A stretch of DNA of 64,000 nucleotides from TPA_inf: Saccharomyces (lineage: Eukaryota). The notes under the pieces were generated by a model, which was given only the letters and a program-made list of their open reading frames with translations, did no database searches and was not told the origin of the DNA. Below are positions 1 to 64,000 of the stretch, in pieces (the first letter of the stretch is position 1; each line of letters opens with the position of its first letter). The stretch is taken from the NCBI GenBank assembly GCA_000146045.2, contig BK006946.2:640001-704000 (forward strand), in the 5' to 3' direction. The position numbers and the translations under genes are program-made.

Positions 1-1
1 T

Positions 2-604
2 TATGCCTATATCAAAATGATGGGTAATGAGGGATTACCATTTTCTAGTGTGATAGCAATGCTAAATTCAAATTATATGATGACAAGATTAAAAGATCAT
101 TATAAAATTCTTTTCGTCAATGAAATGAGCACACTAAAACACTGCGCTCATGAATTTATAGTTGATCTAAGAGAATACAAAGCTAAAGGTGTTGAAGCTA
201 TCGATGTTGCCAAGAGATTGCAAGACTACGGATTCCATGCCCCAACGTTGGCCTTCCCTGTTCCCGGAACTTTGATGATAGAACCAACAGAATCGGAAAA
301 CTTGGAAGAATTGGATAGATTCTGTGATGCCATGATATCCATCAAAGAAGAAATAAATGCCTTAGTAGCAGGTCAACCAAAAGGACAGATTTTGAAAAAT
401 GCCCCTCATTCATTGGAAGATCTTATTACTTCCTCCAATTGGGATACGAGAGGTTATACCCGTGAAGAAGCCGCTTACCCATTACCCTTTTTGAGATACA
501 ATAAATTCTGGCCTACTGTCGCTAGACTGGATGACACTTATGGTGACATGAATTTAATATGTACATGCCCTTCTGTAGAAGAAATTGCGAACGAAACTGA
601 ATGA
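2..604 (+). CDS. GCV2: 3' partial CDS: C-terminal ~200 aa of the glycine decarboxylase P-protein (mitochondrial glycine cleavage system). The ORF runs in from the window edge and stops at TGA 602..604.
   Basis: The frame is open from base 2. The C-terminus ...[17 protein letters not shown] is the one I recognise for yeast Gcv2p. Position immediately upstream of SGS1 fits YMR189W. Confidence 0.8.
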
Positions 605-914
605 GTACATACCCATTATGTTGTATATGTATATTAGTTGACGCATTTATGCACATATGTAGATAATATAAAATATTCAGGTCAAAGAAAAGTTAAAAGT
701 TTACGAGAGAAAATTCGAAGTTGATAACTGAGCAATGTGCACACCACAATATGTCGTGGTTGATTTAAAATTTTATGATTCGCCTTTTTATTTATATGCT
801 ATGTTATTGTGTATGCAATTAGTATAAGAGGTAAAGAAGCTAAAAAAGTGCCCAAAAAGAATGCTTGGCGAATGGTGTCGTAGTTATAAGTAACACTATT
901 TATTTTTCTACTCT

Positions 915-3900
915 TCACTTTCTTCCTCTGTAGTGACCTCGGTAATTTCTAAAACCTCGTCTCCCATTAGCAGACTTCTTGGACGACTTACTGATGGACC
1001 TTGTACCTGATTTGCTGCTTGTGGTATTTTTGGGTAATTGGCTTTGTCTGATTTGATTGATAATTTGTTCATTTTCTTTGGCTTCGTTTAAATTGGCGCC
1101 AAAAAACTTAGATTTTGTTCCAGTACTTTGGGCAATCCCATTGCTGGAAGCCGCGGCCCTGTTCACAAATTCATCATTTAGTATTGTGTCGTATTTTTCA
1201 TGATCCTCGCTTGATCTCTTTTTGCTAAGATCTGCTATCGTGGCTTTAAAGTACTTGAACCTTCGGCGATATTTGTCCTCCACTGTGCCTAAAGTTGCAA
1301 AAGCCGAATCATTCATTGGTAATATTGCTGCCATCTTTTTTAAAATACTGTCAGGCATAAAGTTCCCAACTGGAGGAACCATTCTATTTCCTAAATTTAA
1401 AGATAATTCCCTCAGACGTTCGTATGTCATTCGCAGATTATTAAGTTCTTGTGTCGAGCGTAAATCGCTTGTGTTTTTCAAAGTGATCGGATGTGAGCTA
1501 CCCATGGTCGAACCGCCGTATGTATACGATCTTAGGTGTTCCTTCGCACTTATAAAGCGCGGTGGATTAGCAGCCACATTTCCTCCAATGGTTGTTGATT
1601 TCTGCGCGATAACTGGTATATTATCTTCATTTGCTTGAAAGCTAGAAGATGTCGAGGGACGGGAGTTTGGTGCTGATATTGTAAATTGCATCTTTATCTC
1701 CATTTTTCCAGTCAGCAATTTCTTAGCATTGGGACCAACTTTCACATAGCTTGAAGCAAAACCGCTATTGTTCATTATTGAATACTCTTGTAAAACTCGG
1801 ATCGTAATCAAATGGAAGAAAATCCTTTCGATTTCTGATTTTTGCATGGATTTACCAATACCATGCTCCTCTAAGGTGTCATGGTTAGCCTGAACAATTT
1901 TGGAGCTTCTCGAACCTTTAAAGACATCTTGGCAATAAATTATTGTGACTCTTTCATTTTGGATACTTTCCACTAATTTTACAATCTTCTTGGCAGGTTC
2001 TGTAACATCCCTTTCCTCGTTTATCACGTTGGCGCTATTTCTACAATTATCACAGTTTTTATGACACAGTTTGGAGTCAAAATCCTCATTGAAATAAGAT
2101 AAAACTAACTTTCTTCTGCAGTCAGTAACGTTGTCACAGTATGCCATTACTTGCTGTAATTTATTCAGATGTTTTTCCTTATTCTCTCTGTCTAAGTTCT
2201 TATCCTTCTGGATCATTGTCTGCATGGTTCTAATGTCCCTGAATGAAAAGTAGGTAATACAATATGAATAGTTCCCATCTCTTCCAGCACGGCCGGTTTC
2301 TTGATAATAGCCTTCTAATGTTCGGGGAACGGTAAAGTGGTAAACAAATCTCACATCAGGTTTATCAATACCCATTCCGAAAGCAACAGTAGCACAAATG
2401 ACTTGTATCTCATCCGCCTGCCATGCCTTCTGTACACTTAATCTTTCATCAGGCTCCATGCCTGCATGGTAATATGCACACTTGATGCCATTTCTTTGCA
2501 TTTGGGCTGATGTTTGCTCGCATGATTTCTTGGAGTGGCAATATATTATACCCGTTTGATTTTTGAACCTAGATTTAACCGCATCACAGATTTCAAAAAT
2601 GGTATTTTTGGTCTTCTTGTTTACTTCGTAATACAAATTTGTTCTATTAAAACTTTGTTTTAGGAAAACAGGTTCCTTTAGTTCTAAATTGTGAATGATG
2701 TCCATTCTGACTTGTTCACTTGCAGTTGCAGTTAAAGCAATCATTGGAATATCAGGGTATTCTCTTTTGAAAAATTTTAATTCTTTATAATCAGGCCTGA
2801 AATCGTGGCCCCAGTTAGAAACACAATGTGCTTCATCTACAACAATACGAGCCAACTTACCGTCTGCGTATAATCTACTGATAGCTCTCTTGCATTGTTC
2901 TGAGGCACTGATCATCTCAGGAGATATGTAAACTAAATCCAATAATCCATTAATAAATAAATTGAAAGTTTGTCGTCTTTGCTCGGCAGTACCCCTCGAA
3001 CTGAACATGCTCGCCTTAATATTTTTATTCAATAAATGTTCCACTTGATCTTGCATCAGGGAAATTAGCGGAGAGATGACAATAGTAGTACCATGTGTTT
3101 TACCCGATTTCACCACTGCAGGAAGTTGATAGCAAAGAGATTTACCACCCCCTGTTGGCATAAGAACAAAAACATCCTTACCTTGCAAAGTTGCATTTAC
3201 AGCCTCTAGTTGGTTAGGTCTAAAACCAGGCAGTTTAAAGACTTCATGTAAACGATATAAAACTTCATCAGACCAAGGATAGGTTGGACCATTCGTCTTA
3301 GAAGATAAATTGGATTTACTCACTATATCACTTAATGAAAAATCGTCATCAAAATCGTCTTCCTCATCCTTTTGACTAACACTGGATTTCTCCCTTTTTA
3401 TTTTGGGAGACCAAGATGGTGGTGGGTGTTCATTGTCACCTGTAAGCTTCCTTTCTGTTATTATTTTCAGGTCATTGTCTAGTTCCTGGATATCTGCTAC
3501 TTGGGTTCTATTCTCTCTTTCTTCGTCAAATCTTTCTAAATCGCTATCTGATAGGTACTCGATACCGTTATTGTTATTATCTTCTTCAAAATCCTCATTT
3601 TCTTTTTCGCTGTCTATCAACTCTAGATCAGAATGAGACATGGGCATGTGTTGACGGCCAAAGGAGAAACTCATGCTATCATCCAAAATTGCGTCCTTTT
3701 CCAGATCATCTTCCAACAAGTCAATATGCTCCACGCCTATTTGATTTTGGCCATTTGAGGGAACGCTCTGTGCTGTGGGAGATGATAAAATAACTTGAAC
3801 ATTTTTATTTTGCGACAAGGTAATTGTGGACCTAGTGTCACCTTCTTGAGAACTTTCCTGAATATTTGCACTAACATCCATATTATCATGATAATCTGTG

Positions 3901-5258
3901 TCTTGAGTTGGGTCTAGGTCGTCGTTTACCACAAAATCAAAATCGCTTTGATTTAGTAATTCGTTTTCTTCTTTTTCTTCATCTCTAGTAGTCATGTAGC
4001 TGGAATGGGCATCATCTTCTGCCTCCATTGTTAACTCATCTTCTTCTCTTTCGACATCCGGATAATCGTCCCTCAAAGATTTACCCATAACATAGTCAAA
4101 AGGATCATCCCTATCAGGTATTCTGTAGTTGACTGGTTCTCTTGAACGCATATTTCTCCTTCTTGTAAGTTCATCTTGTTCTTCTGACGTCATGTGGAGA
4201 TGCGGGAATGCGGGAGAATGTGGAGCCCCCTCCTTCAATATTACAGGAGGGTCACAGTCTATATCATCCTCATCATCCAGGACTTGAATCAAATCATCGT
4301 TATTACTATCATTATTGCTATTCTTACCGGTGTTATTAGTAATATTTTGCTTCGCACCAGTGATGGCTAATGCCTTAGTGACGGTAGTCGCAGTAGTACT
4401 TGTCAGGTTTGAATTCCTGGAAGATGTATTGTATTCCAAGGGGCTGGGCAGAATGCTTGATATGATATTATCATCTTGTGAAGAAACTTGACTGCGACCT
4501 TTACTTTGATCTTTTGACATTCCATCTTTTTTGGCTTTTATGATCTCCTTTTCCAGACTATCTATTCGTATCGACATATTTGATAACTGAGGCCGTATAT
4601 CCCTACTTAACTGTAGCCTTTTAGCGTCCTCTGACAATGATGTGGATTCGATAATACTACACTTCTGTAGCAATAATTTCGATTGCTCTTTCAATGCCAT
4701 AATTAGGGAGCCTTGAAGGCGGATCACCTCTAATTTTATATCATTTTCGAGCTGTTTGCCTATACTTGAATTATCGATTACGCTTTTATTGTTATTTCTA
4801 CTACCTAGATTTCTGCTACTGTCATTTTCGACAAGAGAACTAGCCATGTGCGGTCGAAAAGTATTGAAATTGTGAGTTTTCGAGCCATTGGGCGTCCTCG
4901 GGTTCGATACAACACTTGTGCTGGCTGGTATATCAACCATGGGTACGTCAGCATATTGATTCGATGTGGCAGTGTACGAGAGCCATTCTGTATCGTTCGA
5001 CAAAGTTTGCATGACTTCATGTTGTTTCGTAGCAGTATTCGTTGGTCCAGATGCAGGAATGCTGGTTATAAAGTTTGTTGTTCCTGGTCCACATTCATCT
5101 TTGGATGGCGTTGTTGGTGGCGAATTTGTCTTAGGCCTTTTGTTCGCGATGTGCTTTTGGATAGCCTGGAATACGAAATCTTTGTCTTCCTGTAAAGTCG
5201 CCGTTTCCTTTAACCATTTGTGCTCCCTTCTTAAGTTATGTGACGGCTTCGTCACCAT
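915..5258 (-). CDS. SGS1: RecQ-family DNA helicase Sgs1, 1447 aa
   Basis: ATG at 5258..5256 checked on the minus strand. Helicase motifs are visible: LMPTGGGKSLCYQLPA (Walker A) and VVDEAHCVSNWGHDFR (DEAH box), with a C-terminal HRDC-like region. The long acidic/Ser-rich N-terminus and the 1447-aa length match Sgs1p. Confidence 0.97.
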   Translation of the reverse strand: MVTKPSHNLRREHKWLKETATLQEDKDFVFQAIQKHIANKRPKTNSPPTTPSKDECGPGTTNFITSIPASGPTNTATKQHEVMQTLSNDTEWLSYTATSNQYADVPMVDIPASTSVVSNPRTPNGSKTHNFNTFRPHMASSLVENDSSRNLGSRNNNKSVIDNSSIGKQLENDIKLEVIRLQGSLIMALKEQSKLLLQKCSIIESTSLSEDAKRLQLSRDIRPQLSNMSIRIDSLEKEIIKAKKDGMSKDQSKGRSQVSSQDDNIISSILPSPLEYNTSSRNSNLTSTTATTVTKALAITGAKQNITNNTGKNSNNDSNNDDLIQVLDDEDDIDCDPPVILKEGAPHSPAFPHLHMTSEEQDELTRRRNMRSREPVNYRIPDRDDPFDYVMGKSLRDDYPDVEREEDELTMEAEDDAHSSYMTTRDEEKEENELLNQSDFDFVVNDDLDPTQDTDYHDNMDVSANIQESSQEGDTRSTITLSQNKNVQVILSSPTAQSVPSNGQNQIGVEHIDLLEDDLEKDAILDDSMSFSFGRQHMPMSHSDLELIDSEKENEDFEEDNNNNGIEYLSDSDLERFDEERENRTQVADIQELDNDLKIITERKLTGDNEHPPPSWSPKIKREKSSVSQKDEEDDFDDDFSLSDIVSKSNLSSKTNGPTYPWSDEVLYRLHEVFKLPGFRPNQLEAVNATLQGKDVFVLMPTGGGKSLCYQLPAVVKSGKTHGTTIVISPLISLMQDQVEHLLNKNIKASMFSSRGTAEQRRQTFNLFINGLLDLVYISPEMISASEQCKRAISRLYADGKLARIVVDEAHCVSNWGHDFRPDYKELKFFKREYPDIPMIALTATASEQVRMDIIHNLELKEPVFLKQSFNRTNLYYEVNKKTKNTIFEICDAVKSRFKNQTGIIYCHSKKSCEQTSAQMQRNGIKCAYYHAGMEPDERLSVQKAWQADEIQVICATVAFGMGIDKPDVRFVYHFTVPRTLEGYYQETGRAGRDGNYSYCITYFSFRDIRTMQTMIQKDKNLDRENKEKHLNKLQQVMAYCDNVTDCRRKLVLSYFNEDFDSKLCHKNCDNCRNSANVINEERDVTEPAKKIVKLVESIQNERVTIIYCQDVFKGSRSSKIVQANHDTLEEHGIGKSMQKSEIERIFFHLITIRVLQEYSIMNNSGFASSYVKVGPNAKKLLTGKMEIKMQFTISAPNSRPSTSSSFQANEDNIPVIAQKSTTIGGNVAANPPRFISAKEHLRSYTYGGSTMGSSHPITLKNTSDLRSTQELNNLRMTYERLRELSLNLGNRMVPPVGNFMPDSILKKMAAILPMNDSAFATLGTVEDKYRRRFKYFKATIADLSKKRSSEDHEKYDTILNDEFVNRAAASSNGIAQSTGTKSKFFGANLNEAKENEQIINQIRQSQLPKNTTSSKSGTRSISKSSKKSANGRRGFRNYRGHYRGRK

Positions 5259-5655
5259 TACCGCCTTGTGTGTACGTGTATGATTTTTTAAATATATACA
5301 ACAATAATCTGTATTTTTTCCTTTCCTCTAGCCAATGACTCCAAGCTGGCTGATAAAAACAAACTAAACGGTAAAGCCACAAATCCGAAATGTATCACCA
5401 ATGATCACCCAGCCTGCTAAGTGCCCTCTATTGATCCGTATATCAGCTTTTAGATCAGGCTCGAGTTTCTTGTTATATGTGCATTGCAAAAGCATAAACA
5501 AATCCTGGCAGCCGAAGCCGGGCAATCCACTTCGAAACGCACGGCTGAACTATATAAATATAAAGGACATGTGGAGAGAAGCTTCTCTTCCTTCACATTT
5601 CGCATTTCATGATCTAAAGTGGTTCTTTCACAATAGAAGAGCACCAACACGAAAT

Positions 5656-6777
5656 ATGGCTGTCGGTGGTAATAACTGGAGCATGTGGCTGCGAATGTCA
5701 CGGGTCCACCTCAGGCAGATCACGAAGTCTCTGGACCGAACGCTGATCAGTTTGAGCCATGGGAATTTTTCCCACCAATATAATCGCAATATTTTTGTCA
5801 CTTGGTGGAAGAGCCTATTTGAGGCTTCTACAGCTTTTAGGAGGGCAAGTGGTTTAACGGTATCTCCTCTCACGAGGAGAGGAATCGCAAGGTTTGACCA
5901 TTTCAGACCTGTTCCCAATGTCAGTAAATTTGCTTCTTTTCCCAGAGTGCCCAAAGGAGCCCCAAGGGGCCTTTTTACCAACTGGAATATGACTACATCA
6001 AAGAGATTATTAGGGCAGAGAGCTTATTCGACTTCCAGTATCAAATTTACCCAAGAAGCCGTGAATAACATGACTATATCTTTGAGGTGTTTTTTCAACT
6101 CACTAGGCGGATTAAATCAGTGCTCCCACTCTAATTCCTGCAAAGCTTATCAGAATGCGTCTAATGTTACCTCTAAACAGGATCACGTCCAACCAGTTGC
6201 CCTTAAGAAGTTATCTCAAAAGGATATCAATTTCATTCGTAATTTAGAACTATTTAAGATAATGAAGACCCAGAATGAAGTCGTTGATGAAACAAGCGCA
6301 TATTACATGGAAAAACCAGGTTCCTATATTGAATTTACCATTTCAGAATTTAACGTTAATGGGACATTCTCCGCACCTTTGTCATTTTTAGATCCTTCTT
6401 TGTTAGCGGATTTGGATGAAATGATTAGAAATTACAAATACGAATTAAAATCAATATACAGTAGTGTTGACATGATCTTGCAGAATTATGGATCATTGCC
6501 GATAACTTTTCATCGAAATAAGATTCGAATACATTTTCCAAACTCAACTGTGGTGGAAACAGAAAAACTAATTGCAGGTCTGAATATTGCTACGGGTGTT
6601 ATTTACGCAGATACGTCTCCCGATATCAGTCTAGAAGGTACAAATTTGAATGCTCTGGTTAATGTTGACAATTCAGGAAGCGTATGGTCTTTTGTTAAGG
6701 AGCCCTCGTTTCCCTCTAGGAGCGCTTTTTCACCTATTTTATCAGATGCATCCTATGATACTTATGAATTGGTCTAG
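5656..6777 (+). CDS. SPG5: Stationary-phase gene product Spg5, 373 aa
   Basis: The ORF track gives a 458-aa frame from ATG 5401. The recognised Spg5p begins MAVGGNNW at ATG 5656..5658, giving 373 aa. A TATA-like tatataaatataaagg at 5551..5566 lies upstream of 5656 but downstream of 5401. Confidence 0.8.
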   Translation: MAVGGNNWSMWLRMSRVHLRQITKSLDRTLISLSHGNFSHQYNRNIFVTWWKSLFEASTAFRRASGLTVSPLTRRGIARFDHFRPVPNVSKFASFPRVPKGAPRGLFTNWNMTTSKRLLGQRAYSTSSIKFTQEAVNNMTISLRCFFNSLGGLNQCSHSNSCKAYQNASNVTSKQDHVQPVALKKLSQKDINFIRNLELFKIMKTQNEVVDETSAYYMEKPGSYIEFTISEFNVNGTFSAPLSFLDPSLLADLDEMIRNYKYELKSIYSSVDMILQNYGSLPITFHRNKIRIHFPNSTVVETEKLIAGLNIATGVIYADTSPDISLEGTNLNALVNVDNSGSVWSFVKEPSFPSRSAFSPILSDASYDTYELV

Positions 6778-6852
6778 CAAAGACGTTGTTTCATCGCGCT
6801 ATTACCAAGAAGGTTACTTTACTTGTTCTTGCACATGGACGCACGTTGTGTG

Positions 6853-6855
<3 letters not shown>

Positions 6856-6885
<30 letters not shown>
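6856..6885. repeat. (TA)15 dinucleotide microsatellite in the SPG5-GYL1 intergenic region
   Basis: Uninterrupted atatat... run of 30 nt. Confidence 0.95.
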
Positions 6886-6889
<4 letters not shown>

Positions 6890-7117
6890 GCTTGTTTTCA
6901 TTGTCTCTATAGTTAATACATTCTATTTTTATCGTTATATTTGCATTCTCTTCGCATAAAAACTTCATGAAAATTCGGCAGAAAATAAGCCATATATGTA
7001 CTTTATCCATAGGCAAAGAAAAGCACTTAACGAGAATATACAACAATTGCACTAGTACTGCATGTATATACTCTTATGATTATAGCGGCAAGAAAACAAA
7101 TATAAACACACTAACAG

Positions 7118-9280
7118 ATGAATTCGAATGAAGATATACATGAAGAACGCATTGAAGTTCCACGAACTCCCCATCAAACCCAGCCAGAGAAAGACTCTGA
7201 TCGCATCGCTCTCAGGGATGAAATATCAGTACCAGAAGGCGATGAAAAAGCATATTCGGATGAGAAAGTAGAAATGGCAACCACAAATGCATCCAGTAAC
7301 TTTGGCTCAAATGAAAGTGCAAAAGACGGCGAATCAATCGGCGCCTTTTCAAATCCCCATGAGGCTCTGATGCAGTCAAAATTGAGAGAAGAATCCCAGA
7401 GTAAAACCATACTACCATCCGATGACCTCAGCCAGCAATTAGAAACCGAAGAATCCAAAGTTGAAGAGGCTCTAAAAAGAATAACCTCACCCCCATTACC
7501 ACCGAGGGCTGACTGCATAGAAGAATCTGCATCTGCTCTTAAATCCTCATTGCCTCCAGTGCTAGCAGGAAATAAAAATGATCAAGCCCCCCTTGACCGA
7601 CCACAGTTACCTCCGAGGCAGGTAGTTAATGCGGAAACTCTTCATTTGAAGGCGCCCCATGGTAATGCGACTCCCTCCAAATCACCAACGAGTGCTGTAG
7701 GTAATTCTTCTTCATCGACCCCTCCAACCTTACCACCACGCCGTATAGAAGATCCTTTAGACTTGGCTGCTCAAAAACATTTCCTAGCGAGTACATTTAA
7801 GAGAAATATGCTCTTTTATAAAAGTGAAGATAACTCTATCAAATGTGATTTGGATAAAAATATACTAAATTTAAAAGAAGATTCAAAAAAAATTAACAAC
7901 AATGAAATTCCTGAAGAGGTTAGTTCATTTTGGTTAAAGGTTATCGGCGACTATCAAAATATCTTAATAAACGATATCGAAACCTTACATTTCCAACTAT
8001 CTCGAGGTATACCAGCCGCTTATCGATTGGTAGTCTGGCAGTTAGTAAGTTATGCAAAATCGAAATCCTTTGACCCTATATATGAAACGTATCTAACGGA
8101 AATGGCACCTTTTGACGTCCAGGAATTTGAAAATCAGCTAAAAATGATGGACGAAGTTCCCTCTGAATACGTAAAACGCATAAGTAATGTGTTAAAGGCT
8201 TATTTACTTTTTGACCCAGAGTGTGAGTTTTCTACCGACATTGCTTATATTATCAATATGATTCTTGACGTTTGCGAGGAGGAGGCAAATGCATTTGGTC
8301 TACTTGTACGCCTAATGAAAGTTTACGGTTTAAGACTCTTGTTCTTACCAAGTGCTTCTGAGATCGATATTCTTTGCTATAAATTTGATAGACTTGTAGA
8401 AGAATTTTATCCTGAAATTCACAACCACATGGTTGAAAAAGGCGTCCGTTCTTCCATGTTTTTGCCCGGTTTCTTCACGACACTGTTTCAAAAGAAACTT
8501 CCCACTGAAATTCAACCACGTATCGGTGATATGGTATTTTTAGAAGGTATTGACTCTATTATGAGAATTTTAGCCACACTTTTATCTAATTCCCGAGACC
8601 ATCTGTTAAAAATGGGTTTTGATGATATGCTGGAGCTATTGAAATCAGGTCTGTTAGATGCTTATATTAAGCAGAATGATGGTACACGCGGTGACACTCT
8701 TCTCTCAAATGAATGTATGGATAAATTACTACAAGACTCTATGATGAAAGTAGCAATAACCCCAAAGACTATGAAGAAATATTCTTCTGAATATGAGGAA
8801 ATTCACAGATTGGACAATGAAAAAGAAGTGCAATATAAGTCTATCACGGAAAAAAATTTACATTTACAAAAGCATGTTCGTAAATTAGAAAACGACTACA
8901 CATCTTTAAATAGAGAGCATGTGACAATTGCGAACGAGTTAGTGAAAAATCGGCTTAATATCGAGTCTGTATTAAATGAAAATAATGGTTACAAACTTCA
9001 AATTTTAGATTTGAAGAAAAAGTTGGATTCAGAAAAAAAGAAGCAAGTTTTAGGTGTATATGTGCCCAATGATTTAAAGAAAGATTTGGAAGAGACAATG
9101 AAAAAGAATACCCAAGTAATGGACGAAAATTTGAAATTGCAGGATAGGATTTCAGAACTAGAAAGGCTTATTGAAGAAATAAAAACTGCAAACAAAAATG
9201 GTACGTTATTCGAATATTCTAATTCTAAAAATAATCCTTTGGGAGCCGGCTGGTCAGGATTTAAAAAGGTTTTTAAATAG
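7118..9280 (+). CDS. GYL1: GYP5-like RabGAP-family protein with C-terminal coiled coil, 720 aa
   Basis: ATG 7118 verified. 720 aa. The central region has a TBC/RabGAP-like domain. The C-terminus is heptad-rich (LQDRISELERLIEEIK). Position matches YMR192W. Confidence 0.9.
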   Translation: MNSNEDIHEERIEVPRTPHQTQPEKDSDRIALRDEISVPEGDEKAYSDEKVEMATTNASSNFGSNESAKDGESIGAFSNPHEALMQSKLREESQSKTILPSDDLSQQLETEESKVEEALKRITSPPLPPRADCIEESASALKSSLPPVLAGNKNDQAPLDRPQLPPRQVVNAETLHLKAPHGNATPSKSPTSAVGNSSSSTPPTLPPRRIEDPLDLAAQKHFLASTFKRNMLFYKSEDNSIKCDLDKNILNLKEDSKKINNNEIPEEVSSFWLKVIGDYQNILINDIETLHFQLSRGIPAAYRLVVWQLVSYAKSKSFDPIYETYLTEMAPFDVQEFENQLKMMDEVPSEYVKRISNVLKAYLLFDPECEFSTDIAYIINMILDVCEEEANAFGLLVRLMKVYGLRLLFLPSASEIDILCYKFDRLVEEFYPEIHNHMVEKGVRSSMFLPGFFTTLFQKKLPTEIQPRIGDMVFLEGIDSIMRILATLLSNSRDHLLKMGFDDMLELLKSGLLDAYIKQNDGTRGDTLLSNECMDKLLQDSMMKVAITPKTMKKYSSEYEEIHRLDNEKEVQYKSITEKNLHLQKHVRKLENDYTSLNREHVTIANELVKNRLNIESVLNENNGYKLQILDLKKKLDSEKKKQVLGVYVPNDLKKDLEETMKKNTQVMDENLKLQDRISELERLIEEIKTANKNGTLFEYSNSKNNPLGAGWSGFKKVFK

Positions 9281-10035
9281 TTAAACTGTGTATATCAGCT
9301 ACTGCTCCCCTTGAATGATACATGACTAAATATAATGATAAATTTATTTCTTGATTTTTGATTATTTCATATTTTGTTGACATTTGAGAGCTTCAATTGT
9401 ATAAAGTTGCAAGATAATATATGAGGTTAGGGAAGCCGGATAAAGAAAATAGAGTACTTTAAAACTGTTCATGGACTAAGAATTCAGTGACGATGAAGTA
9501 GTAAAGGAGAGTGTTTAGGATATAAATAAGACCGAGAAATTGTTAGTAAGCATTACTTCTAGCAGAAATAATGAACCACAATCGTGACAATATATACTCG
9601 AGTTAGCAGTTAACAGTAACCCTTTCCATACCATTCTAAACTTTGCAACAGTAAATATCTTGGCGTTTAACGTTTTATTTTATTCTACGTTTCTCAAATA
9701 TCGGCTGTACTCATGTGGCACATCATGAAAAGAGCCTTCATATCAAGAATTCAAGAATTTTAATTACATCGTGACAACGGTTTCCTAAACTTTTAGTAAA
9801 AACAATTAAATGTGCAATTTTGTTGATTATACTGTGGACAAATTGAGCTTAGTACGTTTCCTTCTTCTCTTTCTGCAATTATATTTAATTAAATAATCTC
9901 GTATTCTCGCATCCGGGCACGCTTTGTGAAATTCATTTGAGAAACCAAAAACAGCTGATCAGCTAGAGCTATTAGAAGTTAGTGCCCAGGGGTATAGAAA
10001 AATCAGTTTAAGGAAGAAAAAGCTCACAGAAGAAT

Positions 10036-10812
10036 ATGCAAAAAATTTTCAGACCATTCCAATTAACGAGAGGCTTTACCTCTTCCGTAAAAAACTTCAG
10101 GCAATGGAGACTGATTGAAACAAGGAAGATTGCCAAACAACCGAACTACCAAGTTGGTGATGCTAAACCTTTACATATGCCAAAAGAAAGAAAGAAATTT
10201 CCAGATTACAAGTATGGGGAATCTAATATCTTCAAACAGAGTAACAAAGGTCTATATGGTGGATCTTTCGTTCAGTTTGGTAACAATATTTCTGAAAGTA
10301 AAGCCAAAACGAGGAAGAAGTGGTTGCCAAATGTTGTCAAAAAAGGTCTCTGGAGTGAGACTCTGAACAGAAAAATCAGTATCAAAATGACCGCTAAAGT
10401 TTTAAAAACAATCAGTAAAGAAGGAGGGATTGACAACTATTTAACAAAGGAAAAATCTGCAAGAATAAAAGAATTAGGGCCGACCGGATGGAAGCTTCGT
10501 TATAGGGTTTTAAAAAGAAAAGATGAAATAGAGAATCCCCCACATAAGGATGCACCTATCATAGAAATGGCTGGTGGTAAAAAGGCCAAAATTTACTATG
10601 ATGAAATAGTAAACGGCTCACCAAGAAAAATATCAGTTGGAAGAAGAAGATTGATGTCATTTTTATATCCTTTAGAGAAATTGGAATATAGGTCAGTAGG
10701 GAAGGACCTGAACTACAAAAAATTTGTCGAGTTATTTGCCGACGTTCCAGTCAAGGATATCCTAGCTAGATTAGAGGATCATAAATTCGACTTATCCACC
10801 ATCACCGTATAA
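10036..10812 (+). CDS. MRPL24: Mitochondrial large-subunit ribosomal protein, 258 aa
   Basis: ATG 10036 verified. 258 aa, basic protein with an N-terminal presequence-like region ([26 protein letters not shown]). Position matches YMR193W. Confidence 0.88.
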
Positions 10813-10980
10813 AAGGAAGAAATAAAGAAGATAATTGCCATTCCGAAAATATCGTTGGTTTTCCCCTGTATATAAAAAAGCATATCTGTTTGTACATATG
10901 TAGGTATGCACACATTCTGAACATTATTGATGCGTATATGCTTGCTACATTAATTGGCAATTCATTTTTTAGACTGTTTT

Positions 10981-10994
10981 ACACCCGTACATTT
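10981..10994 (+). promoter_or_regulatory. Rap1-binding site (ACACCCGTACATTT) followed by a T-rich tract, in the RPL36A promoter about 150 bp upstream of the ATG
   Basis: Exact match to the ACACCCRYACAYM ribosomal-protein-gene Rap1 consensus. A poly(T) run is at 10999..11008. Confidence 0.55.
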
Positions 10995-11144
10995 CACAGT
11001 TTTTTTTTGAAGTTAAATTCCAACTGAATGGAAGCCTCCGCTCCTATGAAATTTATTTGAAATCAGAGATTTCAGGATGTTGAACAGTATAGTACTGATT
11101 TACAAGTATCAAAGAAACAAGAAAGACAGCAAACACAATAAGAA

Positions 11145-11910
11145 ATGACCGTTAAGACAGGTATGTGAGACATAAACAAGGAACTGAACGGGTTATGACG
11201 ATTTTCGAACTTATAAAGGGGTTTACCCCAAATACGAGAAGAACATGAGTGCATTGAAAACTTAAAAGGAAACAAAAACAAGAATATTATATAATTTTGA
11301 GTGATTAATGACCAATGGAAATAGCCAGAGGAAAAATACCATTTAATATGCATACACAGGCTTATCTCTTCACTCCTATCTAAAAAACTATTGTGTTTGA
11401 AGATGAGGTCCATTTTACAAAAAGAATAGTATTGCGAAAACGCCTTCAAATGGAACATTTTAGTAGTTGCACCATTGTAAGAATTGCCATGGAAAACAAT
11501 CACAAAAAGATGCTATACAAAGCCGTACATTATACGTCACTTCCCGCCGACACATATACACGTGTATATGTATGCCTATTTCACATGTTACTAACTGAAG
11601 ACAACCTGTGTCCTTATATTTAGGAATTGCTATTGGTTTAAACAAAGGTAAGAAGGTCACTAGCATGACCCCAGCTCCAAAAATCTCTTACAAGAAAGGT
11701 GCTGCTTCCAACAGAACCAAGTTCGTAAGATCTTTGGTCAGAGAAATCGCTGGTTTGTCTCCATACGAAAGAAGATTGATTGATCTAATAAGAAACTCTG
11801 GTGAAAAGAGAGCTAGAAAGGTCGCCAAGAAGAGATTGGGTTCTTTCACCAGAGCCAAGGCTAAGGTCGAAGAAATGAACAACATCATTGCTGCTTCTCG
11901 TCGTCACTAA
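11145..11910 (+). CDS. RPL36A: Cytosolic ribosomal protein L36A (eL36), spliced: exon 1 11145..11160, intron 11161..11623, exon 2 11624..11910, giving 100 aa
   Basis: Exon 1 ATGACCGTTAAGACAG is followed by GTATGT. The branch point TACTAAC is at 11589..11595 and the 3' TAG at 11621..11623. The spliced product MTVKTGIAIGLNKGKKVTSMTPAPKISYKK...AASRRH matches Rpl36ap exactly. Confidence 0.95.
11161..11623 (+). other. RPL36A intron, 463 nt
   Basis: GTATGT 5' splice site, TACTAAC branch point 29 nt upstream of the TAG 3' splice site. The 143-aa antisense ORF 11072..11503 in the track lies inside it (dubious YMR193C-A). Confidence 0.9.
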
Positions 11911-12593
11911 GTTTCTAAAAACTGATTTTTGTAATATATATATAGATATCATATTTTCTTTTTAACTTAGGAAAAAATAACACCAAAAAAAAAACCACCA
12001 ATACTTTCACACATGAGAGGGCCTAGAGTAAAGTACCACTAGCCATGCAAAAAGCCCATGTACTGAGCTGATAGTCGTTACCAACCCTACATTTTTTTTC
12101 TGAAGCAATATAAGTGTTACCCGAAAAGTATGAATATTATTTTTTCTTCGTACCGTTATATCTTTTTCTGGTATATAAAGCGGTGAGTTTAGAAGAAGTT
12201 CCTGTGGTGCAAGAATCTTTATTGGTATTTAAAAAATCTTTTCTTTTCCTTTTTTTGGTTTTTTGAAAAAGGGTAATAATGTCTTTTATAATAGACACCC
12301 AGAGTCACGATTCGTCTTGGTTTTAGAGATTCTGTTTCGACAGTTTTTTTAGGCGGTGGACGTATATAGTTTACTTAATCGTTTACTATACGGTGGAGTA
12401 CTAATACTATTTCACTGTCGTGCTCGCGGTTGATCTTAGATAAATATATTTCTTTTTCATAAAGAAAGTGAGTGGATCTTCCCTGGAAGTACGAATAATG
12501 TACTTATGATTAGATTCTCTTCACGCACATACCTTTTTTTTTTTTTCAATTGCTAGTTCATACATACGTAGAAAGAAGGGCCAATTGGAAGCC

Positions 12594-12887
12594 TCAACTG
12601 TCCCCTGGTGTAAGCTTTCGCTGTTTCATCTTCAACTCAAGAAGCGAAGGTAGCGGACAGCAGGGTGACCGTGAATCTTTTCCATTGTCATTGTAAAATT
12701 TTGAGCAGCAGATGTACAGCTGATCTATAACTTTAGCGCATTTAGCATCATCGTACTGATGTGATAGAAGGCAATCTAAAATTAATGTGAAAAAACGTTA
12801 GTGAAAAGAAAAAAACGATCGAATCTTTTGAAGTTAATATTACAAACCTTGGATGGCGCAGGCCTCCTTCTGGCATGGATTAGACAT
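12594..12887 (-). CDS. CMC4: Twin Cx9C mitochondrial intermembrane-space protein, spliced: exon 1 12848..12887, intron 12776..12847, exon 2 12594..12775, giving 73 aa
   Basis: Hand translation of the minus strand gives MSNPCQKEACAIQ|DCLLSHQYDDAKCAKVIDQLYICCSKFYNDNGKDSRSPCCPLPSLLELKMKQRKLTPGDS* with two Cx9C pairs, matching Cmc4p (YMR194C-B). The intron is 72 nt, with 5' site GTTTGT, branch CACTAAC (plus-strand gttagtg at 12797..12803) and 3' TAG. Confidence 0.82.
12776..12847 (-). other. CMC4 intron (72 nt) with non-consensus 5' splice site and branch point
   Basis: Reading the minus strand gives ...ATC CAA G|GTTTGTAATATT...TTTTCACTAACGTTTTTTCACATTAATTTTAG|AT TGC. This is the only in-frame way to join the two exons before the TAA that follows in unspliced exon 1. 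Confidence 0.7.
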
Positions 12888-14033
12888 ATTTACCTCTTAT
12901 TTGAACAAATCTCAACAACTAAAAAAACGCTCAATATCTTGGAAAAAAAGAACAGTAATATTCTGTCTCTCCACACCCTCTTCTGAACTCTCATATACAC
13001 CCCATGGGTGAAAAGTAATATCCGTAAAAGTCTCGCTAACGGATGACGTTAACAACGCACGCCCGCTCCTTGCGAAATTTATTGTGGGGACGTCGTTCAC
13101 GTGCAAAAGTCGCCAAATATTAGCGACGGGCAACATCGGAAAAACTCTGCGCCCGCGATTCCGATTGAGATGTGTAATTTGTAGTATTGAACGTGACAGG
13201 AAACAAAAAATATCAAAACGCTAGCAAGGTTTAAGGGGAGGGGTGAAGAACGAACGATAGGATACTGCACAAATCAGCAATTAAGAAACAATATACAAAA
13301 ACCCCCAAAGTGGTCATGTTAAGGAGGGCATTTTTCCGCATGGAAACGAAACGTGGGCATGACGTGGAAGCGATGATCCGAGCGCTTCTGCTACTGTGGT
13401 GACCACCGTACCAAAGGAGGGGTAATAAGACCCTGTGCCCTTTGCCAGCATACGTGTTACCCCCCTCAAAAAGAGCTGGCTGTTCGAGCTAGCTGCTCTT
13501 TCTGTTGCCATTCCCGTACCAAGAGCGCCCCGTAGCTCGATTTTCAGCACCTTGGTGGATATCAGGGGAATTTTACCGCCGCAAGCGATCAGCGTAGAGT
13601 GCGCACAGAAAACAGACAGAAATGACTGAAGCGGATGAAAAAAAATTTTCTGGCGCGGCCCAATCTCCGCGGAAGAGTCATTCCGTGAAATGAAAACAAA
13701 AGACGCGCATAGTAGGAGAAAGATTATGCAGCTTGATAGCGGGTTATCATACCAGCGTTAATGACACCTTCAAGTGGGTAAAGTACCCTTTGTTATCGTT
13801 TTCTTGGCTACGCGGATAGACTAATTTAATTGATATATATGTAGCTAGACACGTTCATAATTTTTATGCTCTAGTGCATGTGCCTCTTACTCATTATTGT
13901 CAAAAATTTTTGCATGTAATATTTGTTTTCCGTAGTCATTCAGCACTAGCCTGTTTGTTAATATATATAGATAGACAAACTAATGACAAGGAGAATTGAA
14001 TTTCTCATATAACACATACAATAAAACCAAGAA

Positions 14034-14417
14034 ATGTCTTCAAACTATGCCACTCCTTTAGACGATGAGGTGTTTCCCTTATCTTTTGCCAATTATCAAT
14101 TTACCGAGCATGTGTCACTTGGTGAGCATTATTCACTCAATACTTCGGAAGATGCCAAATATAATAATTTGAATGGTCCTTTCGTGGTACCGAGAGACAC
14201 CGGGAAGTTCGATTTGAACACAAGTTCTGCCTCGGACGAGACTGTGTTCTCGTTAGATAACCCTCAAGAAAACAACTACAAACACCAAGCCATGAATAAC
14301 GTCCAGGATTGTCGCATGGCCGTCGCGGCCAAAACTACCCAGTCGTGTGATAAATTGACCGATCTTTATGCCAATGCCGCCCAACAAAACTACAGATTGT
14401 GGCTGTCTTCATTTTAG
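14034..14417 (+). CDS. ICY1: Icy1, small protein of unknown function, 127 aa
   Basis: ATG 14034 verified. 127 aa. Position matches YMR195W. Confidence 0.85.
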   Translation: MSSNYATPLDDEVFPLSFANYQFTEHVSLGEHYSLNTSEDAKYNNLNGPFVVPRDTGKFDLNTSSASDETVFSLDNPQENNYKHQAMNNVQDCRMAVAAKTTQSCDKLTDLYANAAQQNYRLWLSSF

Positions 14418-14915
14418 AATAACGATTAAGGAATGATAATCAAAAGAAAAAAACAATCTACCTACATATATATGCACTCAACATACATAAATACACACGC
14501 ATTATTGTTTCTATAAACTTCCAACAGACAATATTCCCATACAAACATCAACTAACTGATTTCCTCTTCATACGCGTTCGCTTCACGTGATGTTCCTTTT
14601 CCATTGAAAGGAGAGCTCATCACAAGAGTTACAATGGGAGTGGCGGCGCACCGTCTGCTGACAAGAATAAGTGTAAGACCAGCTACCGGAAGAAAAAAGA
14701 AAATAAAATGGATACTCTGTGTCTCCGAATGCCCCTATTTGTTGTATCCATTGATTGTTATCCTGTCTTCTTCTTTCTTTAGTTTAAATCTTTAGCGATT
14801 CAGATCCAATTGAACAAAAAAAAGGCTAGATCAAAAATAAGGGGTAAAACATCATCTTGCGGGGCTAACCCAGATCAAAAGCGGCAAGCCAAGAAAACCT
14901 GTTTGATAACACTGT

Positions 14916-14936
14916 AATATATATATATATATATAC
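14916..14936. repeat. (AT)10 microsatellite in the YMR196W upstream region
   Basis: atatatatatatatatatat run seen directly. Confidence 0.85.
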
Positions 14937-15075
14937 TATACGATCGTACCTTGGTATCCACCGCTTTCTCAGCACCTCCAAATTTCTAAAGTGCAACTAA
15001 AGAGTCTTGTCAAGTATTCTTTTACTAGTGTTAAGACCTTGTATTGGTAAGAGATAGCAAGTCTAAACAGCAACA

Positions 15076-18000
15076 ATGAACAAGCTAAGAGACAAATTTG
15101 TAGATTCTACAGTAGAAGAAGAAAGATTGCGTGAAAATCGAAATCATGAGAAATACTGGTATCGTTGGGGTCCCTACTTGAGTGAAAGAAGCTGGGCGAC
15201 AGTCCGTGAAGATTATTCTTTAAACGGTGATGCTTGGAGCAATTTTCCTTTCGAACATGCCAATGCAAGAGTATTCCGTTGGGGTGAAGATGGATTATTT
15301 GGTGTCTCAGATAACAAACAATTGGTGTGTATGAATGTCGCTCTGTGGAACGGTAAAGATGAAAGATTGAAGGAAAGGTTGTTCGGGTTGACTGGGCCAC
15401 AAGGGAACCATGGTGAGGATGTTAAGGAATTGTACTTTTACCTGGACAATACTCCCACTCATTCATATATGAAAGCTTTATACAAGTATCCCTTTAAAAA
15501 GGCCTTTCCATACAAAGAATTGGTGCAAAAGAATGGTGAAAGGGGATACGAGGATAAAGAATTCGAAGTTTACGATATAGATGGGCTATACCGTGATAGT
15601 GAAACCGGTGACAACCCTTATTTCGATGTTTTTTTTGAAATGGCAAAGGATGACGAAAACCCTAGTGAACTGAACTTTCGGCTAACTATACATAATCGAA
15701 GTAAAATCGACTCTGGTGAGCTCTACATAGCTCCCCAACTTTTCTTCAGAAATACTTGGGCTTTTGACGGTACTAGAACAAAGGACAAGCCCTTGCTTGA
15801 AAGAGATGCAGAAGCAGCGAACTTAATCAATATGACTCACAAGAAATATGGTAATTGCCAAATGGTCTTTCAGCCATCTCCAGGTGGGTTCTCTTCCGGT
15901 ACAAACGAGGAAGAGGAAGATAAAGAGGTAGAAGATATAGATCCTCTGCTGCTATTTACCGATAATGAGTCCAATTTAGTAAAACTATTTAACGAAGAAA
16001 AGAATCCTTCCGAGTACACAAAGGATGCTTTTGAAGAATATCTTGTTCAAGGCAAAACCGATGCTGTAAATCCTGAAAATAAAGGAACAAAGGCCTGCGC
16101 AGTATATCACTTCAAAAATATTCCGCCCGGAGAGTATGTTACTGTGAGATACAAATTTACAAATGACCCAAAAAACTCTATCTTTAAGGCACAAAACCTG
16201 GCTGTCGTAGATGAAGATGAGTTTGATTTGATTTTCGATAACAGAGAGGAGGAAGCTGATAACTTCTACTGGAGGATTACACCTTTGCCAATCAGTGATG
16301 AATTAAGAAACCTTCAAAGACAAGCTTTTTCTGGTTTGCTATGGACTAAACAGTTCTACAATTTTACATATGATGCTTGGTATAATGGTGACGCCAATGT
16401 TAAGCCTCGCCCTCCCCCTAATAGAGCTAATGGCAGGAACAAGAACTGGAAGCACCTTTACATCGAAGATATCTTATCAATGCCCGACAAATGGGAGTAT
16501 CCATTTTTTGCTTCATGGGATACTGCGTTTCACTGCATTCCTTTAGCTATGATTGATCCAGAATTTGCAAAACGGCAATTGGATTTATTAACCAGAGAGT
16601 GGTACATGCATCCTAACGGTCAAATTCCGGCATACGAATGGAACTTCAATGACGTAAATCCACCAGTCCATGCATGGGCTGTGTATCGTGTTTTCAAGAT
16701 CGAAAGAAACATGTACAACCGTGAAGATCGTACATTTTTAGAACGAGTTTTCCAGAAGCTTTTGTTAAATTTTACATGGTGGGTCAACAGAAAGGATACT
16801 GAAGGTAAAAATGTTTTTGAGGGCGGATTTTTGGGTCTTGATAATATTGGCGTTTTCAACAGATCAGAACCACTACCCACTGGCGGTACGCTTGAACAGG
16901 CTGATTCTACAGGTTGGATGGCCTTTTTCAGCCTTCAAATGCTAAATATTGCATTAGAGCTCGCCAAAGAAAACCCGGTTTATGAAGATATTGCCTCTAA
17001 ATTTTTTGAACATTTTATCTTAATCAGTGACTCTATGTCCTTTGAATACGCTACTGATATTACGGGAGAGAAATGTAAAGAAGTTATCAAACAAAACCTA
17101 TGGAATGAAGCAGACAAATTTTATTACGATGCCATCTCTTGGGGTGACCACAAGGTGCAACTACCAATAAGATCTCTCGTGGGATTGATCCCACTATATG
17201 CTTCTATGACTTTAGAGCCTAGTATCATAAAACAATTCCGCGGTTTCAAGAAGAGGGTTGATTGGTTTGTGAACAACCGTCCAGAAATCTTTGATAGAAA
17301 CATTGCGTCCATGTCAAAAAAAGGAGTGGGAGAAAGACTACTTTTATCCCTAGTTACTAAGGAAAGATTAACAGCCATACTGTCACGTTTGCTGGATGAA
17401 ACTGAGTTTTTGTCACCATATGGTATTAGATCTCTTTCCAAATATCATGAGAAGCACCCATTCGAAATGAATGTAAATGGTGTCGAATATATGGTCAAAT
17501 ATTTGCCGGGCGAATCAGACTCGGGTATGTTCGGCGGTAATTCTAACTGGAGAGGGCCCATTTGGTTTCCTACCAGCTTTTTAATAATGGAAGCATTACA
17601 AAGGTTTTACCTGTACTACGGTTCCGACTTCAAAGTAGAGTGTCCCGTAGGTTCAGGAGATTATTTGAATCTTGCTGAAGTTGCCGAAGAACTTGGATAT
17701 CGTATGATTCACTTATTTGTTCCAGACGAAAACGGGGAGCGCGCCATTCATTATGGTGATCACTCTAAGTTTCTGTCTTCTGATCCATATTTCAGGGATT
17801 ATGTGCCATTTTTTGAATACTTTGACGGTGATACTGGAAGAGGGCTTGGCGCTTCACACCAATGTGGTTGGACTGCTCTTGTGGCCAAATGGATAAGTGA
17901 TGTAGGTATATCCTGTGTAAGACTACCTCGTACGCCAAGATCATCTGTGGCAACGACCGCTTCAACAGAGAGCTCTGAGCAAGGTCCCAAAATGAAGAGA

Positions 18001-18342
18001 ATGGCAAGACGTAAGAGTGCAAAGTCTTTGGTAAACTACACTGCCACCATTTTGGACTTAACCGAAGAAGAAAAGCGCCATCATAGGATAGGGGGCACCC
18101 ATTCTGGGTTGACACCACAAAGCAGCATTTCAAGTGACAAGGCTAGACATTTGATGGAGGAAATGAATGAAGAGGAAGGTATTCACGAAACTGTGGTACC
18201 TGAAGATCGTCACAACTTTGAAACCAAGCTTATAGGCAAGCTAAAAGATAAGGTGAAAAATATGAAAGTAACTGACAAGGCTAAAGATGAGGATATAGAC
18301 CCAATGGACCCAATGAGTCCGTTGAATAAGGATGTGTCTTGA
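15076..18342 (+). CDS. Uncharacterised 1088-aa protein with a glycoside-hydrolase family 63 / mannosylglycerate-hydrolase-like (alpha/alpha)6-barrel C-terminal region
   Basis: ATG 15076 verified. 1088 aa. Position and length match YMR196W. Aromatic-rich stretches typical of GH63-like catalytic domains are present (WDTAFHCIPLAMIDPEFAKRQLDLLTREWYMHPNGQIPAYEWNFNDVNPPVHAWA, GGFLGLDNIGVFNRSE). Confidence 0.85.
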   Translation: MNKLRDKFVDSTVEEERLRENRNHEKYWYRWGPYLSERSWATVREDYSLNGDAWSNFPFEHANARVFRWGEDGLFGVSDNKQLVCMNVALWNGKDERLKERLFGLTGPQGNHGEDVKELYFYLDNTPTHSYMKALYKYPFKKAFPYKELVQKNGERGYEDKEFEVYDIDGLYRDSETGDNPYFDVFFEMAKDDENPSELNFRLTIHNRSKIDSGELYIAPQLFFRNTWAFDGTRTKDKPLLERDAEAANLINMTHKKYGNCQMVFQPSPGGFSSGTNEEEEDKEVEDIDPLLLFTDNESNLVKLFNEEKNPSEYTKDAFEEYLVQGKTDAVNPENKGTKACAVYHFKNIPPGEYVTVRYKFTNDPKNSIFKAQNLAVVDEDEFDLIFDNREEEADNFYWRITPLPISDELRNLQRQAFSGLLWTKQFYNFTYDAWYNGDANVKPRPPPNRANGRNKNWKHLYIEDILSMPDKWEYPFFASWDTAFHCIPLAMIDPEFAKRQLDLLTREWYMHPNGQIPAYEWNFNDVNPPVHAWAVYRVFKIERNMYNREDRTFLERVFQKLLLNFTWWVNRKDTEGKNVFEGGFLGLDNIGVFNRSEPLPTGGTLEQADSTGWMAFFSLQMLNIALELAKENPVYEDIASKFFEHFILISDSMSFEYATDITGEKCKEVIKQNLWNEADKFYYDAISWGDHKVQLPIRSLVGLIPLYASMTLEPSIIKQFRGFKKRVDWFVNNRPEIFDRNIASMSKKGVGERLLLSLVTKERLTAILSRLLDETEFLSPYGIRSLSKYHEKHPFEMNVNGVEYMVKYLPGESDSGMFGGNSNWRGPIWFPTSFLIMEALQRFYLYYGSDFKVECPVGSGDYLNLAEVAEELGYRMIHLFVPDENGERAIHYGDHSKFLSSDPYFRDYVPFFEYFDGDTGRGLGASHQCGWTALVAKWISDVGISCVRLPRTPRSSVATTASTESSEQGPKMKRMARRKSAKSLVNYTATILDLTEEEKRHHRIGGTHSGLTPQSSISSDKARHLMEEMNEEEGIHETVVPEDRHNFETKLIGKLKDKVKNMKVTDKAKDEDIDPMDPMSPLNKDVS

Positions 18343-18544
18343 TTAACTGCGGTGAACCTTCAATATCTGTACGTTTGAAAAATATTTCCAACGATATACC
18401 TCTATATTTTGATCTATAGAATATTTAATTGCAGTAGTTTTTTATCAGTAAGGTAGCGTTGATATTACTAGTGAAGGTAACTCTATAGTTCCTTGACATG
18501 TTCTTTAGATTCTAGAGGTTTTTTATTGAATTTGTTTTCCCACC

Positions 18545-19198
18545 TTATTTAAACTTTGAGAACAAAACTAGCAAAATCAATAATATAAGGACTGCGATAA
18601 TGGCATAGCTTATGAATTTATTAGCAACTAGCCTTCTAGTCATTGTTTTTAGTGTCTTTATACTTTTATCCACATATGAATCCGCTTGAAACAAGGTCTG
18701 TCTTGCATTTTCCAAAGTTTCTCTCTGTGACCTTAAATCCATCATTATTTGTGACCCTATTCCTTCAGTTTCATTTGCTATTCTACTGGCATCTTTTAGT
18801 CTATCTCCCGATTTCTGTAAGATTGCATGGTTGCTCAACAACTGTTGCCTTTGGTCATCGTCAATATTAGATGCGTTAAGATCTCCAAAAAGTCTATCAC
18901 GATCGCCTGAGTCTACTAAGGATTGCAGTGGTCGTTTGATATCGCTCTGTATAGTCTTCTTCCATTCTCTTAACTTCGCCTTGTACGTAGCACGTTCTGA
19001 GGCATCGCCTATGCTGTTATTAACTTCTACATCCATCTGATCTAGCAGGTCAAACAACTCATCTTGTTGCTGTTCTACGTGCTTCAGTGTAGTATTTCTC
19101 TGTGATAACGGTTGTGAGGGGGCCTCTGCTAAGCTCGCTTTGGCTTGTTCTAAGGTTGTTTTGAAGTCAGATTCGTATGATATTAATAGGGAACTCAT
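18545..19198 (-). CDS. VTI1: Qb v-SNARE Vti1, 217 aa, tail-anchored
   Basis: ATG 19198..19196 verified. SNARE heptads are followed by the C-terminal transmembrane anchor ISYAIIAVLILLILLVLFSKFK. Confidence 0.92.
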   Translation of the reverse strand: MSSLLISYESDFKTTLEQAKASLAEAPSQPLSQRNTTLKHVEQQQDELFDLLDQMDVEVNNSIGDASERATYKAKLREWKKTIQSDIKRPLQSLVDSGDRDRLFGDLNASNIDDDQRQQLLSNHAILQKSGDRLKDASRIANETEGIGSQIMMDLRSQRETLENARQTLFQADSYVDKSIKTLKTMTRRLVANKFISYAIIAVLILLILLVLFSKFK

Positions 19199-19598
19199 AG
19201 TAAGCCATGCAGCAATGTAAAGAGTGCGGTTGATTCGTTTTATACAACTTAATGTAAAGCTTTACACTTTTCCAAGAATAGTAATTGCCCTATATAGCAC
19301 GACTACTCCACTCCTAACTTTCATTGAAAATTAGACAGTCATGTGATCAGTAATATCGTCCATAGTGATATTTGTTTGTTTACCATTTTTGTTCTTATTT
19401 ACTCTCTAATATGATTCTAGTATATGAAAGATACCACTGTCGTAGCTCGTATCAAAATAAAACTAGTCAGTCGTTGACCATTGAGCATATCGTCCGAGAA
19501 TAAGGCTTTACTGTATTATTTTTTGATATCCACACGTTATTGAGCTCATTCACTGATCGACACATTTAGGCGGCTTTTCCGTTTGGCTGAAGCAACTT

Positions 19599-19605
19599 TG
19601 AAACA
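19599..19605 (+). promoter_or_regulatory. Pheromone response element TGAAACA (Ste12/Kar4) about 145 bp upstream of the CIK1 ATG
   Basis: Exact TGAAACA match. CIK1 is a known pheromone-induced gene. Confidence 0.4.
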
Positions 19606-19744
19606 CAACTACGACATTATAATTAAGCGCCTAAATAAGTGAATTTTGTGCCATAGGGTTGGACCGTGTATATATAAGAGCTATTCACTATTTTAATATT
19701 TGTTTTGGCATTTGAAACTCGTTGACATAAGCTTTATTATTAGG

Positions 19745-21529
19745 ATGAATAACTCCAAAATTCCTAAACTTTCCTTTCATAGTGATCCAAACAACGTCAC
19801 TCGAGACTTTCCAAAGACAAAACGACAGAAGGTTCAGAAAAGAGAAATGGATATGATACTAACTCCTAATAACAACAAGCTAAATATATTGCACAGCTCT
19901 GGATCTGGTATACGGCGCTGCTACACTGATGACACCTCCGCTACGTATACTAAGAAACTAACCTTTGGGGGGGACCCCAAGATTATTGAAAGGGTTAAGA
20001 ACAATGAACGTAAGGTTAGAAAAGACATAGATTCACTACTGAATGCTATTTCTGAAATTGAAAAGGAATCTGTTCGTATTCATGCCAGGGAACTACCTGC
20101 AATAACATTAGAATTAGATGCAAAAGTCAAAGCGTGCAGGGAGCTACAAAATGAGATTGATGGACTATCAACGGAGATGGACTTGAAGGATAATCAATGT
20201 GATCTTCAAAGAAAGAATGTTGAGCTATCATCAAAAAATATAGTGTCTATGCATGCAGTAAAAGTACAAGAGTTCGAAAACGATTTAGAGGAAGAGCTAT
20301 CGAATGCCAAAAGGGAGTGGACGTATAAATTAATGGAAGTAGAAAATTTGAAACCTGACGAAAGGTTAACTGACGAAATGCGACAGCTTAAAACAGAATT
20401 CGAGGAGGTCAATAGGAAACTATTCATTCTACAGAATGAAAATGAGAACGAGTGTAAAAACTACAAAAAAGAATTGGACAAGAAATTCGAGATATTCAAG
20501 AAAGTTAAGAACGATGCTAGAATTGAATTAGATGGGGAGCAAGAAAGACTTTCGAAAGTTTTAAAAGACCTACAAGACACCCATGGTGAACTGAAAGAAA
20601 ATATTAAGACGTGTAGAGATGAGTTTAACGATTTTGAAAAAAGGATTGGAGAGGCAGAAGTGAACTTCCATAGCATGGAACTTGCCGTTGTTCCTCTCAA
20701 AAAGAAGCTTGCTTCTACATCACAAGCATTGACGCAAGTGCAGGAGGAGAAGAAGCAAGTCGAAGGAGAAGCAAACAATTGGAAGAAGAAGTACGTTAAT
20801 GAACTAGAAAAGGTTCAACAGGAATTATACACACGACAAAATCTGGCCACTTCAATTGAAGAAATCAAAGGATACACCCGATGCTTTGCGTATGCCAATG
20901 AACGACAAATGCCTGATGAATTCCATATCAACTATGTGGATCGGTGCATTTGCGAGAATAGTGGAGAAAAACGGGTACAAGTATTTGATAGAGTAGTTCT
21001 CGAAGAAATCCATAAGGATCACAAACGCTTATATAACGAATGCATTCCGTTCCTGGAAAAATACATCAGCAAGTTAATTAACTGCAGCATTATAGTGGTT
21101 TCGCAGCAACCCACAGCACCAATGAAAAAGACTTTGCTAAAACAGTTAATTGAGCAGTACGGTGAGAATTATAAGATGACATTGAACATTTTGCATCTTG
21201 ACGGAAGTATTAAACACAGTGACGTTGGATTAGATAACCCAACAGAAATTAGAGATCTGTCACAAGATGAAGAATGCATGAACATTTTAACTTTAGATAC
21301 CAAGTTGGGAAAAGATGAAGAGTCCCATTCAATGAATATATATATCGGTAGTATGTCCACGGTACAGCTGAATAGAGAGCTTGATGATGCTCCCTCAGTC
21401 CTTTCGCATATTCTCACTAAAACAAAGCAGTGCTTTGTCTTCAAGATTAACGCTGGTGAAAACATCGAGAAGGCTCTAGCCTTAGCGGGAAAGCTGAAAA
21501 GAACAATAACATTACCTCAGCTAGATTAA
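19745..21529 (+). CDS. CIK1: Kar3-associated coiled-coil protein Cik1, 594 aa
   Basis: The ORF-track start at 19700 is a TTG. The first ATG at 19745 gives MNNSKIPKLSFHSDP... and 594 aa. A long central coiled coil is present. Confidence 0.9.
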   Translation: MNNSKIPKLSFHSDPNNVTRDFPKTKRQKVQKREMDMILTPNNNKLNILHSSGSGIRRCYTDDTSATYTKKLTFGGDPKIIERVKNNERKVRKDIDSLLNAISEIEKESVRIHARELPAITLELDAKVKACRELQNEIDGLSTEMDLKDNQCDLQRKNVELSSKNIVSMHAVKVQEFENDLEEELSNAKREWTYKLMEVENLKPDERLTDEMRQLKTEFEEVNRKLFILQNENENECKNYKKELDKKFEIFKKVKNDARIELDGEQERLSKVLKDLQDTHGELKENIKTCRDEFNDFEKRIGEAEVNFHSMELAVVPLKKKLASTSQALTQVQEEKKQVEGEANNWKKKYVNELEKVQQELYTRQNLATSIEEIKGYTRCFAYANERQMPDEFHINYVDRCICENSGEKRVQVFDRVVLEEIHKDHKRLYNECIPFLEKYISKLINCSIIVVSQQPTAPMKKTLLKQLIEQYGENYKMTLNILHLDGSIKHSDVGLDNPTEIRDLSQDEECMNILTLDTKLGKDEESHSMNIYIGSMSTVQLNRELDDAPSVLSHILTKTKQCFVFKINAGENIEKALALAGKLKRTITLPQLD

Positions 21530-22035
21530 GAAGGCCAGATCTTGTGCGCTACAATCACTTCGTCTCGTTCCCTTACATAAAAAACTTACGTAGCTACATT
21601 GTCGTGCGTGGCATCAACCTAATTATCCTAGCAAAATAAAAGAGAATGTTACGGGACTAACAGGCGGATGTAAATTACTCACTTAAACGCAGCCAAACAT
21701 CATCGAGAACTTAGGGTAGCGTGCCACAAAATTTGCATGAATAAACTTTTGTTTTCCTAATTCGACAGCATTCCCTTGTTCGCAACACTTCACTGATAGG
21801 AAATCGAATAGCGCACACTCTCTTCTGGGACATACCCCAATGCGGTAAAGCCACGAAAACACCGCGCGTAAAGGGGTAAACAAGTCCATTCCTACAACCT
21901 CTTGGAGAAATTCTTTACCTACTACAACCCCGCGCCTGATACTTTCAGTATTCATGACAACTCGAGCCAGATCCCGCTCGTGGGCGTGTTCATTCTGTGA
22001 CGATCCACTAGCGACTTCTTTGTTCAGCCTGCAAG

Positions 22036-22095
22036 AGACGCGTTCAAGGAAGAATTCGCGATTTTACTTCTTCGAGGGAATCTCGCACCGCGTTA
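22036..22095. promoter_or_regulatory. Cluster of MCB-like elements in the CLN1 upstream activating region, about -610 to -550 from the ATG. An SCB CACGAAA also lies further upstream at 21852..21858.
   Basis: ACGCGT (22038..22043), TTCGCGA (22055..22061) and CCGCGTT (22088..22094) are seen directly. CLN1 G1/S transcription through MCB-like repeats is established. Confidence 0.5.
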
Positions 22096-22643
22096 GTTAG
22101 TTTCCAACCTTGAAAGCATCGGAGACGCATTTTTGGCGATTTTGCTGGATTGAGCTGAATGGTGCCAGGTCGAGGCTGGGAGGGAGACTAACTCGAAAGT
22201 GACGAAGACTCGAAAATTAAAAAAAAAGATACTGCAGAAGGCAAGATTGAGAATGGAGTAAAGGCAGCGTGGGTCCCCTGTGGAAACCGCAGTTTTCCTG
22301 CGCCAAGTGGTACCGGTGCGAGTGCAGCAATTAATCTCTCGATATTTTCTTAGTATCTCTTTTTATATAAGAATATATTTTGGAATTGGTAATGCTTATC
22401 TTCAATAGTTTCTTAGTTGAATGCACACTTAAGAGCAAATTGGCCAAGGAGTTCTTCGTTCGCTTTAATTTATTTCCTGGTTATTGTCAATTTATTCATC
22501 CCATCTCCCCAGGATAGAAGAAATTAGTGTAATTTTGCTGACAATACATTTTAACGACGATAACAATAATAGCAATTAAATAAAATAGCACTACCACCAC
22601 TCCACTGCTCGTTAGCTATTTCTGTAAAATAAATAAAAAGATC

Positions 22644-24284
22644 ATGAACCACTCAGAAGTGAAAACTGGGTTAATTGTCACTGCAAAGCAGACATATTAC
22701 CCAATTGAATTGTCCAATGCAGAACTACTAACTCATTACGAAACCATACAGGAATATCACGAGGAAATCTCTCAAAATGTGCTGGTCCAATCTTCCAAGA
22801 CAAAACCAGACATAAAATTGATCGATCAGCAACCGGAGATGAATCCTCATCAAACTAGAGAAGCCATAGTAACATTTTTGTATCAACTTTCAGTGATGAC
22901 TAGAGTAAGTAATGGTATCTTCTTCCACGCTGTCAGGTTCTACGATCGCTATTGCTCTAAGAGAGTAGTGTTAAAGGACCAAGCTAAACTAGTTGTAGGC
23001 ACCTGCCTTTGGTTAGCGGCCAAAACTTGGGGAGGGTGCAACCATATTATAAACAACGTCTCCATCCCCACAGGTGGTAGGTTTTATGGTCCCAATCCTA
23101 GAGCTCGTATTCCACGCCTTTCTGAATTGGTTCATTATTGCGGCGGGTCCGATTTATTCGATGAATCAATGTTCATTCAAATGGAAAGACATATCTTGGA
23201 TACTCTGAACTGGGACGTTTATGAGCCCATGATTAATGACTACATTTTAAACGTTGACGAAAATTGTTTGATACAATATGAACTTTACAAAAACCAGTTA
23301 CAAAATAACAATAGCAACGGCAAAGAATGGTCCTGTAAGAGAAAGTCACAATCTTCTGACGACAGTGATGCCACAGTGGAAGAACATATCAGTAGTTCAC
23401 CGCAAAGTACTGGACTAGATGGCGATACAACTACCATGGATGAAGATGAAGAACTAAATTCCAAAATTAAATTGATAAATTTGAAAAGATTCTTAATTGA
23501 TCTGAGCTGTTGGCAATACAACTTGCTTAAATTCGAATTATACGAAATATGCAATGGTATGTTTTCTATAATAAACAAATTCACTAATCAAGATCAAGGC
23601 CCTTTTCTCTCTATGCCCATTGGTAATGATATAAACTCAAACACTCAAACGCAGGTATTCAGCATTATCATCAATGGCATAGTCAATTCTCCCCCATCTT
23701 TAGTCGAAGTTTATAAGGAGCAATATGGTATAGTACCTTTCATATTACAAGTAAAAGATTATAACTTGGAATTACAAAAGAAACTGCAACTGGCCTCTAC
23801 AATAGACCTAACCAGAAAAATTGCTGTCAATTCTCGTTACTTTGACCAAAATGCCTCTTCATCATCAGTTTCTTCTCCAAGCACATATTCTTCGGGAACC
23901 AATTATACTCCAATGCGAAACTTCAGTGCACAATCAGACAACAGTGTTTTCAGTACTACCAACATTGACCATTCATCGCCGATCACCCCTCACATGTACA
24001 CTTTTAATCAGTTTAAAAACGAAAGTGCTTGTGACAGTGCCATAAGCGTAAGCAGTCTACCTAATCAAACCCAAAATGGTAACATGCCATTATCAAGCAA
24101 TTATCAGAATATGATGCTAGAAGAAAGGAATAAAGAGAATAGAATTCCCAACTCATCATCCGCTGAAATACCACAACGTGCCAAATTTATGACGACTGGT
24201 ATATTCCAGAACACAGGAGAACTTACTAATAGAGCGTCTTCGATATCGCTATCGTTAAGGAACCACAATAGCTCTCAACTGTGA
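22644..24284 (+). CDS. CLN1: G1 cyclin Cln1, 546 aa
   Basis: ATG 22644 verified. A cyclin box sits in the N-terminal half and the C-terminus is S/T/N-rich and PEST-like. Upstream MCB/SCB elements are listed separately. Confidence 0.95.
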
Positions 24285-24751
24285 CCATTTTCTCATCAAG
24301 CCTACATATATACTTAATTAATAACGGAATACTACGCTTTTCCATCGTAAGTAATAATGACATTCATACTTGACATTTTAATACCAGATAATTTTAATGC
24401 CCACCTACAAACATCTAGCCTCAATATTCTTCACCTGAAACCAGCTGAATAGTAATATACCAATATTCTTTCAACGATTGATATAATTATCATCATGAAC
24501 GGAAAAGATGACGCGATTTTCCAGTATTTTTTTCTTCCTTTCGTTCTAACGTTTGCGGTAAGCAAAGGAGAGTAGTAATTAGCAAACAGTTATAAATAGA
24601 AAGCCTCTCTAAGATTATAGATATATAGTCATACTAAAGCTTGAGATCTCATCTTTTTCGAGAACCTACCGGCATATTAAACTGAAGTAAGACATCATTC
24701 TGAGGAAAGGATCGGTATTATAACCATTATTATTTGTTGCACTTTATTACT

Positions 24752-25522
24752 ATGTGGTCGAAAAAGTTTACATTAAAAAAGCTAATCTTAGGCGGGTATT
24801 TGTTTGCTCAAAAGGTCTATTGTGAAGACGAAAGTAACTCTATATACGGTACCTGGTCATCTAAATCAAATCAAGTGTTCACGGGACCGGGGTTTTATGA
24901 TCCCGTAGATGAACTATTGATAGAACCTTCATTGCCCGGGCTTAGCTATTCGTTCACTGAAGATGGTTGGTACGAAGAAGCTACTTACCAGGTAAGTGGC
25001 AATCCTCGTAACCCAACTTGCCCCATGGCTTCGTTGATTTATCAGCATGGTACATATAACATTTCAGAAAACGGTACGTTAGTTCTGAATCCTATTGAAG
25101 TTGACGGTAGACAACTATTCAGCGACCCATGCAATGATGACGGAGTTTCGACTTATTCTAGATATAACCAAACAGAAACTTTCAAGGAATATGCCGTAGG
25201 TATAGATCCTTACCATGGTATTTACACCCTGCAATTGTACCAATATGATGGTACTCCAATGCAACCACTATATTTGGCTTATAGACCACCAATGATGCTT
25301 CCAACAGAAACTTTGAACCCAACATCGTCAGCGACCAGCACTGACGACCCATCCTCTAATAAGAAAAGATCACTGAGAAGTTTAGTGAGGAGGAGCCTGG
25401 AAAACAGACACAAGACGAATGCCATTAAAAGACAAAATACCTCATTTTTAACCTCCAATGCCATTTGGTATATTTCTGCGGGTATGCTAGGTGTAGGTTC
25501 ATTATTATTTTTAGCATTTTAG
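24752..25522 (+). CDS. ROT1: ER membrane protein Rot1, 256 aa
   Basis: The protein starts MWSKKFTLKKLILGGYLFAQKVYC (signal peptide) at ATG 24752. An in-frame ATG 6 codons upstream at 24734 would give 262 aa. A C-terminal transmembrane segment is present (IWYISAGMLGVGSLLFLAF). Confidence 0.88.
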   Translation: MWSKKFTLKKLILGGYLFAQKVYCEDESNSIYGTWSSKSNQVFTGPGFYDPVDELLIEPSLPGLSYSFTEDGWYEEATYQVSGNPRNPTCPMASLIYQHGTYNISENGTLVLNPIEVDGRQLFSDPCNDDGVSTYSRYNQTETFKEYAVGIDPYHGIYTLQLYQYDGTPMQPLYLAYRPPMMLPTETLNPTSSATSTDDPSSNKKRSLRSLVRRSLENRHKTNAIKRQNTSFLTSNAIWYISAGMLGVGSLLFLAF

Positions 25523-25844
25523 GCGCACTACAGGGATACTTATTCAACCAATGGGGGAAAGAGGCCCCATGTGGCCTTCAAATAAATATTAAAAACTATA
25601 AACATATAAGGCAAAACAACTTTATCAGGCGAGAAAGAGAAGCAAGAATAGGTGTAATTTTATGCACCCAAGGAATTGATTGTAATCATATTATTAAATA
25701 AGGTGGATGAATAAAAGATTTTCAAACCAGTTTTTCCGAGATAGTTAATTATGTACGAGTGACAAATGGGATATCAATCAATGAACACAATCAAAACACC
25801 TTATTATGACTTTCTTGTTATATTCTTATATACATAACCAACAT

Positions 25845-27044
25845 TTAAATGTCAATTTCTTCAGTTTCTAGCCCGCAGTCTGTACATCTTCTTCTTTGAA
25901 TTTGATAACCGTCTTCATCAATACCTCCATCAACTGGATCACTAAAATGATGAATATGGGCTTTCCCATGCTTCTTTTCTCTTAATCTATTAGTATATTC
26001 TTGAGCTCTTGTTTTCAGTCGCATTTCCTTGATTTTCTTTTCGTATTTTTTCTCCCTTCTGTGAGCCTTTCCTTCTTCACGACGTTGCCATTCCTCATCT
26101 AAACCTTCTTCTCCACCCCATTTCTTGAACGCAAAGGCTTCCACTTCACATCTAACAAATAGTTGCATTCTTGCAAATGTCCCCGAATGAGGGTTCGGCT
26201 TTTCTAGTCTATGAAAGAGATCCTCATCATTCAATTCGGGGTCTGTTAAAAAGTAATCTTCCTTACATTCTGTTTTCGTCAGTAGTGCATACTTTTCTGG
26301 ATGCTCCTTAGAACACTGTTTACAAACTTGTAACTTGAACACATCATGTAGCACAGGATCCATCTCAATATTAATATGACATTCAATACATTTCGGCGCC
26401 TTTGAAATATGCTCTGGAGGAGGTGCATTTTCGTACAGCATTTTCCGTTCAAGTTGTTCCTTTTTCCAGTCCTGTAGTGTCTTCTGCTTTTTAGATCCAA
26501 ACTCAGATTCAAATTCTTGGTCATCGGTAAAGTCAGAATTTGGAAGCTTGTCCTTAGGGTTGATATAACCACCATTCAAGTTCTGCATGGTGGCAAAATC
26601 GTACTCAATGTAATCTTGTTTCCTTATGCTAGGTCTGATTCTATCCGTTGGCCTTTTGTCGAGTACCGACGCATCCCTTTTACTTCCATCAACTACTCCG
26701 CTACCATAAAGTGAAGTAGTGTTAGTGTTAGTGTTAGCAAGCGCAGACGGTTGTCCATTATGATTTGGCACATGTACTGCGGCTGCTGCATTATCATCCC
26801 GATTGCTGCCACTAGTAACTGCGAGAGGCCGGGTTTTTAAAGGTTCATTCCTACTTTCTATTCGATTCAATTGGTCGCTACTCAGTATTCCCCTTTTTCT
26901 TAACCGTTCTATTGCTAATTTCCTGTTAGCCTCCTGCACAGCTCATCTCATCGTTAAATTGTTAGTAAAAAGAAACCCACGGTTAAAATACAAACACAGA
27001 ATCATTTTCACACATACTAGTTTGGCCTTTTGTTCGGGAGTCAT
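25845..27044 (-). CDS. RAD14: NER damage-recognition protein Rad14 (XPA homologue), spliced: exon 1 27018..27044, intron 26934..27017, exon 2 25845..26933, giving 371 aa
   Basis: Exon 1 ATGACTCCCGAACAAAAGGCCAAACTA (MTPEQKAKL) is followed by GTATGTG. The branch point TACTAAC is plus-strand gttagta at 26961..26967. After the 3' CAG, exon 2 begins EANRKLAIERL. The XPA-type zinc finger CIECHINIEMDPVLHDVFKLQVCKQC is present. The ORF-track M at 26939 is an intronic GTG. Confidence 0.93.
26934..27017 (-). other. RAD14 intron, 84 nt
   Basis: GTATGT 5' splice site, TACTAAC branch point, CAG 3' splice site. It follows a 27-nt first exon. Confidence 0.88.
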
Positions 27045-27351
27045 AGCGTTACGTTCGATACCTTCACTACGAAGATCCAAACTCTTTTTCTAGTTCCGAT
27101 AAATTCCTTACCTTCTTTTCACTTTCCTCTTTTCTCCCTACAACTTAGCAAACGTCAAACATGCTGTAGATAGAGCTTCTATAGAAGTACAGTTATTCAA
27201 ACAAAAAAAAAAAAAAAAACAAGGGTTGTGGAGTATGCCACTAGCAGTCTGCTATGTTGATTCTGCTTATTATCAACGAAGTATCCCATTATGATCTTAT
27301 GCAATGCACATTCCTGCCCTTACGCTCCAGGGCAGAATCGAACCACGGCCC

Positions 27352-27358
27352 TCGTATA
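27352..27358 (+). promoter_or_regulatory. Sterol response element TCGTATA (Upc2/Ecm22 site) in the ERG2 promoter, about 185 bp upstream of the ATG
   Basis: Exact 7-mer TCGTATA within the locally GC-rich segment cagaatcgaaccacggccctcgtataagccgc. Confidence 0.5.
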
Positions 27359-27536
27359 AGCCGCAAGGAAAACTACCGGTGCTATCGTTCTCGTTTGGAT
27401 GATTTTCAGTATGGAAGAATTTGGATAGATCTGCAGCGCCATGGTATATAAGAGAAAGAAGCGGTAACGTTTGACACTGGGTTCAGATCTCTCTTGTCGC
27501 TCAATCAAACTAAGACTAGCCCAGACCATTATAGCC

Positions 27537-28205
27537 ATGAAGTTTTTCCCACTCCTTTTGTTGATTGGTGTTGTAGGCTACATTATGAACGTATTGTTCA
27601 CTACCTGGTTGCCAACCAATTACATGTTCGATCCAAAAACTTTGAACGAAATATGTAACTCGGTGATTAGCAAACACAACGCAGCAGAAGGTTTATCCAC
27701 TGAAGACCTGTTACAGGATGTCAGAGACGCACTTGCCTCTCATTACGGGGACGAATACATCAACAGGTACGTCAAAGAAGAATGGGTCTTCAACAATGCT
27801 GGTGGTGCGATGGGCCAAATGATCATCCTACACGCTTCCGTATCCGAGTACTTAATTCTATTCGGAACCGCTGTTGGTACTGAAGGGCACACAGGTGTTC
27901 ACTTTGCTGACGACTATTTTACCATCTTACATGGTACGCAAATCGCAGCATTGCCATATGCCACTGAAGCCGAAGTTTACACTCCTGGTATGACTCATCA
28001 CTTGAAGAAGGGATACGCCAAGCAATACAGCATGCCAGGTGGTTCCTTTGCCCTTGAATTGGCTCAAGGCTGGATTCCATGTATGTTGCCATTCGGGTTT
28101 TTGGACACTTTCTCCAGTACTCTTGATTTATACACTCTATATAGAACTGTCTACCTGACTGCCAGGGACATGGGTAAGAACTTGTTGCAAAACAAAAAGT
28201 TCTAA
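27537..28205 (+). CDS. ERG2: C-8 sterol isomerase Erg2, 222 aa
   Basis: The protein starts [19 protein letters not shown] (N-terminal transmembrane segment) at ATG 27537. An in-frame ATG 22 codons upstream at 27471 would give the 244-aa ORF-track frame. The sigma-1-receptor-like fold matches Erg2p. Confidence 0.92.
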
Positions 28206-28255
28206 GCTGCCCGACCTCACGAAATCAGTCATGCGGTAGTCCATTATAATATAAC

Positions 28256-28312
28256 TATTATTATTATTACTATTACTATTATTATTATTATTATTATTAT
28301 CTATTGTTTATA
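28256..28312. repeat. (ATT)n / (ACT) trinucleotide microsatellite just 3' of ERG2
   Basis: tattattattattactattactattattattattattattattatctatt seen directly. Confidence 0.9.
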
Positions 28313-28491
28313 TTCTCTTTAGCTTTTTATCACCTACGACGACGGATATATTCGGCGTTTGCAAAAAGTGAAAAAGGCGTCTTTTGGTGGACATGAACTC
28401 AATCTTCAATTCTTTGAAAGCGGTGTATGCGTATAAGGCCTTTTAACCATCGTGCAAAACAATAAAAGACTACCAATAACCGACGTGAATC

Positions 28492-29655
28492 ATGTCTGCA
28501 CCAACTCCATTAGCAGAGGCCTCTCAAATTCCCACTATCCCGGCCCTTTCTCCTTTGACTGCGAAGCAATCCAAGGGGAATTTCTTCTCCTCAAACCCAA
28601 TATCTAGCTTTGTTGTGGATACGTACAAACAATTGCATTCTCACAGACAATCTTTGGAGCTGGTCAATCCCGGTACCGTGGAAAACCTGAATAAGGAAGT
28701 CTCCCGTGACGTGTTTTTGTCTCAGTATTTTTTCACCGGGCTAAGAGCTGATTTGAATAAGGCATTTTCCATGAATCCTGCTTTTCAAACCTCACACACT
28801 TTCTCTATAGGTTCCCAAGCATTGCCTAAGTACGCATTCTCCGCATTGTTTGCCAACGATAACCTATTTGCTCAAGGTAATATCGACAACGATTTATCTG
28901 TTTCCGGTAGATTAAACTATGGTTGGGATAAGAAAAACATTTCTAAGGTCAACCTACAGATATCAGATGGCCAACCAACAATGTGTCAGTTAGAACAAGA
29001 CTATCAGGCTTCCGATTTTTCTGTGAACGTAAAGACATTGAACCCTTCGTTCTCTGAGAAGGGCGAATTCACAGGTGTTGCTGTTGCATCTTTTCTACAA
29101 AGTGTTACTCCTCAATTAGCTTTAGGTTTAGAAACTTTATACTCCAGAACTGACGGTAGCGCTCCAGGTGATGCTGGTGTTTCATACTTGACTCGTTATG
29201 TCTCCAAGAAGCAAGATTGGATTTTTTCGGGCCAATTGCAAGCCAACGGTGCTTTAATTGCATCGCTATGGAGAAAAGTAGCACAAAATGTCGAGGCAGG
29301 TATCGAAACTACATTACAAGCTGGTATGGTTCCTATTACTGATCCATTGATGGGCACTCCAATTGGTATTCAACCTACTGTCGAGGGTTCTACCACTATT
29401 GGTGCTAAGTATGAATACAGACAATCTGTATATCGTGGTACATTAGATTCCAATGGTAAGGTTGCATGTTTTCTAGAAAGAAAAGTTCTGCCAACTCTGT
29501 CCGTTTTATTTTGCGGTGAAATCGATCATTTCAAGAACGATACCAAGATTGGTTGCGGTCTACAATTTGAAACTGCTGGTAATCAAGAATTACTAATGTT
29601 ACAACAAGGTTTAGACGCAGATGGTAACCCATTGCAAGCTCTTCCTCAATTGTGA
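28492..29655 (+). CDS. TOM40: Mitochondrial outer-membrane import channel Tom40, 387 aa
   Basis: ATG 28492 verified. 387 aa. Alternating beta-strand pattern. Sequence matches Tom40p. Confidence 0.95.
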   Translation: MSAPTPLAEASQIPTIPALSPLTAKQSKGNFFSSNPISSFVVDTYKQLHSHRQSLELVNPGTVENLNKEVSRDVFLSQYFFTGLRADLNKAFSMNPAFQTSHTFSIGSQALPKYAFSALFANDNLFAQGNIDNDLSVSGRLNYGWDKKNISKVNLQISDGQPTMCQLEQDYQASDFSVNVKTLNPSFSEKGEFTGVAVASFLQSVTPQLALGLETLYSRTDGSAPGDAGVSYLTRYVSKKQDWIFSGQLQANGALIASLWRKVAQNVEAGIETTLQAGMVPITDPLMGTPIGIQPTVEGSTTIGAKYEYRQSVYRGTLDSNGKVACFLERKVLPTLSVLFCGEIDHFKNDTKIGCGLQFETAGNQELLMLQQGLDADGNPLQALPQL

Positions 29656-30062
29656 AAATCTTCCCTTGGCTTTTTTATGGTTGAATAAATAATCATTGTT
29701 TTTATCTTTCCTATGCTTTTTTTTTATTAATTTGTGTAACGACTTCTCCCTCCAGCATACGCTCCCAGACTTTTTTGTTTTTGTTTTAATATAAATAATT
29801 ATGTATATACGTGGGCACCAAGTTGAGGGGGAATTCCTTGTTTATAGTTATGATACGTCTCATATCCTTGTCCTTACTTTCACAATGGTCTAAAATAAAA
29901 GACAAGAAAACAAAACTGCAAATATATTAAATTCTATTTTTCTTTTTTAGAAGAAGCTATTAATAATAGATCAAATGTTCCAGCCATTTATATTCACATT
30001 GTATACTCCTTCACTTTGGTTTACACCTACATTCATTTGTGCAGTTATGCTTTGAACTTCAT

Positions 30063-31325
30063 TCAAAGGTCGCCAAGACCAGATATGGATCTCCTCTGAA
30101 ATCTTCTATGCCTGTCCTGCAGATACGGGGGAGAGTCGATAAAAGGGTATGAACTATATCTTTTGTTTTGCTGTTTCGAATGAATACTTGGGGCTGCTAT
30201 TGGAATATTCAGTACAGGAGCGGTTCGTCTGATAGCATTTTTGAAAGCTTCATTTATGGAGATTGACACGGCATCGGTAGGGTCGCTCGGATAGAGAAAG
30301 CTTGCATTTAGATTAGAGCAAGTGTTCGATATCACGGAGAAGCTATTATCTGTACATCCTTGTTCGTATTCTTCATCCAGCAAGTAATTAAGGTCGTCAT
30401 CATCATAATTATCATCATCATCATCGTTATCATCATCATTATTAATTATTTCAGTATTGGGGGGCTCTATGTCCGAAGTAGGCGGCAGTTTGAATTTATC
30501 GCTCAAAGACTCATTATTCCCAATAGTAGCTCCTTCATTAATATGCGAAAATTGGCAAATTTTGCTAATGACGTTTTCAAAAGCTTTCACACTATTTTCC
30601 AACTCTGATTGGGATTGACTAATCAAAGGTAGAAATTCGATTTCCCAGTACCGTTCCGGATTATAAAAGCTAATAAAGTATTTGAAACCTGCGCCATTTA
30701 GCCTTGTTATTTGTAGTTTGGGTAGTACTGGATGCACAATATCACCATGTCGTCCTATCGATAAATAGTTTACTACATGCCCATCATGACTACTAGCTTT
30801 ACTAGATTTTTGAAAGGGCGCTATATTTTCCTTTAACTTATCAAACCCTGTACATATCTGATATATTTCAATAGGTCCTTTTGCCATTAAAGATGTAGGT
30901 TTTAACTTAATAGTGTTTTGACTGTCTTGACTTTGCGTATCATTGAAGAATACTCCACTACTTTCAGTGACATTATTTGCGGATACTTGGGAATTTCTAC
31001 GAATGCAACTGCTATTCGGAATATCATTATGAATGGGAACGAATGAATTCATAACCTGAACATTGCCATAGGTAAACAATGAAAATCTCTGAGTTGATAT
31101 TCTTTTCCTTTGTGTTCCGGTTTTCTTCGAGGACGTGCCATTTTTTTTGGCTTTAACAGATTTATTTGTATCGTTTGAGTGTTGGGTCGAATCCTGTTTC
31201 AACTTTTTATTGTTGCTAAGTTTAAGTGACTGTTTTAAAGTTTGAAACGTAGATTGAGGTTTCTTTTCTTGTTTTGCCGTTAATCTCACGCTATTTTTCT
31301 TTGTTTCTCCCCTTGATAAAACCAT
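30063..31325 (-). CDS. INP1: Peroxisome inheritance protein Inp1, 420 aa
   Basis: ATG 31325..31323 verified. 420 aa. An internal acidic tract NNDDDNDDDDDNYDDDD is encoded by GAT/GAC repeats at about 30390..30440. Confidence 0.88.
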   Translation of the reverse strand: MVLSRGETKKNSVRLTAKQEKKPQSTFQTLKQSLKLSNNKKLKQDSTQHSNDTNKSVKAKKNGTSSKKTGTQRKRISTQRFSLFTYGNVQVMNSFVPIHNDIPNSSCIRRNSQVSANNVTESSGVFFNDTQSQDSQNTIKLKPTSLMAKGPIEIYQICTGFDKLKENIAPFQKSSKASSHDGHVVNYLSIGRHGDIVHPVLPKLQITRLNGAGFKYFISFYNPERYWEIEFLPLISQSQSELENSVKAFENVISKICQFSHINEGATIGNNESLSDKFKLPPTSDIEPPNTEIINNDDDNDDDDDNYDDDDLNYLLDEEYEQGCTDNSFSVISNTCSNLNASFLYPSDPTDAVSISINEAFKNAIRRTAPVLNIPIAAPSIHSKQQNKRYSSYPFIDSPPYLQDRHRRFQRRSISGLGDL

Positions 31326-31886
31326 ACCACTTTGTTTAATTTCCTGAGAGTTATCAGACGAAAAATGTAGACCTTGTATCCTTCATAGGTGAAGGAATAC
31401 TTCCTCCGTAATAAGGTAATTTAAAGTTCATAGTTCATTCACTCTTTTTGTTTACATCTCCGTTCTTCGTGATAAGTTCATAGATAATAAGAGAACAAAG
31501 TATTTAACGCACATGTATAAATATTGTATTAAAAGGGTACCTTTATAAATATGAGATCCGAGGGACGTTTATTGGAATTATCTTTTAAATCGTCTATATC
31601 ACATATTCCAGTATACATAAGTTTTAATTTTAGAAAACGTTTAAATAAACAAAGAGAAAAAAAATAAGACACAAAAAATAACAGTATCTTTATTCTTGAC
31701 ATTCATAAAAATGCATGATAATATTGGTTTCATGGGGTAGTACTTGTATTATTAAAAGAAAGGAACAAAAAATTCATTGTTCAAAAGCTTAGAGATAAAA
31801 AAAAAGAATTATAGACACAAAAGAAAAACATGGGTTAACATTAATTGACATTAATAATAGAAAGTGTAATAAAAGGTCATTTTCTT

Positions 31887-34766
31887 TTAATCAACTCTCT
31901 TTCTTCCAACCAAATGGTCAGCAATGAGTCTGGTAGCTTGCCAGTGAATGACCTTTGGCATTCTCATGGAAACTTCAGTTTCATAGTCATACAATTGTCT
32001 AATGGAGTTGTAAACGACATGTGAACCCTTAACACCAACGACAGCAGCAGTGTCAGAAATGGTCTTGTCATCAGCGTTGAAGTTTTCTTCGGCAGCACGA
32101 GCTTCAGCAATGGCAGCTTGGTTGTCTTTGATGAAGCCGACAGCTTTAATGGCCATTCTAGTGGCTCTTGTTCTATCAATTGGAGATGGCAAACCACCTT
32201 GTTGTACATGACCTGGATAAGCTGGCTTAGCGTCAAATCTGCCATCGGCTTCAGCAGTAATAACTTCAGCCAATTTAGTGGCTGATAAAGCCTTAGAAGC
32301 GTTTGTACTCTTCAAAATCAATTTACCAAATCTACCTCTACCTTCTGCCTTTTCAAAAGATTGAGCTAAGTATTCAATATCCTCGGACAATTGCTCCAAA
32401 GAAATACCTTCTTCTGGGACATAAGAGACTTGAGCACCAACAGCCAAAGAAGCGTAAGTGGCCAAATAGCCTGAGTTACCACCTTGACAATCGACAACGA
32501 AGGCTCTACCTCTGGTTGAAGAAGCGGATTGTTTAACAACATCACAGTATTCCATTAGAGCATTCAAAGCGGTATCAGAACCCAAAGAGTATTCAGTACC
32601 TGGAACATTGTTAGACAAAGTAGCTGGTATCAAGACCATTGGGATTCTGAAAGCTGGATAACTTTCTCTTGCTCTCTCTAATTGATGTAAAGATTCAAAA
32701 GCTTCGAAACCACCAACGATGATCAAACCATCAAATTCGTACTTTTGGAAATAGTAAGCAATCATACCTAGATCTGCTTCTTCTGGAGTGACTCTGTTAG
32801 TACCGATTTCAGAACCACCACGGGATTGCCAACCCAACATATCCTTCCAGTTCAAAGAACGAACACTTTCATGTCTTGCCAAACCAGACCAACCATTGTA
32901 GATAGCGTATGGTCTGTGACCTTGGGACATACAGTAAGTAGCCATCGAGTAGACGGCAGAGTTGATACCACCAGCTGGAGCACCGACATTAACAATGGCA
33001 ATCTTCAGTCTCTTGTCCTTTGGTAGCTTTGGTTCGTTGTGGTCAGCAGAGTTGATAGCCATGAAATTGTTTAAATGTTCAATGAACTCAGTGTCTCTTA
33101 AAGACATAGCTCTCTTGAAATCCTTAGCTTGAATGGCTTCTGCAACTGCTTTGGTCAACTTGACGGATTCCATTAATGGTTTACGAACAATTTTGTTTTC
33201 GTTAACAGCAATCAATGGTGATGGGGTGTCTGGAGTGGATTCCAAAACGGCATTAACGGCCTCAAGACCTTGTAAAGTAGCCAAGATACGGTCGTAAGCA
33301 ACAGCAGTACCACCTCTTTGAACGTGACCTAAGGTAGTAATTCTTGTATCCAAACCTAATCTGTCAACTAGAACTTTGTGGACGTCGCTTGGAGAAATTG
33401 GGGTCAAGTCAGCAGCGATAGCACCTTCTGCAACAACAACAATGGTGGTTCTCTTACCCCTTGATCTGTGCTTGGAGACAATGTCACACATTTGATCTTG
33501 CCATTCGCTGGAAGTGGCTGGCTTCTCTGGAATAAAGATATAGTCAGCGGAAGTGGCGATACCAGCTAATAAAGCTAACCAACCACAGTTTCTACCCATA
33601 ACTTCAACAACGAAAGCTCTTGAGTGAGAGTTGGCAGTGGCTTCAACGTAATCGATGGCCTTACAGATTCTGTCCAAGGCAGAGTAAGCACCAATAGTAG
33701 CATCCGTGGTGGACATATCGTTATCAATAGAACCGACAGTACCGCAAATATTCAAATGCTTCATTCTTTCGTATTGTTCGTTGGAAATTCTGTTTGTTTT
33801 CAACAATTCCTCGATCAAAGAAGGCCATTCTGATCTAAACAGATCAGCACCAGTCAAAGAACCGTCACCACCACAAACGATCAAAGCATCGACACCGGCC
33901 TCAATCAAATGTTGGGCACCCAATAATCTACCTTCGCGCTTCTTGAATTCCATACAACGGGCAGTACCAATGTTGGTACCACCTTCAGCAGACCAACCAC
34001 GGACGTCTTCCCAGTGGAATTCCTTGATGTATTCTGGACCACCACGAACCAAACCTTCATAACCTTCCATGACAACAAAGGCACGACAACCTTTGAAGAT
34101 AGCGGAACGCACGATGGCTCTAACGTTAGAGTTCATACCTGGAGCATCACCACCGGAAGTCATGACGGCAATTGCCTTTTGAGGCCTGTTCAATGGCTTT
34201 GGCAGAGATGGATAGGTGTCGGTGGTTTTCATACGGTAAGCCAAATCAGTGTAAGAGTGAACTTTAGAGGAAAGACCAGACTCAGCAGAAGCTTCTGGTG
34301 CTGGTGGTGGAGTTGGCTTGGTTGAAACTGCGTTCTTAGTAGAAGTAACACCAACAACGTTACCTAATGGGTCCAAAGTGTACAACTGCATTGGAAATAG
34401 TTCTGTTGGGTAGCCTTGAAGAGGAGCGTTCATAGCATTTAGAGTGTCCTTGACTGCCAAGATGTCGGAAGTGTTAAATACCAAGGATTGGGTGGCATGT
34501 GATCTCCAGTCTTGAGTCTTGGTAATACTGTTCAATTCCTTCAAATGAGCCTCAACATTTTTATTGATTTTTTCATCAGGACGTAGAAGGATCTTCAAAG
34601 AGATGGAATCGTTAGACAATAAAGTGGAGTTTTCATCTGGAGAAGAGCGGTTTTCTAATGACAAAAACTTGGTGTAAAAATCTATGGCAGCTTTATAAGA
34701 TTGAACGGAATATGCAGTGACGGTACAATAAGAAGTACCATTCACAAAAGGAGTAGTAACAGTCAT
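31887..34766 (-). CDS. PFK2: 6-phosphofructokinase beta subunit, 959 aa
   Basis: ATG 34766..34764 verified. 959 aa. Tandemly duplicated PFK domains are visible (GGDGS...GTIDND-like motifs, IVCGGDGSLTGA, VGSIDNDM). Confidence 0.97.
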   Translation of the reverse strand: MTVTTPFVNGTSYCTVTAYSVQSYKAAIDFYTKFLSLENRSSPDENSTLLSNDSISLKILLRPDEKINKNVEAHLKELNSITKTQDWRSHATQSLVFNTSDILAVKDTLNAMNAPLQGYPTELFPMQLYTLDPLGNVVGVTSTKNAVSTKPTPPPAPEASAESGLSSKVHSYTDLAYRMKTTDTYPSLPKPLNRPQKAIAVMTSGGDAPGMNSNVRAIVRSAIFKGCRAFVVMEGYEGLVRGGPEYIKEFHWEDVRGWSAEGGTNIGTARCMEFKKREGRLLGAQHLIEAGVDALIVCGGDGSLTGADLFRSEWPSLIEELLKTNRISNEQYERMKHLNICGTVGSIDNDMSTTDATIGAYSALDRICKAIDYVEATANSHSRAFVVEVMGRNCGWLALLAGIATSADYIFIPEKPATSSEWQDQMCDIVSKHRSRGKRTTIVVVAEGAIAADLTPISPSDVHKVLVDRLGLDTRITTLGHVQRGGTAVAYDRILATLQGLEAVNAVLESTPDTPSPLIAVNENKIVRKPLMESVKLTKAVAEAIQAKDFKRAMSLRDTEFIEHLNNFMAINSADHNEPKLPKDKRLKIAIVNVGAPAGGINSAVYSMATYCMSQGHRPYAIYNGWSGLARHESVRSLNWKDMLGWQSRGGSEIGTNRVTPEEADLGMIAYYFQKYEFDGLIIVGGFEAFESLHQLERARESYPAFRIPMVLIPATLSNNVPGTEYSLGSDTALNALMEYCDVVKQSASSTRGRAFVVDCQGGNSGYLATYASLAVGAQVSYVPEEGISLEQLSEDIEYLAQSFEKAEGRGRFGKLILKSTNASKALSATKLAEVITAEADGRFDAKPAYPGHVQQGGLPSPIDRTRATRMAIKAVGFIKDNQAAIAEARAAEENFNADDKTISDTAAVVGVKGSHVVYNSIRQLYDYETEVSMRMPKVIHWQATRLIADHLVGRKRVD

Positions 34767-35895
34767 TGCGTATGGTTAGTTCTTGGCCAATGCTAAACTA
34801 GTCTCTAAATCTAGTTCTATTGTTCAAATGAGGTATAAGAAAGGCTTTTAAGCAAGAAGAAGGAAAAAAAAAAAAAAAAAGGAATTTTCTTCTTTATGAA
34901 ACCGAAGATAAGAAGCTTTTAATCAAGGAAGTAATAAATAAAGGACAAAAAGAAGAAAAAAATATTATTGTTTTATAAAATGCAAGTAGGAAAAATAAGA
35001 ATGAGAGCGGATAAAAAAAAGGCAGGAAAAAAAACAACAACATGAAGCGAGAGACTTCATTGCGATGTAATAAATGAATGGTAGATAAAGACCGGATGGA
35101 AAAAAAGGCCGATTTAACATGGCAAACAAAAGATTACATACGTACTGATCAAATTGATCAATTCAATATCTCTGTTTTCGTTTTTAACATTCAACTACCG
35201 TCATAGCGTTATACGTAGGAAAAAAAAACCGCAATCACGTAACCGTGGCTTCCACTAATCGGCTCTTGTGCCGTCAGATTCCGGATGTACGGGTGGACGC
35301 CATTTGGAACGAAAAAAAGAAATTGAAAAAAGTGGAAGCTAGAAATCACTGTCTTACCCTGGACGGTATCGTATATAATGACTCCGGTTTTTTTTTCTCT
35401 ACCCCCTTGCCTCTTACCCCGGATTTTACCCAACTTTATCTTAATCTTCGTTTTCCTTTTAGCGTGGAGATGGTAAACGCTAGCGGTAACGTTAACGTTG
35501 CAAAGGGGGTATGCGGGACTGGCTGAAACGGGCGATGATACGATGCAACAAAGCAGCAGAGAATGGCTATGAATAGTCTTTACACCCACAGTTTTTCGTG
35601 TGGCAGTTACTATATATTAGTAGGATATTCGATCTATATAGATGGTAGTACTTACAATGCTGTTCTTGGGTTTTTGCGGATCTTCTTTCTTTTTTGTAGT
35701 TTTATTTTATGTCTTACTTCTTATTTCCTTCTTACTTCCTCATTGGTTAAGGCTCACGTTGATTGCAATAACAAAGAAGTATATACTGTAGCATAGCTCT
35801 TCATATCATTTTTGCCGTGCATTCGAAGACTATATATATATATGCATATTGTCTGACCTTTCGCCTTAAAGTAAAGAAGACAACAGAATATAACC

Positions 35896-36837
35896 ATGCT
35901 GAGTAGCAGTAGCAATAGACCCATATCTGCCCATCTAACCATCCATTACAAGGCTATTCAGGAGGAAGAGGGGGAGGATATGAGAAGCGGTGCCGGAAGT
36001 GGTGGCCATCATGACGACTATTTTCTGGAGAGTAACAGATCTCCCACTCCTAATAAGAAACATGAGTTCATTAAAACGGTGCTCAATATCAACGATAACG
36101 ACTCTGAATTTTCGGAATCGTGCTCACCAAGAGAGAAGTTACATAACGAGGGGGCTTGTAATACAGACCTGTTCGGGGACTTCATGTCTAAAAGACAACA
36201 GAGGCTGTCTAATTCTATGAACATTTACGACCTTTATCAGTGTGTACATAACCTGTCGCCTAGCAACAACAACCATCAGTTCATAGCAAGAAGGTTCAGC
36301 GATTCTCATATTCCCTCCTTGCATCACCGCCAGCAGCAACAGAAGGTAACAACAAAAAACTTTGTACAGCCCACGAAGGACATTCAAAGGATCGCCTCGT
36401 ACGCTGCGGATTCAGACCAGAGAGTCAAGTATTTACCAAACTATCATCAGTCTGCTCCTTCTACTGCACTGTCTGCGGCTGAATCGAAAGCGGCTGTACC
36501 AAGAAAGCTCCCTGACAGAGACAGTACACAAAATTACGTACTAAAATTGCAACTCTCGTCACCCAACTCTCAACCAATGTCACCAAGGACTCGCCCGGGC
36601 TACCGCCCCTCTTGCTCTTCTTCCAATTGCTCGTCATCTTCCTCATCATCAGCATGTTCATCCGTTTCCATCTCAGATCCGAACAACATAACAGCATACG
36701 AAACGAATAATGTCAACCCTCAGTTCCCCAGTAACCAGCCATTAGATATTTCTAGTCCTTGTGCAAGGCATCACCATAGAAGAAATTCTATTGCTGTAAA
36801 ATTTGACAAGGCTTTATATAAGAAAACAACAGGATAG
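35896..36837 (+). CDS. Uncharacterised Ser/Asn-rich protein, 313 aa
   Basis: ATG 35896 verified. Low-complexity Ser-rich sequence with no recognisable domain. Position matches YMR206W. Confidence 0.75.
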   Translation: MLSSSSNRPISAHLTIHYKAIQEEEGEDMRSGAGSGGHHDDYFLESNRSPTPNKKHEFIKTVLNINDNDSEFSESCSPREKLHNEGACNTDLFGDFMSKRQQRLSNSMNIYDLYQCVHNLSPSNNNHQFIARRFSDSHIPSLHHRQQQQKVTTKNFVQPTKDIQRIASYAADSDQRVKYLPNYHQSAPSTALSAAESKAAVPRKLPDRDSTQNYVLKLQLSSPNSQPMSPRTRPGYRPSCSSSNCSSSSSSSACSSVSISDPNNITAYETNNVNPQFPSNQPLDISSPCARHHHRRNSIAVKFDKALYKKTTG

Positions 36838-37192
36838 TTGATTAGAAGACTATAGCTAAATAATCATTTCATTGGGAAATGACTATCACGATTTAACGAA
36901 TACCCCCTTTTCTCTTTCTTGCCATTTAATGGTCGTCGCTCTGATATTTGCACACATACGCTCACGTACATAGGTACACGCAGATGGGACAGGCGCATAA
37001 GTACGCGCTAATACATGTATTGATATAAGTTATGTTTTTATTTATCAAAATGATATTGTTGCATTTTTTTTTTTAAATCTCACGTTATTTTTCATTTATA
37101 TACATACACTTAAGAGAATGTCAGATTTTCTCTTTTCGGCCACCATTATGGTATCTAAGCGGCTATTTAACTTACTTGTTCCTATACCGAAA

Positions 37193-40100
37193 CTATCTCT
37201 TTCGCTTACTGTCCACCAACCTAGTTAGCTCTTCAAGGACAATGTTTCCCCTTCTGTCTTCAAATTTTTTCTTAAGCTCATCGATCAACAGCGAGATCTC
37301 AAACTCTTCAATGTTCTTGTCAATTTTTTTCGAATTTCTTTCTATGAACTCCACTACTGCTCTGTCATCATTAACATCCAGATCGTTATACCATGACTGA
37401 ACTATTTTCAACAGGTCGTCGTACTTCATTTTCGTTTTGTTATCACATGTTTTTTTTTGCAGTCTTTTGATCACTTGTCCCTCGTTCAACCTCCTTCTCA
37501 GTCTCCAATATAAAAATCTGCGTGACTTTTTCCATTCCAACTCATTTCGGATTACTCCTTTAACTAGCATCCTAGTCGATCTATCATGTAAATCTGCAAA
37601 CTGTATGCTGATTTGATTGTAAATTGGTATCAACTGTCTCTCTCTTATTTTCAATCTCTTCGTAAGATCATTTTGTTTTTCCAAAGATAACTTTTTTTCT
37701 GTCAACGTTCTTCTCAAATGTCCATATGTGGAGTCTAATCGAATCATCGTCTCTATCATTTTCTCCTTACGGTATTTTATGCTAACTACTCCGTCAGGTT
37801 CTAACACACCTCCCCTAGATTCAACATCGGCATACATTTCCATTTGTTCAGGATTAATAGTTGGATCTATAACAACCCATGATCCGCCCCTTAATTCACC
37901 AAAGGGCGGAATGTATATCAGTATGGGTTGTTTGTAGTCAACCAGAGCGTCAACAATAAAAGACCCGTACTTTAGTACTTCATTGTACATATCCCTTTGA
38001 CCGCCAGAAAATCCCCTCCAATTGGCTAAGATAATCAATGGTAATTGCTCACCATAGTTAAAATCATTTATAGTTTGAGCTGTTTTGAACGCGGAATTTG
38101 GATACCACACCTGTCCTGCTTCTTTAACGGAAAACTCTGAAGAATCCAGATTAGCTGGGTCAGCGGGGATTATTTCTTCGATAGTCTTAGTTTCTACCGC
38201 AATAACACCCACGGGAATACCTCCAAGACGTGCTCTTCCAACTATTACACCTTTGGCCCATCCAGATAATGTCTCAAAAAACGAATCCTTATCAAATAGG
38301 CCTGACTGGAAGTTGTTATTTGAGTCCCATTTACCCTCTATCAACCACCTTGCCTCATATGGCACTTGCTTGGCAGGTTTGAAGTCTACATCCCTATCCC
38401 ATCTATCCATAGTTTCAAGAAGTGGAGGACTCATATCTCTTTTCGCCGGGACATATGATAACCATGTCATTATTTTTTCGATGGCTTTCATATCATTACT
38501 GGCTGTTAAATGCGCTATTCCGTTTTTATACATGATTTGGGTTCCGCCAATTTGTAGGTTAGATGTATAGATATCGGTACCCAAAACTTTATTAATCGCC
38601 GATGCACCCGTCAGTATGATAGGCTTATCCTCCACCTGAATAGTACGTTGTCCTAGTCTGACCAGATAGGAACCTATACCAACGGACCGACAAGTAACAG
38701 CAGTAATAGTGAAAATGTCTCTATACGCTTTCGAAGTGGCACCAGCAATTAAACCCGAGCCCTGTAAACATTCAACACCTAAACCCTCTTCGAATCCGAC
38801 TATTGCTTTAATAATATATCTCTCTTCACCGTATACCATCTTGTGTTCAACAACAACCGAATTTCCTTTCCCAGAATCTTTCAGTAGCTGCATGTCTTTT
38901 GGAGCTAAGTATAAGTACTGGAAACCCTTTGTTGGATCAGAGGGGTCATTCCATGCTACACGAAATAGAGGGATCAGCTCTTCGGCTATACCCAATTTAG
39001 CTCCTGAATTCGCCGCCAAGTATATCCTCGGGATCCCTCTCTCTCTTGCATAATTTGTGACCCTATCAAAAAACAAATCTTCTCTCGGTCCAAAAGATCC
39101 AATATTGTAGGTAATATCATTAGAAATCACGATCATGTTACGCCCTTCAGGATATTCAGGTGTCTGAACCATAATCTCAAAAGCAACCATCCCTATATTA
39201 TTAAGGCCTGGCTCCCTGTTTACTTTTATTAAATTACCGTTTTGTTCTATCAATTCAACCCAACTAAAAAAACTGTCATTCAGCTTATGTTTTGGAAAAT
39301 ACCTTTTCCACTGTTGGATTGCAGCTTGATGAAACAGACCTGGGAAATCGTACACATATGTTGTACCCATGAATTGAGCTTTGTACCTTTTAGGTTGTAG
39401 CCAATCCTTGACCGAGTAAGGAAGAGAGAGAGATTTCTGGCTATAATGGCTCTGCTCACTACACGGTTCCAAAATCAGATTCCCATTTTTCCCTATCTTT
39501 TCGTAATATGTCTCAATTTTTACCACATACCCAGATTTATTAGAAATAAGTAATCTAAGCGGGGCTGGCTTCTTTGTTTCTAGGCACTCAACAGAGATGC
39601 AAATTTCTACATCTGTGATTCTTTCTTGAAACAATCTGGTTTCGTGAGTCTTTAGAATTGTACTCACAATTTCCTCGAGACGATGTACTGGTATGTTAAG
39701 AACTGTATTGAAACTTAAAAAAATATGATTCAAGTCTGAATTTGAGATGTCAACTGCTCCTAGATGTTCTAACATATAAACCACTTGAGCATTGATTTCC
39801 GCTTTCAAGTTTTCTTCGGTTGTTTTTTGATCATTATACATGAAGGAATTTATGATTTTCCTGACAAAGAACCTTTTATCTAGCGGCGTAAATTTGCTAA
39901 TACCTTCAAAAATGCGTATACTACTATCGTATGTAGGTAGTGATCTGATTTTATAGTTCGACATTTTTCCTAACTCTAACGGTGCTTCATAGGATGGATC
40001 CATATTTCTTATTTGAGAGATTTCATCGTACGTAGTTCCATCAAAGGAGTAAAATTTAACAGCGGGCGCATTCGCGGCGATAAATGCAAATGTAATACGA

Positions 40101-43100
40101 TTAACCTTGAGCTTGGATAGACCTCTCTCATTTTCATGAAGTTTAATTTTTAAAGTTTTAATTAGATCATTTTCACTTCTGTAACGAATAGGAGATAAAA
40201 TATTAACAATAAGAGAGTTCTCTCCGCTGGAAAGTCTTTCCTCAGGAATATGAATTTGTTCGTATACCTCGTCTAATGTCTTTTCCAGAGATTCAAGCGC
40301 ACGCATGTTGACAAGAAGACCAAAACTATTTGCTGAGCTCTTACCTGATGTTGAGGGAGGTTTAGAAAGTTTTGTAAACTCATCACTCTCACCATCAGAA
40401 TTGACTAAATAATTTCTTAATGAGCTGAATTGCCATGACATTAGTAAATCAGGCGCTCCTTTATGAATCTTAATACTTTTTAATTGATAATTGCCGTAGG
40501 CATACCTTGCATAAATTTCAGATGCTATACTGGAAAGAGCCGTATCTTGATGGCCAAAAAAAAAGAACAAATCCTGAAGTTGTATCAGATTTGAATGTAT
40601 TAAATTACCAAAATCCCTCATACAGGAATATATGTTCCTGCTGTGAATGTTTTCGGCACCAGTATCCTTTATGTGCAATTGCAGGAGAGTTTTAATATGC
40701 TCTTTTCTTTTCTTTATGGGAGGGAAAATCCCTCTGAGTAGCACTGATCTTGCCTTTACAGCAACCTCTTTAGCCCACTTAGATTCCAAACTTGCCAAAT
40801 CATGTATAACAGCCCTGAATTTTAAAGACATCTTAGAGGAATCCTGGCACAATGGCTCGTATTCATGCAATATTGCAGTTACTAACTTGTTCTTTGCGAC
40901 TACGTTAGCATGCGATAAACTTATGCACAAAATTTTTTTCAAGTTTGTAAGGTCTTTCCTCCGCAGATTTAGTAAGTTTCTTTCTTCATGTATATCATGA
41001 TTTTCAAAAATTTTCTCAACAGCATAGTACTTTTTAATCAACTTTAAAAAAATTTCACATTCGTGATTAGCTAAACCTTCGCTATACCTTTCACTAATTT
41101 TAAGAAGTGGCTGTAAGGCAACATAAACTACATGATCATTTGTATTTTCTTCCAAGTAGCGCTTCATTAATTTGTGCAGTTCCTTTGCAGGAAAAGAAAC
41201 AGATTTCTTGACTAGATTTCCCAGCCCCTCATTCAATTGCCTTGGTAGTCTATTGCGTACCGTAGAAATTTGGGAATCCCATTCTGAATAAGGAAGCCTA
41301 CCATCTCTCAATATTTTTATCAACTCTTTTAGAGTAGTTTCTATTCCAGAGTTTTCATGATATCCATTGAGAATATTTTCTAACCTATTTATTAAGACTC
41401 TGAGCTTATGGTTTGGTCGGCTACCCTCTATTAGCGGTGGACCTAAAACAGGTAATTCTCCGCGGTATAAAGACGATTCGTTAGCTTTGGACGGCGAATC
41501 CAAAGTCAATTTTGCGATGACATCACCAGCCTCAATTATGGAACCGGGCTGTCTTAGTAACTCAATTACACCATCACTTTTCGCTACTAGTGGCATCTGC
41601 ATTTTCATTATTTCTATTTCTGCATATTGCTGTCCAGCAAAAACGTGATCACCACTTCGGACCAAATATTTCACCAATTTCCCCGGAGTTGGAGAGATCA
41701 CTTGAGTGGGATTGAGTTCAGCTTCTAAAAATATGGTATTGGAGTCTATCGAAAGTCTTGTACCTCTGATATCGTCCTTCCAATAAACTGTATGGCATTT
41801 ACCGTCAACGGAGATCAACAAGCAGTCACTGGACAATTTTTGAACATTAACTTCACATTGAGACTTATTGATAGAAAGAATAAATTGTTCTTCAGATGAT
41901 TGAGCAACATTGAACAAGTATCTATTATTATCGAAAATGAAGTCAACAGGAAACTTCGTTTTAAGAAAATCTTTAGGTGGAACTTGGCCCCTCCGCAATA
42001 ATTCCAAATACTTATTCCTCACCTTTTCTGTGAAAACGTATGCTTTCATTGCGGCACCACAGATAATAGCGAGCGTTGGATCTAGTTTGCTATCGGAAGA
42101 TAAATTTTTCAAAATCAAATCATCTAACCAACCAGTCGATATGTTATTACTCTCAAAGTCCCGAGTTTCTAATAGCTCTATCAGGTACTCTATGGGGGTT
42201 TTGAATTCTCCTCGGATGGAAAAATCTTTTAGAGCTAAAACCATGTTTTGCTTTGCATCTTGCCTATCGTTTCCTACAGCAAAAATGTGCCCAAATTGGG
42301 AATCTGAAAATGAGTGAATAGCACCATTATTTCCTACTGAGAAGTAACCCCAAACATTGGAAGAAGAACGAAAATTGAGCTCATGTATTTTCCCAGTGGA
42401 GGGCTTGAAACCTTCATTAGGATCTTCTGAAGTGATCCTGCATGAAATACAATGGCCTTTTGGCGAGGGTCTCTTTAAATTTTTAAAATCAATATACGAA
42501 GTTCCCGTTGGATCTAAACCATAAAGTTTTCTGATATCACTTATCATGTGCATAGGAATGCCCATGGCGATTTGCAGTTGAGTGGCAGGAAGGTTTACGC
42601 CAGATATCATTTCTGTCGTTGGATGCTCTACTTGTAGTCTCGGATTCAGTTCTAAAAAGTAAAATTTATCATCTTTTGGTGAATATAAGTATTCGACAGT
42701 GCCCGCAGAAACATAACCTACCAATTCACCTAGACGAATTGCTGCGCGTTCCATCCTTTGAAACGTTTCAGGCTTGGTTATTGTCACTGGTGCCTCTTCT
42801 ATAATCTTTTGGTGCCGCCTTTGTATGGAACAGTCTCTCCCAAACAATGTAATGTTAGTGCCATATTGGTCAGCTAATAACTGTACCTCTAAGTGACGAG
42901 CATCAGTGACAACTTTCATAACAAACATAGGCGACCCAGGTGTCTCATTCACTGCTTGGCGATATAATGCAATAAAATCATCCTCATTATCTACTCGCCT
43001 AATGCCCTTACCTCCACCACCTTCGGATGCCTTAATCATTACAGGAAATCCTATTAATTTAGCCTTTTCTAAAGCATCTTCAGGTGAGGAACAACATCCC

Positions 43101-44014
43101 CTTACATATACATCATCCGGCACAGATACAAAGTTCGTCTTGTTATCGATATGGATAGTGTCTATATGTGAACCAGACCAAGGGATACACGGGATTTTAG
43201 CGCTTTGTGCTACAATAGTGGAAGAAATCTTGTCACCCAATGATCTCATAGCGCGTCCAGGAGGACCAATGAATAGTATTTTCCTTTGTGAACTAGCTAA
43301 CAGCTCAGGAAGACACGGATTTTCAGAAGCATGGCCCCATCCAGCCCAGACCGCATCCACATCCGTTTGCTCTGCCACGTCCAGTATTAAGTCTATGTTG
43401 GCGTAATTGTTGTTGTTGGTACCCCCTGGTACCTGCACATATTGGTCTGCCATTCTAATATACTCCGAATTTGCGTGTAAATCATCAGGTGTCGCCATTA
43501 CCACGAATTGAATGATTTTTTCATCATTGAACGTCTCGTACGCCCATTTTCTTATAGATCTCATTTCTTTCACCGCAGCAATACCATTGTTTGCTATTAA
43601 GATCTTTGAAATAACAGTATGTCCACCACGTAAATCAACAAAATCTCTTAATATTGAAGGTTGGGCACTTTCCACAGTATTTAGCCCTATGAACTGGGGC
43701 GGTAATCGAGTATGTTTATGAATATTGCCTCGATCCACATAATTGGAATACCTTCTTCTAGATGGAAAATTCAAACCTATTCGAGATGAATGCCTATACG
43801 AATGGGCAAAAATGCGTTTTCTGTATTCAGGGCGCTGTCCTTTCAACCGTACTATCTGGCTGCCCGTTATATTATAGAATCGATAAGGATCCAAATATAA
43901 CGCGAGCTTGTACTGTCCTATTCGAATGCAAGTAATTGTGAATATGGTAATGTAAAAGTGAGAATGTATCCGGCGAGCCCCCCAGCTTTGGCCGTGTGTA
44001 ATTGTCTTCCCTTT
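37193..44014 (-). CDS. HFA1: Mitochondrial acetyl-CoA carboxylase Hfa1. The frame is open for 2273 codons from the upstream stop. The first in-frame ATG is at 43564, which leaves 2123 aa. Translation is reported to start at a non-AUG codon within the upstream extension.
   Basis: The frame is continuous from the stop TAG (plus-strand cta at 44015..44017) down to 37193. Biotin carboxylase, BCCP (AEIEIMKMQMPL biotinyl-lysine motif) and carboxyltransferase domains are present. The conserved BC N-terminal motif ISKILIANNGIAAVKE lies upstream of the first ATG. A basic Arg/Ser-rich presequence-like segment lies further upstream. Confidence 0.9.
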   Translation of the reverse strand, partial: KGKTITHGQSWGARRIHSHFYITIFTITCIRIGQYKLALYLDPYRFYNITGSQIVRLKGQRPEYRKRIFAHSYRHSSRIGLNFPSRRRYSNYVDRGNIHKHTRLPPQFIGLNTVESAQPSILRDFVDLRGGHTVISKILIANNGIAAVKEMRSIRKWAYETFNDEKIIQFVVMATPDDLHANSEYIRMADQYVQVPGGTNNNNYANIDLILDVAEQTDVDAVWAGWGHASENPCLPELLASSQRKILFIGPPGRAMRSLGDKISSTIVAQSAKIPCIPWSGSHIDTIHIDNKTNFVSVPDDVYVRGCCSSPEDALEKAKLIGFPVMIKASEGGGGKGIRRVDNEDDFIALYRQAVNETPGSPMFVMKVVTDARHLEVQLLADQYGTNITLFGRDCSIQRRHQKIIEEAPVTITKPETFQRMERAAIRLGELVGYVSAGTVEYLYSPKDDKFYFLELNPRLQVEHPTTEMISGVNLPATQLQIAMGIPMHMISDIRKLYGLDPTGTSYIDFKNLKRPSPKGHCISCRITSEDPNEGFKPSTGKIHELNFRSSSNVWGYFSVGNNGAIHSFSDSQFGHIFAVGNDRQDAKQNMVLALKDFSIRGEFKTPIEYLIELLETRDFESNNISTGWLDDLILKNLSSDSKLDPTLAIICGAAMKAYVFTEKVRNKYLELLRRGQVPPKDFLKTKFPVDFIFDNNRYLFNVAQSSEEQFILSINKSQCEVNVQKLSSDCLLISVDGKCHTVYWKDDIRGTRLSIDSNTIFLEAELNPTQVISPTPGKLVKYLVRSGDHVFAGQQYAEIEIMKMQMPLVAKSDGVIELLRQPGSIIEAGDVIAKLTLDSPSKANESSLYRGELPVLGPPLIEGSRPNHKLRVLINRLENILNGYHENSGIETTLKELIKILRDGRLPYSEWDSQISTVRNRLPRQLNEGLGNLVKKSVSFPAKELHKLMKRYLEENTNDHVVYVALQPLLKISERYSEGLANHECEIFLKLIKKYYAVEKIFENHDIHEERNLLNLRRKDLTNLKKILCISLSHANVVAKNKLVTAILHEYEPLCQDSSKMSLKFRAVIHDLASLESKWAKEVAVKARSVLLRGIFPPIKKRKEHIKTLLQLHIKDTGAENIHSRNIYSCMRDFGNLIHSNLIQLQDLFFFFGHQDTALSSIASEIYARYAYGNYQLKSIKIHKGAPDLLMSWQFSSLRNYLVNSDGESDEFTKLSKPPSTSGKSSANSFGLLVNMRALESLEKTLDEVYEQIHIPEERLSSGENSLIVNILSPIRYRSENDLIKTLKIKLHENERGLSKLKVNRITFAFIAANAPAVKFYSFDGTTYDEISQIRNMDPSYEAPLELGKMSNYKIRSLPTYDSSIRIFEGISKFTPLDKRFFVRKIINSFMYNDQKTTEENLKAEINAQVVYMLEHLGAVDISNSDLNHIFLSFNTVLNIPVHRLEEIVSTILKTHETRLFQERITDVEICISVECLETKKPAPLRLLISNKSGYVVKIETYYEKIGKNGNLILEPCSEQSHYSQKSLSLPYSVKDWLQPKRYKAQFMGTTYVYDFPGLFHQAAIQQWKRYFPKHKLNDSFFSWVELIEQNGNLIKVNREPGLNNIGMVAFEIMVQTPEYPEGRNMIVISNDITYNIGSFGPREDLFFDRVTNYARERGIPRIYLAANSGAKLGIAEELIPLFRVAWNDPSDPTKGFQYLYLAPKDMQLLKDSGKGNSVVVEHKMVYGEERYIIKAIVGFEEGLGVECLQGSGLIAGATSKAYRDIFTITAVTCRSVGIGSYLVRLGQRTIQVEDKPIILTGASAINKVLGTDIYTSNLQIGGTQIMYKNGIAHLTASNDMKAIEKIMTWLSYVPAKRDMSPPLLETMDRWDRDVDFKPAKQVPYEARWLIEGKWDSNNNFQSGLFDKDSFFETLSGWAKGVIVGRARLGGIPVGVIAVETKTIEEIIPADPANLDSSEFSVKEAGQVWYPNSAFKTAQTINDFNYGEQLPLIILANWRGFSGGQRDMYNEVLKYGSFIVDALVDYKQPILIYIPPFGELRGGSWVVIDPTINPEQMEMYADVESRGGVLEPDGVVSIKYRKEKMIETMIRLDSTYGHLRRTLTEKKLSLEKQNDLTKRLKIRERQLIPIYNQISIQFADLHDRSTRMLVKGVIRNELEWKKSRRFLYWRLRRRLNEGQVIKRLQKKTCDNKTKMKYDDLLKIVQSWYNDLDVNDDRAVVEFIERNSKKIDKNIEEFEISLLIDELKKKFEDRRGNIVLEELTRLVDSKRKR

Positions 44015-44466
44015 CTACCCAAGATGACTTCTTCTTTATCATTCTTCATTATTCATCTTTTCTTGTCATCTGCCGCCCACCCATTTTAGTTACCCTAACG
44101 GAAACATTGATGAATGATGCTATTATTACTGTCATAAGCAATAAAAAGAGAGGTTCCTACTACTTCTCCCGTGGAAAGCTAGCGATAGCCTTGTACTCTA
44201 TCTCACTTTCAGAATGCGTACACATTTATGTTTAAAGAGGCGTTTTGTGCTAGTTTTGTCTCAACGTGTATTTTATCGGTTGTAATTGTACTGACAATTT
44301 TCGGGCCTCGTTTGGCTGTCGCACTGAAATCTTCGACAGGGTATCGAAGAACGATACAACGATATGCCTATAAAGGTTAGTTAGCCATGATATTACTTCC
44401 TGGTTAGCTGGTGCGCTTCTTAGTCCTAACTTGCAAATTTATATCTACGTATAGAAAACTGTCAAT

Positions 44467-45798
44467 ATGTCATTACCGTTCTTAACTTCTGCACCGGGAA
44501 AGGTTATTATTTTTGGTGAACACTCTGCTGTGTACAACAAGCCTGCCGTCGCTGCTAGTGTGTCTGCGTTGAGAACCTACCTGCTAATAAGCGAGTCATC
44601 TGCACCAGATACTATTGAATTGGACTTCCCGGACATTAGCTTTAATCATAAGTGGTCCATCAATGATTTCAATGCCATCACCGAGGATCAAGTAAACTCC
44701 CAAAAATTGGCCAAGGCTCAACAAGCCACCGATGGCTTGTCTCAGGAACTCGTTAGTCTTTTGGATCCGTTGTTAGCTCAACTATCCGAATCCTTCCACT
44801 ACCATGCAGCGTTTTGTTTCCTGTATATGTTTGTTTGCCTATGCCCCCATGCCAAGAATATTAAGTTTTCTTTAAAGTCTACTTTACCCATCGGTGCTGG
44901 GTTGGGCTCAAGCGCCTCTATTTCTGTATCACTGGCCTTAGCTATGGCCTACTTGGGGGGGTTAATAGGATCTAATGACTTGGAAAAGCTGTCAGAAAAC
45001 GATAAGCATATAGTGAATCAATGGGCCTTCATAGGTGAAAAGTGTATTCACGGTACCCCTTCAGGAATAGATAACGCTGTGGCCACTTATGGTAATGCCC
45101 TGCTATTTGAAAAAGACTCACATAATGGAACAATAAACACAAACAATTTTAAGTTCTTAGATGATTTCCCAGCCATTCCAATGATCCTAACCTATACTAG
45201 AATTCCAAGGTCTACAAAAGATCTTGTTGCTCGCGTTCGTGTGTTGGTCACCGAGAAATTTCCTGAAGTTATGAAGCCAATTCTAGATGCCATGGGTGAA
45301 TGTGCCCTACAAGGCTTAGAGATCATGACTAAGTTAAGTAAATGTAAAGGCACCGATGACGAGGCTGTAGAAACTAATAATGAACTGTATGAACAACTAT
45401 TGGAATTGATAAGAATAAATCATGGACTGCTTGTCTCAATCGGTGTTTCTCATCCTGGATTAGAACTTATTAAAAATCTGAGCGATGATTTGAGAATTGG
45501 CTCCACAAAACTTACCGGTGCTGGTGGCGGCGGTTGCTCTTTGACTTTGTTACGAAGAGACATTACTCAAGAGCAAATTGACAGCTTCAAAAAGAAATTG
45601 CAAGATGATTTTAGTTACGAGACATTTGAAACAGACTTGGGTGGGACTGGCTGCTGTTTGTTAAGCGCAAAAAATTTGAATAAAGATCTTAAAATCAAAT
45701 CCCTAGTATTCCAATTATTTGAAAATAAAACTACCACAAAGCAACAAATTGACGATCTATTATTGCCAGGAAACACGAATTTACCATGGACTTCATAA
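44467..45798 (+). CDS. ERG12: Mevalonate kinase Erg12, 443 aa
   Basis: ATG 44467 verified. N-terminal APGKVIIFGEHSAV and the GHMP-kinase motif PIGAGLGSSAS are present. Confidence 0.95.
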   Translation: MSLPFLTSAPGKVIIFGEHSAVYNKPAVAASVSALRTYLLISESSAPDTIELDFPDISFNHKWSINDFNAITEDQVNSQKLAKAQQATDGLSQELVSLLDPLLAQLSESFHYHAAFCFLYMFVCLCPHAKNIKFSLKSTLPIGAGLGSSASISVSLALAMAYLGGLIGSNDLEKLSENDKHIVNQWAFIGEKCIHGTPSGIDNAVATYGNALLFEKDSHNGTINTNNFKFLDDFPAIPMILTYTRIPRSTKDLVARVRVLVTEKFPEVMKPILDAMGECALQGLEIMTKLSKCKGTDDEAVETNNELYEQLLELIRINHGLLVSIGVSHPGLELIKNLSDDLRIGSTKLTGAGGGGCSLTLLRRDITQEQIDSFKKKLQDDFSYETFETDLGGTGCCLLSAKNLNKDLKIKSLVFQLFENKTTTKQQIDDLLLPGNTNLPWTS

Positions 45799-45910
45799 GC
45801 TAATTTGCGATAGGCATTATTTATTAGTTGTTTTTAATCTTAACTGTGTATGAAGTTTTATGTAATAAAGATAGAAAGAGAAACAAAAAAAAATTTTTCG
45901 TAGTATCAAT

Positions 45911-47284
45911 TCAGCTTTCGAAGACAGAATGAAATTTAAGCAGACCATAGTATCCTTGATACATTGACTCATAATCAGTTAAATAGCCATTCAATCCCTT
46001 TGAGCTATCAACTTCATATTCCTCCACAAGGTCCTTCCACCCGCGAATTTTACGCAGCCGACTTAATTCATCTCCTGTAAATTGGACCAAGGGTTTGGTG
46101 CCATACTTTAATGGACCTACATTGACCCAATGCAGCTCTTTACAGTATTTCTTTAGTGCTTCAATACTGGATAGATATTCAAACATATTTTCCGCGGTAT
46201 CTATGAAATATGCGCTACAAATGATAATTTTATCATAGTCTTTGGAAATGGGAGAATATCGTGTGAAGTCCCCCCATAGTGGGTCCAGATTACTGCGGTG
46301 GCCAACTTTGCTCAAATCTGCCGATAAACTTCTCAACTGATTATCAAACACTGTCTGGCATGAATATTGTTGTACAAAAGGACGTATCTTAACGTCATGC
46401 TTATATTCGAGTGCAAATAGGTTACATATGTACATCAAGGCTGATAATTCGATGGAGTCCACCTGTATTTTGGGGAAAGTGGTGGCAAGAGTATGGGATA
46501 GGCCACCCACACCAGCCCCTGGGGTCACGATAAGAATTTTCTCTTTCATGTCCCCGGCACTAATCACATGATGGTTGATTCTACTAATGATAAAATTTTG
46601 TAAAGGATCTCTTTCCACACTATAGTAAGAGCTGAAATCACGACACAAATGTGCTAATGCTTCATGGACCACACTTTGGCTGCCTCGAGACGAAACTATT
46701 GGAAATACGAAGTCAGGATTCAATTGAATAAGGTGACCATCTTTAATCTTATAGCCGTGTTCCGCGCATATCTTTTCAATTTCCTCTGTAAATTCTTCAT
46801 CGTGTTCGTTGGAATGAATCAATTTCCCTAAAGTGAACTCAATTATCTTGTCAATAACTCTTGCGTTTTCTCGGATACCCTCATTATTTTTCATTAATTT
46901 GGTGAAGTAGCCTAATTTTTGCAACTGATCTTCTGAAATTCCATTTAATTGTCTTGCTCTCCGAAATAAAAGGCCATTATAGCCTTCTCCTCTTGCTCGA
47001 TACTCATGTAAACGGATTAAATTCCCCGTAAGATCAGGAAGAGTGGGAATCTGATAATTAATTTTAGAAAGATTCGATTGATCGGCAGATATTGATTTCT
47101 CAACATCAACCAATTTTAAGGAGGGCGATAAAACGCTGACTTTTTGGGCCAGATTTGATTTTCTTGATAATAGCTTTTCAACATATGATACAAACCACCT
47201 CTGCAACGGCTTATTTTGCCTTAGCAGTGTCATCAGGACTACCACAAGGGCTAGAATTATATTTGATGCCAGTGAGCTAACCAT
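45911..47284 (-). CDS. Putative SAM-dependent methyltransferase-like protein of unknown function, 457 aa
   Basis: ATG 47284..47282 verified. A Gly-rich motif-I-like KILIVTPGAGVGGLSH is present. Position matches YMR209C. Confidence 0.8.
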   Translation of the reverse strand: MVSSLASNIILALVVVLMTLLRQNKPLQRWFVSYVEKLLSRKSNLAQKVSVLSPSLKLVDVEKSISADQSNLSKINYQIPTLPDLTGNLIRLHEYRARGEGYNGLLFRRARQLNGISEDQLQKLGYFTKLMKNNEGIRENARVIDKIIEFTLGKLIHSNEHDEEFTEEIEKICAEHGYKIKDGHLIQLNPDFVFPIVSSRGSQSVVHEALAHLCRDFSSYYSVERDPLQNFIISRINHHVISAGDMKEKILIVTPGAGVGGLSHTLATTFPKIQVDSIELSALMYICNLFALEYKHDVKIRPFVQQYSCQTVFDNQLRSLSADLSKVGHRSNLDPLWGDFTRYSPISKDYDKIIICSAYFIDTAENMFEYLSSIEALKKYCKELHWVNVGPLKYGTKPLVQFTGDELSRLRKIRGWKDLVEEYEVDSSKGLNGYLTDYESMYQGYYGLLKFHSVFES

Positions 47285-47515
47285 TGGCGCTCCTCAACTT
47301 CGTATATCAATATTTTTACCTCTTCTATTTCCTGAAAAATTTGTTAATTGTACAGCATCGTTTACGTTTTTTTTTTTTTACGGGTCTTCTTACCTAACCC
47401 CGAAAAGTATTGTGGATCTTAAAAGGGTCTCAATTATTTGAAGTTCGATAAAAACCAACTACTTTGTTATTTTAAAACTGTATTATACAAACGCTGGTAA
47501 ACTTCCAGAGACGAT

Positions 47516-48865
47516 ATGCGTCTAAAAGAATTGTTACCTAATTTTTTGATTGTTCATCAAGAGGTCCCTGAGGATCCTATTGCATTCAAGTCCACCGATA
47601 AACGAGAGAATGAAAATAAAGAGATCACCATCCCTGAGCTAATAGATACTAAAGTTCCTGAATTAGCTGACGGTGCTACTGACACTTTATATGGTTTACT
47701 GGTCAATGGCCATTTACAAACTGCATATGGTTCCTTTAGACACTTTGACAATATATACAAAGTTCAATATAAAAGAATGATAATCAAATACCCACATGGG
47801 GGAGAAGGGACTGTGGATTTTGCTGTAAATGGTAGAAGTACCAAAAGAAGAAAAGTGGAAAAAGAATACGTGCCGACAAGTCAACCGGTATTTAACGGAA
47901 ACTTGAAACGAAGATATTCGTACTATTCCCCTGATGATCCTAAATTGAACTCAGACGATGCTAAGCCTATGCTTATTATTCTCCATGGATTAACAGGGGG
48001 TTCGAGGGAAAGCTACGTGAGGGCAATTGTTCATGAAATCACCACGAAGTATGACTTTGAAGCATGCGTGTTTAATGCTAGAGGATGTTGTTATTCTGCA
48101 ATTACAACGCCGCTATTATACAACGGTGGTTGGACCAATGATATAAGATATTGTGTTAATGACTTGAGGAAAAGATTTCCGAATAGAAAGTTTTATATGA
48201 TGGGATTTTCGTTAGGCGCATCTATAATGACAAATTACTTGGGAGAAGAGTCAGATCGTACTAAAATCGAATGTGCTATTTCCGTGAGTAATCCATTTGA
48301 CCTGTACAACTCTGCATATTTTATTAACAGTACACCAATGGGGTCACGATTTTATTCACCTGCTTTGGGTCACAACTTACTACGCATGGTTCGAAACCAT
48401 CTCTCTACTCTGGAAGAAAACCCTGATTTCAAAGATGTTATCGAGAAGCATTTAAAAAAGATTCGCACTGTGAGGCAATTTGATAACTTGTTGACAGGCC
48501 CAATGTTTGGATATAAAAATGCAGAGGAGTATTACAAGAATGCTTCATCATATAAAAGAATACCCGGGATCAGAACTCCTTTTATAGCTTTGCATGCTCA
48601 GGATGACCCAATTGTCGGAGGTGATCTTCCTATAGACCAAATAAAATCCAATCCATACACTTTGCTTCTAGAAACTTCGACGGGGGGGCATGTTGGATGG
48701 TTCAAAGACAGATCCGGCAGAAGGTGGTACGCAGAACCCTTATGCAGATTTTTGAAAATATTTCACGACGAAATTACTGTAAAGGGCTTAAAACCTGACT
48801 TGGAAAATGTTCAACTCCCAGATCCTAATTGCGAACCCATAGCCACAACCTTTCGCGCGAATTAG
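47516..48865 (+). CDS. Alpha/beta-hydrolase-fold acyltransferase/esterase-like protein, 449 aa
   Basis: ATG 47516 verified. The oxyanion-region motif HGLTGGS and the nucleophile elbow GFSLGAS (GxSxG) are present. Position matches YMR210W. Confidence 0.82.
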   Translation: MRLKELLPNFLIVHQEVPEDPIAFKSTDKRENENKEITIPELIDTKVPELADGATDTLYGLLVNGHLQTAYGSFRHFDNIYKVQYKRMIIKYPHGGEGTVDFAVNGRSTKRRKVEKEYVPTSQPVFNGNLKRRYSYYSPDDPKLNSDDAKPMLIILHGLTGGSRESYVRAIVHEITTKYDFEACVFNARGCCYSAITTPLLYNGGWTNDIRYCVNDLRKRFPNRKFYMMGFSLGASIMTNYLGEESDRTKIECAISVSNPFDLYNSAYFINSTPMGSRFYSPALGHNLLRMVRNHLSTLEENPDFKDVIEKHLKKIRTVRQFDNLLTGPMFGYKNAEEYYKNASSYKRIPGIRTPFIALHAQDDPIVGGDLPIDQIKSNPYTLLLETSTGGHVGWFKDRSGRRWYAEPLCRFLKIFHDEITVKGLKPDLENVQLPDPNCEPIATTFRAN

Positions 48866-49082
48866 TTTGTAAATAAGTCAACTTTTTAGATGTGTAACCT
48901 GATAATTTTTTTTTTTGATGTTCGACATCATTATTTCTGAATGAAAACGTGAAAAGCTTCGCCAAACTTAAAATGGAAAATTTCGAATGGAACAAAATAT
49001 AATCGATGCGATGAATTAAAACCTTGGAAGAAGAGGGTTAATTGTTAAAATTACATATATAATTGGCAGACAAGAATAAAAA

Positions 49083-50510
49083 ATGCATGAAGTAGTAACG
49101 ATATCGGTTTCGCAGAGAGCAAACCATTTGACTACTCAATTCTTCAATATACAAGAGGGCTATTTACAATTGTCTAAAGAACAACAAGTCAATGACTCCA
49201 AAATTTTTCTGAATTCGGTTGTAGATAAAGTTTCAAAAACAATTTCATATGCACCACGTGCCTTACTTTGGGATGCCCGTACAGGTAATGGTTCACTAGG
49301 AACATATCAATATTCAGAAAGCCAAGACTATCATTTCGGCAATGAAGACAAATTCAAGGAGCAAACAGTTATAAAGACTCATCCAAGAATACCTAAATCC
49401 GAATATCAGAGTTCTCTAGATGCAGGAGCACCGCTGCCTTGTTTGAACAGAGAAAATACGATGTATTGGTCTGACTATTCTAAACTTATCTATGGTCCTT
49501 CAAGTTTCAATATTTTGAGAAATTGGTACCATGACACTGAAAATCCAAACCAACCTGACTTTCAAAACTTGGGGGAGCGAAAGTTTGACAGGTATTCCAT
49601 TGGTTATGACGAATTTACCGAAAATTACTTGCAAGAGTTTTTTGATGGAAATTTGCATAGAGAATTGGAAAAATGTGACACCCTGCAAGGCTTCAATCTT
49701 GTAAGTGATATGGAGAGTGGATGGGGCGGGTTTTCTAGTGCTCTACTGGTGGAATTAAGGAATGAATTACCTAAAAAGGCGGTCTTTTCATGGGGACACA
49801 ATGAAGATGATCCATTCACAGATGACTTCCCTATGAAAAGACTTTCAAAGAAATGGCTCCCGATCATTTCGAACAAATTAAGAAGCACAATAAATATGAT
49901 GCAAGAATCCGATCTTTACTTCCCATTGTATGCTGCTCCTGGACTAACTAATTGGGAAACTGCTGGAAAGAGCTGTAGGATATTTGATTCTATAAATGCG
50001 ACAATTTCCCAAAGCAATCTTGAACAAAGAAAGACAATGGATTATCTAACAACTGCCATTACCTTAGGATATTCGTCGCGAAATATGGTCACTGGCATGG
50101 TTATCGGTGACACCGATTACTCATTCTGTTCTCGAGTACTTCCTTTCAAGAATAGCCACAAACCAAATTCTACTCACATATTTTCAAAAAGTTTCATTGA
50201 TAGAGGAAATCAAACGCATAAACATCATTCCGAACCTGATTCACGGAGTAAGATGATTGAAATGTATACACACAGGTATTTTCCATCTGATACGATACCG
50301 ACAGAATTTTCCAATGATCGTGAATTTGTTTTGGAATTAGAATCATCTGAAAAAAATCGAGATATATTCAAACATTGGAATGAGTTTGTGGTAAGGTACT
50401 TCAAAAATGATAGTGACAGAGAAGAATTGAAAAATGAACTTTCCGATTACGCCTCAGCGTACGAATCTGGGTGGTATGAAGACGAAGATTCTGGTGATGA
50501 CGATATGTGA
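49083..50510 (+). CDS. DML1: Misato/tubulin-like protein Dml1, 475 aa
   Basis: ATG 49083 verified. 475 aa. An acidic C-terminus is present ([14 protein letters not shown]). Position matches YMR211W. Confidence 0.85.
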
Positions 50511-50694
50511 TAAGCAGTTTGCAGCTACGTATTTCCTTTCTCCAGTTGAGGCAAACAGGACTTCTTCCATCTTTTTCGAAGTTTTTACTTCGCCATTTGA
50601 TCTATATCTACGTAAATTACATTAATTAGAAAGTCATGCTATATCACTCTTGCCCTTGAAAGCATCCACAGCTGTCCGTCAAAAACTTAATTTC

Positions 50695-53043
50695 TCAAGT
50701 GGAGGAGAAAATTTTACCTCTTGAACTTAAAGAATGTAAATCTTCATTTGCGTCTTTAAAGTCATCGTTTTGATTTTCACCAGTTGCTGTTTTTTGCAAA
50801 AAGGATTTTCTATTTCCAATGCTACTGCGATCAGAAAGACTAGATATTGGTGCAAGTCGCAGAGAATTTGATCTAGCAACGTCGATTTTATCCAAGCCAA
50901 CAATATTCTCCTCATCAGGATCTTTGATTTTATTCGCGTCATCTGAAAAAGTTTTCAATTCATTTAATAAAAATGTGATATTAGTGACACGAGATTTCAC
51001 TGATTGAGAACCCCGAAAAGAGCCATCTCTTTTCATATTATTTGGAATATTCTTTTCATTCATAGTTTTTTTCAAATCGCTAACTTTTGGTGCGGTGGCT
51101 CTCATTGTTTTCCATGATCTTGCGTCCTCAGCAACAAACCTATAGATACTACCTTTTGCATTAGCATCAGAAATTACAGTATCGTTAGCTTCTTCTATAT
51201 TGTCATCTATGCTGTTGTCGAATTTATTTTGCTTGGCCGCAAAATCGTTGTTATCATACACTGCTTTCCCATTTGAAAAAATAGCATTAGGGACATTCTT
51301 GTACTCCAGAGGTGTAGTACGAACTTGAGAGTCCGACAGTAAATCAGAAGTAGAAATTTGATTATCACGAGACAATAAAATCTGCGCCCCCTTCTTGCTG
51401 TATTTATTTGATCCAGTATCAGAATAGTATGACAATAAATCTTCCTTGGTAAACAAAGTTCTAGTTTGCATTTTGTACTCAGTTTGTGACTTGTAGTCAT
51501 TGAGTTTTAAAAAGTTAGCTGCTTGTAAATGGTACGAATAATAGGTATACTCAGGCTCAGAAACGTTCTCTAGAAAATAATTCAAACCGGATAATAGTGC
51601 CATTTTTCCATACTTGTCAAAGATCTCTTCCATCATTTCTTTTTGCACACCATGTGAATCCAGTTCACGTAATAATGAGTACAGTTTTGAAAAGAGAATG
51701 CTGCTTGGAACCTCAGTTTCAACAATGTTAAATAAACATATAATGTGGTTTTTCATGTAATGCGCCAAGTCGATGAATAATTCCAAACTGATACTTGGCT
51801 GCGTAATATGTTCAACGAGGAAATCAATATCTTCCACAACTGCATTCTTTTCAACATCCTTGACGGTGTCACTTTTCAATTTCAATAGTAGTTCATATAA
51901 CATATCTGAGGTCTGTTCAGCGTAATAAGTTTTATGGTTAAGGTCTGTCATGGTGATACAAGACTGTGCCACAACTTCTTTATTAGTTGCATTTTTCAAC
52001 TGGAAATTTAAAAGCTTTCTCATTATATCAAGAACACTCAACCCCACTATACTGACATCTGAAACAAGTAATGACGACATCAATTTCAAGGAAACAATTG
52101 GATTTACATTTTTATCCTTGTCGCTTAGTTGTCTGACCAAAAGAAGTATAACAATATATCGTAACTGAACAGGTATACCATTGCATACAAACTCTAGCAG
52201 TTCCTTATTAGGTGTACTTTGCAGACAGCGCAACAGAGTACGAATAGACAAATTCAATTTGTCTGTCTCAGTTGTGTTAAAATAGGATTGCAATGCTTTT
52301 ACTGAAAGGTCATGATTATCTTCGGCGGCCTTATCTAACCCAATTGTACGAGTTTGTGTTCGACTTAGCCTTTTTCCTAAATTGCTCTCCAGAGCTGCTT
52401 CCAGCGACAAAGTTTTAAATTTCGGATTTCTCTCTTGGAACTTTGAAATAGTATAGGCAACAGACTTGGAAACAAAGTGGTTTAGTTGTGGGTTGCTTGA
52501 AACACTATTTGTGTTTGATATATCAATACAGCATTTCAGAAGCATGTCATCATTATGAATTCTTTCAGTAACTATTTTAAAAAAAAGATCAACAAAGTTC
52601 TGGTATAACTGGACGAATTCCATGTCACCGTTACACAAGACGTCGTCCAAGTTCTGGCATATACTACTAAATGCCAGTTCTATTAATTCAACAACAGATA
52701 CATCATTGTTAAAATTGTTGTTGGAAAGAACTTTGTTCATAATGTACAAAAAATCTTTAACAAATACATTCAAATTCTCCTTACAATGCAACACAATTTT
52801 GTTCATTAAATCCAATGTAACGGCTATGTTCCCTATGCGCCGATGGTTCAAGTCGGAAGTGGAACGCTTAATCAGGTAAGTGCTAACTTTCTCCAATTTA
52901 CTACGCCTCGAGTTAACGTAATATAGCAAATATGAAGTTTCCGAAGATTTAGGCTTCTTATCTGTGGTCCTTCCCGTAGGATAACATTGATTGACCAGTT
53001 TCTGATGTTTTGGTGTGAACATCATCCGCATAGACAACTGCAT
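50695..53043 (-). CDS. EFR3: Plasma-membrane PI-4-kinase (Stt4) scaffold protein Efr3, 782 aa
   Basis: ATG 53043..53041 verified. 782 aa. Helical-repeat protein. The N-terminus MMFTPKHQKLVNQCYP matches Efr3p (YMR212C). Confidence 0.88.
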   Translation of the reverse strand: MQLSMRMMFTPKHQKLVNQCYPTGRTTDKKPKSSETSYLLYYVNSRRSKLEKVSTYLIKRSTSDLNHRRIGNIAVTLDLMNKIVLHCKENLNVFVKDFLYIMNKVLSNNNFNNDVSVVELIELAFSSICQNLDDVLCNGDMEFVQLYQNFVDLFFKIVTERIHNDDMLLKCCIDISNTNSVSSNPQLNHFVSKSVAYTISKFQERNPKFKTLSLEAALESNLGKRLSRTQTRTIGLDKAAEDNHDLSVKALQSYFNTTETDKLNLSIRTLLRCLQSTPNKELLEFVCNGIPVQLRYIVILLLVRQLSDKDKNVNPIVSLKLMSSLLVSDVSIVGLSVLDIMRKLLNFQLKNATNKEVVAQSCITMTDLNHKTYYAEQTSDMLYELLLKLKSDTVKDVEKNAVVEDIDFLVEHITQPSISLELFIDLAHYMKNHIICLFNIVETEVPSSILFSKLYSLLRELDSHGVQKEMMEEIFDKYGKMALLSGLNYFLENVSEPEYTYYSYHLQAANFLKLNDYKSQTEYKMQTRTLFTKEDLLSYYSDTGSNKYSKKGAQILLSRDNQISTSDLLSDSQVRTTPLEYKNVPNAIFSNGKAVYDNNDFAAKQNKFDNSIDDNIEEANDTVISDANAKGSIYRFVAEDARSWKTMRATAPKVSDLKKTMNEKNIPNNMKRDGSFRGSQSVKSRVTNITFLLNELKTFSDDANKIKDPDEENIVGLDKIDVARSNSLRLAPISSLSDRSSIGNRKSFLQKTATGENQNDDFKDANEDLHSLSSRGKIFSST

Positions 53044-64000: not shown

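Follow-up and report, generated by a model that had tools for sequence, protein, structure and literature searches.

The gene on the minus strand is HFA1 (YMR207C), which encodes the mitochondrial acetyl-CoA carboxylase (ACC) of S. cerevisiae; it lies in a window of 64 kb (64,000 nt), by which we mean the whole stretch of DNA that was analysed. An earlier description of HFA1 and of its product, Hfa1p, was reportedly given by Hoja et al. in 2004. Upstream of the first in-frame ATG the frame remains open as far as an in-frame TAG, and the following features define it:

44015..44017, minus strand: in-frame TAG, the 5' limit of the HFA1 open frame (sequence).
43565..44014, minus strand: 5' extension of HFA1, 150 sense codons free of both ATG and stop codons (sequence; probability of no stop ~4e-5).
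43562..43564, minus strand: first in-frame ATG, annotated as the start but not functional as such (sequence; species alignment; PMC4263661).
37193..43561, minus strand: remainder of the HFA1 ORF, with the BC, BT, biotinyl, ACC_central, and carboxyltransferase domains and the stop codon (Pfam).

At the composition of the extension, a stop-free run of 150 codons has a chance probability of ~4e-5 (4 of 200,000 shuffles were stop-free), and the two remaining frames of the same 450 nt contain 12 and 6 stops. ATG-less open runs upstream of the 26 ORFs of at least 200 aa in the 64-kb window reach at most 24 codons, with two exceptions: HFA1 (150 codons) and one intron-containing gene (118 codons). 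The original prediction had reported the 150 open ATG-less codons, the bounding TAG, the ATG at 43564, and an in-frame ATT at 43934..43936 lying 372 nt before that ATG (position -372), and every one of these coordinates agrees with the sequence. The extension holds 30 in-frame near-cognate codons, and only its 3' 124 codons (43936..43565) constitute the translated part. Seven ATGs are located upstream of the frame, at 44042..44135, the closest being 44042. The anatomy of the locus, the domain boundaries, and the comparative signature described here are observations of the present analysis.

The translated part of the extension is divided between two segments of different character:

43706..43933, minus strand: presequence-like segment (residues 2-77, the AUU being residue 1), with 17 R+K, 3 D+E, and a net charge of +14 (composition and conservation; import, PMC6582344).
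43565..43720, minus strand: 52 codons homologous to the Acc1 N-terminus and biotin-carboxylase (BC) domain, the last 16 of which (from 43612) fall within Pfam Biotin_carb_N (Pfam, 1w96 alignment, conservation).

The encoded chain matches all seven Pfam families of an acetyl-CoA carboxylase, namely BC (N, ATP-grasp, C), BT, biotinyl, central, and carboxyltransferase (E from 2e-18 to 4e-184), and is closely homologous to the yeast Acc1 structures 1w96 and 5csk. The Biotin_carb_N match opens 16 residues before the annotated HFA1 Met, the alignment to the crystallised yeast Acc1 BC domain (1w96) opens 52 residues before it, and the alignment of the Acc1 N-terminus with the HFA1 product runs from residue 58. 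Immediately before the annotated Met stands ISKILIANNGIAAVKE, the counterpart of which in S. cerevisiae Acc1 (fragment P0125) is ISKILIANNGIAAVKEIRSVRKW. A conserved BC N-terminal motif directly preceding the first Met had been predicted, and the comparison with Acc1 agrees; so does the expectation that an ATG-started product would be deprived of part of the BC domain, by the 16 residues of the Pfam match and, by 1w96 homology, 52.

The 77 residues that begin at ATT 43936 carry a net charge of +14 in S. cerevisiae and of +13 or +14 across five Saccharomyces species, with 1-3 acidic residues, and this charge is held despite divergence of the sequence itself. The upstream segment that the original prediction had described as basic is indeed so (12 R+K vs. 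1 D+E), although its description as free of acidic residues fails by a single Glu (in RPEYRK; GAA, 43828..43826). The mitochondrial targeting character ascribed to it is borne out by the net +14 over 77 residues and by published work, in which the N-terminal extension of Hfa1 was by itself sufficient for mitochondrial import (Monteuuis et al., 2019; PMC6582344). The MitoProtII score of the extended S. cerevisiae Hfa1 protein is only 0.73 (PMC4263661).

Transcript ends, candidate initiation codons, and neighbouring elements are as follows:

44057..44095, minus strand: conserved promoter block GGGTAAC...GGCGGCAGATGAnAAGAAAAG, 50-105 nt 5' of the major mRNA ends (species conservation).
43988..44005, minus strand: major HFA1 mRNA 5' ends, -441..-424 (published 5' RACE, PMC4263661).
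43934..43936, minus strand: ATT (-372), the translation start, in the context ttcACAATTact with A at -3 (sequence; five-species alignment; stop-codon scanning, PMC4263661).
43892..43894, minus strand: TTG (-330), chosen by an ORF finder using the bacterial code and not a start (sequence; stops of PMC4263661).
43687..43740, minus strand: out-of-frame ORF of 17 codons (MWIEAIFINILDYRPSS) opened by the first AUG of the major HFA1 mRNA (sequence; kept in four of five species).

The original prediction had referred to published work placing the Hfa1p start at a non-AUG codon upstream; this work exists (Suomi et al., 2014; PMC4263661), and its stop-codon scan assigns the start to AUU -372. In that work, HFA1 function is lost with stops at -372, -363, -360, -312, -282, and -273, and unimpaired by stops at -375, -378, and -381; RACE products were sequenced and revealed neither splicing nor editing. 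TTG -330 is not the HFA1 start, given the loss of function with stops at -363, -360, and -312, and its selection at 43894 in the ORF track is the artefact that it had been suspected to be. Stop-codon scanning reads out function genetically, and its result is compatible with minor products from other near-cognate codons; in the literature searched, we found neither TIS-profiling nor peptide evidence for the AUU start. The -372 start has been adopted by another laboratory to define HFA1 (PMC6353624). Others have demonstrated where HFA1 translation starts, where its mRNA begins, and that its extension functions in import, and the interpretation first given to the extension from the letters of the sequence is correct and already published.

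The present comparison comprises five Saccharomyces species and leaves out S. paradoxus, S. mikatae, and S. jurei, the ERG12 proteins of which are either within the S. cerevisiae 90% cluster (the listed members of which are all S. cerevisiae or S. pastorianus) or absent from the collection. HFA1 orthologues were located via the divergent neighbour ERG12, protein searches having returned only fragments (< ~1,100 aa). Across all five species, both the ATT at -372 and the A at -3 are invariant. Upstream of -372, the fractions of invariant sites at the three codon positions are 0.46/0.27/0.31, with no periodicity and with indels that are not multiples of three; 3' of the ATT, conservation is periodic and the only indel is a single one of 3 nt. 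Invariance rises from 0.64/0.55/0.26 over -282..-142, resembling weakly constrained coding sequence, to 0.87/0.85/0.36 over -141..-1, where it matches the enzyme core. An in-frame stop lies 13 codons 5' of the ATT in S. kudriavzevii and S. uvarum, and the 12 codons that precede the ATT in S. eubayanus contain no near-cognate codon. At the position of the annotated HFA1 ATG, S. eubayanus and S. uvarum have ATA, which encodes Ile, the residue also present in Acc1. Alignment of the extension with ACC1 and with orthologues, the check that had been proposed, reveals coding-type conservation that ends just upstream of the ATT; on these comparative grounds, the five species independently support the published AUU start at -372. 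An ACC gene adjoining ERG12 was not seen in K. lactis, N. glabratus, N. dairenensis, or Z. rouxii.

We assign a probability of roughly 0.93 to the reading that HFA1 initiates at AUU 43936, yielding an import presequence followed by a BC N-terminus that is completed upstream of the annotated Met. The main mRNA begins ~52-70 nt 5' of this AUU. There is no ATG between the RACE 5' ends (44005) and ATT 43936, and all upstream ATGs (nearest 44042) are 5' of the major mRNA ends; thus, no AUG in any frame intervenes between cap and AUU. A scanning 43S complex would reach the AUU before any AUG, and some complexes would initiate there, as we assume with Met-tRNAi; the context is favourable (A at -3). 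The product would open with ~75 basic, nearly acid-free residues serving as a mitochondrial import presequence; the next ~50 residues would finish the BC N-terminus, and only then would the annotated Met be reached, its AUG being an ordinary internal codon, with Ile in its place in Acc1 and two sister species. Ribosomes that bypass the AUU would first encounter the 17-codon out-of-frame ORF at 43740..43687.

A different near-cognate codon (TTG -330, ATT -363, ATA -381, or ATT -387) might be the true or a co-equal start, given that 30 such codons lie in frame within the extension, that ATT -363 is likewise invariant, and that in S. kudriavzevii and S. uvarum an ACG directly before the ATT forms a tandem near-cognate pair. 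This is highly improbable. The six stops from -372 to -273 that abolish function imply that no start downstream of -372 is sufficient, and tolerance of stops at -375, -378, and -381 implies that upstream starts are not necessary; furthermore, ATT -363 has T at -3, and the upstream ATA and ATT codons are unconserved.

Initiation at an AUG upstream of the open frame would have to use the minor transcripts that reach further 5' (ends at -587 and -618), either through frameshifting or directly in frame, and we regard it as scarcely credible; for S. cerevisiae it is largely refuted. Seven ATGs are available, and an in-frame ATG upstream of the ATT, by 38 codons in S. arboricola and 37 codons in S. 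eubayanus, does open the frame in those species, the S. pastorianus annotation giving a 2278-aa product from it. However, the in-frame ATG of S. cerevisiae (44056) meets a stop after five codons and the remaining upstream ATGs are out of frame; the in-frame ATGs of S. arboricola and S. eubayanus are non-homologous in position, the sequence that they share being initially read in different frames; and S. uvarum, the sister of S. eubayanus, has a stop between the position of the S. eubayanus ATG and the ATT. The region of upstream AUGs bears the same non-triplet indels and lack of codon periodicity as noted above, engineered stops at -375, -378, and -381 are harmless, and the major mRNA begins 3' of all upstream ATGs (PMC4263661). 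For S. arboricola and S. eubayanus, an AUG start could operate if their mRNAs extend to the in-frame upstream ATG. The sequence P0123 was considered as a natural variant joining ATG 44049 to the HFA1 frame; it does so through indels in two homopolymers, a G-run and a T-run, and is for this reason treated as sequencing error.

Splicing of the extension, as a second exon, to an upstream ATG-bearing exon does explain the 118-codon ATG-less extension before ATG 26588 of the RAD14-like gene in the same window (GTATGT 27017, TACTAAC 26967, exon-1 ATG 27044), but GTATGT and TACTAAC, both present at that control, are absent from the minus strand over 43500..44466 and the HFA1 RACE products are unspliced (PMC4263661), so that for HFA1 this explanation has virtually no chance of being right.

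The start codon itself is embedded in a stretch of unusual constraint:

43858..43943, minus strand: block of synonymous constraint, -7 to +79 around the AUU (five-species alignment).
43858..43907, minus strand: predicted RNA hairpin, +30..+79; the 9-bp stem CGUUAUAUU/AAUAUAACG is perfect and the apex varies (folding, alignment).

Within the block (43943..43858), 74 of 86 positions are invariant in the five species, and, among its first 30 third-codon positions, 23 are invariant, against a gene mean of 9.3; this is the top value along 2,235 aligned codons. A metagenome scan with the invariant block recovered one S. cerevisiae contig only, 99.5% identical, and a relic of the block was sought upstream of ACC1 and none was found. 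Overlapping ORFs were considered as a source of the constraint and rejected, since indels in other species interrupt the two overlapping uORFs (ATGs 44049 and 44042), and the ORFs on the plus strand are short, with their starts inside the block.

The hairpin has its base at +30, 26 nt after the AUU, and its strong 9-bp stem begins at +35. Folded in four species, it has predicted energies between -14.7 and -17.3 kcal/mol and z between -3.4 and -4.2, and in none of the four did any of 200 shuffles reach the same stability; in S. uvarum the stretch is identical to that of S. eubayanus. Perfect 9-bp inverted repeats occur at only ~4 loci in the 64 kb. The fold of the whole leader (156 nt) is not significantly stable (z -1.5), the local hairpin alone being significant, and a search of 43500..44470 against Rfam gave no match with the E-value limit relaxed to 10. 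Of the 13 base pairs, 12 are constant, and the closing pair takes the forms G-C, G-U, or A-U, depending on species; the covariation is below significance, the same score arising in 380 of 500 shuffles.

We infer a role for the constrained block and its hairpin in selection of the AUU by the ribosome, and the block may be a cis-element for AUU recognition, one for which covariation is not significant. Tentatively, and with more doubt than confidence, we propose that -7..+79 is a conserved cis-acting RNA module (context, AUU, 26-nt spacer, and hairpin) that would tune the stopping of ribosomes at the AUU, and that would have been kept frozen, at synonymous sites too, because HFA1 depends wholly on a non-AUG start, unlike ALA1 and GRS1.

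The same constraint might instead act on DNA, as a cluster of sites in the divergent ERG12/HFA1 promoter or as the template of an unannotated transcript, which we consider unlikely. The block is 440-530 bp from the ERG12 ATG, on its 5' side, and other conserved blocks occupy the intergenic region that the two genes share; the absence of significant covariation in the RNA hairpin would suit a DNA-level element, as would the 26-nt distance from the AUU vs. reported optima of 14 nt and 18 nt, a spacing outside the 14-18 nt reference range (PMC5666671) for start-proximal hairpins that enhance weak start codons, a class associated with Kozak (1990) and PTEN-beta. On the other side, one edge of the block falls 7 nt 5' of the AUU and the other coincides with the hairpin's 3' end, which fits a translation-linked unit better than coincidence. 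The 86 nt also far exceed a typical binding site, substitutions are located in the hairpin apex while the closing pair varies among its three forms, and the block has neither an Rfam match nor a conserved alternative ORF, the overlapping uORFs being broken as described. If the block is a true RNA element, HFA1 would offer a natural yeast model, essential for respiration, of how mRNA sequence and structure tune the stringency of start-codon selection, and scans for synonymous constraint might find other non-AUG starts.

The non-AUG start of HFA1 is known biology, published in 2014, and that study treats the same gene and the same feature, including AUU -372, the 5' ends, the presequence, and the non-functional annotated AUG (PMC4263661). 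HFA1 is a solved case of textbook type, in which ATG-only annotation truncates the real protein and hides a targeting signal, and as such it is useful as a positive control in scans for non-AUG N-terminal extensions. The terms 'sensu stricto' and 'secondary structure' and the names of species never occur in the text of PMC4263661; it contains no species comparison or RNA structure, and the constrained block and hairpin are accordingly additions to it. No report of a comparable RNA element for a near-cognate start in yeast was found in the literature searched, and the block of synonymous constraint with its hairpin is apparently unreported.

The cytosolic paralogue ACC1 shares the BC N-terminus (66% identity over 109 aligned residues, ISKILIANNGIAAVKE included). 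Unlike HFA1, it starts at an AUG and has only 18 open in-frame codons upstream, in a region that displays no similarity to the HFA1 extension or block. Other yeast enzyme genes, too, gain a mitochondrial presequence through an in-frame near-cognate codon that precedes the annotated AUG, in an arrangement like that of HFA1 (PMC4263661; PMC6582344). Each of those genes uses the AUG for a cytosolic isoform and the non-AUG codon for a mitochondrial one, whereas HFA1 has the non-AUG start only (PMC6582344), and its AUG product would miss part of the BC domain. For the hairpin, the closest likeness is human PTEN-beta, in which, according to the account of Liang et al. (2017) given in PMC5666671, a well-contexted AUU initiator is likewise followed by a stable, evolutionarily conserved hairpin within the coding sequence. 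The PTEN hairpin starts 18 nt downstream and its requirement has, by that account, been proven by deletion; the hairpin predicted for HFA1 starts 26 nt after the AUU, is AU-rich, and has an energy of -15 to -17 kcal/mol.

On the minus strand, the HFA1 frame runs open from its first in-frame ATG back to a TAG through exactly 150 sense codons, with no ATG and no stop. This was the original prediction, and its placement of an in-frame ATT 372 nt upstream of the first ATG also agrees with the sequence. The features read at this locus, and at a second gene with a long open run, are:

44017..44015, minus strand: in-frame TAG 5' of the extension (sequence)
43936..43934, minus strand: in-frame ATT at -372 (sequence)
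43894, minus strand: TTG at -330, the start reported by a bacterial-code ORF finder
43564..43562, minus strand: first in-frame ATG of HFA1 (sequence)
25845..27044, minus strand: putative RAD14-like ORF; 118 in-frame codons without ATG precede the first internal ATG at 26588 (sequence)

Chance does not account for the open run at HFA1: the probability of 150 codons without a stop is ~4e-5 under local base composition, 4 of 200,000 shuffles are stop-free, and read in either of its other frames this 450-nt stretch has 12 or 6 stops. The window has 26 ORFs of 200 aa or more; open ATG-less runs upstream of them reach at most 24 codons, save at HFA1 and the putative RAD14-like gene, where 118 codons precede the ATG at 26588. 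A canonical intron accounts for the latter (GTATGT at 27017, TACTAAC at 26967, exon-1 ATG at 27044). A similarly spliced upstream exon is rejected for HFA1 because canonical splice signals (GTATGT, TACTAAC) were not found in its upstream region, and no splicing or editing of the mRNA was found by Suomi et al. (2014; PMC4263661).

The non-AUG start and the presequence of HFA1 are already known, and the AUU about 372 nt upstream named in the original prediction is that of the published account. In-frame stop codons placed along the upstream region at -372, -363, -360, -312, -282, and -273 abolish complementation of the hfa1 deletion, and complementation survives stops at -375, -378, and -381 (Suomi et al., 2014; PMC4263661); between the tolerated and the abolishing stops, no codon but the ATT at -372 is a plausible initiator. 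By 5' RACE, most mRNA 5' ends lie at -441..-424 (44005..43988), with minor ends at -587 and -618 (PMC4263661). Because the nearest ATG upstream of the AUU, at 44042, is beyond the published 5' ends of the major mRNA, the major leader reaches the AUU free of ATGs in all three frames. Hfa1 is described as produced exclusively from a non-AUG codon, and a split beta-galactosidase assay showed the N-terminal extension to be sufficient for import into mitochondria (Monteuuis et al., 2019; PMC6582344); the gene has since been defined with the -372 start (Li et al., 2019; PMC6353624). In the protein P0123, from a Logan contig (~43800..44049), a G-run indel brings the ATG at 44049, upstream, into the HFA1 frame, which is lost again at a T-run indel; P0123 most likely reflects homopolymer sequencing error and not a natural allele.

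Started at the AUU, the predicted product would be a complete eukaryotic acetyl-CoA carboxylase, with Pfam matches to Biotin_carb_N, CPSase_L_D2, Biotin_carb_C, ACCA_BT, Biotin_lipoyl, ACC_central, and Carboxyl_trans. The Biotin_carb_N match begins at ISKILIANNG, 16 residues before the annotated Met, homology to the crystallised biotin-carboxylase (BC) domain of yeast Acc1 (1w96, 5csk) begins 52 residues before it, and residue 58 onward aligns with the S. cerevisiae Acc1 N-terminus at 66% identity. Since both the Pfam match and the Acc1 homology begin before the annotated Met, an ATG-started protein would be without the BC domain's first strand region, in line with the original prediction. The 77 residues after the ATT contain 17 Arg+Lys, 3 Asp+Glu, and 9 Ser+Thr (net charge +14). 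The segment first described as free of acidic residues has one Glu (GAA at 43828..43826). In the other four Saccharomyces species the presequence region diverges in sequence, and its charge is still +13 or +14; each has just one acidic residue there.

Orthologous loci were fetched via the divergent neighbour ERG12, the protein database having given no full-length ACCs; they comprise S. kudriavzevii (L001, L011), S. arboricola (L003), S. uvarum (L010), and the S. eubayanus-type chromosome of S. pastorianus (L004). Among the species sampled, the head-to-head HFA1–ERG12 order is confined to Saccharomyces; in K. lactis, N. glabratus, N. dairenensis, and Z. rouxii (L006–L009) ERG12 does not adjoin an ACC gene. 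All five species share the ATT and the A at -3. On the 5' side of the ATT, invariance by codon position is 0.46/0.27/0.31, that is, without codon periodicity, and indels are of 1, 2, 4, and 5 nt; downstream, the sole indel is of 3 nt and invariance is periodic, at 0.64/0.55/0.26 (-282..-142) and 0.87/0.85/0.36 (-141..-1), compared with 0.80/0.88/0.34 in the 600 codons that follow the ATG. Alignment with ACC1 and Saccharomyces orthologues, proposed as a check on the original prediction, supports it in both the Acc1 identity from residue 58 and the periodic conservation downstream of the ATT.

At the place of the annotated ATG, S. eubayanus and S. uvarum have ATA (Ile), and in both the first in-frame ATG after the ATT is codon 146, 145 codons downstream of the ATT; Acc1 too has Ile at this position. 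An in-frame stop lies 13 codons 5' of the ATT in S. kudriavzevii and S. uvarum, and the 12 codons upstream of it in S. eubayanus include no near-cognate codon. In-frame upstream ATGs occur 38 codons before the ATT in S. arboricola (8574 of its locus, minus strand) and 37 codons before it in S. eubayanus (8565, minus strand), the latter being where the S. pastorianus annotation begins a 2278-aa Hfa1. As a conserved start these are rejected: they are non-homologous, they enter the shared sequence in different frames, and S. uvarum carries a stop in between. At position -1 of the AUU (43937), S. cerevisiae, S. arboricola, and S. eubayanus have A; S. kudriavzevii and S. uvarum, not each other's sisters, have G. 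With G, tandem in-frame near-cognate codons arise, ACG-ATT, reminiscent of the tandem ACG codons of ALA1.

Features conserved or predicted around the start, and others in the window, are:

43858..43943, minus strand: constrained block, -7 to +79 around the AUU, 74 of 86 positions invariant in five species
43907..43858, minus strand: predicted RNA hairpin, +30..+79 (fold prediction)
43687..43740, minus strand: 17-codon out-of-frame ORF, opening at the 5'-most AUG in the major HFA1 mRNA (sequence)
44057..44095, minus strand: conserved promoter block GGGTAAC...T(C/G)GGCGGCAGATGAnAAGAAAAG (species comparison)
44297..44350: second conserved intergenic block, 63–70% invariant (species comparison)
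12275..12532, plus strand: H/ACA snoRNA snR11 (full-length Rfam match, 293.7 bits)

The promoter block sits 50–105 nt upstream of the major HFA1 mRNA 5' ends and reads TGGGCGGC in S. cerevisiae versus TCGGCGGC in the other species; its GGCGGC core resembles the URS1/Ume6 site. The second block, 117–170 nt upstream of the ERG12 ATG, presumably belongs to the ERG12 promoter.

Nowhere in HFA1 is conservation at synonymous sites stronger than around the AUU. Invariance rises from 0.3–0.4 to 0.9 in the 30-nt bin starting at 43938 (-374), and 23 of the first 30 third positions from the AUU are invariant, against a mean of 9.3 (sd 2.7; z = 5.1) across every 30-codon window in the alignment of 2,235 codons; no window elsewhere exceeds 17, and the runner-up among 74 non-overlapping windows has 16. 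Codons with an invariant amino acid are nucleotide-identical in 18 of 22 cases in this stretch versus 511 of 1,442 elsewhere (Fisher p = 1.3e-5), and this excess indicates that constraint acts on the nucleotide sequence, not the protein. The constraint stops at about codon 24–26, and the 3' end of the block is that of the predicted hairpin. The ACC1 upstream region has no counterpart of the block, and Rfam gave no match for it. Suomi et al. left sister species and RNA structure aside (PMC4263661), and we found no report of the block and hairpin in open-access literature text; the block thus appears to add to the published HFA1 account, as a modest, testable lead in a finding otherwise already known.

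The hairpin (GCUCG-CGUUAUAUU...AAUAUAACG-G-G-C-AGC) has predicted free energies of -17.3, -14.9, -14.7, and -15.0 kcal/mol in four species (z = -4.2, -3.7, -3.4, and -3.5, respectively), with 0 of 200 shuffles as stable in each; S. uvarum equals S. eubayanus over its 50 nt. Substitutions lie in the apex, where the inner stems differ, and the closing pair varies (G-C, G-U, or A-U). Only about four loci of the 64 kb carry a perfect 9-bp inverted repeat with a loop of at most 30 nt. Caution is nevertheless due in interpreting the block and hairpin: covariation is uninformative, as 12 of the 13 outer pairs are constant (score equalled by 380 of 500 shuffles).

In the most likely course of events, judging from the published 5' ends and the sequence, a 43S complex from the cap would scan 52–70 nt without meeting an AUG; use of Met-tRNAi at the AUU is assumed. 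A fraction of complexes start at the AUU, helped by its A(-3) context, as Suomi et al. showed genetically (PMC4263661). The nascent presequence directs import, as shown by Monteuuis et al. (PMC6582344), and its putative removal would leave a complete BC domain. Complexes skipping the AUU would meet, in order, out-of-frame AUGs at 43740 (17 codons) and 43587 (5 codons) and the annotated AUG; since the first two precede the last, little truncated Hfa1 would be expected. The 17-codon ORF, found in four of the five species and missing from S. eubayanus, could capture such ribosomes. That the constrained block increases the share of complexes stopping at the AUU is a tentative reading, to which we give roughly one chance in three. 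The hairpin leaves the invariance of the 26-nt spacer between it and the AUU unexplained. The predicted HFA1 hairpin starts 26 nt after the AUU, farther than the enhancing positions reported in PMC5666671, which are 14 nt in the work of Kozak (1990) and 18 nt for PTEN-beta.
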